Source: an uncultured Methanomicrobiales archaeon
GTDB taxonomy: Archaea > Halobacteriota > Methanomicrobia > Methanomicrobiales > Methanospirillaceae
Length of the DNA: 64,000 bases
Assembly (NCBI GenBank): GCA_963758915.1
Contig: CAVWXH010000003.1
Location: 352,001-416,000 of the forward strand
Direction of reading: 5' to 3'
The notes under the pieces are model-generated. The model saw only the letters and a program-made list of their open reading frames with translations. It had not been told where the DNA came from and did not search any database. The position numbers and the translations under genes are program-made. The first letter of the stretch is position 1; the number at the start of each line of letters is the position of its first letter. Shown one piece after another: positions 1 through 64,000 of this stretch.

Positions 1-3000
1 TGTTGGAATCCTGGTATAACCGGGGAATGGCTCCACGTAACGGTTTGCCACGATATAGTTCGTCTTTACCTCGGTATCGGTTCCTATGGCACCTGTTACG
101 GTAAGGTTCACCGTATACCGTCCGGGATTATCATACGTATAGACCGGGTTCTGACTGTTGCTGTCAATGGCACCGTCGCCATTGAAGTCCCATGCCCATG
201 CTGTAATCCCGGTTCCTGTCGAGAGGTCAGTGAAATGGACCGTGAACGGAATGATTCCCGTCGTGGCATCCGCACTGAAGTCAGCAACCGGGGCCACGGG
301 TGCCTCCGAAACGGTGATATAGTCCGTCTTCAGCTCAGAGTCGCTGCCACCTGCATTCGTTACGGTAAGCCTGACTGAGTAGGTACCTGCCGATGCATAG
401 GTGAAGACCGGGTTCTGGCTGCTACTGTCGATTGTACCATCGTTATTAAAGTCCCATGCCCATGAGGTAATTCCTGCGCCGGTTGAGGTATCGTTGAACT
501 GGACGGATAACGGGGCGGTCCCTGCTACCGGGTCAGCGGTGAAGTCAGCAACCGGGGCCACGGGTGCCTCCGAAACGGTGATATAGTCCGTCTTCAGCTC
601 AGAGTCGCTGCCGCCTGCATTCGTTACGGTAAGCCTGACCGAGTAGGTACCTGCCGATGCATAGGTGAAGGCCGGGTTCTGGCTGCTACTGTCGATTGTA
701 CCATCGTTATTAAAGTCCCATGCCCATGAGGTAATTCCTGCGCCGGTTGAGGTATCGTTGAACTGGACGGATAACGGGGCGGTCCCTGCTAACGGGTCAG
801 CGGTGAAGGCTGCAACCGGGGCAGGCACTGTGACCGTGATATAGTCCGTCTTTTGTTCCGTGTCGCTTCCGATTACGTTTGTTACGGTAAGGCTGACTGA
901 ATAGGTACCTGCCGATGCATAGGTGAAGACCGGGTTCTGGCTGCTACTGTCAACAACACCATTGTTGTCAAAGTCCCATGCCCAGCTGGTGATTCCGGTA
1001 CCGGTTGAGGTATCGTTGAACTGGACGGATAACGGGGCAGTGCCCGATAACGGTGCTGCGTTGAAATTGGCGTTGAGCTGTGACGTTACGGTAATCCGGC
1101 CGTTAACAACCTCTGATGTGAGAGCTGCGCCATTTTCAGCATCAAGTTCGAGCACGACAAGGGTAATTCCTGATTCTCCCGGAGTATCCCCCTGGACGGT
1201 AAAGGTCCCCATCGGGACATTCGTTGCACCTGGCTGAATACTCTGGCCGATATCCACACTCTCAACCCACGCCGATGCAGCAGGGATGACGGACGTCCTG
1301 TTCAGGCCAGCCCATGACGGCGGGGTTATTGCAGTTATTGTTCCTGTTGCCGGGTTCTCCAGGGTGATGGATATGTTAGCACCCGAAAGTCCCTCCGGGA
1401 CATTGCTCAGGACGAGCTGGAACTGCTGGCTGCTCCCTGTTGCAATGACGGGCGATGCAGGTGTGATGCGTAATACAATCCCACCTGGCTGAACACCAGA
1501 TACGGTTACGCAGTTGCTTAACAATTTGGTATTGCTTCCTCCGGCATTTGTCACCGTAAGGCTTACAGAGTAAGTACCTGCAGATCCATAGGTAAAGGCC
1601 GGGTTCTGGCTGCTACTGTCGATTATACCATCGTTATTAAAGTCCCATGCCCAGCTGGTGATTCCGGTACCGGTTGAGGTATCGTTGAACTGGACGGATA
1701 ACGGGGCAGTTCCTGAAGAGGGTGTGACAGTGAAGTCAGCAACAGGTGCCGGAACCGGATTCTCCTCGATTATTACCGATGCAGAGGCACTATTATCTGA
1801 CAGGTCCGGGTCGGACGCTGACGAGCTACCAATACTTGCTATATTTGTCTTGTTACCTGTCGATGTGAACGAGGTCACTACAGATAACCAGGCAGTCTGG
1901 TCCTTCTCAAGCGTAGGAATCAACCAGTTAGTTCCTGATATCGTACCGGTGGTGGGGGGGTTTACTGCCATGATTACCACATCTGACAATCCGGCATAAT
2001 TATCCGCGATAACGATATCATGTGCCGCATCAGGGCCCGTATTTGTGAGCGTAACAGTCCATGTGACGTTCTCTCCCACTTGTGCGTTGGAAACTGATGC
2101 TGCCTTTGTTATGGCAAGGTCCGCCTGTTGCACTGAAAGTGTAAGGTCAAATGCCACATGTGCGGTTGCTCCGGCGGTAACCGTTACCGTCTCTGAGGCA
2201 GGGATGTATCCCGCGAGGCTCACGGAAACAGTGTGGTCACCAACGGGCACATCATTGAAGGTTACCGGGGTGACCTGGTGGGTATCAAACCCGTCGATAC
2301 CTATCGCTGCGCCTGCAGGTACTGAGGTAATAGCGATTGATCCATCCTGAGGGGTTTGACCAGTCGGGAATACCAGCTGGATCACATTTCCAGCGACTTT
2401 CGCACCGTCACTATAAACGGCGGTGACACTGAAGTAGTAGCTTTGGCCGGGTTGCAGGTAGCCCCCGAAGTCCCCTCCGTTATAGTGGGTAACATTGTCA
2501 ATGGTCGCGTGGGTTATGTTCCTGTCGGTAATCCAGAACATATACCCATCCGCTGGGTATACCGGGTTTGGATTGTCCTTTGATATGACTACCTTGTAAC
2601 CCGAAAGGTCGGCATCGTGTATAACATCCCAGTTAAGGACAACAACGGCTCCTTCAACCTGGCCTGTTACGACGGGAACGGTGTGTCCGGCTATCTCTTC
2701 AAGCTGGAAATCTGCGGTAACGGTCGAACCTGCTGTAACAATTACACTGGTATCCTGCGGGGTATACCCGGAGAGGCTGACAGCTACGGTATGAGATCCG
2801 GGTGCAACACCCGTTAATGTTGAAGGGGTAGTTGTTCCGGTCGTAGTACCGTCAAGTGTTATCGCTGCACCAGCGGGAGTTGAAGTAACAGATATATTTC
2901 CATTCTGTTGGCTGCCTGCGGAAACGGTAAAGGACGCTTCTGATGACAACCCGCCACCTGGTGCCGTATTGAACACGGTAACCTGCGAAGTCCCTTCGCT

Positions 3001-4467
3001 GGCGATATCGGACGCAGGTATGGGAGCAGTAAGTGTTGTCGGGGATACATACGTGGTCGTCCTGCCAGCTCCGTTCCACCGGATAATACTTCCTGAAACA
3101 AAGTTTGATCCCTGCACGGTCAGGGTAAATGTGGATCCACCTGCTGTTGCTGTATCAGGGCTTATGGAGGTGAGTACTGGCACAGGGTTATCAGGTACTG
3201 GCGTTGTTGTCCCGTCCCATCCGCCAAGCCGTGCCCACATCCACCATGCTGCATATGCCTTCATGTTGGCATTCAGCGGCTCGGTGTGTGCAGCACTGCA
3301 CTGGTACCAGTCTGTTCCCTGTGTGTGGGTATTCTGCCAGGCGGTGGCCCAGTTGCCTCCATTGTAATTGCATCCGTCGTCTGCATTCAGTGCCATATAA
3401 TTGACGAGGCCATCGGGATCATAGCTCTCGATGTCGGCAAAATCGAAGAGGACCTTGTTATTTGCACGACAGAAAGCACGGATCTGCTCGTTTCGCTGGT
3501 TTAAGTTCCCACTCACGCCGGTCCCGACAAGGTGCCCGGTCATGTAGACGAATTTCACCGTTGGATAGTCCAGCTCGAGCTGGTTCATCAGGGTAAGGTA
3601 GGTGTTGATGTTTGCTTCAGAGGTATCTGCCTGTCCGCACCATGACCACATAACGGTATTGATCTCAGGGTGGGAATTCAGGTAGTTTCTCGTTGCTGTT
3701 GCCCAGGCGGTATAATCCGGATTCCCCAGGTCACTCGCACCTGAGAAGGGTGTATCCCTGAGGTCAAGTGCCCCACCGGTCCCGCCGTTGTTCCACCGGT
3801 ACAGTGTGCCCCCGTTTGGAGCGTTTGCAAATGAGGTAAGCCCTGTCATACCGTCGGTAATCTGGCTCCCGTGTGATGTGTGCCCGTAGGCGATATGCAA
3901 CGTTGATGTTGCCTGTTCAATTGCTGATCGAGGTATTACTGCTAATCGTTGTAGTGTTGCATTGTTGTGGTCTGCGATAACTGGCTGCCCCTGCACAGGG
4001 GGTACCGTTACGGTAAAAGAACCTGGCTGGACCGTTGGTGTCAGCCGTTCATCATCATCGTCATTCATTCTTAATACAGTCACTGTTACCGTCGTTGAAC
4101 CTGCTTTCAGGCCCCTGAGGGTAACGGTGGCAAGGGGTATCGACGTGGCACCATCCTGTATTTGTTCAGTCAGGTCCACAGCCTTCAGGTAACAGGAACC
4201 TGAAGGGAAGGTCGAATTTTCTTTCATCGTTACCCAGGCAGGGAATGATACCCCGGTAATTTCGGCAACCGTGGGATCACTCAGGTTAACATTGCAACTG
4301 TAGCCTGACAGACCGGCAGGAGCGGCATCGTAAACAAGGTTCACTGATGCCGAACTACCGATTGCAGTCACCTGGCCGTTTCCTACACTGATGACATCTG
4401 CAGCCGCTGCACAGATTAGCAGCGACAGGCATACCATCACCAGCGCGATCATTGAAGTTTTTTTCAT
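1..4467 (-). CDS. Large secreted scaffoldin-like surface protein, 3' end outside the window: signal peptide, cohesin, SGNH-like domain, IPT/TIG, PEGA, FN3-like, PEGA, DUF11, PKD, second cohesin, 4x PKD, probable C-terminal dockerin beyond the edge
   Basis: Hand-translated open frame from ATG 4467 (MKKTSMIALVMVCLSLLICAAAA; alternative in-frame ATG 4482) to position 1; absent from the ORF track because no stop lies in the window. Cohesin-like GLSGYSCNVNLSDPTVAEITGVSFPAW (~4010-4390) and GLSGANISITLENPATGTITAITPPSWA (~1085-1480). PKD motif WAWDFNNDG..S..QNP..TY...GTYSV.LTV. Ends PFPGYTRIPT, matching the LPG...PT-DPD start of the neighbouring dockerins. Confidence 0.85.
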   Translation of the reverse strand, partial: MKKTSMIALVMVCLSLLICAAAADVISVGNGQVTAIGSSASVNLVYDAAPAGLSGYSCNVNLSDPTVAEITGVSFPAWVTMKENSTFPSGSCYLKAVDLTEQIQDGATSIPLATVTLRGLKAGSTTVTVTVLRMNDDDDERLTPTVQPGSFTVTVPPVQGQPVIADHNNATLQRLAVIPRSAIEQATSTLHIAYGHTSHGSQITDGMTGLTSFANAPNGGTLYRWNNGGTGGALDLRDTPFSGASDLGNPDYTAWATATRNYLNSHPEINTVMWSWCGQADTSEANINTYLTLMNQLELDYPTVKFVYMTGHLVGTGVSGNLNQRNEQIRAFCRANNKVLFDFADIESYDPDGLVNYMALNADDGCNYNGGNWATAWQNTHTQGTDWYQCSAAHTEPLNANMKAYAAWWMWARLGGWDGTTTPVPDNPVPVLTSISPDTATAGGSTFTLTVQGSNFVSGSIIRWNGAGRTTTYVSPTTLTAPIPASDIASEGTSQVTVFNTAPGGGLSSEASFTVSAGSQQNGNISVTSTPAGAAITLDGTTTGTTTPSTLTGVAPGSHTVAVSLSGYTPQDTSVIVTAGSTVTADFQLEEIAGHTVPVVTGQVEGAVVVLNWDVIHDADLSGYKVVISKDNPNPVYPADGYMFWITDRNITHATIDNVTHYNGGDFGGYLQPGQSYYFSVTAVYSDGAKVAGNVIQLVFPTGQTPQDGSIAITSVPAGAAIGIDGFDTHQVTPVTFNDVPVGDHTVSVSLAGYIPASETVTVTAGATAHVAFDLTLSVQQADLAITKAASVSNAQVGENVTWTVTLTNTGPDAAHDIVIADNYAGLSDVVIMAVNPPTTGTISGTNWLIPTLEKDQTAWLSVVTSFTSTGNKTNIASIGSSSASDPDLSDNSASASVIIEENPVPAPVADFTVTPSSGTAPLSVQFNDTSTGTGITSWAWDFNNDGIIDSSSQNPAFTYGSAGTYSVSLTVTNAGGSNTKLLSNCVTVSGVQPGGIVLRITPASPVIATGSSQQFQLVLSNVPEGLSGANISITLENPATGTITAITPPSWAGLNRTSVIPAASAWVESVDIGQSIQPGATNVPMGTFTVQGDTPGESGITLVVLELDAENGAALTSEVVNGRITVTSQLNANFNAAPLSGTAPLSVQFNDTSTGTGITSWAWDFDNNGVVDSSSQNPVFTYASAGTYSVSLTVTNVIGSDTEQKTDYITVTVPAPVAAFTADPLAGTAPLSVQFNDTSTGAGITSWAWDFNNDGTIDSSSQNPAFTYASAGTYSVRLTVTNAGGSDSELKTDYITVSEAPVAPVADFTADPVAGTAPLSVQFNDTSTGAGITSWAWDFNNDGTIDSSSQNPVFTYASAGTYSVRLTVTNAGGSDSELKTDYITVSEAPVAPVADFSADATTGIIPFTVHFTDLSTGTGITAWAWDFNGDGAIDSNSQNPVYTYDNPGRYTVNLTVTGAIGTDTEVKTNYIVANRYVEPFPGYTRIPT
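281..810. repeat. Near-identical intragenic duplication of a PKD module (264-bp period); further diverged copies at ~840-1070 and ~1550-1750
   Basis: tcagcaaccggggccacgggtgcctccgaaacggtgatatagtccgtcttcagctcagagtcgctgcc occurs at 281 and 545. Confidence 0.9.
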
Positions 4468-4695
4468 AGATTTCACTTCCATTGGTTTTATTGTGGTAAT
4501 CTCCACACCACGGGGGACCGGTTTCCGGTCAGCCGTGTTGCATCCGGATATTTCCGGCAGATTTTACTTTTTATATTCACATGGCGGTTCGCAAGGCTGG
4601 TGATACCTGCCGGTACTGCCCGGATGAGCAGGGGCAGCCACCGTATCACCAGCAAGGGTACAGGAATTTTTTTCGTGTAAATCCGGAGCATCTCG

Positions 4696-5874
4696 TTACA
4701 ACTCCTTGAAGAGCATCACGATATCCTGGAACCCGATTACACCGTTTTGATTGAAATCAAAGGCTGAAACCGGCTCATTATCTGCAATCCAGTCTAGATT
4801 TCTGAAAAACAGGACCACGTCGCTGAACCCGGCCTCGCCATTGCCGTTCAGGTCTTCATACAGGTAGTCATGGTCAGGATCGGTCGGGAGAAGTGTGCTG
4901 CCCGGAAGAGCAACAACAGCTGAAATTGCACCAGCCTGTCCGGAATCCTGGTCGATCATTAACGAGGTGGAATCAACCGCTTCAAAGTCAGACCCCTTCA
5001 CCCGTGCCAGTGTATGAAGGGCATCATTGTCCCACTGGTCATCCGGTACACCGGTAATAAACCAGGCCCCCCCGTTATCGCTCAGGATCATGCCGTATTT
5101 TTTCAGGGCGTTTAAGACCACCTGTGCCTGGTATGGGTAACCTGATGTATCAAATGAGGCTTTCAGCCTGAACCTCTGTCCCATTGGAGGGTACGAAGGG
5201 TCCGTAATACCGGACGCATAATGGCGGCCGGGCCAGACATACGCCTTCTGCGTACGGGGGGCTGTAAACCGGATTGCGTGGGTAATTTCCCCGTTTGCCA
5301 CTTCATCGTAACGGACGAGGCCGGGAAGGATCGCGAGGCCTGCAGCATCAGCCGAAGTCCAGCCTGCAGGCCGGAGCTCGTACCCTGACAGGTCGTAAAT
5401 TGCCCCTGATCCAGCGTGCCACGACCCGTCGGGCTGTTTTTCAGCCGCATACAGCTCGTATAACACCTTCTCATCACGCTGGATAATGAGCATGTGGCGG
5501 TCACCCTCACTCGTGCTGCCACCTTCAATCAGTGGATTTGCCGGGATAGGGTAGGGGCCGGGATCACTTTCATCGTCATATTCGAACGTGACGGTTGTCT
5601 TTGTCACTGAATTATCGACAATGTTAAAGGGAATTCCCATGGGAGCTCCCGCATACAGCCCTGAACCAAAATCCGGGTGAAGTGATGAAGTGGTCCCGAT
5701 CCTCGTGACGTAACTGGCAGAATGCGAATCAACAGGCAAATTGTCTACCGGGGTATTCCAGACATGGTCCGCAGGAAAAATCCCGACCCCGCCGGTTTCC
5801 GTAGCAAGTCCACCCTGGATGAGAACGGCTGCGAGGATTACGGTAACAATAACCAGGCGGACAATCGTTTTCAT
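4696..5874 (-). CDS. Secreted protein of unknown function (FPADHVWNTPVD family) with C-terminal dockerin-like double EF-hand module
   Basis: Signal peptide; C-terminus PTDPDHDYLYEDLNGNGEAGFSDVVLFF...AFDFNQNGVIGFQDIVMLFKEL. Confidence 0.85.
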   Translation of the reverse strand: MKTIVRLVIVTVILAAVLIQGGLATETGGVGIFPADHVWNTPVDNLPVDSHSASYVTRIGTTSSLHPDFGSGLYAGAPMGIPFNIVDNSVTKTTVTFEYDDESDPGPYPIPANPLIEGGSTSEGDRHMLIIQRDEKVLYELYAAEKQPDGSWHAGSGAIYDLSGYELRPAGWTSADAAGLAILPGLVRYDEVANGEITHAIRFTAPRTQKAYVWPGRHYASGITDPSYPPMGQRFRLKASFDTSGYPYQAQVVLNALKKYGMILSDNGGAWFITGVPDDQWDNDALHTLARVKGSDFEAVDSTSLMIDQDSGQAGAISAVVALPGSTLLPTDPDHDYLYEDLNGNGEAGFSDVVLFFRNLDWIADNEPVSAFDFNQNGVIGFQDIVMLFKEL

Positions 5875-5878
5875 CGGT

Positions 5879-8026
5879 TTATAGCTCCTTAAACAGCATC
5901 ACGATATCCTGGAAACCGATTGCACCGTTTTGATTGAAATCAAAGGCTGAAACCGGCTCATTGTCTGCAATCCAGTCGATATTTTTGAAAAACAGGACCA
6001 CATCGGTGAACCCGGCCTCTCCGTTGCCATTCAGGTCTTCATACAGGCCATCATGGTCCGGGTCGGTAGGCGGATTTGTGAGGCCTGGAAGGGGTGGCAG
6101 AGCTACTGTGTGGGAGAACTTTTCAATCCGGCTGTTTCCCATATCGGAGACATACACATTGTTGCTGCTGTCTATTGCAATCCCGTTCGGGTTTGTGAAC
6201 TGACCGTCACCATTCCCGGGGGACCCCCACTGGGTCACATATGTCCCATCCGGTTCAAAGACCTGGATCCGGCCACCACCCCAGTCAGCGACATATACCT
6301 TGCCACCGGTATCAAAGGCAATACCTTCCGGGAAATCGAACTGGCTGTTACCTGTTCCGGCAGATCCCCACTGGGTGACGTAGGCCCCGTGCGGGTCAAA
6401 TACCTGGACACGGTTGTTGTTCCCGTCAGTAACGAAGACGTACCCGCTGTTGTTTACCGCGATATCCACAGGATAATCGAACGTGCCGTCAATGCTCCCC
6501 TGTGACCCCCATTTTGTTACATAGGTCCCGTCCGGGCTGAAAACCTGGATCCGGTAGTTCAAACCGTCAGCGACATACACATAACCGCTGCTGTTAATGG
6601 CAATTCCCCTGGGATGGCTTAACTGGCCGTCGCCAGATCCCTGCGATCCCCACTGGGTGACGTAGGCCCCGTTATGATCAAATACCTGGATACGATTATT
6701 ATCCCAGTCGGAAACGTACACGTTACCATCCTGGCCGATGGCGATACCTTTCGGATAATTGAACTGGCCATTGCTGCTCCCGGAAGAACCCCACTGGGTG
6801 ACGTAGACGCCATCGGGGGTGAACTCCTGGATGCGATGGTTGTAGGTGTCGGTAACGAATACGTTCCCGTTGCCGTTCACGGCGATATCAAACGGAGAAA
6901 TGAACTGGCCGTTGCCATTTCCACCCGCACCCCACTGGGTACTATATACCCCTGCCGGGGAAAATTTCTGGATGCGGTTGTTATAGCTGTCGGAAACCAG
7001 CACATCGCCATGTTGGTCGGCAGTAATTCCATAGGGAAGGTTGAACTGGCTGTTGCCGGTCCCTGCAGATCCCCAGAGGGTAACGAACTGTCCGGTCTCG
7101 GTAAATTTCTGGATGCGGTTGTTGTAGGTGTCGGCCACATACACATTCCCAAGTTTGTCAGCTACAAGGTCCAACGGGTAATTAAGCTGGCCTTCACCGC
7201 TCCCCGAAGAACCCCACTGCCTTACAAATACACCGTCCGGGGAAAATACCTGGACGAGGTTATTCCCGTAATCCGCAACGAACAGGTAACCGCTTGAGTT
7301 CGTCGAAATCCCGGTAGGATAGGCAAACAGGCCGTTGCCACCAGGCCATCCCCATGATCCCCACTGCCGGATATATTGCCCTGTGGGGGAAAATACCTGG
7401 ATCCGGTTATTTGACGTGTCTGCAACATACAGGTACCCGCTGCTATTCACGGTTATCCCGATTGGTGCATCAAACTGGCCGTTTCCACTCCCGGTAGATC
7501 CCCACTGGGAAACATATACCCCGTCAGGATCAAACACTTCGACCCGGTTATTGTCCTTATCGACAGCATACAGGTAACCGCTGCTGTTCACAGCAATACC
7601 TGCGATTTCTGCGAACTGCCCGTTACCGGACCCGTAAGACCCAAATTTTGAGAGAAATGAGCCATCGGGAGCGAACTTCCATATGCTGAAATCGGCATCG
7701 TTTGATGCGTAAATGTTCCCAGTACTGTCAGTGGTAATACCCCACGGCAGGCTGATTCCTACGGTTGAGGGTACTGCCCACTCGAAGGTGTAATCTCCAT
7801 TCCCGGCAGGAATACTCGTTGACCTGCCAGAAGGGATAGGTGTAGCCGGGTAAGTCATGGCATGCGGGCCATTCATATCTTCCCCGTCGCCGGGTGAGGA
7901 CGCAAGGTTCACTGGTTTAAGCACTGTAAACTGGCCATTTACCGGATTGGTTGCCATTACACCTGTTGCTGATATACAAACGAATAGCAACAGGAAGGCC
8001 AGGGCAGTTACAAAGATTTTTTTCAT
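5879..8026 (-). CDS. Secreted NHL-repeat beta-propeller protein (about 12 blades) with C-terminal dockerin
   Basis: Repeats WGS.GSGNGQF..P.GIAVNSSG.VYVAD..NNRIQVF; dockerin DPDHDGLYEDLNGNG...DFNQNGAIGFQDIV; start moved to ATG 8026 (MKKIFVTALAFLLLF signal peptide). Confidence 0.9.
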   Translation of the reverse strand: MKKIFVTALAFLLLFVCISATGVMATNPVNGQFTVLKPVNLASSPGDGEDMNGPHAMTYPATPIPSGRSTSIPAGNGDYTFEWAVPSTVGISLPWGITTDSTGNIYASNDADFSIWKFAPDGSFLSKFGSYGSGNGQFAEIAGIAVNSSGYLYAVDKDNNRVEVFDPDGVYVSQWGSTGSGNGQFDAPIGITVNSSGYLYVADTSNNRIQVFSPTGQYIRQWGSWGWPGGNGLFAYPTGISTNSSGYLFVADYGNNLVQVFSPDGVFVRQWGSSGSGEGQLNYPLDLVADKLGNVYVADTYNNRIQKFTETGQFVTLWGSAGTGNSQFNLPYGITADQHGDVLVSDSYNNRIQKFSPAGVYSTQWGAGGNGNGQFISPFDIAVNGNGNVFVTDTYNHRIQEFTPDGVYVTQWGSSGSSNGQFNYPKGIAIGQDGNVYVSDWDNNRIQVFDHNGAYVTQWGSQGSGDGQLSHPRGIAINSSGYVYVADGLNYRIQVFSPDGTYVTKWGSQGSIDGTFDYPVDIAVNNSGYVFVTDGNNNRVQVFDPHGAYVTQWGSAGTGNSQFDFPEGIAFDTGGKVYVADWGGGRIQVFEPDGTYVTQWGSPGNGDGQFTNPNGIAIDSSNNVYVSDMGNSRIEKFSHTVALPPLPGLTNPPTDPDHDGLYEDLNGNGEAGFTDVVLFFKNIDWIADNEPVSAFDFNQNGAIGFQDIVMLFKEL

Positions 8027-8372
8027 GTTTGTCACGCTCGTTTTACCATAATTTCCTGAATAGTGATACGAAGGCTGAAAATTCCGCCCTCGCACTGTAT
8101 TAACCCCGGTGCGTCTGCACCGGCGGTGTTCGGCATCCTGTACGCCATGCAGGTAGTACCTGCTGAAGTTGCCTGCACACCCCGGCCCGATGACCGGATG
8201 ATCCCAGGGACTCCTCCCACTTTCATCTGCTTCGTTTTTCAAACCTCCCCGATTAATGATTTTTTTTAATTTTCACCCATGTTCACTGACATTTCAGAAG
8301 ACGGATTATCGATAGCCAAGGCTGGAGTTACGTCTCTTTCCGGACTTCTCCTTCCGTTGCTACGACCCTTCC

Positions 8373-8740
8373 ACAGCCCTGGCTACTGCTCCCTTTCTTT
8401 TTCGGACCTTCCTACTCCTGGTTGCTATCCTTTGCAGCAAGGGGACGTTGTTTTTACAGCCCTGGCTACTGCTCCCTTTCTTTTTCGGACCTTCCTACTC
8501 CTGGTTGCTATCCTTTGCAGCAAGGGGACGTTGTTTTTACAGCCCTGGCTACTGCTTCCTTTCTTTTTCGGACCTTCCTACTCCTGGTCGCTATCCTTCG
8601 CAGCAAGGGGACGTTGTTTCCACAGCCCTGGCTACTGCTTCCTTTCTTTTTCGGACCTTCCTACTCCTGGTCGCTATCCTTCGCAGCAAGGGGACGTTGT
8701 TTCTACAGCCCTGGCTACTGCTTCCTTTCTTTTTCGGACC
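8373..8740. repeat. 83-bp non-coding tandem repeat, about 4.4 copies, plus a degenerate partial copy at ~8335-8372
   Basis: acagccctggctactgct(c/t)cctttctttttcggacc starts at 8373, 8456, 8539, 8622 and 8705. Confidence 0.97.
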
Positions 8741-8849
8741 TCGCTGATCCCTGTTACCACCAGTATCACCCAGGGACCGTTTTATTGATACCCCGGGGTA
8801 TACCATCGTTTTTTAATAATTACGCTGATCTCGCATTCTGATGTTCCAT

Positions 8850-9560
8850 TTCCTTACGATATCCTGAAAACCAATTCCTCCATTATTCTCGAAATCGAAT
8901 ACGACTCGTTTTCTACAAGCCCGTCATTATCCGGACCGGCAGGGGGACAGATGCAGCCGGGAAGTGATGCGGATATTGGCGCAATTGCAAATTCCTGGCA
9001 ATTAATTCTTTCACTTCCTGTTGAGTATCTGTAGGAGGTCGGCACTGTTCCCACGCTCCTGCTGTATCCTGATATGGCATCGAACCGGTGGGTATCACTA
9101 CCCGTTACCCGGATATTCACCTGACACAGGGGGAATCCCTCCCGGGTCCCCCGGCCCTGCATCCGGGTCATGGTTCTGCTATGCTCCATCTGAATGGTAA
9201 TAGAATCAGGGGCATCCCGGATTGTCGTAGCCTCCATCCACCATTCTGCACAATAATACCGGTGGAGTCCCGGGTTCCAGGCAAGGGTCCGGGTTTCGCA
9301 CGCACTCACGACCACCATGGTTATCTCCTTCTGATTTGCATGGCTCGTAGCAATCATAGTGTGCGGGGACCTGCCCCGGGAGTTGGGAGATGACAGTTGA
9401 CTATAGTTCCTGTCAAAATTACCGCTCACCCGGTGGCCGGCTGTATCCCGGACAGGGTCTGCCGCCATTACTGCAGGCGGCCCGAATACGACTGAGGAGG
9501 CCAGCAATAACAAATGTTTTAGCATTTTTTTCACGTTAGACCACCTTTCAGTTACCATGT
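8850..9560 (-). pseudogene. Decayed remnant of another secreted dockerin-bearing (probably NHL) gene
   Basis: LPGCICPPAGPDNDGLVE, then in a shifted frame FDFENNGGIGFQDIV (compare AFDFNQNGAIGFQDIV); N-terminal VMAADPV resembles VMATNPV of the NHL gene. Confidence 0.7.
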
Positions 9561-9853
9561 CTGGCATGTCAGCCTGTAACATTCTAGACTGGATATCGAG
9601 TTGATATTAAGGTAAGCAATCCGCCAAACGCTCCGTTTACATGATAGAACCTGATGGATCAATCATTCGCTTATGCATCCAGATCCCCTGTTGCATTACA
9701 ATAATGTATACTGATAAGATCATCTATAGTTGTAACCTATTATTATAATGATCTTCCCGGGTATGGAGATACGGTACGGGAGCCGCCCCCGCTACGAGAG
9801 CGTATGAATAACATATCGCCGGGACAACCAGTATGAATAAGGACCAGTGAAAG

Positions 9854-10672
9854 ATGACAACGATTCTTGTTGACAAGGATCTCTGCACACGGTGCGGGAT
9901 CTGCTCTGATGTCTGCCCGATGGCGATTATTACCCCCGCCGACGAGAACACCCTGCCGGTGGTAACCGGGGCAGTGACCGGCATGTGCATCCAGTGCGGC
10001 CATTGTGAGGTCTCCTGCCCGTCAGGTGCACTCCTCCTGAACGTCCGCCCGGATGAGAAAGTGCCCCTGCCAGCCGGTGCCGGTACAATCTCTCCCGAAA
10101 ATATGGCATTCTACCTTAAAAAACGCCGTTCAGTGAGGGAATTTACGACTGACCCGGTACCAAAGGAGAAGATCCTCGAAGTCCTCGATATCGCCCGTTA
10201 CGCCGCTTCAGGAAGCAACGGGCAGCCTGTGCAGTGGCTGGTAGTCCATGATCCAAAGAGGGTCAGGAAGATTGCCGGGCTGACCATCGAGTGGATGAAA
10301 ACCCTGCAGAATACGAACCATCCGTTGAGCGGCTACCTGCCGGTGCTGGTCGGAGCATGGGCAGCAGGACAGGATATTATCTGCAGGGATGCCCCGCACC
10401 TGCTCTTCGCCCATATCCCGGATGGCAACCCGATTGCATCCGTGGATGCGATAATCGCCCTCACCCATTTCGACGTTGCTGCGCCTGCATTCGGTATCGG
10501 GACCTGCTGGGCAGGATTTGTCGCGATGGCCGCTCTATCGTATGAACCCCTTCAGAAGGAGCTCGGTATTCCCGCCGGACGGAAAATCGCTTATGCGATG
10601 ATGTTCGGCCACCCGCAATACGAGATCTATGGGATCCCCCGCCGGAAACCCCTTGAGATAACGTGGCAGTGA
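9854..10672 (+). CDS. Nitroreductase family protein with N-terminal 2x[4Fe-4S] ferredoxin domain
   Basis: CTRCGICSDVCP and CIQCGHCEVSCP; RRSVREF, ASGSNGQP, GIGTCWAG. Confidence 0.93.
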   Translation: MTTILVDKDLCTRCGICSDVCPMAIITPADENTLPVVTGAVTGMCIQCGHCEVSCPSGALLLNVRPDEKVPLPAGAGTISPENMAFYLKKRRSVREFTTDPVPKEKILEVLDIARYAASGSNGQPVQWLVVHDPKRVRKIAGLTIEWMKTLQNTNHPLSGYLPVLVGAWAAGQDIICRDAPHLLFAHIPDGNPIASVDAIIALTHFDVAAPAFGIGTCWAGFVAMAALSYEPLQKELGIPAGRKIAYAMMFGHPQYEIYGIPRRKPLEITWQ

Positions 10673-10875
10673 TGCCCACATCCCCGGCCCACCGATTCTG
10701 TTTCGGCACGGTGACCGGGATGATGCGGCCATGTATGGAACGACCAGGGCCCGGAGATCTTACGTAAACCAGCCTAACGGGCGTTTTATTTGAAAAGAAG
10801 GTCCCAATCCCGTTCATTTATACATGTACATTTCCGGAGGGGCTGAAAAATGACAGGGTCCTTTAAAAAAAGAAA

Positions 10876-11421
10876 TTAAATGCCCTTGCGCACGAACGCA
10901 GGGCTGTAGGGGGCCCTCTGGTATACCAGGGTTTCCCCTGAATTATCCGTTATTGTCAATTCCTGGTGTATATTCACCGTATAGGTTGTTGCAGCCTGCA
11001 GGATCCTGAAGTATACTGTTTCGTTATTCGTAGCGTTGGGGCAATACATCGTGCTGGATGCGAGAGGGCCAACCATGATACCGTTCCCCTGAGGGAGGAC
11101 CTTGCCGGTCAGGGTATAGTGTCCATTATAATTATTGCAGCCGGAGGACCCGATGATGTTGGATTGATTGGTGAACACGGCAGTAATTTGCGGGCCCGTC
11201 ATCTCAACGGGTGCCATACCACCCTGTTCTGCCATCATTTTGAGGTACCAGGTCCCGACCAGGAGTGGATCAATGATCGGGGGGGAAAGAGCAGGGTTAT
11301 TTGTTACCGGTACTTCGGTGGTTACCGGGGTAACCGGTCTCGAAGCAGGCAGGCTTGTACACCCTGCCATCAGTACGAGAAGAAATGCACAGATAACTAT
11401 ACACGCAGTAAGAATTTTCAT
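10876..11421 (-). CDS. META-domain (HslJ-like) lipoprotein
   Basis: Lipobox LMAGC; GSSGCNNYNGHY, GPLASSTMYC; start moved to MKILTACIV. Confidence 0.88.
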   Translation of the reverse strand: MKILTACIVICAFLLVLMAGCTSLPASRPVTPVTTEVPVTNNPALSPPIIDPLLVGTWYLKMMAEQGGMAPVEMTGPQITAVFTNQSNIIGSSGCNNYNGHYTLTGKVLPQGNGIMVGPLASSTMYCPNATNNETVYFRILQAATTYTVNIHQELTITDNSGETLVYQRAPYSPAFVRKGI

Positions 11422-11669
11422 ACGATAGAATACACCCGTCACGTAATAAAGGTGAATAATGTCAGGGAGAGCAGGTATACTCCCGTTAATCACGGGTGCG
11501 AACGACCCCTTCATACGTGCTTCAACAAGGCCAGAAAATACGAAATCCGGTACCATGGTCCCGTCATGGTCACCTGGTGGACTGACTGTTACAACTATCA
11601 TCGGAATGCCCATATGCCCGTAAAAACAATACGGCAACCATCTTATGCCCGGAAAACCTAATTGGAGGT

Positions 11670-13160
11670 ATGGAACCGGACCGGGCAGGCACGTTGCAGA
11701 AAAGTTATACACTCCTCATCATCTCAATATCACTTGCCACATTTATGTCGGCACTTGATGGAACAATTGTAAATATCGCACTCCCTACGATATCTGAAGT
11801 ATTCAGCGTCACCACCAGCACGGTGAGCTGGGTATCTACAATTTACCTGCTGGTTATGGCAGGATGTGTCCTGATCTTCGGTAAAATCTCTGATGTCATC
11901 GGGTTTAAAAAAGTGTTCCTGTCAGGTTTCTTAATTTTCACCATCGGATCTTTCTGCTGTGGATTCCTCCCGGATTTAATCCATTCCTTTCCAGTCCTTA
12001 TCGGTTCCCGGGCATTCCAGGCGGTCGGGGGTGCCATGATCACCGCGATCGGCCCCGCGATGGTCACGGCGTATATTCCAATGAAGCAGAAAGGAAAAGC
12101 CATGGGCATCGTGCTTACATTCGCAGCCCTTGGTACGGCAATCGGGCCGACTATCGGTGGTGTACTCACGCAGTTCCTCTCCTGGAACTGGATTTTTTTC
12201 ATTAATGTCCCGGTCGGAATTTGTGCGGTTATTCTTGGTGCTAAGGTGATCCCGGCGGTGAAGGGCCGGGAACTAACGGGTGAGTTCGACCGGGCGGGTG
12301 CAGTCCTGATATTCACGGGCCTGGCCTCCCTGCTCTTTGCGTTGTCAGAAGGGCAGACACTTGGATGGACCGACCCGGTCATCCTCGGCAGCTTTGTACT
12401 GGCACTTATCACCCTAAGCGGCTTTGTCAGGTGCGAACTCCGGGCTGCAGACCCGCTGCTCGAGCTTCGCCTGTTTAAACGGAAAAATTTCCTCCTTACC
12501 AACACCACGATGGTCCTGCTGTTCTTCAGCTTTGCCGGTATCAGTTACCTGCTCCCGTTTTATCTCCAGTACGTACAGGGGTTCACCCCCTCGGTGGCCG
12601 GGTTGATACTGACATCACTCTCAGTTGCCATGATGGTGGGCGGAATCCTTGCAGGTATGCTCTATAACCGGGCAGGCGGCAGATTGCTCAGTATCGCTGC
12701 CGGGATTTCAATTGTTGCCGGGTATTTCCTGATGACACGTATCCGCCCGGATACGACCACCGGGTTTGTCGTCCTGTGCCTGGTACTGATCGGATTCGGA
12801 CTTGGCCTGATGCTGACACCGGCATCCAACATGATCATGAACTCGGTCGGAAAAAAATACCAGGGCATGGTCTCAAGCCTTACCAGTCTTGAGCGGTTTG
12901 CGCCCATGACAATCGGCATTGCCATCTTCAATATCGTATTTATCCAGGGTATTAACGCAATTGCCAGCCACAACAGGATTACAGAGGTAGCACCGGCATA
13001 CATCAGGACAGAAGTGCTCACGGCAGGTTTTGACCTGGCATTTTTGTTTGCGTTTGCGGTCGGCATCATTATCCTGGCCCTTGCAGTCCTTGCACGCCAG
13101 GAGACACATCCTGATTACCAGTCAGGTGACGAAGACCCGGCAACTCAACATAGTACATAA
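11670..13160 (+). CDS. DHA2 (EmrB/QacA) MFS efflux transporter
   Basis: LDGTIVNIALPTI, GPTIGGVLT, WNWIFFINVPVG; about 14 TM segments. Confidence 0.93.
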   Translation: MEPDRAGTLQKSYTLLIISISLATFMSALDGTIVNIALPTISEVFSVTTSTVSWVSTIYLLVMAGCVLIFGKISDVIGFKKVFLSGFLIFTIGSFCCGFLPDLIHSFPVLIGSRAFQAVGGAMITAIGPAMVTAYIPMKQKGKAMGIVLTFAALGTAIGPTIGGVLTQFLSWNWIFFINVPVGICAVILGAKVIPAVKGRELTGEFDRAGAVLIFTGLASLLFALSEGQTLGWTDPVILGSFVLALITLSGFVRCELRAADPLLELRLFKRKNFLLTNTTMVLLFFSFAGISYLLPFYLQYVQGFTPSVAGLILTSLSVAMMVGGILAGMLYNRAGGRLLSIAAGISIVAGYFLMTRIRPDTTTGFVVLCLVLIGFGLGLMLTPASNMIMNSVGKKYQGMVSSLTSLERFAPMTIGIAIFNIVFIQGINAIASHNRITEVAPAYIRTEVLTAGFDLAFLFAFAVGIIILALAVLARQETHPDYQSGDEDPATQHST

Positions 13161-13574
13161 AAGCGGGGAAAACAGGGGTTTTGCTGGTATGAAAAACTCC
13201 GGCAAAAACGATTTGAAATCCACCTTTTTTCGTGCTCATCTATGAGCCAAAGGCTCAATAGCACGCTCTGTAGAGACCCTTCACATTTAATGAGTTGCAA
13301 AAGAGTAGTCGGCCCCATCGGGGCAATTACAGGAGCAGGGAGATTTCGTCTCCTCACAAAATTAATCACATGTATCCTGGTTGCACCATCTTAACCGGCA
13401 GATCAGGGTCCGCCAGCTGGTTTTGAGGAAATACCTTTTCGAAGGTCTCACACGCTCATAAATTCTCCTGACGATTACAGGAAAAGGCCGGGAGGTACTC
13501 CGGGAATCGCCCCCCTGATTATAAAAAAAAGGTTGGGTATCTGAACCCGCCAGGAAGAAAAAAAGTGAGGGGGA

Positions 13575-13997
13575 TCAGATCTTCGGACTTTCTTTCCCGA
13601 TTATCCGTGCAATTTCACCGAGCTCGCGTGCCAGGAGACGGATAATATCATCGAGGGTAATGAGTCCGACAAGCCTCCCACCCATGTCTACCACGGGTAA
13701 GCGACGTACTCCCGATGATTTCATCTCCTGGATCGCATCAAAAACATCAGTATCCTTACGGATAGTCCTGACATCTCCGGTCATTATTTCTGATATTAAC
13801 CGTGTCTCCTCCTCCTCACAGAGGTACCCCCCGCGGATTGCAAAATCCCGGTCGGTAACGATCCCTACCGGTTTATTATTCTCTGCGATCACCACACACC
13901 CGATATTTTTCTCCTTCATCAACTCAGCAACGAATTTCACGGTAGTATCAGGCGTAACACTAATGACATTATTCTGGCAGACGGCGTAAATGTTCAT
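13575..13997 (-). CDS. CBS-pair domain protein
   Basis: GIVTDRDFAIR and VRRLPVVD..GRLVGLITLDD. Confidence 0.92.
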   Translation of the reverse strand: MNIYAVCQNNVISVTPDTTVKFVAELMKEKNIGCVVIAENNKPVGIVTDRDFAIRGGYLCEEEETRLISEIMTGDVRTIRKDTDVFDAIQEMKSSGVRRLPVVDMGGRLVGLITLDDIIRLLARELGEIARIIGKESPKI

Positions 13998-14213
13998 GAT
14001 AATTCTCTTCAATTATTGGCAACAGCCGGGCTTTAATCCTTGGGACGGTTTTTTACCTGTATTCAGAAAACCATGATGGAAAAAGTAAGTGGAATAGTTT
14101 GGGATTTGTAAAAGATTTTGCGATAAGGCCGGGAATGTAACTGGAGCGATTAAAAAAATTGAATTCCTAATTTTTTTGTCAGATCAGAAATGACCGGATA
14201 ATGCAGGTTCAAT

Positions 14214-14576
14214 TCACAATTCTGTCAAAGTGCATGGAAGGAACGGTCTGTACCAGACTTCTACTTCACCATCATAGTGATGGGAGAGGTCTTCGTATGA
14301 TTCCACATACCCGAGCTCCCCCAGAATATGCTGCATAATATTTGAGGGTTTTACAATTCGCACATCATAGCCTTCGGATATCCATCGACGGAGAAGGTTC
14401 CGGGTATTTCCTTCATTTTTACACCGGGATATGATGTAGTGGAGATAGAGGCGGGTGTCTTTGTAGAGCTCCAGCCAGCCCGAGAACAATTCTTCGGTAA
14501 AACCGAGATCATCCCCATCGGAAGTCCCTGTTTCAATGCGTTTTGGTATTGCCTGATCATTATCCAGATGTAACAC
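14214..14576 (-). CDS. Hypothetical protein (possibly minimal GNAT-like fold)
   Basis: 120-aa ORF with protein-like composition; LYLHYIISRCKNEGN..NLL resembles the acetyl-CoA loop region. Confidence 0.55.
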   Translation of the reverse strand: MLHLDNDQAIPKRIETGTSDGDDLGFTEELFSGWLELYKDTRLYLHYIISRCKNEGNTRNLLRRWISEGYDVRIVKPSNIMQHILGELGYVESYEDLSHHYDGEVEVWYRPFLPCTLTEL

Positions 14577-14699
14577 AGTAGTATCCAGATGCAGGGTGGA
14601 TGAAAATAGGTATCGGTATTACCATACGGTCCAACCTGTAATGTAATCATGGTTTCTATCTGAAAAGGCCCAGACTCAGTAAAAAAGACCTCAATGTTG

Positions 14700-17465
14700 T
14701 TATTTTCTGTGCTCCCGCACAACGTGGAATGCAGCCATACCGAGACTTATCAGGGCGATCACGGCACCAAATCCGGGCTGGGCGGTTGGCCGGGTAGCTG
14801 GGGGGGTCGTCCTGGCGGGAAGTACGGTGGTGGTTATATTGATGACCTGCGGAGTGATTGTCACGGTAACGGGAACGGTTGCTGGTGTGGGCCCGATGAC
14901 ACTGGCCAGGCGTGAGGACTTTGCGCTGACGCTGATTTTGTTGGACCCGGACCCGGAGTCCTCGTCTCCCGTTGTTGAATCAGCGGGTGTTGTGTCGTTG
15001 ATCGAGGTGTCTGGTCCGGTCAGGTCCACCTCATCGGGCGCAACGGTCCTGTGTGTTGCCGGGTTGAATTCGACCAGGTTGAACCGGGTTGATGCCTGTG
15101 CACCGACCGTAACTCCTGATACCATAACGATGTACTCATCGGGCCGGAATGCCGCTGCATCGACGGGGAATACCCATTTATTAAGCCCATCTGTCCCCTT
15201 CAGGACTGTTACTGTCCCGGATACACCGCCGAATTCCCCACCCCGGGTCTTCGTGGTGGGCTCGAAAGACGAGGAAATAACGTCAACGAGGATCGTATCG
15301 TCGATTGCAAGATTCGTAGTACCCGCAAGAGTGAACCTGTCGCCGACCTGTTTCTCATCTACCGGGAGAATCGTTATGTGAGGGACTTCAACAAGGAACT
15401 GCAGCTTCGCGTAAATGTCATCAATAGCAGGGTTGTTGAGGGCCTGGACAAGTGCACCTGCTGCATCAGGCCCCTGGAGACTGCCTTCACCCTGTAACCG
15501 GAACAGGGTGTTCCCATACACCGGGTAGCTGCCCGCAACAAGGTCTTTGTTGGTATCACCGGCCACCGGGGATGAGGGCCAGACGTCGAATACTTCGTTA
15601 TACATCGGGTGCTGCACGACGACAAAATACTGGCCTGCTGCCATGTCATCCGTTGTGCCCGGGGAGATCTCCTGCTCGAAGGTGCCGTCAGCATTGACAA
15701 TTGGGGTCTGGTAGATCACCTTGTTCTTTCCGAATATCCAGACGGCGACACCATTCTCCGGCTGGCCTGCAGCAATGCCACGGACAAAAAGCCTGTCACC
15801 CGATGCTACGGCAGAAGGTGACACCGTTGCACTGACGAATGGCTTCTTTATGATGACAGATACGGTTGAATATTCGGTAACGGTGAGGAGTGACTTGTCG
15901 ACCGGAGCTGCAATTGCGTAGATGGTGTACGCCCCCGTGTCAATGTTGAGGTTCGCGGTCTGCCAGAGGTATTCCCATTCTTTGTTAATAACCTCCGCCC
16001 TGGCAAAGGTTTCGGGATTATCCACATCGACCGGCGTTCCCGGTCCGGTCATCTGCCCACCGTTTTTTGGCAGGTTCGGGCCGGTGATGAACAGGTAGGT
16101 GAAGTTCGACGCTGAACTCGTGCCGGCAAGGGCTATCTCTTCGCCGAGAAAATAGGTCCGGGCACCTCGCACGGCAGACTGGCTAGCCACTTCCACCGCT
16201 CCTTTTTCAACAGAGATATCGACTTCCGCGGTCCGGAAGGTCCTGCCCGGGCCGGAGTCTGATGATGGCGGGTCATATGGCTCCGGACGCTCTACCTGGA
16301 TGGTATAATCGTCATCTTTGGTATTCACCGTAGTTGAAAAACCAATGGTGCGGTTGCCGTTACGGTCAAGGGTAACTGAGGCATAGTACACCACCCCCCT
16401 TACATTTTCCCGGCCGTACAACTGTGCGACGTCCTGCTGGATCGTCCTGGTTGAACCCCCGGATATATACTGGCCGATTGGCCATGGCCCGCCCTTCGGG
16501 TCCATCCTGACACCGTCCTGCGAAAGAATGAGGCTTGGGGGCTGGTCCCCTGCCATGCCACTCATGGAGCTCGTGTCCTTAACCCAGAGATAATAGGCAC
16601 TATCCGGCTTGCCCCTGATGGTCACCGTAAATGCATCACCCCGGACAACCGTTTCGTTGCTGACCTCAATATGGACGGAACCTGATTCTATTGTGACATT
16701 ATGGACTGCAGAGACGGTCCTGCCGGTGAAATCATTGCCGGATGCCTCCTTATAGTTGTCCTTCATTCCGTTCAGGTTGGATTCCGTCCAGAATGTGTAA
16801 AGGCCCGATGGGTATGCAAGGTTATGTTCCGGGCCGCGAAAGCCGGTAGACCATCCTTCCTCACTGCCTTTTTCAACTGGTACCCAGTACCACGGCATCG
16901 CATCCGGTGCGAGGTCTGCCAGGTCAAGCAGGGTAGTTTCATCCTGGTAAAGCCGGGTATACAGGGTCCCGTCAGGGGCCCTGACCCTGATGGTGAAGAA
17001 CCCCTCCGCACCAGGCCGCTGTACCGGGATTATACTCAGCGTTGTTTCAATGCGGAACGCCAGGAAATCACCTGATGTGGCACTCCTGTTGGTAATATCG
17101 TTACCTGACTCCTGGTTGTAGACTGAAATTGTCTGCGAGGGATCGCAGACGGCAAATCCTACCTGATCACTGTTCCCGATGTACCAGTTTCCTGTGCGCC
17201 TTGCAAATTCAGTGGGAGATACATAGAAACTGGCGTTGTCTCCGATCGTTATGGTGGCAGATGGGGCACTCCGGCCCACGGCCTGGGTGCCGGTATACCA
17301 GGTAAGGGTAGTACCTGGTGGGATTCCGGTTAAATTCAGGTCCTGTTCACCGATGAAGATCGTGCCACCGAACGGGACGTCCTGCAATGCATCTCCCGGT
17401 GCCGGGACAACCAGGATCAGCAGTGCCATGCACATCGCCAGTGAGATCGTTCGTCGCGTAATCAT
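14700..17465 (-). CDS. Methanomicrobiales S-layer-type glycoprotein (DUF3821 N-terminus, PGF-CTERM)
   Basis: GGTIFIGEQDLNLT; Thr-rich linker; C-terminal QPGFGAVIALISLG + TM + basic tail (archaeosortase A signal). Confidence 0.88.
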   Translation of the reverse strand: MITRRTISLAMCMALLILVVPAPGDALQDVPFGGTIFIGEQDLNLTGIPPGTTLTWYTGTQAVGRSAPSATITIGDNASFYVSPTEFARRTGNWYIGNSDQVGFAVCDPSQTISVYNQESGNDITNRSATSGDFLAFRIETTLSIIPVQRPGAEGFFTIRVRAPDGTLYTRLYQDETTLLDLADLAPDAMPWYWVPVEKGSEEGWSTGFRGPEHNLAYPSGLYTFWTESNLNGMKDNYKEASGNDFTGRTVSAVHNVTIESGSVHIEVSNETVVRGDAFTVTIRGKPDSAYYLWVKDTSSMSGMAGDQPPSLILSQDGVRMDPKGGPWPIGQYISGGSTRTIQQDVAQLYGRENVRGVVYYASVTLDRNGNRTIGFSTTVNTKDDDYTIQVERPEPYDPPSSDSGPGRTFRTAEVDISVEKGAVEVASQSAVRGARTYFLGEEIALAGTSSASNFTYLFITGPNLPKNGGQMTGPGTPVDVDNPETFARAEVINKEWEYLWQTANLNIDTGAYTIYAIAAPVDKSLLTVTEYSTVSVIIKKPFVSATVSPSAVASGDRLFVRGIAAGQPENGVAVWIFGKNKVIYQTPIVNADGTFEQEISPGTTDDMAAGQYFVVVQHPMYNEVFDVWPSSPVAGDTNKDLVAGSYPVYGNTLFRLQGEGSLQGPDAAGALVQALNNPAIDDIYAKLQFLVEVPHITILPVDEKQVGDRFTLAGTTNLAIDDTILVDVISSSFEPTTKTRGGEFGGVSGTVTVLKGTDGLNKWVFPVDAAAFRPDEYIVMVSGVTVGAQASTRFNLVEFNPATHRTVAPDEVDLTGPDTSINDTTPADSTTGDEDSGSGSNKISVSAKSSRLASVIGPTPATVPVTVTITPQVINITTTVLPARTTPPATRPTAQPGFGAVIALISLGMAAFHVVREHRK

Positions 17466-17740
17466 CTTTTATTCCCTGTAACTTGCGTTCAACCGGGTTC
17501 TGCCAGGTTCAGTCCGGGGATTGGAAATTATTTTGGTCCGGGGCCGGGTTTTCATTCCAACCAGGCGGTCCTTTTTGTTATCTGTTCCCGTTTTCCCCAA
17601 AAAGGTCCGGGACCAGCCTGGCTGGTTCTCCACATACCGTTATGCATTCGTGTTCCGCGGTTTACCCTAACTTCACTTGCCGTTAAAAAAAGTGTTTGAT
17701 CTGTACTTCCTGCTGTCGGGCCACCGGAAAAAATGATCAA

Positions 17741-20638
17741 TTACCCGGGGCGGTACCCAAGCGAGTAGACGAACGCAAGAATCTCCCTGACCTGGTCCTG
17801 TTGTTTGTTCGTCAGTTTCCTGTCTTTCTGGATCAGCCTGCCCATCCTGACGATTTTAAGCCGTTGTTCCTGGGACAGTGAACCCGAATGATGGGACCAC
17901 TTGAGGAGGTCAAGCCACTGGGTACTGTTAAATTTGAGATCGCCGTGGGGAACAGGGCCTGTTGAGTCTTTCGGAATTTCATCGGGTTGCCCCCCGTACA
18001 GTACTCCGTTCACGGGGTTTTCCAGTCCTTCCACCACCACTTTTTCAGGTTGAGGGCCATCATCCACCGATGGGGGTGCTTCTGGTGAAACTGCCCGGAC
18101 GGTGTTCTCTTCTGCTGGTTCATCGGGTTGTACAGGTTCTGGTGCCGGACCCGCCTTTTTTGCTGCAGGTTCAGGTTCCAGAAACAGGCTCTCAGCACCG
18201 GAGATCCCCGATACCCGGGGGATCACACCAGATAATACACGGGGAATATCCCCGGAAGACGGGTCTTCCGGTGGTACCGGGGATTGTTTCAATACGGGAG
18301 TGCTGTCCCTGGTGACCGGTTGAGACGGGTGCCCCACGGTCACGGGGAGTCCCTGCTCTTTCGACAGGACCAGTTGGACATTTTCTGTCGGGTTAGTCCC
18401 CTCATCTGGCCGGAAGAGGGGCTGCTGCACCGGGGGACGTCCGTTGCCAGGAGCCGCATCTCCTTCAAAAATGCCGGAATGGCTTTTACGCTCATCAGCG
18501 AGTGAGGTCCTGGCGTGTTCTAGTTCAGAGGAGAGTGTCCGGACCTCCTGTTCAGCGTGTAATTTTTCCCTTGCAAGTTTGCTGACATGTGCTTCAAGGG
18601 ATTTTATCTGGTTACCGGCAATTTCGAGTTCTTCTTTGAATTGGCGGATATTTGAGGCCTGGTCTTGTTTCGCACGTTCCATCTCCTCATGCGCAACACG
18701 GAGCTGCTGTCCGAGGCCTTCATGTTGCTCTTCCGCAGCTGTTGCTTTTTCTTCAGAAGTCCGTCGCAGTCCCCGTTCGGTTTCCAGCGCTGCATTTGTC
18801 TGTTCAAGCTCACCGGCAAGGGTTCGTACCTGTTGCCCTGACTGGTCCCTCTCCTGCACTGCCACACTCAGATCATTCCCGAGTACCTGGTTTCTGGTCC
18901 TTGCAGCATCCAGCTCTTGTTCAAGTGCCACGCGGATTGTTGTTATTGCATCAAGATCGCGTTCCCTTTGAGCAAGAGTCACGTTTCGCGAGTCAAGATC
19001 GGCCTTTATATCCTCATATTCCTGGCGCAATGACCCAAGGGCATTGTCATGTTCGAGAATTGTCCGTTCAAGGGTTTCTTCAATAGTACGGCGCTGGCCC
19101 CTCTCTGCTTCAATCTCATATTCCGCTTTTTCTAATGCAGCGGACAGGGCTTTTGCCTTTTGTTCTGATTGTTCCTTCTCAGCACCGGCTTCTTCAAGAT
19201 TCCCCGACAGGGATTGTATCTGCTGTTCCCCGGATGCAACTGCAGACCGGGCTTGTTCGAGTTCGGTTGAAACAGCCACTAACCGGTCTTCGGTTTTCTC
19301 CTTTTCTCCAATTACCACCGCAAGACGCTCTTTTTGTAATTTCGTGGTGCTCTCTTCATGTTCCAGCGCCGCAGACGAGGCAGAAAGCGCTTCCTTCAGG
19401 GTGCCGACCTGCTGGTTGAGTGTTACGATTTCAGAACGATATGATGATTCAGATTGTTCAAATTCCCGCCGGATTGAGACCACCTGGTTTTCTGTCAGAA
19501 CACGGCGGCTGGTTTCCGCATCCAGATCACTCTTCAACCGTTTCAGCTCTGAGGCCTGTTGTTTTGAAGTCTCCTCAAGACCGGTAATTGCCCGGGCCAG
19601 GTCTTGTTCAGACTGCGTTTTTGCCTTTTCCAGCGCCTGTATTTCCTCTTCTGCCGACATTGCCCGGGCTTTCTCTTCAGCAAAGGCCGTTTTCAGCTGC
19701 TCACGTTCGGACGTGAGAGCGCTGAGCGCCTTCTTAAGGGCCTCGCTACGGGTTGTTTCCTCGCCCAGTGCGTGCTGCACGGTATCAAGACTTGTTTTTT
19801 GGGCACCGGATTCTGCCGTGAGGGTGGAGATCCGGCTGGTGAGTGTGTCGGTTTGTGAACGGTGAGCGACCTTAGCACCATCAAGTTCCTGAACAAGATG
19901 TTCGATCTCCTCAGTCTTTTCAACATTCGTCTTTTCCAGCTCCTCGCACTGCCGTGTTAACGCGACAACTTTTTGTTCTTCCTGCCTGGCTGTCGATTGT
20001 ATTGATTCGATGGCCTGGAGCTGCCCGGTCACAGTCCTTTCCAGTTCTTTAAAAGATTCAGAACGTTCCCGGAGTTCTGACGTTACATGCGATAAGGCCT
20101 GGGATTTGTTAACCGTGATCTCAAATGCCGAGAGAAGATATTCGAGGAGTTTTCTCCGGTTGGCAGCAACAACGTAGGTCTTGTCGTCATGGCTGACCTT
20201 AAACTGCTTTGTGATCTGTTCAGGAGTCGGCCGCTCAACAGGAGTTGCGAGCATGCTTTCAATGAGCAGGACGTGATCAGGGAGGTCATAGGGCGGCGCT
20301 ATGAAATTATCGGCATTACTGTCAAGGACCTCCAGGAGGCCCTCAATGGTGGAGGCATTGGTAAGGATCAGGACCGGAATAGACCAGAGGTCGTCGTCAG
20401 CCTTGATCTGGCTGCAGACTTCAAATCCCTCCTGTTCTCCGGTCGTACAGTCACAGATAAGGAGGTTTGGTTTTTCTGCGCGAAGTGTTTCGTTGAGTTG
20501 TGCACCGTCGGTAAAAACCGTAACACGGTAATCCCTCTGTTCCAGGTTCTCCTTAAGCAGAAGAGCCGTCGTTTCATCAGTACTCAAAATGAATATGTCC
20601 AGAACATTTTCATTTCCATCCAACGGTGGGTCATTCAT
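17741..20638 (-). CDS. Receiver-domain protein with long coiled coil and conserved helical C-terminal domain
   Basis: PNLLICD...GFEVCSQIK...IPVLILT..ADNFIAPP; ~500 aa of heptad E/Q/K/A-rich sequence. Confidence 0.88.
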   Translation of the reverse strand: MNDPPLDGNENVLDIFILSTDETTALLLKENLEQRDYRVTVFTDGAQLNETLRAEKPNLLICDCTTGEQEGFEVCSQIKADDDLWSIPVLILTNASTIEGLLEVLDSNADNFIAPPYDLPDHVLLIESMLATPVERPTPEQITKQFKVSHDDKTYVVAANRRKLLEYLLSAFEITVNKSQALSHVTSELRERSESFKELERTVTGQLQAIESIQSTARQEEQKVVALTRQCEELEKTNVEKTEEIEHLVQELDGAKVAHRSQTDTLTSRISTLTAESGAQKTSLDTVQHALGEETTRSEALKKALSALTSEREQLKTAFAEEKARAMSAEEEIQALEKAKTQSEQDLARAITGLEETSKQQASELKRLKSDLDAETSRRVLTENQVVSIRREFEQSESSYRSEIVTLNQQVGTLKEALSASSAALEHEESTTKLQKERLAVVIGEKEKTEDRLVAVSTELEQARSAVASGEQQIQSLSGNLEEAGAEKEQSEQKAKALSAALEKAEYEIEAERGQRRTIEETLERTILEHDNALGSLRQEYEDIKADLDSRNVTLAQRERDLDAITTIRVALEQELDAARTRNQVLGNDLSVAVQERDQSGQQVRTLAGELEQTNAALETERGLRRTSEEKATAAEEQHEGLGQQLRVAHEEMERAKQDQASNIRQFKEELEIAGNQIKSLEAHVSKLAREKLHAEQEVRTLSSELEHARTSLADERKSHSGIFEGDAAPGNGRPPVQQPLFRPDEGTNPTENVQLVLSKEQGLPVTVGHPSQPVTRDSTPVLKQSPVPPEDPSSGDIPRVLSGVIPRVSGISGAESLFLEPEPAAKKAGPAPEPVQPDEPAEENTVRAVSPEAPPSVDDGPQPEKVVVEGLENPVNGVLYGGQPDEIPKDSTGPVPHGDLKFNSTQWLDLLKWSHHSGSLSQEQRLKIVRMGRLIQKDRKLTNKQQDQVREILAFVYSLGYRPG

Positions 20639-21134
20639 CGCAATCTCCCCTATACGATTAGAAACTCATGAAATTCTATACCCTAGTAGATGATCTGGGT
20701 ATACTCTGTAATAGCACTTATGGTCAAACAGGACGTGCCTGTTCTTTTCCACAGAAAAAATTGCAGCAATGGGAAATCAGACCGATTTTTATATCCAAGT
20801 ACTTTTTACCGGATTTACGTCAGGTTGGGTTCTGTCAATGGATTACAACAATCGCGGACGGTTTTTTAATCCTTTCGTTCAAAGGTCCCCTATATCATTA
20901 AAATCCATCAGGTTGAATCTCATCGAAGGCTTGTATCGGCTGTTAAAGACACCCTTTTTACGGCTCACGGATACTCGGTGCCGTTATTGAATAACCGGGT
21001 TGTCGTCCTGACCGGTCAAAGAAACGCCCCTTTGTCGTTCCCGGGAGGCATCTGTATTGTTTATGTACCATGGCAGTACCTGTCAGGCAGATTTTTTTTT
21101 AAAAAAAATTAGGTACCGTAAAGAATCTTTCAGC

Positions 21135-22709
21135 TTATTCAGGCCGGTTGGTGATGGTAAATACGCAATGTTCATCACCTTTGGACCGGCACTTGATCTC
21201 TTTGCCCTGGACCTTTATCCCGAATGAGCCCTCAATGATCCCTGTAAGCAGGCCGGCCGTACAGAAACAGACATTCTTTCCTATGTTCCCGAAGGACTCG
21301 GACTCGACGGTGTGGGAGAGCGTGATGGTCTTCGTCTTGGTCTTCTCGTCCCATTCTTCCTTGACGAAATTGAACCAGCCCATCTGGGAGTAGAAGGCAA
21401 ATGCCATGTCGCTCATGGTCTTGGGATTGATCTTTTTAAGTTTCTCTTCCATTAACGGACCGTATACAATGTCTTCAGAAATTCCGACAAACAGGATACC
21501 GATGATCTCTCCTGCAGAATTCCTGATTGGCTCATACGCCACGACCATCTTTTTACCAACCACATCTGCAGTACCGTAATAGGTCTGCCCTTTTTTGATC
21601 ACGGCATCATAGACAACACTTGAAATCTCGGTTCCGACAGCCCGCTTGCCATCAGCGCCAATAACGTTGGTAGATACACGGATTGCCTTATCACCGATTT
21701 TCTGAAAGACGGTGGCCTTGCTGCCCATGTCCTTTTCAACGGAATCAACAACCTCGAAGTTATCGTTGACGATATGGCTGCCAAAAGCAATCTTGCCTCC
21801 GGAAACTGAAGGAGCCCCGTATGCTGTCAAACGGCTGTGCAGCAGGGTGAGATCCTTGTCAAGCTTGGTCCTGGAGAGGTCAAACGAGACACTCATCTTC
21901 TTGTAGTGCTCGACGTTTTCCTTGCCCATGTCCTTGTATGCACGGTAGTTGACACCGCTTGCCGGCGCCTCTCCCATGGTCTTCTTCAACGAATTGGTCA
22001 TGGACGTGAAGATGAAGCTGGGCATCATGACAACCGGTTCATCAATGAGGGAGATCTTGCCCTCAAGGGGTTTGTGCTCGATGAACTCGGTGATGGCGGA
22101 CTCGCCCTTGACCACGGCCTCTGCCTTGAACTTCCAGCTCGCAGAGACCTGGTCGGCAACAAACTCGCAGTATTCGTCGCCTTTCGCATGGCAGGTCTTC
22201 TCGAGACAATACCATGACTTCCCGGTTACTGACGTGAGGACTCCTTCGATCCAGCCCTGGTGTATACCGCAGACAGGCATGTTCCAGTCCTTGAGCACCT
22301 GGGACTCGAAGGTATGCTTGGTCCTGATGACGATCCGCTTCTCACTGGCAGAGACCAGCTCGAACGGGGCACCCCATCCCTGCTGGTGCTGGAGCTTGAA
22401 GACCAGCATCAGGAACTCTTCGGGTTTTAAGTCCATGCCAAGTTTTTTTAACAGGTTATTGAGCCCGACGGAACCCGCCCCGACCGAACGGAATAGCTTG
22501 CGGACTGCCTTGACCGCAAGTTTCTTGTTGAGGTTCGCCTCGTACATCTCGTAAATGGCTTTGACCAGGTAATTGGGGTTGCTGGCGGTTTTTACCCCGA
22601 AAACTGAATATGATCCCGCAAGAGGGTCAAGGTCGATATACGAGGATATCGTCTTCTCGCCTTTGATCAATGCCTCAAAATCTTCACGGCCAATCTTCTT
22701 TGACTCCAT
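21135..22709 (-). CDS. Tandem V4R-domain protein with inserted Cache_3/Cache_2-type sensor domain
   Basis: V4R motifs PVCGIHQGWIEG..EKTCHAKGDEYCEF and VCFCTAGLLTG..EIKCRSKGDEHCVF; Cache motif ATVFQ..RVSTNV..GKRAVGT..YYGTADVVG..AYEPI..IIGILFVG. Confidence 0.88.
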   Translation of the reverse strand: MESKKIGREDFEALIKGEKTISSYIDLDPLAGSYSVFGVKTASNPNYLVKAIYEMYEANLNKKLAVKAVRKLFRSVGAGSVGLNNLLKKLGMDLKPEEFLMLVFKLQHQQGWGAPFELVSASEKRIVIRTKHTFESQVLKDWNMPVCGIHQGWIEGVLTSVTGKSWYCLEKTCHAKGDEYCEFVADQVSASWKFKAEAVVKGESAITEFIEHKPLEGKISLIDEPVVMMPSFIFTSMTNSLKKTMGEAPASGVNYRAYKDMGKENVEHYKKMSVSFDLSRTKLDKDLTLLHSRLTAYGAPSVSGGKIAFGSHIVNDNFEVVDSVEKDMGSKATVFQKIGDKAIRVSTNVIGADGKRAVGTEISSVVYDAVIKKGQTYYGTADVVGKKMVVAYEPIRNSAGEIIGILFVGISEDIVYGPLMEEKLKKINPKTMSDMAFAFYSQMGWFNFVKEEWDEKTKTKTITLSHTVESESFGNIGKNVCFCTAGLLTGIIEGSFGIKVQGKEIKCRSKGDEHCVFTITNRPE

Positions 22710-22891
22710 ACGATCACTTACATTTTTTCTATATATGGTGAATTATATAAATAAGAGCCCGGAAATTTCAGATGAAGATTGCGAACCGGCAGGCTGGATT
22801 ACAGTTTGTACCTGTTTCTTAAGAGGCGGAGGACCGCCTGACAAAAATCCGGGGTTATTCAGGAACCGGCTCATTCAACAATGAGGACAGT

Positions 22892-23239
22892 TCAGAGTGC
22901 CGCAATAAGCCGTTCCCTGTTCTTCTTCAGGTTGTATCGTATAAGCCCGCTGCTTTCCAGTTTATCGGCAATGATGGTGACAAATTCGTTATCAGTCAGG
23001 GGCGCGATAATGATAAAGCCTTTCAGGAGTTCCATATGCATCTGGAGCAGTTTTCCCCGCGCAAGTTCCGTCCCCATTGCCTCCGATGAGCCCATGCCGG
23101 TGGATGCCATTGCACCTACCGTATCGAGATCGATGTTCCCTGACTTGACCCCTTCAATGAGAAAACCGTCCCGCCCCACAACGGCAGCTCCCGACACACC
23201 TTCGATTGCAAGGAACTCTTCAAGTATCGATTTCAGCAT
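22892..23239 (-). CDS. Roadblock/LC7 (MglB-like) protein
   Basis: IEGVSGAAVVGRDGFLIE, GAMAS, GLIRYNL. Confidence 0.92.
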   Translation of the reverse strand: MLKSILEEFLAIEGVSGAAVVGRDGFLIEGVKSGNIDLDTVGAMASTGMGSSEAMGTELARGKLLQMHMELLKGFIIIAPLTDNEFVTIIADKLESSGLIRYNLKKNRERLIAAL

Positions 23240-23401
23240 AATAAATCTAGTAATATTATTAGTATTTTAATTTTCCCTGAAATATTTTATTAACAAAGAT
23301 TTCTATCCGGTGAAGAGATCAATTGTTTCCTGGTTTTTCGGATGTCACACTGAATTTGTGTCAGGGTAGTTCCCCAGACCCGATGCATAGCCCCACCCCC
23401 G

Positions 23402-23620
23402 TTATTCCCGTATTCCCAGCAATTCGTCGATAACTGACAGGGTTACGGCTTCAGAGAGGGAAACAAACCACGCCTGTTTATTTTCCATGATAACCAGCCC
23501 GACCGGATCCCTGGCGACCATACCGCCATGATCGGATACCAGGGTCATATCACGAATTACCGGGACAATAGTCCGTTCCCCGCAATCTACCGGGTCAGAA
23601 AACCGGATGGCTGCCTTCAT
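23402..23620 (-). CDS. Small YtfJ-like partial-domain protein
   Basis: DPVDCGERTIVPV..PVGLVI; overlaps the upstream gene by 4 nt. Confidence 0.7.
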   Translation of the reverse strand: MKAAIRFSDPVDCGERTIVPVIRDMTLVSDHGGMVARDPVGLVIMENKQAWFVSLSEAVTLSVIDELLGIRE

Positions 23621-24285
23621 GCGGCCACGTCTCCGGGTTTCTTTCTCATCGTTTTCATTACCCTCCGGGCTGAAGGGTGTTTTGCGATCTTCACCGCATT
23701 CACGAGTACCAGGAACGGGCAGGTGATACGGAACCGGGCAGATATATCAATCTCACAGACCTCCCCGTTGAATTCGGGCACCATGGTGAACTTGATCCGG
23801 TCCCAGGGCAACAACGGTATCAGGGCCCGGTACAGGCCATACACCATCCCGGTTGCACTCGGGTCGCCAAGCCCGATCCGTGCAGCCCCCCTGATATAAT
23901 CAAGCCGGGTATGCCTGACAAGGTCAAGAAACGCCTCGAATACCGGCCCCTGAAGCTCGAGCAGGGATGAAATAATTCCGGGACCCTGTCCCGGACCGGG
24001 ACCACCTCCGGTGGGTTCTTTTTCCGGGCCCATGAAGGAGGAGAGGGGCCGTGTAACCAGCCTCACACCGCCAACCACCACGGACACCTGCGGGTCTTTG
24101 CCCGAAACCAGCATTTCAAGCCCGAAAATAAACCATGATCCCACGATAATCCCCTTTATTTCCGATTCAGGGGTCTGGAATGACAGCGAGACCCGGAAGG
24201 GGAGGAGGAGAACAAGGACCTCTATGAGCAGCAGGGCAATAATAATGCCGGACACCAGCAGTATCGCCGGGATGGGGTCACTCAT
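23617..24285 (-). CDS. DUF2953 (YtfI-like) membrane protein
   Basis: N-terminal TM; IGLGDPSATGMVYG; PEF motif. Confidence 0.82.
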   Translation of the reverse strand: MSDPIPAILLVSGIIIALLLIEVLVLLLPFRVSLSFQTPESEIKGIIVGSWFIFGLEMLVSGKDPQVSVVVGGVRLVTRPLSSFMGPEKEPTGGGPGPGQGPGIISSLLELQGPVFEAFLDLVRHTRLDYIRGAARIGLGDPSATGMVYGLYRALIPLLPWDRIKFTMVPEFNGEVCEIDISARFRITCPFLVLVNAVKIAKHPSARRVMKTMRKKPGDVAA

Positions 24286-24301
24286 GGTGAAAAACCAGGG
24301 A

Positions 24302-24679
24302 CTACTCTGGTTTCCCGGTCTCTTTCTTATCCATCTGCCTGATCGCCTCGATTATCTGGGGGGCGACCTTGTCGCTCAGGGCATTGATGACCTGGACGAG
24401 CGTGGACTCTTTCCGGAGACTCATGACCTGGATGCCGGTCGGTCCTTTCACGTCTTTATAGAGGATGATCAGGGCAACAGGCTCGATACCTGCCCCACCG
24501 CCGCTTCCCCTGCCGCCTTCCGCTCCGCCGCCACCTCCGGCGCCAAACCCGAACCCGAACCGTGTTACGGGGATGACCAGTGTTTCACCGAGGTCAACGG
24601 GTTTTCCAATCACATTGTCCGGCTGGAGGGATTCGCGTAACTCCTCAGCCGTGCTTTTTAACATTTCTTCCGGGGACAT
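24302..24679 (-). CDS. GerW/YtfJ family protein
   Basis: NVIGKPVDLGETLVIPVTRFGFGFGAGGGGG..GGGAGIEPVA. Confidence 0.9.
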   Translation of the reverse strand: MSPEEMLKSTAEELRESLQPDNVIGKPVDLGETLVIPVTRFGFGFGAGGGGGAEGGRGSGGGAGIEPVALIILYKDVKGPTGIQVMSLRKESTLVQVINALSDKVAPQIIEAIRQMDKKETGKPE

Positions 24680-24885
24680 TTTGTTTTTCAACTCCTCGCG
24701 GGGTTACGCATCCATACGATGATATGATTAATGTAGTTATCGTGGGTTATATCCAGGGTTGCGAATGAGGGTACCCGGTCCTGGAAGGGAAGATAATCTG
24801 CGGGTTATTGCTGCCAGCCGGTATGAAACGTATATATGGTACCCCATGACAGTTTCTTAACAGACCATTTTTCCAGGAAAGGGAG

Positions 24886-25245
24886 TTGATAATCACCGTG
24901 AATGACGAGAAACAATTCAAGGTAGACAAAGCCGCAATCAATGCTGCAAATTCTTCTGCACATACCCTGTCAAAAGATGCAGGTGTGAAGGGGCAGAAGG
25001 CCGCCGCTGATGAAACAACCGGGGCCCGTACACCTGCTCCGAAGACCCTGGCGGGCGTTCCCTGCCCCAGGTGCGGAAAGATAACCCTTCGTGCAGAATT
25101 CCCGGACCAGTATGAAACATGGATCAAATGTTCGTCATGTAGTTTTTTCCTGGGGATGAGTCACGATGACTGGCACCGCATGGAGAACAGTCCCAATATC
25201 AGTGAAAAAATTAAAAAAATGGCGGTAACGAAGGGAATATTGTAA
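24886..25245 (+). CDS. Small zinc-ribbon protein
   Basis: CPRCG...CSSCS. Confidence 0.7.
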   Translation: MIITVNDEKQFKVDKAAINAANSSAHTLSKDAGVKGQKAAADETTGARTPAPKTLAGVPCPRCGKITLRAEFPDQYETWIKCSSCSFFLGMSHDDWHRMENSPNISEKIKKMAVTKGIL

Positions 25246-25433
25246 GGGCGGGGATGGTCTGCCAGGGTTTTAGTCTTTTTTGGTGCCTCTCTCCGGCCAC
25301 CAGTACCGATTAATACTACCCTGGATGAGGAATTCCAGGACCTCTCCTTTATCACCGGCCCCGGTGCCGGGAACGGGTAAAAAATGGTTTTATCCGTCCC
25401 TCCTGGACTTTTTTTCCCGGTCGGTGCATGCCA

Positions 25434-25883
25434 TCACGATTTCGTAAAGGACGGCTCCCTGGTCCGGGTCGCGACCGGCTGATCGATGATTTTGTACCGG
25501 TTCCCGTTGAAATAATTGACATATACGACTACGGCATCAGTCCCCTTCGTCCCCTGGAATGTCACCACCTCACCCTTGACCGGCTTTAATATCTTAGTAA
25601 CCTTCGTCCCGTCAGACCCGGTAACTATCACCTCAGCATTCTTAACCTGGACCTGTCCGTTCCCTCCGGCAAATGTTACATCCAGGGTATTGTAGATAGG
25701 GTCCTTTTCCGCGACACTGACCGTAACCGCATTTTCCACGGGGATTACATCAGTCGGGGCCGTTGTTACGGAGTTCACGGGCACGGGGTTTGTCGTGCCT
25801 GCCGGCTGTGCAGGGAGACTGTTACATCCCGCAGAAAGCACAAAAACACCGACCAGGAGGATTGCTAAAAGCACGCTTTTCAT
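25434..25883 (-). CDS. Hypothetical lipoprotein
   Basis: Lipobox LSAGC; EKDPI..DVTFAGGNGQ. Confidence 0.8.
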   Translation of the reverse strand: MKSVLLAILLVGVFVLSAGCNSLPAQPAGTTNPVPVNSVTTAPTDVIPVENAVTVSVAEKDPIYNTLDVTFAGGNGQVQVKNAEVIVTGSDGTKVTKILKPVKGEVVTFQGTKGTDAVVVYVNYFNGNRYKIIDQPVATRTREPSFTKS

Positions 25884-26262
25884 GAGACAACATACACACG
25901 GTCTTCACTATTAATGTTCGGGATGGGCCACCATGGATCTGAAAGCACGGTAATCCATGATCCGTCAGCGGTTTTCCATGATCAGGTGGGAGCGGAACAT
26001 GAAGAGAAGTTCGCTATGCAAAAACATACATGAACGGGAAGTTAAAACCCGGACGATTGAAAATGCCTCTAAAATCTCAATGTTTTAGGATCCGTTCAGG
26101 CAGGTTCCTGGGAAACCTGCATCGGTAACAAAGGGCTCTTCGCTATTATGAGTGGGCACCTGTGAGAGTGTAAAAAAATGAATTGATGGGGCTCCGCCCC
26201 AAACCCGGATTAAGAGAGTTCCGCCACCCCCTCCCTGCCGGACACCGGCTTTTTGCGGGCAG

Positions 26263-26853
26263 TTATGCTACCTTGATCTCTTTTTCAAATTCATGAAGTG
26301 TTACCGCGACATCCCCCTTGCAGAGAGATATTGTAGCCGAAACCAGGATCGTCCCTGTAACGTTCTGCACCCGTTTCTCTTTGAATTGTAGTACCGCCTT
26401 GTTCAGGGTCATCGATCCTTCGACCTTGAAGTATTGTTTCATATGGCAGATATCAACAGGACCGGCCCGGAGAATGAAATCCAGATATGGGTAAAACGTC
26501 GGGAACGATATGCAGGGAAAATTGTCGCCGGGGGTGATTGAAAGTTCCTTCCTGTTGTTATCAGCCGCCTCACGACATGGTTCCACCTGGTTGATTCTGT
26601 CTAGGGAACACGTGATCACCCCGTCTGTCAGGAATTTCGGAAGGACCTCGACGATCTTCCGGGTCAGGAGGTCCCATCCATCATCTTCTGTCTTGTGGGA
26701 TTTTTCTGCATACCTCTGGAGTAGTTCAGAAAATTCATCTCTTTCGTCCAGGAATTCCCTGCTTTCCACCATCTGTTTAATTTCTTTTGCGAAGTCGTCC
26801 TGTGCCTTCTCTTCTGCCTTCGTTACAACCAAAATGTCACTCCTCCTTGTCAT
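26263..26853 (-). CDS. Hypothetical cytoplasmic protein
   Basis: 196-aa ORF overlapping the upstream PKD gene, suggesting translational coupling. Confidence 0.7.
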   Translation of the reverse strand: MTRRSDILVVTKAEEKAQDDFAKEIKQMVESREFLDERDEFSELLQRYAEKSHKTEDDGWDLLTRKIVEVLPKFLTDGVITCSLDRINQVEPCREAADNNRKELSITPGDNFPCISFPTFYPYLDFILRAGPVDICHMKQYFKVEGSMTLNKAVLQFKEKRVQNVTGTILVSATISLCKGDVAVTLHEFEKEIKVA

Positions 26854-28258
26854 GATGTTGTATCCCGGACTCGACGTCCACGTGGATATCAGGATTATTC
26901 AATTCGAGACCCCGTGGACTGATCCCCCCGCGTGCAATAATGGTGACATCAGGTGGCAGGGGGTCCTTATCTCCCATGGGATCAGGCGTTTTCGGGGGGT
27001 CCGGGGTCGGGTATCGTCGTCGTGGCCGGTGCATACGGATGTACCATATCACCAGAATCACGATGATGATGATGATAAAACTATCAATCCAGAGACAGGG
27101 AATTGTGAATAGTACGCAGGGACTGTCGCAGTTCAGGCATTCCGGGACAGTGGTCACGGGGACTGCGGTAAGGGTTGTGGCTGGCTGGACGGGGGTACCC
27201 GGTACTGTCTGAGTCTGGCTGATTGTAGTTCCGGTCACGGGGTTCGTTATCGTCTGAAACGGCAGGACCGTTACCTGTTTTTCCTTTGAAGACGTGCCAT
27301 AATCATTCGATATCACCAGTTTGATCGTGTAGTTGCCGGGTTTTGTGAATATGCTCCGGGAGTAGGTCCGCAGCTCGGAGACCAGGGTATTGTCCACGTA
27401 CCAGGCCCATGTCAAGGGTGAGCCGGTTGACTTGTCTGTTACTGAAACGGCGAAGGGATGGTTCTCATATGCCTGACCGCTTACCGGGGCTATCGAAAAG
27501 TCTGCGACCGGGGGGACGGGGGCCACAACGATAACATCATTGCGAGTCCATTCGATCTGTTCGCGGTTATCCATCACCATCAGGCCTACCGCGTACACAC
27601 CTGCCGAACGGTAGGTATGGGTGGGAAGGGCGTCCGCCGGTGAACCCGAAACATTGGTCAGGGGTGTACCGTCCCCGAAATCCCATTGCCAGGTGAGTAT
27701 TTTCCCGTCCTGAACGGTGGACCCCGATCCATCGAACGCCACGGGGCGGCCCACGACTGCCGGTTGGGGCGACCATATGAACATGGGCTGCGGGGGATTT
27801 CTGGTAGCGATTACCGAAACAACCGTGAATTGTCCTTCACCGGTTACGGCATTGTTGGTGGACGAGGCAAGAATACGATAGTTACCCGGCTGGAATGTGG
27901 AGAGATCAACATCAAAACTGAGCAGGTTGTGTTTACGGTCCTGCCCGGAATACACGGTTACGGCCCCTGTTGCACCACTGAATTCCCCGGTCGGGCTTTT
28001 CCGGGTAGGAGTAACAGCTGTGGAAAGCACCTCGAACAGCACCGGACTGCCCACAGGAAGATCAGTCGTTGCGGTGATGGTAATTTTTTCACCGGACTGC
28101 CTGGTACCGACAGGATGAATCTGGATATAACTTCCCTGCAGAACGGGTACGGAAGCGTTTTCCCTGTACAGGTTATTTGCGCAAACAGGTGCTATGAACA
28201 GAACCAGTAGCACTACGATCAGCAGTGAACGCCAGGTAACCCGGGGGCCTGGAATCAA
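26837..28258 (-). CDS. Type I membrane protein: S-layer-type Ig domain, 2x PKD, Thr-rich linker, TM, cytoplasmic tail
   Basis: Signal peptide; WQWDFGDG; TM FIIIIIVILVIWY followed by RMHRPRRR. Confidence 0.85.
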   Translation of the reverse strand: MIPGPRVTWRSLLIVVLLVLFIAPVCANNLYRENASVPVLQGSYIQIHPVGTRQSGEKITITATTDLPVGSPVLFEVLSTAVTPTRKSPTGEFSGATGAVTVYSGQDRKHNLLSFDVDLSTFQPGNYRILASSTNNAVTGEGQFTVVSVIATRNPPQPMFIWSPQPAVVGRPVAFDGSGSTVQDGKILTWQWDFGDGTPLTNVSGSPADALPTHTYRSAGVYAVGLMVMDNREQIEWTRNDVIVVAPVPPVADFSIAPVSGQAYENHPFAVSVTDKSTGSPLTWAWYVDNTLVSELRTYSRSIFTKPGNYTIKLVISNDYGTSSKEKQVTVLPFQTITNPVTGTTISQTQTVPGTPVQPATTLTAVPVTTVPECLNCDSPCVLFTIPCLWIDSFIIIIIVILVIWYIRMHRPRRRYPTPDPPKTPDPMGDKDPLPPDVTIIARGGISPRGLELNNPDIHVDVESGIQHHDKEE

Positions 28259-28707
28259 GATGAAACCCCTGGCCCGGGATCTTCTGTTAGCATGGGATAA
28301 ATTTGAAATGGGCTGACGAGATGATTAATCTTCCTGATTGAACGGCATTTAACGGGACTAGTCCGGTCCTGAGAGTGTTATCATATCGTATTGGCAGCCG
28401 GGTTACATTCGTTGCACATAACCACCGGAACAGGTCCATTTCCGCTACATGGATACGCATTGGTGCTCCACAGACGTGACACCGTACCGGTACTACCCTC
28501 AATATATTACCTGGTTCCATTCCATTATCACGCTGTTCGTATTCATGGCCATGCCAGGGATATATTCCCTTCAATCGTCAGGCAGTGCTTTTTTGATTCC
28601 TTCCGGTTCAGGAACCGTCTTTCTTTATACCGGTCCCCTGGCAGGTAACAATGTGCTGAACAGGTTATTCATAAATACCTGTATCTCAAAGATATGACAG
28701 TAGAACC

Positions 28708-29889
28708 ATGAAAGGACGACCGTTACCACTCGCTTTTCTTACCGGTCTCCTCCTGATTATCGCCCTGCTGTTCTTACTGCTGTATTCCGGCCCCCGTAAT
28801 ACCAGTCAGCCCGGGTCAGAGGGAGAGGTTTATCTCCTGTACGCTTCCTCGGGGTCAATGGTCCAGTTGCTAAACGCCGGCCAGATTGATGCATTTATCG
28901 TATGGGAGCCGATCGTTTCAACCGCCACCCTTACCGGGACGGGAAAGATGATCGCGACCCCCGGGTGGATGCCTCCGCCAGGCGAGTGGGGAGATACCGC
29001 CTGCTGTGTTCTTGTCCTCAGGAATGACATGATCTCGAAGAATCCGGATGTATCAGCCCTTCTTTCCGGCCTGACGACCGCTGCGGTTGAGAGAGTGAAC
29101 GAAAACCAGTCCCTGGCGGAAAATATTACGGCTGACTGGGTATTTGGCAGTAAGCCCCTCCTTACCGCGTCCGGAACACTTGAACCGATCTCCGTCGAGC
29201 AGCAGGCCTTTACCAATATCAACTTCACCAGCCAGTCGGTCCCACCTGATATGAATGAGATCGGACTACCAGGCGAAGATACCGGCACAACACCCCGGAT
29301 GGACAGAACGGTCGTCGGGCGGGGGAAACAGTTCCTGAATGGGACGCTGCCCCTGCCGGAGCCCGGTGGCACTATCCAGGTGAACCTGGGTTACCTTCCA
29401 TCTTCAGACCACACGGCACCCCTGTATGTCATGGTAAAAGACTCAGACTACTTCCGCGAACGTTATGGGTTCTACCTGGCCCCGGATAACCCCGCACAAA
29501 CGCGTCCGGAACACTGTACCCTGTACGTGAATGACACGCCTTTCGCAAACGTCAACCTCATTCCCGGCCAGTCCGGGGGAGGGATTATGACCACTATCGG
29601 GCAGGGTGCACTTGATGGAGCCTATATCGGGTCTGTCCCGATAGAGCTCCAGGTTGGCCTCGGGAACCCCTCAACAATGGTCCAGTCGATCAATTCCGGC
29701 GGGACCGGGCTCGTGGTCGGGACCGGGGCACCTTGTTCCGACTGGGTGACCTTTACTGAATGGGCTGAGGCCCGTTCAGCTGAAGGAAAGCCACTTGTCA
29801 TCGCCACCGTGCAGAGCTCGATCCAGGAGAGTATCATCCGGAGTGCCCTGGCATATGACAATATAACGGTGATAATGTATGGTACGTAA
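28708..29889 (+). CDS. NitT/TauT-family ABC substrate-binding protein (apparently circularly permuted)
   Basis: GQIDAFIVWEP, CCVLV, LGYLPSSDH, DGAYIGSVP, SIQE. Confidence 0.85.
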   Translation: MKGRPLPLAFLTGLLLIIALLFLLLYSGPRNTSQPGSEGEVYLLYASSGSMVQLLNAGQIDAFIVWEPIVSTATLTGTGKMIATPGWMPPPGEWGDTACCVLVLRNDMISKNPDVSALLSGLTTAAVERVNENQSLAENITADWVFGSKPLLTASGTLEPISVEQQAFTNINFTSQSVPPDMNEIGLPGEDTGTTPRMDRTVVGRGKQFLNGTLPLPEPGGTIQVNLGYLPSSDHTAPLYVMVKDSDYFRERYGFYLAPDNPAQTRPEHCTLYVNDTPFANVNLIPGQSGGGIMTTIGQGALDGAYIGSVPIELQVGLGNPSTMVQSINSGGTGLVVGTGAPCSDWVTFTEWAEARSAEGKPLVIATVQSSIQESIIRSALAYDNITVIMYGT

Positions 29890-30664
29890 CAACAAACAGA
29901 CCGTTTCTGACATGGCAAAAGGACTGGCAGTTATTATCCTTTTCCTCGTTATCTGGGAAATTGCGGCGATTATTATCAACAATAATTATATTCTTCCAAG
30001 GCTTGGCGATATTCTGCTGGTCCTGGTCCACCCGCTGGCATCCGTCCTTGGTGGGGCCTCACTGGCACAGAATGCGGCCGTAAGCCTCAGGGAAGTACTT
30101 ACCGGGTTTTTTTGTGCGGTCGCCATCGCAGTCCCCCTCGGGCTCCTGATCGGGACTTCAAAAGAGGTTGATTCCTATTTGAACGCCTTTATCCAGATGA
30201 TCCGCCCTGTTCCGCCCATTGCCTGGATGCCGTTTGCGATCGCATGGTTCGGGCTGGGGTTCACCTCAATTATTTTCATTATTTTCATGGGTGCATTCTT
30301 CCCGGTCCTGATCAACACGATAGACGGGGTGCACGGGGTCAGAACGCAGTGGACCGATGTGGCCCGGATGTTCCGGGCGACCTCGTTTGAAAAAGTCCGG
30401 ACCGTGATAGTCCCGGGTGCAATGCCCGTCATCTGGACAGGACTCCGTGTAGCATTTGCCGTTGCCTGGATGTGCGTCGTTGCGGCCGAGATGTTACCGG
30501 GGACGAGTGCGGGGCTTGGGTTTATGATCATGTATGCCTATAACCTGGGCCAGCTCCAGGTGATCGGTGCCGGGATGGTCGTTATCGGCATCATCGGTCT
30601 TGGTGCCGATCTTCTCTTCCGTGCCGGACAGGCCAGGTTCTTTCACTGGCAGGGGAGGGGATGA
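29879..30664 (+). CDS. NitT/TauT ABC permease
   Basis: RPVPPIAWMPFAIAWFG; WMCVVAAEML. Confidence 0.93.
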   Translation: MVRNNKQTVSDMAKGLAVIILFLVIWEIAAIIINNNYILPRLGDILLVLVHPLASVLGGASLAQNAAVSLREVLTGFFCAVAIAVPLGLLIGTSKEVDSYLNAFIQMIRPVPPIAWMPFAIAWFGLGFTSIIFIIFMGAFFPVLINTIDGVHGVRTQWTDVARMFRATSFEKVRTVIVPGAMPVIWTGLRVAFAVAWMCVVAAEMLPGTSAGLGFMIMYAYNLGQLQVIGAGMVVIGIIGLGADLLFRAGQARFFHWQGRG

Positions 30665-31428
30665 TGGACCCCGTACTTACGGTCAGGGACCTCGCAAAGA
30701 CCTTTGTCGAGGACGAACAGGAGTGCAGGGTGCTCCAGGGGTTATCATTCGAAGCATTTCCGGGTGAAATACTCTGCATCATGGGGACTTCGGGGTGCGG
30801 GAAGTCCACACTGCTCAGGATGATCGCAGGTCTTGAAACAATTGATACCGGCTCGGCCAGCATCCACGGGGACCGGGGGGCAGGTCAGGTCAGGGCTGCA
30901 ATGGTATTCCAGGACGACGCCCTCTTTCCCTGGCTTACTGTCCGCGATAATATCTCCTATGGTCTGATGCTCGGTGACCGGGGAGCAGCTGGTGAGGGGG
31001 CTTCGAAACGGGTGGAAGCACTGCTTGACCTTGTCAGGCTGACCCCGTTCTCCACGTATTACCCGTACCAGCTCTCGGGGGGCATGAAACAGCGGGCTGC
31101 CGTTGCACGGGCACTTGCCGTCCAGCCCGGGATCCTCCTGATGGATGAACCGTTCAGTGCCCTCGACCCGTTCACCCGCCGGGAACTGCAGGATGAGATC
31201 ATCAGGATACGGGATGCTGCATCGGCTGACGGGCATCCTGTCGCAATCCTGCTCGTCACCCATAACCCGGAAGAGGCAGTCTACCTTGCCGACCGGATTA
31301 TCGTCCTTTCAGACAGACCGGCAACAATCCATGGATTGATCGATGTCAGGCTCCCTCGTCCGCGAAGTCTTTCAGACATTGGTTTTTTAGCGATCCGTGA
31401 AGAGGTAACCGGTCTTGTCAAACGGTGA
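30661..31428 (+). CDS. NitT/TauT ABC ATP-binding protein
   Basis: GTSGCGKST, LSGGMKQR, LLMDEPFSALD. Confidence 0.95.
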   Translation: MMDPVLTVRDLAKTFVEDEQECRVLQGLSFEAFPGEILCIMGTSGCGKSTLLRMIAGLETIDTGSASIHGDRGAGQVRAAMVFQDDALFPWLTVRDNISYGLMLGDRGAAGEGASKRVEALLDLVRLTPFSTYYPYQLSGGMKQRAAVARALAVQPGILLMDEPFSALDPFTRRELQDEIIRIRDAASADGHPVAILLVTHNPEEAVYLADRIIVLSDRPATIHGLIDVRLPRPRSLSDIGFLAIREEVTGLVKR

Positions 31429-31767
31429 CCTCAATGCATTTACGTTACAGAGGTATCATGAATCAGAAATTCTGATGCCACTATGTCAGGTCCCTGGCAG
31501 GTAGTCATCATTTTTTTTGGATTTATTAAAAACCAACGGTGATGCCTGATATCTTCAAATCAACCTGTCAAAATCTTATAAGCGGCCTTCTACAGTGAAT
31601 TGTACGGCTCATCCGTGTTTCCCGCCATCAGGTAGGATTTTTTTTCCAGGCGTTTTCCCTATCAATTTCTACCTCCAACACGTTTCCTGGGCACCCGATG
31701 TATCCGGAATTCATCTCATTACATTGGTCACCAATTCGTAAAATAGCCCCATTAAGTAAGATATCGC

Positions 31768-31783
31768 CAAAGACTATTTATAT
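31768..31783 (+). promoter_or_regulatory. Putative BRE/TATA promoter of the small basic protein gene
   Basis: caaagactaTTTATAt ~55 nt upstream of ATG 31836; gaggtg RBS just before the ATG. Confidence 0.55.
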
Positions 31784-31835
31784 GATAAGGTATTAATCCT
31801 CATTATCTCACCCGGATTAGGGTTTGAGGTGCTTT

Positions 31836-32051
31836 ATGGGTACTAAAATCGGAAAAGAAAAGATTGAGCGTGATAATGGTTTTCTCTATTATCTTGGTAA
31901 GGACGGATATGTCTGGGCAGCCCCGATGAAACACAACAAAACCGGGAAGAAGAAAAAAATTGGTACTGAAAAAATTGTAAGAGAAAAGGGCTTCATGTAT
32001 TACCTGGGAAAGGATGGATTCGTGGGAAAAGCCAAAATGAAGAACGCATAA
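31836..32051 (+). CDS. Small, very basic two-repeat protein (71 aa), function unknown
   Basis: KIGKEKIERDNGFLYYLGKDGYV / KIGTEKIVREKGFMYYLGKDGFV; RBS, TATA and downstream T7 tract. Confidence 0.85.
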   Translation: MGTKIGKEKIERDNGFLYYLGKDGYVWAAPMKHNKTGKKKKIGTEKIVREKGFMYYLGKDGFVGKAKMKNA

Positions 32052-32437
32052 CAATTCCCCCTTTTTTTACCACAACCAGTCTTATTAAAAGGCTTGACAT
32101 TCTGAAGCCAGCCGGACTACCTGACGGAGCCCTAAAATCCGTTATTCTTCTTTTCGCACAGAACCGATCTGCAAAAAAAAGGCCGCAGAAACGAAATAAT
32201 TTTGTCCTGCCTCAACGCAGTAAGGTCACATCATATTGTTGACCAGTTGACATTCGTTGCACACATATGCCGGAACAGGTTCATTTCCACGAACACGGAT
32301 CAGCACCGGGGCTCCACAGACGTGGCAATATATTTGAACCCCCCTGTATTCGTTTTCTGATTCCATTCAATATCACTCTATTCTTATCCTTGCCCGGATA
32401 TGAGTTATATTCTCCTGATTCACAGGAGATTGCTGAT

Positions 32438-33256
32438 TTACCGGTCCTCTGCCAGGAAACTGATTATTGCGCTGCCAAGAACCCTCGGGCACTGGTACTG
32501 CAGCCCGTGTCCGGCACCCGGGACCCGGACGAGTCGTGCTCCGGGGATTCGTTCAGCTAGCAGCCCGGCATTCTTCGCGGGGATGATGACATCCTCAGTT
32601 CCGGTAATAGCCAGTACCGGGCACCGGATCCCGGGCAACCGGTCATATGATCCCTGCCACCCGGTGAATGCCTCTGCCTGACGGGCTGCACTCTCTTCAC
32701 TTGTTATCTCGTGTACTTCAGGGCAGTACTGCCATGGATCATGCGTTGCAAGCCACTCTCCTGGAAAGAGCACGGAAAACATCCGGTCCGCCAGATCGAC
32801 GGGACTTCCGCTCTTGTCGGCGAGTGTTTCCCATGTTTCCTGCAGCATCTGTTCTGCCTTGTCTCCCCCGGAGGTCCCGGCAACGAGGATGAGCCGGTCA
32901 ACCACACCCGGCCTCGCAAGCACGAGTTCCTGTGCAATGGACGCACCCATGGAGAGGCCGAATACATGTGCGCGGGAAATCCCGAGTGCGTCCATCAGGG
33001 CAACCGTGTCGTCTGCAAAGAGGGGAATGGAGAACGGCTCGTCTGATGTGGAAGAGTACCCGGTACCCCGGTTATCAAAGATGATGACCTGGAAATGCGC
33101 AGCAAGCATCGTAAGCAGCGGGGGGTTCCATGTGTCCATCGTCGAGGCAAACCCGTTGATCATGAGAAGCGGGTACCCGGACCCGATCTCCCTGTACGCG
33201 AGCGTGACGCCGTTCACTTCAACGGTTTTCACACCCTCTTCCGGCAATCCTGCCAT
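32438..33256 (-). CDS. Alpha/beta hydrolase
   Basis: FDNRGTG, GLSMG nucleophile elbow, GTEDVII, GAGHG. Confidence 0.93.
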   Translation of the reverse strand: MAGLPEEGVKTVEVNGVTLAYREIGSGYPLLMINGFASTMDTWNPPLLTMLAAHFQVIIFDNRGTGYSSTSDEPFSIPLFADDTVALMDALGISRAHVFGLSMGASIAQELVLARPGVVDRLILVAGTSGGDKAEQMLQETWETLADKSGSPVDLADRMFSVLFPGEWLATHDPWQYCPEVHEITSEESAARQAEAFTGWQGSYDRLPGIRCPVLAITGTEDVIIPAKNAGLLAERIPGARLVRVPGAGHGLQYQCPRVLGSAIISFLAEDR

Positions 33257-33490
33257 GCCTTCACCACCTGGAATCCTGTCCTGCTCCCAACGATCCTGCT
33301 TACCATGCAGGGAGATATCCGGTCGATTGTCATTTCTTCTTTTCGATTGCTCAGATATCTGTCGTCACGGCTCCTTCATCCCCCGGAAGGTCAGGAGATC
33401 AGAGGCGGGACGAGCCACCAGGTAATCACACATACTGCATTCAGTTACATTCAAGAGTTGGAGGACGGATAGTCTGATCAGTGAAGACCT

Positions 33491-33610
33491 ATGTGCTGGT
33501 GGTGGAAGAAAGTCAAAACTGGACCTGAAAGGAAACGAACCCGGCAGGAAACCGAAGAGGAAGAAGAGGAACGGAAGACTGAAGAGCTGATTGCCCTCGA
33601 TCTCATCTGA
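33491..33610 (+). CDS. Putative 39-aa small protein MCWWWKKVKTGPERKRTRQETEEEEEERKTEELIALDLI
   Basis: Hand translation; bipartite basic then acidic composition; below the ORF-track length cutoff. Confidence 0.5.
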   Translation: MCWWWKKVKTGPERKRTRQETEEEEEERKTEELIALDLI

Positions 33611-33624
33611 ATACATACAACTGA

Positions 33625-35070
33625 TTATTTCTGCACCATTTCATGCAGTTTTTCATGCAGCCTGACCATCGCCAGCGTATCAAGTTTGCAGTATTCCCGC
33701 AATTCCACTCTTTTTTGTTGCGTTTCTTCTGCTGAATAGAGGCCCATAATCATCGAAGCAAACGTGATCATCGCATTCCCACCGTTGCTGATGGCCAGGC
33801 CATCATAGGAGAGATCAGGGACCAGGGCCGGAAGGACCACTTTAATTGAGGTTCTTCCCCTGAACTGCGGATGCTGTATACACTTTATACAAGGCTCCAG
33901 GTCTACAATCCGGTCCAGTAATGAATTCAAAGGGCCTTCCAGATCAGGGAATAGCCTGGATAGTCCGGTGATCATGGTCTTTTCATAACTGCTATAGGTG
34001 ATGATCGAGCCATCTCCAGCCAGGTCGGTGATCAACTGCCCGGCAAGTTCACGCCGGCAGTCACGTTGTGGATCTGCCAGGTAATCCCGGTGCAAAATGA
34101 TATTCCCGCAGCAGTCACAGAGGTGAATTGAATACTGGGTCGGGAATGAATCGTATGGTCCGAGATCCGGGTAACAGGGTATGGCCAGCTGGGCGGTCTC
34201 GAAATCAAGGTAGTATGACGGCCAGACCACGTGATCCAGTTTTTCTGCGAGGACGGGGTCAACAGAGATTTCCCCGCATTGTACGCACCGGACGGTTTTT
34301 GCCTGGCCAGGTGTCAGCCTGAACCCTTCAGGGATATCATGGATCGAGATATACCCTGAGGATACCAGCTCCAGAAAGGTCTTTTCACTGAGTCTTGGGA
34401 TATTGAAAATATGCTCACGTACTTCCGATCCGATGCAGGTATCAAAATGATCACATTTTTTACAATTCATCGTGAGCGTCGGAACGGGTTCTTCCGGGGA
34501 ATGGAGGGTTGTATCGATGCGGTCCAGGAGCGATTCAAATTGTTCTACGCATTTTTGGACCTCCTCTGTGCAATCCACCGTTACAAATAGTTGCTGCAGT
34601 GGCATCCCCAGCCGGTATTCCCTGCTGATGAGCTGTAACCGGATGTGGGCCGGAACAAAACCGGAATTCTTTGCAATCGTCATGGTATAGGCCATGTCTT
34701 CGATATATTCCTGCTTCTGCTGCACTCCTGATTTTACTTCAACAAGGTCCCAGGAATCCCCATTCCGGATTAGGATGTCAGCTTTTGCCACATAATTACC
34801 AGTGATAAAGGTCCCTTCAAAAATGATAGTGATACAGGGGTCTTCCATGAGTTCACGGGTCAGTGAAGCAGCGGTTTTGTTATCGGATGCAGAGACAAAT
34901 ACACCGTCAGGATGTAATTCGCGGGCTAATGTTCCGATCTTTTTTCCCTGTTCCATCCGGAATAACACGTCAGGAGTGGGTATTTCCCTGATTTTTCCAT
35001 GATGGAGACGCCAGCCGAGTGTTGGGCATTTAATCGTATTGAGGAAAATATGTTTGGAAAGCCCGGGCAT
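33625..35070 (-). CDS. DUF2779-domain protein (PD-(D/E)XK nuclease-like N-terminus, RNase H-like C-terminus)
   Basis: ADILIR..WDLVEVKS; YYLDFET; PTQYSIH; SIKVVLP; YCKLDTLAMV; start moved to MPGLSK. Confidence 0.88.
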   Translation of the reverse strand: MPGLSKHIFLNTIKCPTLGWRLHHGKIREIPTPDVLFRMEQGKKIGTLARELHPDGVFVSASDNKTAASLTRELMEDPCITIIFEGTFITGNYVAKADILIRNGDSWDLVEVKSGVQQKQEYIEDMAYTMTIAKNSGFVPAHIRLQLISREYRLGMPLQQLFVTVDCTEEVQKCVEQFESLLDRIDTTLHSPEEPVPTLTMNCKKCDHFDTCIGSEVREHIFNIPRLSEKTFLELVSSGYISIHDIPEGFRLTPGQAKTVRCVQCGEISVDPVLAEKLDHVVWPSYYLDFETAQLAIPCYPDLGPYDSFPTQYSIHLCDCCGNIILHRDYLADPQRDCRRELAGQLITDLAGDGSIITYSSYEKTMITGLSRLFPDLEGPLNSLLDRIVDLEPCIKCIQHPQFRGRTSIKVVLPALVPDLSYDGLAISNGGNAMITFASMIMGLYSAEETQQKRVELREYCKLDTLAMVRLHEKLHEMVQK

Positions 35071-35420
35071 TGCATTGAAAATTGTGGGGTAAGGGGGATA
35101 AGGGTTATGGGGGATACTAAAAAGTAATTCAGCTATGGAATTGTGATGTCTAAACAACGTTTTGGAACCGGAAGATTTCCAATCGCTGGTCGCGGAACGG
35201 ATGAATTCGTGGGCGTTAATGGTTGCCCTGATTGGCGAAGTTCAGGAGATTTGTCATTGTGGGGGGAAGGGGTGGCACAATGGAATGACGCGTTATCGGT
35301 GATGCAGGAACCATGGACGGTGCATTGTCCGGAGAAGATTACCGATGTTTTTACGAAGGCCGGGGAATTGGAGAAGAGGCAATTTTTAATCTAAAATCCA
35401 ACATGAAAAAAATTGAGTGA

Positions 35421-36713
35421 TCATTTCTCCTGACGGTTCCCCTTTCTCGTATACGGGAGGGAATACCGGTAGCTCACGATAAAGCCCATCACCAGTGCGA
35501 TGGCCATCGCAGGGATGAGTGCACTCTCAAAAACGATGGCGATGATCAGGGCAATGGCAATAGGACTCCGGAGGAGTGCGACACTGATACCGGCAATGAC
35601 GCAGACGAGGCAGACCGAGAGAGGAATGAAGGGAAAGAGCCGGAATACCAGGATCCCGACCGTACCCCCGATAAAGAAGCTCGGGAAGATGTATCCTCCC
35701 GCAAATCCGGTGGAAAAGGAGAAGGTTACGAGGACGACCTTTATCACGACAAGGACGAAGAGCAGGAGGATGCTCACCTCGAGGTAGTTATTAATGAGGA
35801 CCTGGAGCTGTTCATTACCCATGAAAAGGGCGAGAGGGAGGAGCATCCCGGCAATCCCTAATCCAAGACCTCCAATCAGCCCGAGGAGCACCGGCCGGTG
35901 CTCAAGCGGTTCGAATATTCCCCGCATTTTCTTGTACATAAGGATAAAAAATATCCCGCATGCCCCGCCAAGCACGCCAAGACCGACCGCATAGAGCAGA
36001 TCGATGTTCCGGAACTCCGCGTAGGCTGGCAACGTAAACACGTTGCCGAGGAATGAGCCGGATAGCAGGAAATAAGCCGCAAATCCTGCCGTGGCCGCAA
36101 CGATGGATGGGAGGACCGCTTTCCAGGTCATGACACCTTTCTCGAGGGTGGTCTCGATGAAAATGAGGGGGCCGGCGAACGGTGATGTCAGGAATGCACC
36201 AAAGAACCCACTGATGGCGGAGAGCGATGAGAGGGTGACGACCGGAGGGGGCATCCGGGCTTTCTCGGCAATCGTGGTACCTACCGAACCGGTAGAGACG
36301 GTCAGTGGCCCCTCCGGCCCGAGGGGCGCCCCGCAGACAAGGGAGACCAGTCCCCGGATAAAGAGTTCGATCCCCCGTTTCAGGTCAAACCGGCCTTTCT
36401 CGGTAAACTCGATAAGGTCCTCTGCCATGATGGCAATCTCACTGTTACAATAATGCCGTATCAGCCCGACACCAAGCCCCCCGAGGATACAGATCACCAG
36501 GATCAATGGATTGAAGACCGGGGAGAGGGAGTACACTGGAATCCCGCTCCACAGGAACCCGGTGATGAGATCCTCCAGGAAGAAGAAGGCGACCATCAGG
36601 AGGGCGCCGATCACCCCGACAATGGAGACAAATACAAGCAGGAGATAGAACTTCCTGGTGTTTAACGAGTCCATTTCTTCATCGATCTCTCTACTGCTGA
36701 CACTATCAGGCAT
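35421..36713 (-). CDS. ClC chloride channel family protein
   Basis: GAPLGPEGP, GFAGGYIFP. Confidence 0.9.
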   Translation of the reverse strand: MPDSVSSREIDEEMDSLNTRKFYLLLVFVSIVGVIGALLMVAFFFLEDLITGFLWSGIPVYSLSPVFNPLILVICILGGLGVGLIRHYCNSEIAIMAEDLIEFTEKGRFDLKRGIELFIRGLVSLVCGAPLGPEGPLTVSTGSVGTTIAEKARMPPPVVTLSSLSAISGFFGAFLTSPFAGPLIFIETTLEKGVMTWKAVLPSIVAATAGFAAYFLLSGSFLGNVFTLPAYAEFRNIDLLYAVGLGVLGGACGIFFILMYKKMRGIFEPLEHRPVLLGLIGGLGLGIAGMLLPLALFMGNEQLQVLINNYLEVSILLLFVLVVIKVVLVTFSFSTGFAGGYIFPSFFIGGTVGILVFRLFPFIPLSVCLVCVIAGISVALLRSPIAIALIIAIVFESALIPAMAIALVMGFIVSYRYSLPYTRKGNRQEK

Positions 36714-36951
36714 CGCTGTCTCCTTTACAGAATTAAAAACCGGGGAGTATTAAATGCCACCGCATTTACTTCGTGCCTTGTGCAGGGGAGGAGACACAGG
36801 GATGAGTATTCGTATTTTGACTGCCGGGGGTTTCTGGCGGTGACGTGATGGCAGGGACCGGATGGGGTGTTGTCCGGTGGGGAGGCAGCGGCAGAAACAG
36901 GAAAAGAGTAATACCTGTAACAACACCAGTCCTGTAAAGGGACAGGGCATA

Positions 36952-37575
36952 ATGGTAATTTCCGAACCCATCAGCAAGGTGAATTTAGAACGTATTACGA
37001 GCGGCATCTTTGCATTCACCATGACGCTGCTCGCACGCGACATCGTGACAGCGAACCAGTATGCGAACGCTTCGTTCATAACCGTCGACCAGTTTTTTAA
37101 CCACACAATCTCATCAGTCATTGATTTTGTTGGCGTATTCATCCTTCTCGCGATGTTCTGGATGCTTTTTTTCCAGATGTTCCGCCGTATGACAACCTAT
37201 GATTACCACTTTCTCCATGTCTTTATGCTCGCGTTGATGGCCATTGTATTAATTCCATTCTCCTCTTCATTCAGCAATTTAAGTGAGAATATCACATTTG
37301 CGGACCTTTTTTTCCAGGTCAATTATTTTGTGCTGGGGATAATTCTCGTGTATTTGTGGCACTATGCGAGATCGAAACCTGCTTTGCTTGACGAAGGGCT
37401 CACCAGAACAGACGCGACATTCCTCTCCTATAAGCTAGTGGTCCCTCCTTCCGTGGCACTGGCCGGGATCATACTGGCATTGACCGGCTTCAAATACCTG
37501 GATTTGCTGTATTTCGTACCGTTTATCATTTTAGGCCTGTTTTTCAGGAGCCCTCCTGCTGAGCCAGCCGATTAA
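36952..37575 (+). CDS. TMEM175/DUF1211 family K+ channel-like protein
   Basis: NLERITSGIFAFTMTLL (variant of RLEAFSDGVFAIAITLL), LIPFSS; 6 TM. Confidence 0.82.
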   Translation: MVISEPISKVNLERITSGIFAFTMTLLARDIVTANQYANASFITVDQFFNHTISSVIDFVGVFILLAMFWMLFFQMFRRMTTYDYHFLHVFMLALMAIVLIPFSSSFSNLSENITFADLFFQVNYFVLGIILVYLWHYARSKPALLDEGLTRTDATFLSYKLVVPPSVALAGIILALTGFKYLDLLYFVPFIILGLFFRSPPAEPAD

Positions 37576-37838
37576 AACCAAAATGTACGTGGGAGACGGT
37601 TCAGCATGATCCGGAACCGCTTGCAACGGTGATACCATCGCTGCTTCGGGAATATGCCCGGGTTGTTCACCAGGAGCCGTACATATGCTTTCGTCGATAT
37701 CAAAAAAGTGAGAGAGTCAGCTGCCAACAGGCCGAGGACCCCTGGTAAGAAGATGATTAACGTCGGAACATTTTTTGTTATCAGGACAGTGAGGGGCGGT
37801 GTTGATAGGCAGTAACAACAAATGCAGAATACCGCAGT

Positions 37839-38390
37839 ATGAGTGGGAGGATGAAAAAAATGGAAAAGAATGGAATTTCTACCGGTAATCCGCAGGCATT
37901 GAGATCACTCATTGTTGTTTTCTCCTACCATCATAAGAACACGGAGAAGATCGCAAAAGCCTGTGCCGAAGTGCTTGGTGCAACGGTAACAACGCCGCAG
38001 CAGGTTACGCCCGAAGAGATACATGAGTACGACCTGGTAGGCTTCGGCTCGGGGATCTACAGCGCTACATTCCATAAATCCGTCCTTGACCTTGCCGACA
38101 GGCTGCCACAGGCGGATAACACGAACGTATTCCTCTTCTCAACCTACGGGGCCCCGGCCTTCATCGCGAACAGGGAATTCGTGGAAAAAAACCACGGGCA
38201 GATCCGGGAAAAACTGCGGGCGAAAGGGTATACGGTCATTGGTGAGTTCGGGTGTGCGGGATGGAACACGAACAGTTTCTTACAATATTTCGGAGGCCTC
38301 AATAAAGGCAGGCCAGATGCCGAAGACCTGAAGAATGCGGGAACGTTTGCCCGGCAGATGAGGGAGAACGCTGAAGGAAAGACGTCATAA
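37839..38390 (+). CDS. Flavodoxin family protein
   Basis: SYHHKNTEKIA, DLVGFGSGIY, NKGRPD..DL. Confidence 0.9.
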   Translation: MSGRMKKMEKNGISTGNPQALRSLIVVFSYHHKNTEKIAKACAEVLGATVTTPQQVTPEEIHEYDLVGFGSGIYSATFHKSVLDLADRLPQADNTNVFLFSTYGAPAFIANREFVEKNHGQIREKLRAKGYTVIGEFGCAGWNTNSFLQYFGGLNKGRPDAEDLKNAGTFARQMRENAEGKTS

Positions 38391-38609
38391 CGATGGATCA
38401 GGGTAACAGCACCAGGCAGACCCTGGGAAACTAAAAAATGACAACCCGTCAGCATTGTGATTGTCACCCACTACACCATTCTTACCGTCAACTATGTATT
38501 TTTTAAAATAAGACACACTTCACTGTGATAATAAAAAAAATAACCGATATCTTAAATTTTGATAGTTAATAAGAGTTAAATCACGAATAATCGATTAAGA
38601 GGATCGTTT

Positions 38610-39485
38610 ATGGACAAGGCACATAGTTCAACCCTGGTAATCGCTGTAATGATCTGCCTCCTCGTGACGGCAGGGTGTATAACTGCCCCCGGTACCCCCG
38701 GCACACCCGCACCGGTGACCTGCCCACCTGCAGGTCAGGCAGTCAGACAACCTCAACCCGTTTCGTTCAATGCAACACCCGTCCAGTATGCACAAGTCAA
38801 CGGCGTTACGCTTGGATACCGGGAATTCGGGTCCGGAGAACCGCTCCTGATGGTCCAGGGATTCGGGGATACCATTAATTACTGGAATGAGACGTTCATT
38901 GGCATCCTTGCATCGAAATACCATGTCTATACCTATGACCACCGGGGGATGGGATATAGCAGCGAATTTAATGAGACACCCACTATTGCTCTCTATGCAG
39001 ATGATGCCGCCAAACTGATGCCAGCCCTTGGTTATGACAGCATGAACGTGTACGGAGTCTCGATGGGTTCAACGGTTTCCCAGCAGCTGGTTATCGATCA
39101 CCCTGAACGCGTCCGAAAACTTGTGCTGGATTCTGTGACCTACAGCATCCGGATCCCGGAGACTAAACTGCTGTACGATATTATTGTAGTGTCTGGTATC
39201 GATCCCAATATGACTAAGGGTGTCCACCAGGAGTCACAGGCCAACCTCGCGTGGAGCGGGTCCTGGGACCATCTTTCCGGCATTAATAAGAGTGTCATGC
39301 TCGTCGTGGGTACCGCAGACGTACTGACACCACCGCCGGTTACGTACCAGATCGCCGGGCAGATCAACGGATCGTGGCTCGTGCGGTTCAAGGATCTCCC
39401 GCATTTCGGATCCAACTATGCACCTGTCGAGTATGGAGCGAATGCACTTGCATTCCTTGGCAATAATGAATCGCCACCATATTAA
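38610..39485 (+). CDS. Alpha/beta hydrolase lipoprotein
   Basis: Lipobox TAGC; YDHRGMG, GVSMG; paralogous to 32438-33256. Confidence 0.9.
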   Translation: MDKAHSSTLVIAVMICLLVTAGCITAPGTPGTPAPVTCPPAGQAVRQPQPVSFNATPVQYAQVNGVTLGYREFGSGEPLLMVQGFGDTINYWNETFIGILASKYHVYTYDHRGMGYSSEFNETPTIALYADDAAKLMPALGYDSMNVYGVSMGSTVSQQLVIDHPERVRKLVLDSVTYSIRIPETKLLYDIIVVSGIDPNMTKGVHQESQANLAWSGSWDHLSGINKSVMLVVGTADVLTPPPVTYQIAGQINGSWLVRFKDLPHFGSNYAPVEYGANALAFLGNNESPPY

Positions 39486-39859
39486 CATAAATTCTTTTTC
39501 CGGGAAATGACCGGAATATAATTTCCCCCTTGGCAATTCTTCGATAAAATTCCATTTACTCAGGCAGGGCAGGTATTTTTATTCTTCAACGATAAGAACC
39601 TCAATCACAACATGTCCCACGGGGATATTGGCCGGGAAGGGAAAAGACGATTACATGAAATTCGTCACCGGACCAATAGATCCTTTGGTGCCGTGTCATA
39701 TACCGGTAGTTGTTCCGGGGAATCAAAACCGGTAACCCCGGTTTTATATCAATATTTGCAACACCGGGGAAATGGTATATACTCCCCTGCTCCATGCTGG
39801 TTATCTCTGGTAAATAACATAATATCTAAATTATTCCGGGGAATGGAGAAAACGATATC

Positions 39860-40072
39860 ATGACTGATAATTTAAAAGTAGAGGCCAACAAGGCCGCAGA
39901 TGATGTCCGTGTTGCGGCACATGCCACATACGATGATATAAAAGTAGCGACCCATAACGCCCTCAAAGATGCAGGGGATATATCAGATGATGCAAAAATC
40001 AGCGTTCATAAAACCGTATCTGATGTAAAAATTGCGGCACACGAAGCCGGTTCAGAATTAAAGAAGAGATAA
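39860..40072 (+). CDS. Small LEA/CsbD-like repeat protein
   Basis: 11-residue periodicity DDVRVAAH / DDIKVATH / DDAKISVH / SDVKIAAH. Confidence 0.7.
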   Translation: MTDNLKVEANKAADDVRVAAHATYDDIKVATHNALKDAGDISDDAKISVHKTVSDVKIAAHEAGSELKKR

Positions 40073-40091
40073 ACGTGGGAGGTGAAACAAT

Positions 40092-40253
40092 ATGGATTTA
40101 ATCTGGCTGGCCGTCGTATTCCTCATACTGGCATTAGTGTTCTACATTTTTGGTGCAAGAGGGATCGCCGGGTTCACAATGGAAATAGCGAAGATCCTTG
40201 TAATTATCTTCATTATCATCGCGGTCATAACATTCCTCTTTGGCCGCTTCTGA
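40092..40253 (+). CDS. DUF1328 / UPF0391 small membrane protein (53 aa)
   Basis: Hand translation MDLIWLAVVFLILALVFYIFGARGIAGFTMEIAKILVIIFIIIAVITFLFGRF; ggaggtg RBS. Confidence 0.88.
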   Translation: MDLIWLAVVFLILALVFYIFGARGIAGFTMEIAKILVIIFIIIAVITFLFGRF

Positions 40254-40364
40254 ATCTTTTTACAAAGATTCATGTTATCCTACATTTTAAAAACATCACA
40301 GAAAAAACAAGAGGGATTTTCCCCCGCAATCGGGGGAATTGGAAGTCCTTCCTGTTTTTTTATC

Positions 40365-41186
40365 TCAGAGTAGCCTTGCCCCTGACTGGTAGGTCATGGT
40401 CTTGGTGAATGAATTGATGTACCCATTTGCTGTGGATTTTTCTTCGCCCGAGAGATCTGACGCCTTTGTCAGGCTGCTGCCACTTCCACCCTGCAGATGC
40501 AGTTTCATGTACGCTGCGACAAGCCCGTAACCCGGAATAGTCCCGCTTGCGGTATTAACGCCGTGAGCATTGATGCTGTAGGCTAATGCCACCGGTATGT
40601 CCTGGGTTGCAACGACTGTCCGGCTGGATGCCTGGGTTGAGAGCGAGATAATGTTACTGTCAACGTGGCTCCCGGCCTGCGCAATATTACAGTATGCAGG
40701 GAGTGTGCTGGTGCTGGACGGTCCGAACGGACAGAGGAACTGGCCCGCAGCTGATGTCGGCATGCCTACCGTATTAATAAGCAAGCTCTCATCAGAGACC
40801 ATGTTTCCGCCATTAAGCCCCTCAAATGTTATCTGACGTAATGATTCGACATTACTCTGGGCGATGTTCTTGTTCCCGGTATCGAGGCTGAAGTCCTTTA
40901 CATACACGGTGTGCCCGTTCATCGCATTAGTGTTTTCAGAGTATACGGTGGTCTGGACAACTTCACTGTCGGATAACGGGGGGTTGTCCTGCATTGATCC
41001 GCTGCTGGAAGTCCATGCAAGATCAACTACGTTACTCGCAGACCCAACGACATCGATATACGTGGTCGTTGTGATACCCTGGATTTCAGGTGTCTGGTTC
41101 ACGCCATCTGCTGATACGCTGATGCTGAGCGCTACGAGCACCAGGAATACAGATAGAATCCAAATTATTCCTTTTCCAATTTCCAT
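40365..41186 (-). CDS. Secreted beta-rich protein, sheath-protein (MspA/SH)-like family, lacking the central inserted domain
   Basis: Collinear with 52794-53936: PEIQGI, DTGNK..QSN, GGNMVS.E, LCPF, PAYCNIAQAG, YQSG..LL. Confidence 0.75.
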   Translation of the reverse strand: MEIGKGIIWILSVFLVLVALSISVSADGVNQTPEIQGITTTTYIDVVGSASNVVDLAWTSSSGSMQDNPPLSDSEVVQTTVYSENTNAMNGHTVYVKDFSLDTGNKNIAQSNVESLRQITFEGLNGGNMVSDESLLINTVGMPTSAAGQFLCPFGPSSTSTLPAYCNIAQAGSHVDSNIISLSTQASSRTVVATQDIPVALAYSINAHGVNTASGTIPGYGLVAAYMKLHLQGGSGSSLTKASDLSGEEKSTANGYINSFTKTMTYQSGARLL

Positions 41187-41995
41187 TAACGCCTCCTGTT
41201 TGTTGCTGATCAGCCCGGTACGCTTTGAGAGGTGGGATTAATAGGTTTCTAGTCGTGACATAGTTTTTTCTCCTGGATTTCGTTCCGGAAAATGAAAATT
41301 CCAGGTTTCGCAAAATAAATTCCTGAATCTATCATATGTTGAAAAAATCCAAGTCCCGCTAATTAATTTCGTTATTGCTACAACACGCCATCATTTGAAT
41401 GGAGTAGATTCGAAGATCGCAACACATTCGAATGGAGAGGAGAAATATCAAAAAAATTACAATCCTACCATAACAACAGAAGTATCTCAATATTCCCCTC
41501 AGGCGACCTTTCCTAAAGCATTTTCCAGATTCTTCCGGCGTCCCGGTTTTCATACATTAAGTGCAGGCGGTGCCGGATGGCGGTAACAGAACGTGGGGGT
41601 TGTGGAAATATGCGAAAATCCCGGCATTGCAGGTCCATAAACCGCATAAAGCTATACGATGTAGTACGTTGTTCATCCCGGGATGAACCTACATGAGATC
41701 AATCACACCCCCCTGCACACGCCCTGAGTTCATACGATCCCATACCCCAAACAGGGCATGAATTTCGATCGGCCCGATACCGCTCTGCCCCTGTTGTAAA
41801 CGGCCAGTTCTCTGCCGTCCCACGCATTCCCGGACTGCATCCAAGTGTTCGTAATACCACGCGGTCCTGCCGGGGTTGTATATTGTGGATTACCTCGCCG
41901 TTCGTTGATGAGAACAGGCATCAGGTAGTCTGTTGTAACCGGGAACACGAACACTGCAAAAACCTTTTATTCCCCAGCTTTCACAGTATGACGGT

Positions 41996-42463
41996 ATGGG
42001 AATGAAAGAAAACTTTACCGCAGACGAGTGGAAGAACCTGGTATCTCTGCCGTACGCGATCTCAATGGCGGTAATCGCTGCAGCCCCGAACATTATGGGG
42101 CTCTGGAGTGAGACGAAGTCCATGATGCAGGAGCCCCAGAACCTGGCCGCTTCGAGCGGCAGTGCCCTTGCCGGGCTTATCATTGCAGAGGCACAGGCAC
42201 AGCTCAAGGAACTGGTATCCGGGCAGCAGCACCAGTGGAAAGAGGACCAGGCCGGATATCGGACCAGGGTCGTCACCGCCTGCAAATCCGCTGCGGCTGC
42301 CCTCGGCAAGGTCCCCCCGGAAGAGGCCCTGGCCTACAAAAAATGGGTGCTTGCCGTCGGCCTGAAGGTTGCCGAGGCCTCAAAGGAGGACGGGAATGCG
42401 GTAAGTGCCCCGGAGAAGACGGCTCTGGATGAGATCTCCGCCGCACTTGGCGCCAGTATGTAG
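41996..42463 (+). CDS. Conserved hypothetical helical protein
   Basis: FTADEW..L..LP; EEA.AYKKW...VAEASKE..VS..EK..L.EI..ALG. Confidence 0.8.
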   Translation: MGMKENFTADEWKNLVSLPYAISMAVIAAAPNIMGLWSETKSMMQEPQNLAASSGSALAGLIIAEAQAQLKELVSGQQHQWKEDQAGYRTRVVTACKSAAAALGKVPPEEALAYKKWVLAVGLKVAEASKEDGNAVSAPEKTALDEISAALGASM

Positions 42464-42723
42464 AGGCCCCGGGGTTTTTTTCAACCGGCCTTTCAGGCTA
42501 CAATATTTTCCAGCCAGGTTGCAGGGATGAATCCCGAAATAATGATATCATCTCGTACTGTCAGTCCCCCTTATTCACGGGGCTAGGGTGGATATATATG
42601 TCATATGACCAACATTGCCCGTATCAAGGGCATCTGGACGGGGTGGCTGGGAATACTTATTTGATAAGTAACTATTTATTCCTGAAAATGGTGTTTTATT
42701 TATATCAAGGGGGTTAAAAGCAC

Positions 42724-42909
42724 ATGACTGGTGAAGAAAAGCGGGAATATATATCATTTAAACATGGTCCCTGCCAAACAACTTACTCAATTGATGTCAC
42801 GTTCATAGAAGTACCTCATAGCATTAGCAGTACAAATAAATACCAGACCTCATTCCAATGTCCAAAATGTAAGGGTAGTAGGGAGACACTTACTATACGA
42901 GGAAGGTGA
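42724..42909 (+). CDS. Small Zn-ribbon-like protein
   Basis: HGPC...FQCPKC. Confidence 0.5.
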   Translation: MTGEEKREYISFKHGPCQTTYSIDVTFIEVPHSISSTNKYQTSFQCPKCKGSRETLTIRGR

Positions 42910-42945
42910 CGTGAAAGATAAACCCGAAGGAGAGGTGTTAAACTC

Positions 42946-43650
42946 ATGACCGTCATTGCACGACCCGAGTTTCCAGAGGAAAAAGAGTGGATCACCTGGC
43001 AGGATACCGAACAGAAGACATTTTCTACAAATATTATTACCGCTACGGACAAATCTGAAACTATTTTTACCGCCCTTAACGGGGTATATATGGCATTACT
43101 TGCTTTTTTTGGACTATCCAGCAATAGCGTTTTAACAAATTTTAAGCCCCCTGTTGTTTTTCTATTCTTAATCCCACCCGTCTTCTGGTTAATTGGAATG
43201 TATTGTTTCATGCAGGTAAAAAAGCCATATATCGCAAAACAACGTCCAAATGACGCAAGTGCAATCAGGAGAGACCTCTATAAATCAAACATAATAAAAG
43301 CAAACAGTTATAAATGGGGAATAACGTTTTTCTCAATTGGGGTGCTCTCAATCATTTTTGCAGTGGTTGGGGGGTTGTATTTCACAAGCATACCTGTCCA
43401 GCCAACGACATTTACTGAGTCAAATATTCAACTGGTTTTCATGGATGACCAGGCATCATGGCTCTCACAAATTCCGATGGAGTTTGTCCCGGGTACTAAC
43501 ACAACAACCAATGTCACGCTCGTGAATATGACTGAGACTGGATATCGTGTTATGTTGGCGAATGGAGATAGTGTGGACGTCCAGAAGGCCTGGGTGAAGA
43601 CAGTTATCTGGAAACCGAAACCCCCAGAACCAGCTCTCCAACCTGGTTAA
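42946..43650 (+). CDS. Hypothetical 3-TM membrane protein with C-terminal beta domain
   Basis: Three hydrophobic segments; ggagaggtg RBS; AT-rich. Confidence 0.75.
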   Translation: MTVIARPEFPEEKEWITWQDTEQKTFSTNIITATDKSETIFTALNGVYMALLAFFGLSSNSVLTNFKPPVVFLFLIPPVFWLIGMYCFMQVKKPYIAKQRPNDASAIRRDLYKSNIIKANSYKWGITFFSIGVLSIIFAVVGGLYFTSIPVQPTTFTESNIQLVFMDDQASWLSQIPMEFVPGTNTTTNVTLVNMTETGYRVMLANGDSVDVQKAWVKTVIWKPKPPEPALQPG

Positions 43651-44010
43651 ATTACCAATACCATTTTTAACAGCGCCCTTAGTGTTGCATTGGTGCATAA
43701 TTTTATTGATGAATTTCTACAAATTGCTAATATAATACAGAATTCTCTCCAATATGCGACATAAATACAAAACGCCTGAGTCTTTCCTTCACAAAATTCT
43801 AAAATTTTTCAACACCGTTGATACAGACTTTTCCCGCTTGAATTTTAACGGGTAGTCATCCCCCTGCCCCCTCAAACACCCCTTCCAATCCCTCAAAAAA
43901 ACGCACTAATATATAGGCTCCATACGATCACCCCTCCGGAAAGAATCCCGACCACAAACCACTTGGCACCTTGCGTACCACCTTTTCTGCAATACGTTCA
44001 GGTTTTTAAA

Positions 44011-45108
44011 ATGAACAAGTCTGATTCCGAATGCGGAGAGGCGCATTCCTATACCCTGAAGCAACTCGGCTGGACAGAAGAACATACCCTGGCCTTTTCA
44101 AAATATTCCGGACCCTATGTACCCGGCCGCGTGGCCTGCCGGCAGAAAACCATCTGGGATGTTTTTATAGACGGGGGATCTGTTGCCGCTGGGATCTCCG
44201 GAGCCCTGCGAAAACTGGGCCGCTTTCCCGCAGTGGGCGATTTTGTCGTGCTGCTTCACCAGCCGGAAGCCGGCTCCTCCACGATCGTTGATATCCTGCC
44301 GCAGAAATCTGTATTCACACGGGGAACTTCCGGGAAAGAAGGCACAGACCAGGTCATTGCAGCCAACATCGATATCGTGTTTATTGTCACGGCAGCCGGT
44401 CATGACCTCAACGCAAGGAGGATCGAACGGTACCTCACAATCGCCCATGCATCTGGTGCAAAACCGGTAATCGTGATTAATAAATCCGATCTTGCGGATG
44501 ACCCTGCTGTGCTCACGGATGAAATTATCCCGGTCGCATCCGGTATTCCGGTTATTCCCGTGAGTGCCATCAGTGGTTATGGGATCAACCGGCTCGAACC
44601 GTTCCTTACATCCGGCACAACGGTCGTACTCATCGGTTCATCCGGTGTCGGCAAGTCCACGCTGATCAACCGTCTGCTGGACCGGCCTGTCCAGGAAACC
44701 TCCGTTATCCGCGACTATGACGGGAAAGGCCGGCATACAACAACCGTACGGCAGCTCTTCGTTATGAAGAGCGGGGCACTCATGATCGATAATCCCGGGC
44801 TCCGTGAGGTTGGCATTGGTACGGCATCCGCCGGCATTGCCGAAACATTTCCGGATATTCTAAAATTTGCATCCGGGTGCCGGTTCTCGGACTGCCAGCA
44901 CGAACAGGAGCCGGGATGTGCCGTGCTGGAAGCAGTGGGGAGCGGGACACTTTCTTCATCACGGCTGGAAAATTATCACCGGCTCGTGCGGGAACTTGCA
45001 TTCGAGCAGGAGAAAGCCGAGATAGGGCTCGCACGGTCTGAACGAAAGCGGTGGAAGGGAATCACGAAACTCGCAAAGGAGATCAAAAAGGGGAACGGGG
45101 ATTTTTAA
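44011..45108 (+). CDS. rsgA: Ribosome small subunit-dependent GTPase A
   Basis: Permuted GTPase order NKSD, GSSGVGKSTL, GRHTTT, DNPG; Zn finger CRFSDCQHEQEPGC. Confidence 0.93.
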   Translation: MNKSDSECGEAHSYTLKQLGWTEEHTLAFSKYSGPYVPGRVACRQKTIWDVFIDGGSVAAGISGALRKLGRFPAVGDFVVLLHQPEAGSSTIVDILPQKSVFTRGTSGKEGTDQVIAANIDIVFIVTAAGHDLNARRIERYLTIAHASGAKPVIVINKSDLADDPAVLTDEIIPVASGIPVIPVSAISGYGINRLEPFLTSGTTVVLIGSSGVGKSTLINRLLDRPVQETSVIRDYDGKGRHTTTVRQLFVMKSGALMIDNPGLREVGIGTASAGIAETFPDILKFASGCRFSDCQHEQEPGCAVLEAVGSGTLSSSRLENYHRLVRELAFEQEKAEIGLARSERKRWKGITKLAKEIKKGNGDF

Positions 45109-45198
45109 AGGAACTAAGTATGTTCGATTTTTGATTATAATCGCAGCCGGTTGTGGGTTATGTTAAAAAACGTATTGAAAATTATTACCCTTACAACC

Positions 45199-46062
45199 CT
45201 ACAACCCGCCCTCGGGTTTCGGCATCTTTGGGAGCATGTACCGGAGGTACCAGAAGACAAGCCCGAGAACGATGCTTATGAGCACCACATACCAGCCGAA
45301 CTCGCCGAGCATCGCCCCCCCGGCCCCGGTTGTTGCTGTTAACACGGGGTAGAATTCCTGGGTGAAGTAGTTATCGAACCCATGAAGGAGGACTGCCGGC
45401 CAGATGCTCCCGGACCGGAGCCGGATCCATGCAAAGAGGGTGGAGCCGCCAATCATGGCGAGGAAGAACATGACCATCGAGTACCCAAGGCCGCCTGCTC
45501 CGGAATATCCCCCGGCGAGCATGACCGGAACGTGCCAGCAAAACCAGATGAATGCGGAGATGATCGCAATCCAGGTAAACGTGGTGAACCTGCCGAGCTC
45601 GGGGACAAGCAGCCCCCGCCACCCGAGCTCCTCGCCCGTTGCCGATACGAGACTGTAGCCAATCGCAATCACGATTCCCTGCAGGAACGGCAGCGCAAGC
45701 ATGGCTGCCGCCTTGTCCGGCAGGAACGGCGCAATGCCGGAAACCCACGCGGTGCCGAACATCACGAGCCCGACCGCAATGGGGATGACGATCGCAAGGA
45801 GCCACCACCGGAGCTCGCCGATCTTAAACCCGAATCCCTCAAGGTTACCCTGGAAGGCGAGACGGGTCACGATAGCCGCAACCGCGGGACACCACATGAG
45901 GAGAAACACCGAGTTTCTGAGTATGCCGGTATCTATTGCAAACTGCGGTTTTGCTGCGATGATGTACCAGAAGATCGACGAAAGTGCGAAAACGAGCACG
46001 AGGTAGGCTGCAACAACATGTTTCGGGTTGGTCAGCCGGGGTGCATCTGCCGGTTCTGCCAT
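45199..46062 (-). CDS. CPBP (CAAX/Abi) intramembrane metalloprotease
   Basis: GEELGWRG, WFCWH, SIWPAVLLHG..N. Confidence 0.92.
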   Translation of the reverse strand: MAEPADAPRLTNPKHVVAAYLVLVFALSSIFWYIIAAKPQFAIDTGILRNSVFLLMWCPAVAAIVTRLAFQGNLEGFGFKIGELRWWLLAIVIPIAVGLVMFGTAWVSGIAPFLPDKAAAMLALPFLQGIVIAIGYSLVSATGEELGWRGLLVPELGRFTTFTWIAIISAFIWFCWHVPVMLAGGYSGAGGLGYSMVMFFLAMIGGSTLFAWIRLRSGSIWPAVLLHGFDNYFTQEFYPVLTATTGAGGAMLGEFGWYVVLISIVLGLVFWYLRYMLPKMPKPEGGL

Positions 46063-46162
46063 ATCATGAGCTGGGTAGCCGGACGCTATTACGGTATTGG
46101 TTTTATTAGAATCCGGACCCTGAAACAGTCCCCCGTCAACAAAACCTCCATGCGGTCATTTT

Positions 46163-46628
46163 TTGCTCCCGCGTATTCGTGACGCTGCCTTTGACAACAC
46201 AAGCCGGGTGCATTCTTCCGGGCCAAAACTCTACGAAGAGAGCATGATGCTCAATTCGGCCGGTGCTGCTGCTTCCGGTGTAACCTGTGGCGCAGAATCA
46301 CCCGATGCAGAGGGTGCGAACTTCACCGCTACGCCCTACTGCGAGACGGTGATCACGAGATCACTGTTCATGGCTGACGACCTGGCGTATCGATCGGTTG
46401 GATCTATTAACCAGGCAGATCTGGAGGTCCCGGACACGTTTACCTTCACGGCAATAGGTTCAGGTGCGGGAATGGGATCGATGAGCTTCGGTTCGGGGAG
46501 TCTGTCGGGAATTGGTACTACGAGTGAGCCCGGTTATATGAACTGCTATCGGTAAGGACCTCATGGCCAGCGGCCGGTTCAACATCGGTGAGGACGTGCG
46601 GTGGACGTCGTTCTCGAAGACCGATTGA
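46163..46628 (+). pseudogene. 5'-truncated, frameshifted fragment of a secreted beta-rich protein, possibly a distant sheath-family member
   Basis: LYEESMMLNSAG..TCG..PYCE parallels SENLMIDGAG..LCPF..PAYCN; shifted tail DLMASGRFNIGEDVRWTSFSKTD*. Confidence 0.5.
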
Positions 46629-46707
46629 TAGGGGGGAATAAACCCGGATTTTTATACCAGCTCTCTTTTTTTGGAGTAGTGCTGAATATCTACCAAAGTG
46701 AACGATA

Positions 46708-46888
46708 ATGGCCGAAAAAAAGAAATGCGAGTACCTGTGAAAAAGACGCCATCGGGTACCAGGGATACGGGTGTTGCGCTGCCTATGTATGCCTGGACCA
46801 TGCCGACAGGTTTGTTCTTGACCTTAAACCCGGGGAAAAACTGATATCCGGCGAATGTTACTTCGAGCGGTTCGATAACCCGGATTAA
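46708..46888 (+). CDS. Small Cys-rich protein with a +1 frameshift near 46735
   Basis: Removing one C gives MAEKKKCEYCEKDAIGYQGYGCCAAYVCLDHA...GECYFERFDNPD*. Confidence 0.65.
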
Positions 46889-46980
46889 ACCGTATTACAA
46901 TAATCACCGGTATTGCTGCGATATGGGCATATAATTCAAAAGAGTATACATTTTTAACCGTTGGGAGATACTGACTCACC

Positions 46981-47448
46981 ATGAAGAACTACCTGGTACT
47001 TCCTGTCACTGTTGCCCTTGTCGCGGCAATAGTGGCTGGCTGTATCAGTCCGGTAAAACAGGAACAGTCCATCGTTACGCCGACGCATACCCCGCAAGTG
47101 TCTGCGACTACCGCACTACCAACCCCTGGAACCGTTATTACTCCGGCAGATCCCCACGAACCGATAATTGGTACCTGGCGATACAACGATTCATCCGGTA
47201 TTGACGATCGGTATGAGTTTGATTCACATTTTCGCTATAAAGAAAGTGTATATTCACCGAGAGCACAACGGACGCAGGTACAATATGGGTCCTGGTACCC
47301 TAATTCCTACAATTCATACGAACTAAGTTCTACCTATTACGGAATCCACACGATATTACTCTACGACCGGGAAAAAGATGTCATTTACGATACGAAATAT
47401 CCATCGGCACTCTTTTCCCGCTACCAGGGAGGTGCAGTTCCGAAATAG
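46981..47448 (+). CDS. Hypothetical lipoprotein
   Basis: Lipobox VAGC; Thr/Pro linker; PIIGTW beta-barrel-like domain. Confidence 0.82.
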   Translation: MKNYLVLPVTVALVAAIVAGCISPVKQEQSIVTPTHTPQVSATTALPTPGTVITPADPHEPIIGTWRYNDSSGIDDRYEFDSHFRYKESVYSPRAQRTQVQYGSWYPNSYNSYELSSTYYGIHTILLYDREKDVIYDTKYPSALFSRYQGGAVPK

Positions 47449-47544
47449 CCAATGGACACAATTTCTGATTTTCTAAATAATCAAATTACCCGGACACCCT
47501 TGTAAGGTCTTGGATTGTTGCGATTTGATGATTGCATAATAACA

Positions 47545-47631
47545 GATATATTTATTTGATCAATATAACTCAAAGGCAGATTATCGGGGGGTACTTTAGA
47601 GCATCCTCCTATATCTAACGGAGTGAGTGAT
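47545..47631 (+). promoter_or_regulatory. Conserved promoter/5' leader of the sheath-like paralogs (also ~48830-48911, ~50860-50948, ~52710-52793)
   Basis: AT-rich TATA-like box, then attat-ggggggtac..gcatcctcc..cggagtgagtgat-TTG/ATG in all four copies, more diverged in copy C. Confidence 0.7.
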
Positions 47632-48721
47632 TTGAAGCTTAGTAAATTAGGGGTTATTACGCTCTTATTATTCGGAATGGTCATTGCATTGACCGGTATC
47701 GTGTGCGCAGATCAGCCGGTCCCGGCAGTACCGGAAACACAAACTCTTGTCGACGGTAACTACTGCGGATGTTGTCGGACTCGCCATGGAGACTGATGCG
47801 GGGGCATGGACGTTGACGAATGATCCCTGGGTCACGGTATACCATACACTGTCCACCCGGCTGGGTCACGAAACACCTGATGCTTAGCTAATGCAGATCG
47901 ACGATTATAATGCCGGAGGATTAATCGCGGCTAGGCGGAAGGCTCATCAATGAGGTATTCAAATTATTATTCCATCAATCGCTGCTAAACGTTGCAACAG
48001 TTGCATGATCCAGACTCGTATACATGGGGGGATTTTGTCTCTAATCTTGTAGGACTGGGAGTCGACCCGACTTATTTACGGTGAAGGCATCCACACAGGC
48101 GCCCTCGACCCCGGGCAGGTCCAGTACACCACCGCCTATGACGCAGATATCGTCGCACAGGCAGGACACACCGTATTCACAAAAAGCATGAACATCGACA
48201 CCCGGAACAAGGTCATTTCCCAGTCCAACCTGGATGCAAAGACCGGATTAACCTTTGCTGCAACCGCTGACGGGGGAAATGTGGTCGGTTCAGAGAACAT
48301 CATGATCGACGGTGCAGGCATACTACCACCGCAGCAAGTGACCGGATGCTCTGTCCGTTCTCAGCCTACCCCGTCGATATAATTCCGGCATACTGTAACA
48401 TCGTCCAGGCTGGCAGCAAGTACGACCTGACGATTGGATCGGTGACAACCAATGCGAACGACCCGGTTCGTCGGCACTGATGCAACCAACCCGGTTGTCC
48501 TGAACTATGATATCAGTGTCAAACCATACGGCACGTCACAGGGACAGATCCTGGCAAGCGGCTCGGCAATGGCTTACATCAAAGCACACATCCAGGAAGC
48601 CCGGGTAAACGGAACAGCAAAGGCTGAAGACATGGTATACAATGAGCAGTCAAGTGCACAGGGTACCATCACCGCCTTCACCAAGGTGATCGCGTACCAG
48701 TCAGGCAAGTCATTGCTCTGA
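47632..48721 (+). pseudogene. Sheath-protein-like paralog A (several frameshifts, possibly read errors)
   Basis: TTG-KLSKLGVITLLLFGMV..ADQPVPAVPETQT; MNIDTRNK; FTKVIAYQSGKSLL*; indels near 47750, 48318, 48450. Confidence 0.8.
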
Positions 48722-48911
48722 TTTATACTCTCAAAAAATACTTTTTTTTAGCAGATTCTTTAAGGAGAGAACAAGATAAGGTACCATGTTAAAAGCAGGT
48801 ATTGTTGCGATACAACAATTCCGATAAAAGATACTTTTATTATCCGACAACTAAAAGGCAGATTATTTGGGGGGTACTTAATGCATCCTCCTGTTATACG
48901 GAGTGAACGAT

Positions 48912-49766
48912 ATGAAGCATAGTAAATTTGGGGTTATTACGCTCTTATTATTCGGAATGGTCATTGTATTGACCGGTATCGTGTGCGCAGATCAGCCAGT
49001 CCCGGCTAGTTCCGGAAACACAGGTGCTAGCGACGGTAACAACTGCGGATGTTGTCGGACTCGCCATGGAGACTGATGCAGGGGATGGACGATGACGAAC
49101 AGCGGGGAAATATGATACCGTGAGTGGAACAGCGGCCTGTGTTAGAAATTTTAACGTGATGAAAGGCAAGTACTCGGCGAAGTTAATTGCACTCGTCAAC
49201 TCGACCGGAATTATGAGTAGTCTTGCAGTGCCAAATTGATGCTGAATCAGGAGTTTAGGATTGAAGACAAGCAGGTTATTCAAGTGCAGAGGTCTGACCA
49301 AATGATGCATTAGACTATAGCAAAGGGATCGCAATGAGGCATCAGTATGCGAAGTCCACTATACAACCGCATATGATGCAAATATAGTTGCACAGGGTGG
49401 ACATACTGATTACAAGAGATGAAATCGAACCGGAACAAGGTGATTTCACAGTCCAACCTGATGCAAAGACGCTTAACCTTCGCTGCAACTGCTGACGGGG
49501 TAATGTGTCGGATCAGAAAACCTGATGATTGACGGTGCAGGTAATCACACCAGCATCAGAAGATGCTCTGTCCATTTAGTAGCCGTGATGTATTCTGTAT
49601 TGAAATGTAGGAAGAGATGATGAATGTTAGTAAAATGAAATGAAGTTATAGTTCTGATGAAAATGGTCTGAATAATATAGTGTAAAATACGACTTACAAA
49701 ATGAAGGTGAATGGATATAAAGAAATAGAAGGTTATAAAACAGTCTACAAGCAATCACTCCTGTGA
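48912..49766 (+). pseudogene. Sheath-protein-like paralog B, heavily degenerate
   Basis: ATG-KHSKFGVITLLL..ADQPVP; remnants tatacaaccgcatatgatgcaaatatagttgcacag, gaaaacctgatgattgacggtgca, atgctctgtccattt, aatcactcctgtga. Confidence 0.75.
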
Positions 49767-49948
49767 GAAAAACACCTGCAATTCTATTTTTTAACGATTC
49801 AATCAAAAGGAGAAATGAATACCCGGCACCCTTAGTATTACGAAAAGGATCCTAAAAACCTTACATTGCCCCTAAAAAGAGACGGTAAGTTAAGGCGAAT
49901 AGCCTCCTTTATTTGTTTATCCGTTATTAGACAGGGTTGTCACAAAGG

Positions 49949-50362
49949 ATGATGGAAGAGATAGTAATTGCACCATGCGGGATGAACTGTGCACTATGCA
50001 TGGCATATCTTCGGGATAACAATAAATGTCCTGGTTGCAGGGAAGAGAGTCTGAATAAATCAAAAAGTCGCTCAAATTGTATGATTAAAAACTGTGACGA
50101 ATTAAAAAATAACAATTATAACTACTGTTTTTCATGTGCACAATTTCCCTGTGCCAGAATAAAACATCTGGATAAACGATATCGCACAAAATACCTGATG
50201 AGTATGATTGAAAATCTTGAACATATCAATAAATCGGGCATTCGGGATTTTATCGAAAATGAACAGGTAAGATGGACTTGTTCTGAATGTGGAGGCACTA
50301 TCTGCGTGCATCAAGGGTATTGCTATTCCTGCGGTACAAAGAAACAGGTGCTCGGTTTATAG
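49949..50362 (+). CDS. DUF3795 Cys-rich protein
   Basis: IAPCGMNCALC, CPGCR, CFSCAQFPC, WTCSECGG..C...CYSCG. Confidence 0.9.
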   Translation: MMEEIVIAPCGMNCALCMAYLRDNNKCPGCREESLNKSKSRSNCMIKNCDELKNNNYNYCFSCAQFPCARIKHLDKRYRTKYLMSMIENLEHINKSGIRDFIENEQVRWTCSECGGTICVHQGYCYSCGTKKQVLGL

Positions 50363-50420
50363 GGTAAATAACCTGGTTGAACCAATGAAAAAGACCACGG
50401 GAGAGGGCTGGAAACATCAC

Positions 50421-50789
50421 ATGAAACGATATTCTCATTGTTGTCTGCTGGTAATCCTGCTGATGGTTACTATCACGGTGTCTGCGGGTTGCATCTCGAA
50501 CACATCGTCGTATGATTTTACCATGAAACGGGTTGTTGCGGTAGAAAAAGGCGGGTACTTTGAAGATATTCCCATGAGGCTTGATTTAAAAGGGAATAAT
50601 ATTGCCTGTGTATACGAAAAAAATCAGCCATCCGGTTCGGAAAAGTGTGGGACCTATACCATTACGGGTAACGAATTACGCTTTGACATACCAGGTAACC
50701 AGATGTACGGAGGGTATATTCTTGAAAACGGAGATATTTCGTTACTGGACTGGAGTACGCAGGAATATATCGTCATGAAAAAAGTCTGA
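50421..50789 (+). CDS. Hypothetical lipoprotein
   Basis: MKRYSH..SAGC lipobox; GTYTITGNEL. Confidence 0.75.
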   Translation: MKRYSHCCLLVILLMVTITVSAGCISNTSSYDFTMKRVVAVEKGGYFEDIPMRLDLKGNNIACVYEKNQPSGSEKCGTYTITGNELRFDIPGNQMYGGYILENGDISLLDWSTQEYIVMKKV

Positions 50790-50948
50790 AAAACAGCCAG
50801 GGATTATCCGGCTGTATGGTTAGGTCTTCCGGGATTGTTTTGATACAGTTGCATAAATAGAGATATATTTATTAATCAATATGACCCAAAAGTCAAATTA
50901 CTGGGGGCTGTTTTTTGGGTATCCTCCACATCTGACGGAGTGAGTGAT

Positions 50949-51830
50949 TTGAAGATTAGTAAATTCGGGGTTATTGCGCTCTTACTATTCGGAATGGTCA
51001 TTGTATTGACTGGTATCGTGTGCGCAGATCAGCCGGTCCCGGCAGTCCCGGAGACACAAACGCTTTCGACGACAACGACTGCGGATGTTGTCGGGATTAC
51101 CATGGAAACCGATGCCGGGGCATGGACGACCACATCCAGCGGGCAGGCAATGTACATACTCACAATGCCCGCAGGTGGAGCACCTGCCCCCTTCACTCAG
51201 GGTATGTTAAACCAGTTAGTGGCTGGTGGAGGTCACTATATACTTTATCCCGGACTGACGCCCCCATGGGTAACAAGCGTATCCATTCCCCAATCTCTGT
51301 TAAATCAACAGATTGTTGATAATCCTTCGGGAACAACATGGCAGGATCTGGTTGAACTCTATGAAGTTATTGGATGGAGTGAGGCCTTCGCCAAAGGTGG
51401 ATTACATACCGGAGCATTGGACCCGGGCGAAGTCCGTTACACCACCGCCTATGATGCAAATATCGTCGCACAGGCAGGACACACCGTATTGACAAAAAGT
51501 ATGAACATCGACACCCGGAACAAGGTCATTGCGCAGTCCAACCTGAATGCAAAGACCGGACTTAACCTTTGCTGCAACCGCTGACGGCGGTAACGTCGTT
51601 GGTTCAGAAAACCTCATGATCGACGGTGCAGGTAACTGGACTACACCAGCATCAGATCGTATGCTCTGTCCGTTCTCCGCATACCCGGTCGATGTAATTC
51701 CGGCGTACTGCAACATCGTCCAGGCGGCAGCAAGTATGACCTGACCATGGATCAGTGACCACCAATGCAAACGATCGGTTCGTCGGGAGTGAGCAACCAA
51801 CCCGTGTCCTGAAGTATGCGATCAATGTCA
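50949..51830 (+). pseudogene. Sheath-protein-like paralog C (frameshift ~51562, interrupted at ~51830)
   Basis: ORFs 50940-51584 and 51547-51744 are collinear with 52794-53936. Confidence 0.8.
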
Positions 51831-52115
51831 AGTTACGTTGCAGATCGAGCGGAACCTGGAAATAAAAGGGGGTCATTGCTGACCTCATGGCTCCTTTCCC
51901 TGGGCCCGGTCAAGGGGCACTGTACTATGTTGATGAGGACAGGGTTATAGGATGGGACCCGATCACCCTCCAAAAATAGTGTATTTTTGAGTATTCAGAG
52001 GAGCGATTTCCCTGACGGGTACGCGATCACCTTGGTGAAGGCGGTTATGGTTCCCTGTGCACTTGACTGCTCGTAATAGACTAAGTCCTCATCCTTTGCC
52101 GTTCCGTTCACCCGG
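51830..52115 (-). other. Inverted fragment: 3' end of a sheath-like paralog plus downstream flank
   Basis: Reverse complement reads gggtgaacggaacggcaaagg..aaggtgatcgcgtac..aaatcgctcctctga, then matches 53937-54100. Confidence 0.88.
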
Positions 52116-52117
52116 GG

Positions 52118-52601
52118 TTGCAAAGACCGGATTAACCTTTGCTGCAACCTCCGATGGGGGCAATGTCGTGGGATCAGAGAACATCATGATTGACGGTGCA
52201 GGAACAAACACAACTGCATCCGATCGGATGCTCTGTCGTTTTCAGCATACCCAGTCGATATAATTCCTGCATACTGTAACATCGTCCAGGCTGGAAGTAA
52301 GTACGACCTGACGATTGGATCGGTGACAACCAATGCGAACACCCGGTTCGTCGGCACTGATGCAACCAACCCGGTTGTCCTGAACTACGATATAAGCGTC
52401 AAGCCATACGGCACGTCACAGGGACAGATCCTGGCAAGCGGCTCTGCAATGGCATACCTCAAAGCACACATCCAGGAAGCCCGTGGAAACGGAACGGCAA
52501 AGGCTGAAGACCTGGTATACAATGAGCAGTCAAGTGCACAGGGTACGATAACGGCCTTCACCAAGGTGATTGCGTACCAGTCAGGGAAGGCACTGCTCTG
52601 A
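52118..52601 (+). pseudogene. Sheath-protein-like 3' half (fragment D), re-duplicating 51548-51830
   Basis: AKTGLTFAATSDGGNVVGSENIMIDGAG ... FTKVIAYQSGKALL*. Confidence 0.8.
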
Positions 52602-52793
52602 TTTTATACTCTCAAAAAATACTTTTTTCGCGATTTTTTAAAGGGGAAACGAAATCCGGCCCCATTCTTGAAAGTCAGGTATTGTAACGAAACCGCGATC
52701 CTGATAGAGAAACCTTTATTGTCCGACACTCCCAAAAGCCAAATTATTTGGGGGGTACTGAATGCATCCTCCAATTCTAACGGAGTGAGTGAT

Positions 52794-53936
52794 TTGAAGC
52801 TTGGTAAACTAGGGGTTATTACGCTCTTATTATTCGGAATGGTCATTGGATTAACAGGTATCATGTGCGCAGACCAGCCGGTACCGGCAGTCCCGGAGAC
52901 ACAAACGCTAGGGACAGTAACTACTGCGGATGTTGTCGGAATTGCCATGGAAACTGATGCTGGGGCATGGACATTGACGAACAGCGGTGAAACGATGTAT
53001 ACCGTGACTGCGACTTCGACTAGTGATGTGGTAAAAATCCTTAATGATGATGAAATAACTCAGCTCCTCGCTGCGGGAGGAAGTGTTATCCTCGTACCGG
53101 GATCCGATCGCACCGCTAGTATTTCAGTGCCAGAATCGCTTTTAAACCAGCTTTTGGTTGGTAGTAGTTGGCAGACTTGGGCATATATTCTTGCCATAGC
53201 AGTCAGTGATGGAGGTTATGTATTGACAACTGCCCCGGGTGGGATCCATAACGGGGTCCTGAGTCCCGCCCAGATCCAGTACACCACCGCGTATGATGCC
53301 AATATTGTGGCACAAGCGGGGCACACAGTCCTTACTAAGAGCATGAACATCAACACGGGTAACAAGGTGCTCACCCAGTCCAACCTGAAAGCCCAGACTG
53401 GATTAACCTATATTGCTACTTCCGATGGAGGTAATGTAGTCGGTTCAGAAAACCTGATGATTGACGGTGCGGGAAATACAACCAAGGCATCTGATCGGAT
53501 GCTCTGTCCATTTAGTTCCCAGCCGGTTGATGTCATCCCTGCCTATTGCAATATTATCCAGACCGGCAATACATACGACCTGACAGTCGGATCTGTTACC
53601 TCAACGATGAGCGAGCGTTTTGTCAGCTCCGATGCCACCAACCCGGTGCAGCTTGACCAGGTATTCAATGTTAAGCCATACGGTACCACCGAAAGGGCAA
53701 TTCCGGCGATGGGTGCAACATCTGTGTACATTAAAGCCCATTTCCAGGAAGCACGAAATTACAACAATATAACCGTGGTCGTGCTTCCTGATGGTAGTCC
53801 TGGAGCAACTTTTGCAATCCCCGGCACACCGCTTAAGAGCGAAGACCTCACCTACTCTGAAACATCAAGTGCACAGGGTACCATTCTGGCCTTTACCAAG
53901 GTTATAGCGTACCAGTCTGGGAAATCACTCCTCTGA
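52794..53936 (+). CDS. Intact sheath-protein (MspA/SH)-like secreted protein, paralog E (380 aa)
   Basis: Signal peptide; ADQPVPAVPETQ; QYTTAYDANIVAQAGHT; SENLMIDGAG; MLCPF..IPAYCNI; KAHFQEAR; YQSGKSLL. TTG start inferred from the aligned ATG in copy B. Family name is from recollection of Methanospirillum sheath proteins, not a search. Confidence 0.75.
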   Translation: MKLGKLGVITLLLFGMVIGLTGIMCADQPVPAVPETQTLGTVTTADVVGIAMETDAGAWTLTNSGETMYTVTATSTSDVVKILNDDEITQLLAAGGSVILVPGSDRTASISVPESLLNQLLVGSSWQTWAYILAIAVSDGGYVLTTAPGGIHNGVLSPAQIQYTTAYDANIVAQAGHTVLTKSMNINTGNKVLTQSNLKAQTGLTYIATSDGGNVVGSENLMIDGAGNTTKASDRMLCPFSSQPVDVIPAYCNIIQTGNTYDLTVGSVTSTMSERFVSSDATNPVQLDQVFNVKPYGTTERAIPAMGATSVYIKAHFQEARNYNNITVVVLPDGSPGATFAIPGTPLKSEDLTYSETSSAQGTILAFTKVIAYQSGKSLL

Positions 53937-54045
53937 ATCACTCAAGAATGCACTATTTTTTTTAGGGTGGCTTTGCTCCATCCTATAACCTTGTCCTCAT
54001 CAACATAGTACATGCCCCTTCACCGGGGCCAGGGAAAGGAGCCAT

Positions 54046-54073
54046 GGGGTCAGCAATGACCCCCTTTTATTTT
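54046..54073 (+). terminator. Hairpin GGGGTCA-GCAA-TGACCCC followed by a T-rich tract
   Basis: Perfect 7-bp stem, GNRA loop, then cttttattttc. Confidence 0.55.
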
Positions 54074-54324
54074 CAGGTTCCGCTGGATCTGCAACGTAAT
54101 GATTGCATACTGGAATGAATTTTTTTACCACCAGAACAGATACACCGTAGTTCCCCGGTCATATCGGACTCGAAGGAAAGATCCTCTGCCAGGAGGCAAA
54201 CTGTGCAGCCGCCTACCCGGTGCCGGAAAACGGCAATGCAGCCCGGGCATGTTCGTTCATTGACAAGGCATTTTTAAAGGGTCCAGGTGTAAACCTCCGT
54301 TGAGTGTCTGGGGATAGTTAAACC

Positions 54325-54368
54325 CAACCGGGGTCGCCACAGCGGCGGGCCATGAGCCCCGGGAGCGT
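54325..54368 (+). repeat. 44-bp structured repeat, partial copy of the MITE interior (second copy 55627-55670)
   Basis: caaccggggtcgcca(c/a)agcggcgggccatgagccccgggagcgt, 1 mismatch. Confidence 0.9.
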
Positions 54369-54580
54369 TGGAAAATTAAGGAATAGTCCGAAACCGGTAA
54401 GAGCATAGAAGAGGATTTCCCATGTAAATGCCTGAACGGACACCAATATGAAGAGATTTTGAATGTGGCATTTTCATTGTTCGGGTGTGGAAGTCCCGTT
54501 CATGTGTGTTTCTACAGAATAAAAAACCGGTTTGCTGGATGGTCTGATATGGTATGGTAACCTTAAAAGAGTTCGATTTT

Positions 54581-55201
54581 TCAATGTTTTCTTTTATCCC
54601 CCTTAATTCGCCCGAGTTTAACGAGTGTCATATTTTTGTTATGTAATATATCTGAATTATTTGGATCCAACAGAAGTCCTTTCTCATACGATACAAGCGC
54701 TTCCTGATAATTCCCCTCTTTGAATAAATTATTTCCACTCTCTTTGCAGGAAATGGCTTCTGTTTTACATTCTTCTGAGATCCTGCTTTTTGGTACAATA
54801 AAATTACGGCGTCCTATTTGAAGAAGGGCAAGTTCCAGGGCCCTGGCAAGTTTTTTCGGCGACGCGTTTTTTTCCCCTTCAATGGTGTATACCGAACGGT
54901 TGGATGGCGTGAACCATGAAATAATAATGATATTTTCACCACCCGTTATCCGGGCCATTTGTGTTATTAAATCCAGGGAGTGCAGTCCTCCCGTTTCAAT
55001 GTCGACGATAAAATCAATGTAAAATGCGTCGGCAGCTGCCTGAGTCGGGTTGAGAATAATGTTATGACCCGCACACGACGATGTTGTGCAAATACCGGGT
55101 AAGGAGTTGAAGACATTTACCAGGAGTTTTATCCTGGGCTCAACCCCCTCTCTGGCGCATTCATCCTTCGCTTTTTTCTTCATGGAGTTGAATGATCGCA
55201 T
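54581..55201 (-). CDS. Hypothetical protein: TYW3-like N-terminal motif plus C-terminal TPR
   Basis: EPRIKLLVNVFNSLPGICTTSSCAGH; KESGNNLFKEGNYQEALVSYEKGLLLDPNN. Confidence 0.75.
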   Translation of the reverse strand: MRSFNSMKKKAKDECAREGVEPRIKLLVNVFNSLPGICTTSSCAGHNIILNPTQAAADAFYIDFIVDIETGGLHSLDLITQMARITGGENIIIISWFTPSNRSVYTIEGEKNASPKKLARALELALLQIGRRNFIVPKSRISEECKTEAISCKESGNNLFKEGNYQEALVSYEKGLLLDPNNSDILHNKNMTLVKLGRIKGDKRKH

Positions 55202-55465
55202 GTGGTCATCACCTGTTTACAGGTATACTTAGATTCCTTCTTAACTGCTGCGATGGTTTGGAGAACCTGGTGCAATCACCTGCCTGTGGCATGATACAGA
55301 GATAAAAAGAATGAGGATGGTATTCTGAACCCGGAATGTCTTTTTTCACTTCTCTGGTTCATACTGAAAATCTGTCGGGGTATGAACCACCGGAGGGTGA
55401 AAACCCTTATCCCTGGTGTTTTTTCTTCAAGATATTCGAAATAATTGCGGTTTTCCCAATATTTC

Positions 55466-55728
55466 GGCTTTGTTGAAACTTTTTCGGTGTCATAACAAAT
55501 AAGAGGGAAATACGAAGACAGGAGGGGTTTCACCCCCTCCCTGCCCGACCCCCATTGAGATATTCTTCGGGCAGGGTTTCCCGAAGGCTCATTAAAATTC
55601 AGAGTATTGGGGGAGGGTCTCTATCTCAACCGGGGTCGCCAAAGCGGCGGGCCATGAGCCCCGGGAGCGTGATGAAATTATGGAATTCCCAATCTTCAAA
55701 ATAGATTTGAGAGGATTTGTACAGAGCC
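55466..55728. mobile_element. 263-bp MITE with IS5-family-like terminal inverted repeats and 8-bp target-site duplication
   Basis: Left end GGCTTTGTTGAAA, right end TTTGTACAGAGCC; AATATTTC at 55458-55465 and 55729-55736; no ORF; internal hairpins. Confidence 0.82.
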
Positions 55729-56109
55729 AATATTTCGACTCATATCGGGAAGGGGGTCCTTACAAAAATATTTTTAAAATCATGTATGCTCTAATTGCCA
55801 AAATAACGCTGAAATAGTAAACCGAGCTGAAATAGTAAACCGGGCCTTCATCCGCGATGTACGACACAGATGTTCAAATCACCATTGTTCTGTTGGATCT
55901 TCAGGGAGCAGGAACTGGCACGAACAGGAGTCTTCGGAATAACAAAAAACCCGGAGCGGGTGTGAGATAACTTCACAGGCTGTCGCCGTATAGTTCGCGT
56001 TTTTTCTGCTCACTTCCATGAACCCACACCATTCCAACAACTCCGTTCTGGCACAATGCAAAACAGGCAGATTGATTAGACTGGCTGTGTAAAAATCCAA
56101 CAGAGAGCC

Positions 56110-57052
56110 ATGCGGTCGTTTGTTCTCCCGGTACGGTATTTCCTGTTCCTGCTCCTGATCATGGTGGCGATGGTCCTTGCAGAATTCTTCGCTACGGCAA
56201 CGGCCTCCGAGAGGCTCATTCTTGTCGTAACCAGCCCGTTTGCCAATACAATATTCGGAAAAATCTTTAATACTCTTTTTTTTGCGATTTTAATTCTCAT
56301 TTGTTACACAGCCGGGGCGTATTTCATCGTCAGGAAAATGCCGGATGAAGCATCCCGTTTCACAGCCACCAGGATTTTTACGGTACTACTGCTTGGCCTT
56401 GGCCTGTTGCTTGTCCTCATGGAATGGGTGGAAGACCCTTCACAGATCGTGCTTTTCCTTGGCATCATATGGGCTGCCATGGTTGTTGCACTCCGTGATC
56501 TCATACAGAACATGGTCGGGAGCCTGACCCTCCTTGTTACCCGGATGTACCGGATCGGGGACAGGATACAGATCAAGGGAGTATATGGACTTGTTATGGA
56601 TATCGGGTTCTTCAGGACGACCATGATGCAGCTGGACAGGGAGTCCGGTGACCATCCGAGCGGGCAGATTGTGACCGTCCCGAACGGTATTCTGTTCCGG
56701 GAGGTGGTCATGAATACCAGCCGTGACCTCTCTGTTGCAGGGGACGAGATACGGATCACCCTGCCCTTTTCTGCCGATTTACCCCATGCCCGGGCAGTCC
56801 TTCTCGAGGTAGTCCACCGGCATACCCGTGAGATCCAGGTGCAGGCAGCAAAGGAAATCGAGCAGCCTCGGGGATAAAAAATTCCTGCCCTCGTACGAGA
56901 CGAGCCCGGGTGTCTACCTTCATATCGACGATTACCAGGTCCTCATGGTACTGAAGTATTTCACGTCATCCACCAGGCGGTCTGAGATCAAGGGCCTGAT
57001 TATCGAAGAAATATCCCGTCTTATCCCGGAGATTACGAAAATTGACCAGTAG
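56110..57052 (+). CDS. MscS mechanosensitive channel (+1 frameshift near 56867)
   Basis: YRIGDRIQI..G.VMDIGFFRTT; GQIVTVPNG; C-terminus continues in ORF 56828-57052. Confidence 0.85.
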
Positions 57053-57195
57053 GGATTGAAATGACCGAAAAATGGGACAATACAGACCGGGAGAGTTTTT
57101 AACAAAACCGGACTATTCCTTAACAAAAAAATAACCCGGTTTAACAACCACATCTCTTTATTTCCTGGGACACCAACGATCGGAATGTAACCCTC

Positions 57196-58630
57196 ATGTC
57201 AGCGAAACAATTTCTCCTCATCATCATTATCGGAATTGCCATGATCCTTGCTGCGGGATGCACCCAGCCTGCTGTTCAGCATCAAAAGGCACAGGAAACC
57301 CCACTTGTGACGGTGACCGTTCAGGTCCCGCCGCTCACCGGCACTGATGCGGCGATATCCCGGAAACTCGATGCCTATATGACAGCGCTTACCGACGCCG
57401 GGAGGTTCAGCGGGACGGTACTGGTGGCACGGGGCGATACCGTGATCCTCTCGAAAGGGTACGGCATGGCGAACTACGAGTTCTCCATCCCCAATACACC
57501 CGGGACCGTATTCCCTGTCGGCTCGAATACCAAGCAGCTTACCGCGGCCGCCATTATGAAGCTGCAGGAGCAGGGGAAGCTGAATGTCACCGACCCGGTC
57601 ACGATGGTATATCCCCAATGCCACGAAATGGGAGGAGATCCGGATCTATCACCTGCTGAACCACACCGCGGGGATCCCGTCTGACGGGGCGTTCTCCCTC
57701 ACCGACCGGGCAGATCTTACACTCCCCGAAACAATGGAACGGATAACCGCCCTGCCCCTCGCCTTTGAACCGGGATCGGGTTACACGTATTCCAATAACG
57801 GGTATATCGCGCTGAGTTACATCATTGAGCAGGCTTCGGGCATGTCGTACGATGAGTACCTGAAAACGGACATCTTCCGGCCAATCGGCATGAACAGCAC
57901 CGGGCAGGACAATGCCCGGGATGTCTTTCCCAGCCGTGCGTCCGGGTACACCACCATGAACGGAAAACAGGTCCACTACGACCTCCAGAACATCCATAAC
58001 TCCTGGGGCGCCGGGTCCATCCATTCCACGACCGGAGACATGTTCCGGTGGGTGCGTGCCTTCCATACGCCGGGAACGATCCTTTCTCCGCAGTCAACCG
58101 CTGCCATGGTGGAACACCATTACGGGATTGAGAGCGGGAAATTGAAGAACCGCACCTTCATCGGCTTTAGCGGGCGTAACTTCGGGTTCATCTCGCAGAC
58201 ACTGTATTATCCTGACGAGGACGTGAGCATCATGTTCCTGACAAACCATGACAGGACCCCGGTGCTGACCCTGGTAAACGACCTCCCGGCGATAGTCTTT
58301 AATGGGACGTATTCCCAGCCGCAGAAGATCAACCGGAGCGTGGTGCCGCTGAACGCAGGAGCACTCGTGGAATACACCGGGACGTATGCACCGGCATGGG
58401 AGAAATCATGGACGATCACCGTATATAGTGAAGGCAACCGCCTGTTTTACGATGCGGTCATGCCCGGCGATAAGAAGGTCGAACTCTTCTCCGAGGGCAA
58501 TGATACGTTCTTCGTGACACCGGAGTCGGACGATGCATACATATTCACCCGTAACGCAGCCGGAAAGGTCAACGGACTGAAGATGTATACCATGGAAGGC
58601 TCGTATGACGAGTCAGAAAAGGTGTCGTGA
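57196..58630 (+). CDS. Serine hydrolase (class C beta-lactamase family) lipoprotein, +1 frameshift near 57606
   Basis: Lipobox AAGC; GSNTK (SxxK), LLNHTAG, YSN. Confidence 0.88.
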
Positions 58631-58733
58631 AGGCCGGTATATTTTTTTTGAAATTGGTGACCCGAAGACCAGACGTTACTTTTCACCCCGGTCAGGCACG
58701 TACTCTTTCATGAGTGAGCCGTTGACACAGCCT

Positions 58734-59918
58734 TTAGTCTGAACTGACTTGAGAATCGACACTCTCTGCCACCTCATGGACCGCTTCTGCCGCGACCCTG
58801 CATTCATCGCGGGTATTGAAATACGAGAAACTTGCCCGGATACACCCTTTCCCACCATCAATGCGTTCATGGACGAGCGGGGCACAGTGGAGCCCGGTTC
58901 TCGTGATCACATGGTAAGCCCGGGCAAGGATGAATCCCGCTTCATGGTTGTCAATACCGGCGATGTCAAACGATACAACCGGGAGATCGGGATTTTCGTT
59001 ATAGATGGTGACGCCCCTGATAGCCTTCAGTTCGCGTATGAAAAAGCGGATCAGGTCAGTGTTCCTCTTCTCAATTTCTTCCTGGCCGATCGATGTTATG
59101 AACCGTATCCCTGCATAGAGCGATGCGATTCCGGGATAATTCGGCGTCCCTGCCTCGAACCGCATCGGCATCCCAAAGGGATGGGTGAGTTCCCGTGAAT
59201 CCGTACCTGTGCCACCCTGCCGGGTGATCGCGATTGCGTCCGGTTCTGATATAAAGAGTCCACCAATGCCCGTGATGCCGAAGAGTGCCTTGTGACCGGT
59301 GAATACGAACGCACCGACCGGAATGTCCGAAAGATCGATCGGGATGTGGCCTGCGGTCTGGGCCCCGTCCACGATGAAGAAGATATCATTGGCGTGGAGG
59401 TATTCCGCTATGGTTTTAATGTCCTGCACAGAGCCGAGAACGTTGCTCCCGTGTGTCATCACTATGAGCCGGGTTTCCGGGCAGATCGCTTTTTTAATTG
59501 CCGCGAGACTGACGGTACTGCCAGAGAAAGGCAAGACCGAGAGACTGATCGCCCTATCCTGCTTCAGCGTCATGAGCGGGCGGAGTACGGAGTTGTGTTC
59601 AAGTTCTGTGGTGATCGCATGAAACGGCGTTCGGGTTTTTTTAACAAATCCGTGAATCAGCAGGTTAAGTGAGTCGGTGGCATTCTGGGTAAAGATGAAG
59701 TGTTCAGCAGGGCCGGCATGGAAAAAGTCTGAAAGGACCTCACGTACGGCAGAGGGATAATCAGTGGACCCGTTTCCCGTTGTCCTCCCCGGTTCATGCA
59801 GCGGCTCTCGCAGGCATTTTTCAACCTCCATAAGGACTTCTGCCGGCTTTGGCCATGTTGTTGCAGCGTTGTTAAGGTAGATAAGCGGTGATTGTATTTC
59901 CTGCGATTCGGGATTCAT
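58734..59918 (-). CDS. Class V PLP aminotransferase / cysteine desulfurase family
   Basis: YLNNAATT, EHNSV, DGAQTAG, TGHK, RTGLHCAP. Confidence 0.93.
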   Translation of the reverse strand: MNPESQEIQSPLIYLNNAATTWPKPAEVLMEVEKCLREPLHEPGRTTGNGSTDYPSAVREVLSDFFHAGPAEHFIFTQNATDSLNLLIHGFVKKTRTPFHAITTELEHNSVLRPLMTLKQDRAISLSVLPFSGSTVSLAAIKKAICPETRLIVMTHGSNVLGSVQDIKTIAEYLHANDIFFIVDGAQTAGHIPIDLSDIPVGAFVFTGHKALFGITGIGGLFISEPDAIAITRQGGTGTDSRELTHPFGMPMRFEAGTPNYPGIASLYAGIRFITSIGQEEIEKRNTDLIRFFIRELKAIRGVTIYNENPDLPVVSFDIAGIDNHEAGFILARAYHVITRTGLHCAPLVHERIDGGKGCIRASFSYFNTRDECRVAAEAVHEVAESVDSQVSSD

Positions 59919-59952
59919 CGGTATACCTGCTCTTTTCTTTTCGTTATTGGTT

Positions 59953-60278
59953 TTACCCGAAGGTAAGAATTTTGTCCGATTCTTCAACCATTTTTTAGAA
60001 GATCATCCAACGTATGCAGGGGACAAACGGCAGTCCCCTCTTTGTGGCGGGATTTCAGACACGTGCCACATGCGAGTATTTCCCCGTTTTTCTGGGTGAA
60101 CAGAATTACCCTGCTCCTCCACGTTGAATTTCTTATCATGGATCTCTTCGGGTTCAACCCCGCTGTTCATAAGGAAGACTTTCACCGTATGATTTGCGGT
60201 AAGTGCCTTGACGCCGAAACGGAATGCATTCCACACAATTTCCGGGTCATGGGTCCCTAAAACAACCCCTATTTTCAT
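59953..60278 (-). CDS. DsrE family sulfur-relay protein (+1 frameshift near 60110)
   Basis: PEIVWNAFRFG..VKVFLMNSGVE; corrected frame gives GEILACGTCLKSR..VCP..LDDLLKMVEESDKILTFG*. Confidence 0.85.
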
Positions 60279-60444
60279 AAACTCTCCTCAATACAAGTGT
60301 TCTCCTGACGCTATTGTATAAACAGCTTTCCTTATCAGAACAGGGAATTACAAAAATAACTCCTTACCAATTTTATTTCCGGTACAAACGTTCCCGGATA
60401 TTGTTCAGCAATCCTTATCGCTGTGGAATGTATAGTCTTGTGTT

Positions 60445-60699
60445 ATGGCTGCGATTACTGCCGTATTGTTAAGAAGGGCAGCAGAAACACTTGGAATCCG
60501 GGAACGAGCCAGCCCTAACGAGATTCGCCCCCATTATAAAGAGAGGATCAAGGAATGGCACCCCGGTGTCTCGCAGAAAGATCAGGTTGTGTCCCATGAG
60601 ATGACCATCCGTGTGAAAGATGCCTATGATCTCCTGGTTGATTCTTGCATGGACCTGTATTTTCCCGCTCGAACGGTATCCAGTCAGTCCAAGGTATAG
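60445..60699 (+). CDS. Small J-domain-like protein, degenerate (HPG instead of HPD)
   Basis: AAETLGIRERAS..EI...YK..IKEWHPG...AYDLL. Confidence 0.6.
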   Translation: MAAITAVLLRRAAETLGIRERASPNEIRPHYKERIKEWHPGVSQKDQVVSHEMTIRVKDAYDLLVDSCMDLYFPARTVSSQSKV

Positions 60700-60841
60700 G
60701 ACACTGTTGCAGGGACAGATGCCGGAAATCCGCCCAAAGATAAAAATGCCGGGGATTGAAGGCCCAAAGGTTGCCATTCCATACCTGTCAACGCGATAAC
60801 AAAATCATAAGATTTTTCGTTTTGTAATCTCAACCCCCTGC

Positions 60842-62347
60842 ATGAGCAACCCTTTCCTGCGATATGTATTCATCTTCATTGCTGCATTCCTTCTGACCGG
60901 GATGGTCTTTTTTTCCGGTTGCACGAGTACACCACCGGCAACCGGAAACCGCGATGGCTTCGATAATTTTGTCACCGCGAAAATGGCGGAATATGAAGTA
61001 CCGGGTGCCGTTGTCGGGATTGTCGAGAACGATACCGTCGTATACCTGAAAGGGTTCGGTGTACGGGAATTAGGGAAACCAGAAAAGGTTGATCCCGACA
61101 CCCGCTTCCAGATCGCCTCGGTATCCAAGTATGTCACTGCCGGTGCGGTCGGCTCCCTCGTCGACGAGGGGAAACTGGACTGGGACACACCGGTTGTCAC
61201 GTATTTGCCAGGCTTTGCGTTAAAAGACACCTACGCCGGTGAGCATGCGACCCTTCGCGACCTGCTCGCCCACCGCACGGGGTTCCGGGCCTACGATGGC
61301 GACCTGCTGGGCAGGCTCGGGTATTCCAACGACGATATGCTGGAGCGGATGCGCTACCTGGAACCTGGCACCAGTTTCCGGGAGAAGTACGTCTACTCGA
61401 ATGCAGGGTTCTTCATCGCCGGGGAAGCTGCGGCTGCCGTGGACAACCGGAGCTGGGAGGACCTGACCGATGCCCGCATCATCCGGCCGCTCGGCATGAC
61501 GCGGTCAGGTGCTCACCCGGAAACCCTGTACCTCGATGAGAACCACGTCTCCGGCCATGCCGGCTCAGGTGGGGACGTCCACACTATACCCCTCGAAGAA
61601 GCAGGGTTCCCCGCTGCCGGCCAGGTGGTCTCTACCGGCCGGGACATGACGCAATGGCTGCGGATGATGCTGAACAACGGCTCGGTTGACGGAACGCAGG
61701 TCCTCACACCGAAGACGGTCAGAGAGATCCATGCCGCGAGCCTGGTTGCAGGGCATGGAGGGCCTCTTTCCGACCCGAACGGGGCAGTCGGGCTTGGCAG
61801 CGACTCGTACAACTTCCTTGGCGAACGGGTCATCGAGAAGAACGGCGCCCTTGACGGGGTCCGCTCGATCGTGATCCTTATCCCGGGAACGAAGACCGGC
61901 CTTGTCGTCATTGCCAATAAGCAGCTGACGGTCTTCCCGGAAGCGGTCCGGGACGAGTTCCTCGAACGGTACATCGGGAAGAGCGGGGTTGACCTGCAGG
62001 CACGGGAGAAGGCTAACCAGGCAGGGTGGAACTCGCTCATCAAATCCATCGAACGGCCCGCAGATGCAGGCCCGGCAACGATCAGCCCGTCAGCGATCGC
62101 GGGAATGTACAGGAGCGACCTGTACGGGACCATGCAGGTTAACCAGGGATCGGATACCGGGAATATGACCTTCGGGATCGGGCCGGGCCAGTACCCCGGG
62201 ACCCTCATGCACGTGACAAATAACACCTGGTACCTGTCATTCCCGAACCCGGACGACCAGGTAGGCTATCTCACCTTTGCAGCGGATCCGCGAGGTTCTG
62301 TCACCGGGTTTACCTCTACAGAGTTGGGCCCGTTTGCACGGGTGTGA
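60842..62347 (+). CDS. Serine hydrolase (beta-lactamase family) lipoprotein with DUF3471-like C-terminus
   Basis: FSGC lipobox; ASVSK, LLAHRTG, YSN, KNG. Confidence 0.92.
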   Translation: MSNPFLRYVFIFIAAFLLTGMVFFSGCTSTPPATGNRDGFDNFVTAKMAEYEVPGAVVGIVENDTVVYLKGFGVRELGKPEKVDPDTRFQIASVSKYVTAGAVGSLVDEGKLDWDTPVVTYLPGFALKDTYAGEHATLRDLLAHRTGFRAYDGDLLGRLGYSNDDMLERMRYLEPGTSFREKYVYSNAGFFIAGEAAAAVDNRSWEDLTDARIIRPLGMTRSGAHPETLYLDENHVSGHAGSGGDVHTIPLEEAGFPAAGQVVSTGRDMTQWLRMMLNNGSVDGTQVLTPKTVREIHAASLVAGHGGPLSDPNGAVGLGSDSYNFLGERVIEKNGALDGVRSIVILIPGTKTGLVVIANKQLTVFPEAVRDEFLERYIGKSGVDLQAREKANQAGWNSLIKSIERPADAGPATISPSAIAGMYRSDLYGTMQVNQGSDTGNMTFGIGPGQYPGTLMHVTNNTWYLSFPNPDDQVGYLTFAADPRGSVTGFTSTELGPFARV

Positions 62348-62447
62348 CCGGGTGGGCCCCGGGGTCCCCAACTTTTTTTCCTGTAGCGGGTTGCCTGGCA
62401 TTTGCATCCGGGGTCCGAAGGAAACTATTTGGGTCACGGGAGGGAAA

Positions 62448-63089
62448 TCACGGACGCCTGTACTCTGATTCCCAGCTCCCGTCAGCCCACACCTTAAGAA
62501 TATCATAATCCCGCATCCGTGTTGCCTTGCTCATCGCCTGTTTCCGGCTCAGCATCCTCTTCTGGATGAAATCATATTCGCAGACAATTTTTCTGTTCCG
62601 GAGCAATGTTACCCGGATCGGGTGGTGCCGGTACAGGACTTTTTCCAATCCCCGGACATACCATTTTATTCTCTGGAAGGTGAGCCAGTCAAGTTTCATG
62701 GCGAGAGTGGAGTGGAACATGAAGCCTTCGGCAGAATCCAGGTCATAATTTCGTAATGAACAGTAGGGGGAGATTACCCGGGACAGCTGGTACCTGAATT
62801 GCCTTAAGGTGTCGTCAGGAGTAATCGAAACATAAACAACCCTTGTATTGTCAAAAAAACCGTAACCCCCGACCTCGTATTTCGGGATCTTCTCCTGGTC
62901 CATACAAATTCGTGTGAAATCTTCAACGAGTTTTTCTTCATGCTGGGTTGAAAAAGGCCCTGCAAGGGTGATATGCGGGATTACACATTTGTCCCTGATA
63001 TTAAATTTCCCTGATAACTGGTTGCTTAACGTGCTAATCTGGTGCTTCACGGAACCCATCTGGCGGATATCTATCAGATAGTGAGCCAT
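62448..63089 (-). CDS. 2H phosphoesterase (2'-5' RNA ligase family)
   Basis: PHITL and FHSTL motifs. Confidence 0.88.
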   Translation of the reverse strand: MAHYLIDIRQMGSVKHQISTLSNQLSGKFNIRDKCVIPHITLAGPFSTQHEEKLVEDFTRICMDQEKIPKYEVGGYGFFDNTRVVYVSITPDDTLRQFRYQLSRVISPYCSLRNYDLDSAEGFMFHSTLAMKLDWLTFQRIKWYVRGLEKVLYRHHPIRVTLLRNRKIVCEYDFIQKRMLSRKQAMSKATRMRDYDILKVWADGSWESEYRRP

Positions 63090-63409
63090 TTTTCACACCC
63101 TCATACAAGTGGCAACCCGATATATTATAATTACGACTTTGGTGATGGTCAATCTCCATGGCCCAGGTCATACCCCGCCGTCCATATAACCGGGACCAGG
63201 ATCAACCATACGCTATGCCGATCGGTGAATCCTGTCAAAAAGGGAAAATAACCGCGTTATCATTGTTTTTTGTTAGATCTTCGTAGCTGGAATTTGCACG
63301 GGCACGGGTCTCTTATCTAAGCCAGAAGACTTATCTTAAACGTATACAGATTTTGATCACTGGCAGCGGGGGCGAAATATTCACTCTATGCCCGGAGATT
63401 TGGATTTTC

Positions 63410-64000
63410 ATGGCATTACTACAGATTATACCCGGTAATCCGGAACGAAGCACAACAGGAACACCGTTCAGGAAGCCTCCTTTAATCCGGTGGCTCCTCC
63501 TGCTCCTCCTGATTGTTACCCTGGTCGCTGCACCCGTGGCAGCCGCCCCGGGATGGAAGTTCCATGCAGACAACCAGAACACCGGTGTGTACGATGACGG
63601 GGGGAAGAGGCCGGCAGGGGACCTCATCTGGGAATTCGGTACGGGTCATGTGGTGAGGTCCAGCCCCGCGGTGGTGGACGGTACGGTCTACATCGGGGGC
63701 AATGATGGATACCTCTACGCACTCGACGCATCCACCGGGGCGCTCCTCTGGAAGTTCGCGGCTGAACACGGGATACAGACCGGCCCGGCGGTAGCAAACG
63801 GTGTCGTCTATGCGGGGGGATGGAACGGCAACATCTACGCAGTTGACACAGGCAGCGGAGCACTCCTCTGGAACTATACGACGGGTGACAGCGTTATATC
63901 AAGCCCGGCGGTGGCGGACGGTATCGTCTACACCGGAAGCCGGGATGACAATCTCTACGCACTCAACGCGTCCACCGGGACACTCCTCTGGAATTACGCG
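63410..64000 (+). CDS. PQQ-like beta-propeller repeat surface protein (runs off the window)
   Basis: Hand translation: signal, WKFHADNQNTG, repeats SSPAVVDGTVYIGGNDGYLYALDASTGALLW. Confidence 0.88.
   Translation, partial: MALLQIIPGNPERSTTGTPFRKPPLIRWLLLLLLIVTLVAAPVAAAPGWKFHADNQNTGVYDDGGKRPAGDLIWEFGTGHVVRSSPAVVDGTVYIGGNDGYLYALDASTGALLWKFAAEHGIQTGPAVANGVVYAGGWNGNIYAVDTGSGALLWNYTTGDSVISSPAVADGIVYTGSRDDNLYALNASTGTLLWNYA

What the first reader, a model, noticed from the sequence alone, without database searches (positions are those of the whole stretch)
47545..53936. Tandem array of amyloid-sheath-like genes with conserved core and hypervariable cap: candidate surface-variation system
Seen: four gene starts (47632, 48912, 50949, 52794) plus two 3' fragments. 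Signal peptide, N-terminal strands and the C-terminal core are highly similar at DNA level (A and D nearly identical, E more diverged, B degraded). The ~90-aa segment between GAW and GIH.G.L.P (about 47810-48085, 49090-49330, 51130-51400, 52975-53245) differs strongly, keeping only MY, L.AGG, S.P.SLLN and TW in C and E. Upstream regions pair A with C and B with E, and each pair follows an unrelated lipoprotein gene, implying a duplicated two-gene unit. Known, from recall: the Methanospirillum sheath is built from MspA/SH, an amyloid-like ring-forming domain with an outward cap domain. Inference: a repertoire of interchangeable sheath subunits that diversifies the exposed surface (virus evasion or partner recognition) by differential expression or recombination through the conserved flanks, analogous to pilin/S-layer cassette variation. 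I know of no such description for archaeal sheaths.
Basis: partly seen in the sequence, partly recalled or inferred. Interest (0 to 1): 0.85.

Follow-up and report, generated by a model that had tools for sequence, protein, structure and literature searches.

The report
Sheath-protein gene array, mosaic caps
This is a cluster of duplicated genes for the probable building block of an archaeal cell sheath, a known kind of cluster, in which the outward-facing cap has a different evolutionary history from the conserved core, and only one copy is unbroken here.

Summary
Gene starts lie at 47632, 48912, 50949 and 52794. There is a 5'-truncated copy at 52120-52601 and an inverted 3' fragment at 52111-51998. 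The 5' ends and cores are conserved and the ~88-residue caps cannot be aligned.

B is decayed and C and D are truncated. A, C and D also carry 1-bp frameshifts that may be assembly errors.

The family matches no protein-family library or solved structure. Its architecture, two invariant cysteines, distribution across genomes and copy numbers fit the published SH sheath proteins of Methanoregulaceae. I rate membership about 0.8.

What appears new is mosaicism:
- E and its nearest homologue have cap dS 0.18 but core dS 1.62, against a genome baseline of 0.10-0.13.
- There are two cap classes, with differing predicted secondary structure. Class II needs at least 6 changes on the core tree, and an AU test rejects a single origin (p 0.007).

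Recombination among paralogues explains this. A programmed switching system is not supported.

The parts
40365..41186 (-). Intact small-cap paralogue of the same family (273 aa). It has a signal peptide, a cap of about 15 residues, the FLCPF...PAYCNI cysteine pair and a YQSGARLL end.
   Evidence: tblastn; HMM hits; translation.
46981..47448 (+). Small lipoprotein-like ORF (155 aa, ...VAGC...) upstream of copy A. It is unique in the genome.
   Evidence: ORF; no Pfam family; no similarity to the ORF upstream of C, and a single genome copy.
47502..47631 (+). Conserved upstream region of copy A, with a TTTATT box, leader and GGAGTGA. It is shared with B, C, E and relatives.
   Evidence: blastn; alignment A3.
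47632..48721 (+). Copy A. Full length, with its own cap. In this assembly it is interrupted by frameshifts near 47750, 48322 and 48464 and a stop at 47885.
   Evidence: Frameshift-aware alignment; HMM pieces. Contigs of run X2 lack one base at 48460. Differences from an intact homologue by codon position are 9/4/40.
48912..49600 (+). Copy B. A decayed pseudogene with an ATG start, about 12 frameshifts and 8 stops. Similarity is lost after about 49600.
49937..50362 (+). Cysteine-rich DUF3795 ORF (141 aa) between B and C. Not part of the family.
   Evidence: Pfam PF12675, E 5.3e-9.
50421..50789 (+). Second small lipoprotein-like ORF (122 aa from this ATG, ...SAGC...) upstream of copy C.
50949..51832 (+). 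Copy C. It has the signal peptide, a class I cap and part of the core. There are five 1-bp frameshifts between 51565 and 51806, and it is cut off at 51832 by the inverted segment. Its cap is 94% identical at protein level to that of an intact gene in another MAG (P0055/L007).
51833..52119 (-). Inverted remnant. It holds the last ~38 codons of a family gene (52111-51998) and its downstream DNA (51997-51833), which is 87% identical to the reverse complement of 53865-54099.
52120..52601 (+). Fragment D. It is the 3' 160 codons of a copy, 91.3% identical to A, with a frameshift at 52236. In another assembly a 98%-identical stretch is part of a longer chimeric gene (P0031).
   Evidence: A contig of run X1 is identical over 185 nt except for an extra C at 52236, which restores the frame.
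52644..52793 (+). Upstream region of E, with TTTATT box, leader and GGAGTGA.
   Evidence: Alignment A3.
52794..53936 (+). Copy E. The only uninterrupted gene of the array (380 aa). Layout: signal peptide 1-26, N-terminal strand 27-62, class I cap 63-150 (52980-53243), core 151-320 with C238 and C252, second variable loop 321-347, C-terminal strands 348-380.
   Evidence: Contigs of an RNA library (X16) cover 53098-53559 with 0-1 mismatches; this is a weak hint of expression only.
53865..54099 (+). 3' end and downstream DNA of E. It is the partner of the inverted segment 51833-52066.

Best explanation
The locus is a tandem cluster of paralogous genes for the probable subunit of an archaeal tubular sheath (SH-type protein). 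The host is an uncultured Methanomicrobiales archaeon whose closest relatives are labelled Methanoregulaceae.

Gene layout. Each gene has its own promoter-like box, ribosome-binding site and Sec-type signal peptide. The mature protein starts with a long beta strand. A cap domain of about 88 residues is inserted next. Then comes a conserved beta-rich core with two invariant cysteines. By analogy with Methanospirillum SH, the core would polymerise edge to edge into rings, the cysteines would link rings, and the cap would face outward. Those three points are inferred, not shown.

Origin of the pattern. The conserved-flank, variable-cap pattern is produced by homologous recombination or gene conversion among paralogues through the conserved 5' end and core. 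The caps are too unlike to recombine, so they persist as discrete modules that end up on different cores. The mosaic itself is shown. The mechanism is inferred from it.

State of the array. The cluster turns over by duplication, inversion, truncation and decay. In this assembly only E is intact.

Purpose. Why caps are diverse (virus or partner interaction, or different structural roles in a mixed sheath) is inferred and not shown.
For: Family and architecture:
- The AlphaFold2 model of E (64-sequence alignment, mean pLDDT 76.3) has a helix at 5-24 and long strands at 38-62, 161-187, 198-209, 214-227, 253-275, 286-294, 305-320, 348-364 and 367-374. It also has a compact alpha/beta insert at 63-150 with block pLDDT 71-96.
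- C238 lies in a low-confidence loop and C252 one residue before a strand. Both are invariant in alignment A1 (64 sequences) and in the wider A2 (27 sequences).
- M. hungatei SH is described as 40.6 kDa, with a signal peptide, a cap, two six-stranded sheets and two cysteines, one on a sheet and one on a linker loop (Cys257) (PMC10593813, passages).
- Profile searches of 151 genomes of the order found the family in 14 of 29 other genomes of the window's family. It was in 0 of 12 genomes of genus g4 and in 1 of 121 genomes of the other five families. Arrays hold many copies of 260-330 aa.
- That pattern matches the published SH census: Methanolinea 5-27 copies, UBA9949 7-31, UBA467 14, Methanoregula 0 (table S1).

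Mosaicism:
- E against its nearest homologue L001a, which lies in a different genomic context: dS is 0.18 in the signal peptide, 1.49 in the N-terminal strand, 0.18 in the cap, 1.62 in the core and 0.56 in the C-terminal part.
- Nucleotide identity is 95-97% in the 3' half of the cap and 52-80% in the core.
- Two flanking genes shared by the two genomes give dS 0.13 and 0.10.
- On the core tree of 118 rows, class II needs 6 changes, 5 of them forced by starred branches. None of 500 label shuffles was as low.
- An AU test rejects a single origin of class II (p 0.0069, delta lnL 200.8).
- Over 7021 protein pairs, cap and core identities correlate at only r = 0.32. In 35 pairs the core is at least 88% identical while the cap is at most 40% identical.
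- The class II cap is modelled as all-helical (pLDDT 72-88) and the class I cap as alpha/beta.
- Third-position identity in the first 26 codons is 85-92% between E and all other copies, against 35-59% in the core. This points to homogenised 5' ends.

Turnover:
- The syntenic array of a close relative (L010; downstream flanks 94-95% identical) has a different set of copies.
- The chimeric gene P0031 sits beside a 99%-identical E in another assembly.
Against: - Profiles A1 and A2 did not reach the other five families of the order searched: 1 of 121 genomes matched, and Methanospirillaceae, if sampled, would be among them (the family codes cannot be matched to names).
- The sheet topology of the model could not be inspected.
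- The mosaic signal for E rests on one homologue pair with DNA in hand.
- The core tree is a quick LG+G4 tree with several long branches.
- The class II model is poor outside its cap (mean pLDDT 42.8).
- Conserved synonymous sites at the 5' end could reflect selection on the mRNA leader instead of gene conversion.
- Whether A, C and D are really broken is uncertain.
Confidence: 0.7

Rival explanations
1. Programmed surface variation of the pilE/pilS or vlsE type. E would be the expression locus, and A-D would be silent or pseudogene donors whose caps are copied into E through the conserved flanks, changing the sheath surface within a population.
For: - One intact gene sits beside four broken or partial copies that share conserved 5' and 3' segments.
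- Mosaicism is shown.
- Short contigs from other public runs diverge from the window at the cap border of A (loose end at 47821) and join distant points of the array: 47516>50861, 48709>49755 and 50385>54111 on opposite strands.
Against: - A, B and C keep the promoter-like box, GGAGTGA and start codon, so they are not promoterless cassettes.
- None of the 22 neighbouring ORFs scanned against Pfam is a recombinase, invertase or reverse transcriptase.
- E's core is only about 70% identical to A, C and D, so no recent transfer from them into E is visible.
- A related array has 6 of 8 copies in a single frame.
- Several of the frame breaks may be artefacts.
- The joints come from short, low-depth metagenome contigs that may belong to other strains or paralogues.
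Confidence: 0.1
2. The copies are not alternatives but co-expressed subunits with different structural jobs in one mixed sheath (ring body, hoop junction, plug contact, adhesion). Cap diversity would then reflect division of labour, as Medvedeva et al. proposed for Methanothrix and Methanospirillum.
For: - The paper reports 2-3 SH paralogues with different caps as the most transcribed in cultured species, and AlphaFold models of mixed rings (PMC11576556, section 9).
- This genome keeps intact copies with very different cap sizes. E is 380 aa, and the copy at window 40365-41186 is 273 aa with a cap of about 15 residues. Further single-frame copies lie on contigs C5 and C7.
- RNA-library contigs match both E and the cap of C.
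Against: - Fixed structural roles would predict conserved orthologous sets. Instead, the syntenic array of a close relative holds different copies.
- Cap class is scattered over the core tree.
- Copy number and integrity vary widely between relatives.
- This rival is compatible with the best explanation. It concerns purpose, not origin.
Confidence: 0.3
3. The broken state of A, C and D is largely an assembly or consensus artefact of a long-read metagenome bin. On this reading the array really holds three or four intact, expressed genes.
For: - A contig of run X1 is identical to D over 185 nt except for one extra C at 52236, which restores the frame. Two contigs of X2 lack one base at 48460, next to A's frameshift.
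- Single-base insertions relative to the close relative L010 also split two unrelated flanking genes: MscS-like at 56866 and beta-lactamase-like at 57604 (Pfam).
- Differences between A, D and C and their intact homologues sit mostly at third codon positions (9/4/40, 5/3/42 and 10/10/51). That pattern is expected for genes under selection, not for old pseudogenes with 1-5 indels.
- Same-genus genomes in few contigs have low completeness (7 contigs at 74%, 10 contigs at 83%), which I recall is typical of indel-rich long-read bins.
Against: - ORFs of at least 150 aa cover 77% of the genome, so frame breaks are not frequent overall.
- The indels are not in long homopolymers.
- B's decay, C's truncation at 51832, D's missing 5' half and the inverted fragment are structural and cannot be 1-bp errors.
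- Split copies also occur in three other assemblies (L004, L006, L010, and the chimeric P0031).
Confidence: 0.4
4. The family is not a sheath subunit but another secreted beta-rich envelope protein of Methanoregulaceae, such as an adhesin or an S-layer accessory protein.
For: - No sequence or structure library names it.
- Profiles do not reach Methanospirillum.
- All 120 listed homologues are unnamed or 'hypothetical protein'.
Against: - Size, signal peptide, cap insertion point, the two cysteines, tandem arrays, copy numbers and presence or absence across genera all match the published SH census.
- The published family was defined by structure, not sequence, so a failed sequence link is expected.
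Confidence: 0.15

Closest known systems
SH (sheath-forming) proteins of Methanomicrobiales, and their gene clusters (Wang et al. 2023, PMC10593813; Medvedeva, Borrel, Gribaldo 2024, PMC11576556)
   Same: - Secreted protein of about 40 kDa.
- Beta-rich core with a cap inserted near the N-terminus.
- Two cysteines, one in a loop.
- Many paralogues per genome, arranged in tandem clusters, with caps that differ between close relatives.
- Present in Methanolinea-like genera and absent from the genus that fits Methanoregula.
   Different: - This is a 'large-cap' subfamily (360-460 aa) seen here only in uncultured MAGs, with two cap classes (alpha/beta and all-helical).
- No sequence link to Methanospirillum SH was obtained.
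- The paper attributes duplication to raising sheath output. Its main text has 0 occurrences of recombination, conversion, shuffl, mosaic, paralog or pseudogene. The cap-core mosaicism and the broken copies shown here are not described there.
Cassette-type antigenic variation (Neisseria pilE/pilS, Borrelia vlsE, Campylobacter fetus sap); features recalled, not tested against sequences
   Same: - A polymerising surface protein with conserved assembly parts and a variable exposed part.
- Several partial or broken copies next to one intact gene.
- Mosaic sequences produced by recombination through conserved segments.
   Different: - The broken copies have their own promoter-like signals and start codons.
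- No dedicated recombination function lies nearby.
- No within-population switching is shown.
- The neighbours are not close donors of E's core.
Birth-and-death evolution with gene conversion in surface-protein families (general model; recalled)
   Same: Tandem duplication, decay of some copies, homogenised conserved segments, and retention of old divergent variable modules.
   Different: This is a description of process rather than a system. It has not, to my knowledge or in the searches, been reported for archaeal sheath genes.

Membership tests
Archaeal SH sheath-forming protein | N-terminal secretion signal | tested here: met
   The sequence has a K-rich start, a hydrophobic stretch and ...IMCA|DQ. 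It is modelled as a helix at 5-24. A26 and D27 are (nearly) invariant in 64 sequences. No signal-peptide predictor was available.
Archaeal SH sheath-forming protein | Core of two beta-sheets of six antiparallel strands each | tested here: inconclusive
Archaeal SH sheath-forming protein | Variable cap domain inserted after the first strand(s) | tested here: met
   A compact insert at 63-150 has block pLDDT 71-96. Cap identity between paralogues is 5-47%, against 65-90% in the core.
Archaeal SH sheath-forming protein | Two cysteines in the mature protein, one on a sheet and one on a flexible linker | tested here: met
   C238 lies in the low-confidence loop 238-243 and C252 one residue before strand 253-275. 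Both are invariant in A1 and A2. The M. hungatei description is.
Archaeal SH sheath-forming protein | Structural similarity to M. hungatei SH (WP_011449234.1), the criterion used in the publication | not testable with these tools
   The SH model is not in the PDB; only EMDB maps were deposited.
Archaeal SH sheath-forming protein | Distribution and copy number as in the published census | tested here: met
   The family was found in 14 of 29 other genomes of the same family, including 5 of 5, 5 of 5, 2 of 2, 1 of 1 and 1 of 1 in five genera, and in 0 of 12 in genus g4. Arrays hold up to 8 intact tandem copies. Table S1 gives Methanolinea 5-27, UBA9949 7-31, UBA467 14 and Methanoregula 0. Genus codes cannot be matched to names, so the fit is by pattern only.
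Archaeal SH sheath-forming protein | Sequence or profile similarity to Methanospirillum SH | tested here: inconclusive
   Profiles A1 and A2 gave matches in 1 of 121 genomes of the other five families of the order, on a 2.8-kb contig. The published family spans lineages linked by structure, so this does not exclude membership.
Cassette-type antigenic variation system | Silent donor copies that lack expression signals, plus one expression site | tested here: not met
   A, B and C keep the TTTATT box, GGAGTGA and a start codon, aligned with those of E.
Cassette-type antigenic variation system | Dedicated recombinase, invertase or recombination signal at the locus | tested here: not met
   22 ORFs between 33.6 and 63.1 kb were scanned against Pfam and none is a recombinase or transposase. 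The only inverted repeat is the 234-bp gene-end duplication.
Cassette-type antigenic variation system | Switching within a population | tested here: inconclusive
   Only short assembled contigs of other runs could be laid on the region. They show alternative joints and loose ends but cannot be assigned to one strain.
Diversity-generating retroelement target | Reverse transcriptase and a template repeat matching the variable region | tested here: not met
   No reverse transcriptase was found among the ORFs scanned. No second copy of any cap appears in the self-comparison of 39-55 kb. Caps differ in length and in predicted secondary structure, not only at adenines.

The most novel reading that the evidence does not exclude
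The array is an archaeal counterpart of bacterial antigenic-variation loci. E would be the expressed sheath subunit, and the neighbouring partial or frame-broken copies would serve as a standing library. Their caps, or whole 5' halves, would be moved into expressed genes by gene conversion through the homogenised 5' end and the core. A lineage could then re-surface its sheath under virus or partner pressure. The near-orthologous cap on a non-orthologous core (dS 0.18 against 1.62) would be the footprint of such an event.
Probability: 0.1. Interest if true: 0.85.

Novelty: new member of a known kind. Interest (0 to 1): 0.45.

Why it matters
The sheath is the outermost layer that viruses and syntrophic partners of these methanogens meet. 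How it diversifies is an open question.

The cluster itself is an ordinary example of a published kind. The data nevertheless give a concrete, testable picture of how sheath surfaces change. Cap modules with differing predicted secondary structure are reassorted onto a conserved polymerising core by recombination among paralogues. The arrays turn over quickly even between genomes whose flanking genes are 94-95% identical.

That supplies candidate breakpoints, cap classes and gene pairs for recombination tests, for proteomics of sheaths and for virus-host work. It also warns that counts of SH 'genes' in long-read MAGs may include many broken or mis-called copies.

Tried and rejected
- Family libraries. 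Pfam, NCBIfam and PHROGs scans of E gave no family.
- ESM Atlas: best feature score 0.77, no lead.
- Complex prediction with two copies of mature E returned 'no answer' (score 0.00). I do not use it as evidence either way.
- Short peptide motifs of the family were searched in the paper's four supplementary files, with 0 hits. Those files carry internal ids and lengths rather than matching sequences.
- Viral contigs. The scan with A1 gave 43 pattern matches, none confirmed.
- The wider profile A2 did not reach other families of the order.
- Earlier notes of this scan: none on this genome for 'sheath'.
- Rfam on 46000-56500: no match.
- Laid contigs. Parts of the array had no cover, and the depth figures are not used. 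RNA-library contigs are treated as a hint only.
- A genome-wide count of frame-breaking indels against a same-genus genome was started. I dropped it because synteny is patchy and the relatives look error-prone themselves.
- My frameshift-aware aligner overcounts breaks inside caps when the reference has a different cap. For that reason only breaks in conserved parts are quoted. One run of it timed out.

Full report
**What is in the sequence**

A tblastn of the one long ORF (E, 52794-53936, 380 aa) against the window finds related coding DNA at several places:
- 47632-48718 (A)
- 48912-~49600 (B)
- 50949-51853 (C)
- 52120-52598 (D)
- 52096-51998 on the minus strand
- 40976-40368 on the minus strand

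A self-comparison of 39-55 kb and pairwise alignments give these DNA identities:
- First 189 nt: A-E 89.9%, B-E 86.1%, C-E 84.0%.
- Cores: A-D 91.3%, A-C 87.5%, A-E 69.6%.
- No match at all between caps.

The largest repeated unit is 48232-49126 against 52116-53010 (86% over 904 bp). It covers the 3' part of one copy, the spacer and the 5' part of the next. Segment 51833-52066 is the reverse complement of 53865-54099 at 87% identity.

An alignment of the 150 nt upstream of A, B, C and E and of three relatives shows an invariant TTTATT box about 75 nt before the start and GGAGTGA just before it.

The two small lipoprotein-like ORFs upstream of A and C are unrelated to each other and unique in the genome.

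Only E is an open frame.
- A frameshift-aware alignment to intact homologues and an HMM scan of stop-to-stop segments show A split into at least five pieces. Its frameshifts lie near 47750, 48322 and 48464, with a stop at 47885.
- B is riddled with about 12 frameshifts and 8 stops.
- C has five frameshifts between 51565 and 51806 and is cut off at 51832 where the inverted segment begins.
- D lacks its first ~220 codons and has a frameshift at 52236.

In the whole genome, tblastn finds 18 loci holding about 21 copies or fragments. By the open-frame columns, only about four or five are uninterrupted: E, C5:94220-95344, C7:21432-22280, window 40365-41186 and perhaps one more.

**Are the breaks real?**

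B's decay, the truncations of C and D and the inverted remnant are structural. The 1-bp frameshifts in A, C and D are doubtful, for four reasons.
- Differences from intact homologues sit at third codon positions: A 9/4/40, D 5/3/42, C 10/10/51 for positions 1/2/3. That is the signature of genes under selection until very recently.
- A contig of public run X1 is identical to D over 185 nt except for one extra C at 52236, which restores the frame. Two contigs of run X2 lack a base at 48460.
- Compared with the syntenic DNA of a close relative (L010), the window has single-base insertions that split two unrelated flanking genes: an MscS-like gene at 56866 and a beta-lactamase-like gene at 57604.
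- Same-genus genomes with very few contigs have low completeness. From recall, that is typical of indel-rich long-read bins.

Against a general error problem:
- ORFs of at least 150 aa cover 77% of the genome.
- The indels are not in long homopolymers.
- Split copies also occur in other assemblies.

I put about 0.4 on most of these 1-bp breaks being artefacts or strain polymorphisms.

**What the protein is**

E has no Pfam, NCBIfam or PHROG family and no solved relative by sequence or fold.

It has 256 homologues at E <= 0.001 among the 8000 candidates scored. The 120 listed are unnamed or 'hypothetical', and the one that carries an organism name is from a Methanoregulaceae MAG. The 29 loci found in species-representative genomes all come from MAGs labelled Methanomicrobiales or Methanoregulaceae.

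The 64-sequence alignment shows this layout:
- a conserved signal peptide and first strand;
- a hypervariable stretch of about 70-110 residues;
- a conserved core with invariant C238 and C252;
- a second variable loop at 321-347;
- a conserved C-terminus.

The AlphaFold2 model (mean pLDDT 76.3) has a signal helix, long beta strands throughout the conserved parts and a compact alpha/beta domain at 63-150.

This matches the description of Methanospirillum hungatei SH: 40.6 kDa, with a signal peptide, a cap, two six-stranded sheets and two cysteines, one on a flexible linker (PMC10593813, passages).

Profile searches of 151 genomes of the order find the family in 14 of 29 other genomes of the window's family. 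It is present in all sampled members of five genera and in none of 12 in a sixth. It appears in only 1 of 121 genomes of the other five families. Relatives carry arrays of up to eight intact tandem copies of 260-330 aa.

The published SH census (PMC11576556, table S1) has the same shape: Methanolinea 5-27 copies, UBA9949 7-31, UBA467 14, Methanoregula 0.

I could not superpose the model on an SH model, and the profiles did not reach other families. Membership is therefore probable (about 0.8), not proven.

**What is already known**

Medvedeva, Borrel and Gribaldo (2024) report the following (abstract, section 9 and found passages read):
- 643 SH homologues in 48 genomes, with 3-31 copies in Methanomicrobiales;
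- genes in clusters, with neighbours up to 100% identical;
- diverse cap domains 'even among closely related archaea';
- possible mixed rings;
- low transcription of most copies.

So a tandem array of SH genes with a conserved core and a variable cap is a known kind of locus.

Their main text has no occurrence of recombination, conversion, shuffl, mosaic, paralog or pseudogene. Three library searches found no other paper on this.

**Mosaicism**

The nearest homologue of E with DNA in hand is L001a. It comes from a genome whose flanking genes are 94-95% identical to the window's, with dS 0.13 and 0.10. L001a sits in a different genomic context: its flanks are unrelated beyond about 80 nt upstream and just past the stop.

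Nei-Gojobori dS along the pair:
- signal peptide 0.18
- first strand 1.49
- cap 0.18
- core 1.62
- C-terminal strands 0.56

Sliding nucleotide identity peaks at 95-97% in the 3' half of the cap and falls to 52-80% in the core. The cap is thus about as diverged as the genomes are, while the core is about ten times more diverged. One of the two genes has had its core, or its cap, replaced.

Family-wide evidence points the same way:
- Class I is modelled as alpha/beta. Class II is modelled as all-helical, with cap pLDDT 72-88, although the rest of that model is poor.
- On a tree of the non-cap columns (118 rows), class II needs 6 changes, 5 forced by well-supported branches. None of 500 label shuffles was as low.
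- An AU test rejects a single origin of class II (p 0.0069, delta lnL 200.8).
- Over 7021 protein pairs, cap and core identity correlate at r = 0.32. In 35 pairs the core is at least 88% identical and the cap at most 40%.
- Third-position identity in the first 26 codons is 85-92% between E and every other copy, against 35-59% in the core. With the conserved upstream DNA, this suggests a homogenised 5' anchor. Selection on the leader is an alternative.

**Turnover**

The syntenic array of the close relative (L010) ends at the same TPR gene but holds three other copies. Their cores resemble A and D (86-90%), not E (71%), and two of them are split.

In another assembly a 99%-identical E (P0001) shares a contig with P0031. 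P0031 is a chimeric gene with an A-like start, a class II cap, a D-like 3' part (98%) and then the start of another core.

**Mechanism and verdict**

The best reading is a sheath-subunit gene cluster evolving by duplication, decay and recombination among paralogues. The caps are unalignable and so behave as modules that get recombined onto different cores.

A programmed, pilin-like switching system is not supported:
- the broken copies keep their expression signals;
- no recombinase or reverse transcriptase is nearby;
- E's core is unlike its neighbours';
- a related array has 6 of 8 copies intact.

The short contigs from other runs show alternative joints but cannot be tied to one strain.

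The purpose of cap diversity remains inferred. It could be virus or partner interaction, or division of labour in a mixed sheath.

The locus is a new member of a known kind. The cap-core mosaicism is a modestly novel, testable observation.

Noticed in passing
window 55460-55730 (related piece 54323-54526): A dispersed repeat of about 260 bp with at least 25 copies on contig C3 alone. It is flanked here by 14-nt direct repeats (CCAATATTTCGGCT). Copies also lie next to family genes in relatives (L001, L012, L025). It has no Rfam match. It could be a MITE-like element that promotes rearrangement.
   Followed up: partly
window 56110-57052 and 57196-58630: An MscS-like gene and a beta-lactamase-family gene are each split by a single-base insertion (56866, 57604) relative to the 95%-identical DNA of a close relative, where the MscS-like gene is one 313-aa ORF.
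   Followed up: yes
   Followed up: partly
window 46163-46555: A 130-aa ORF with no Pfam family has three paralogues in the genome (C1, C2, C10). Homologous pieces flank a family gene in locus L005 of another MAG.
   Followed up: no
E residues 321-347 (window 53754-53834): A second variable loop sits near the C-terminus. It is present, absent or unalignable between paralogues (4-54% identity, apart from near-identical gene pairs) and is modelled as two short strands.
   Followed up: no
L030 (G131:C1:1147500-1158000): The family cluster of a complete same-family genome contains two transposase-like ORFs (unscanned), an N-terminally truncated copy and a copy with a frameshifted C-terminus. Broken copies inside such clusters are therefore not peculiar to this genome.
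   Followed up: no
genomes G151, G154, G156 (same genus): These assemblies of 5-10 contigs have only 74-87% completeness. That suggests frame-breaking indel errors in long-read bins of this genus, which bears on every gene count made from them.
   Followed up: no
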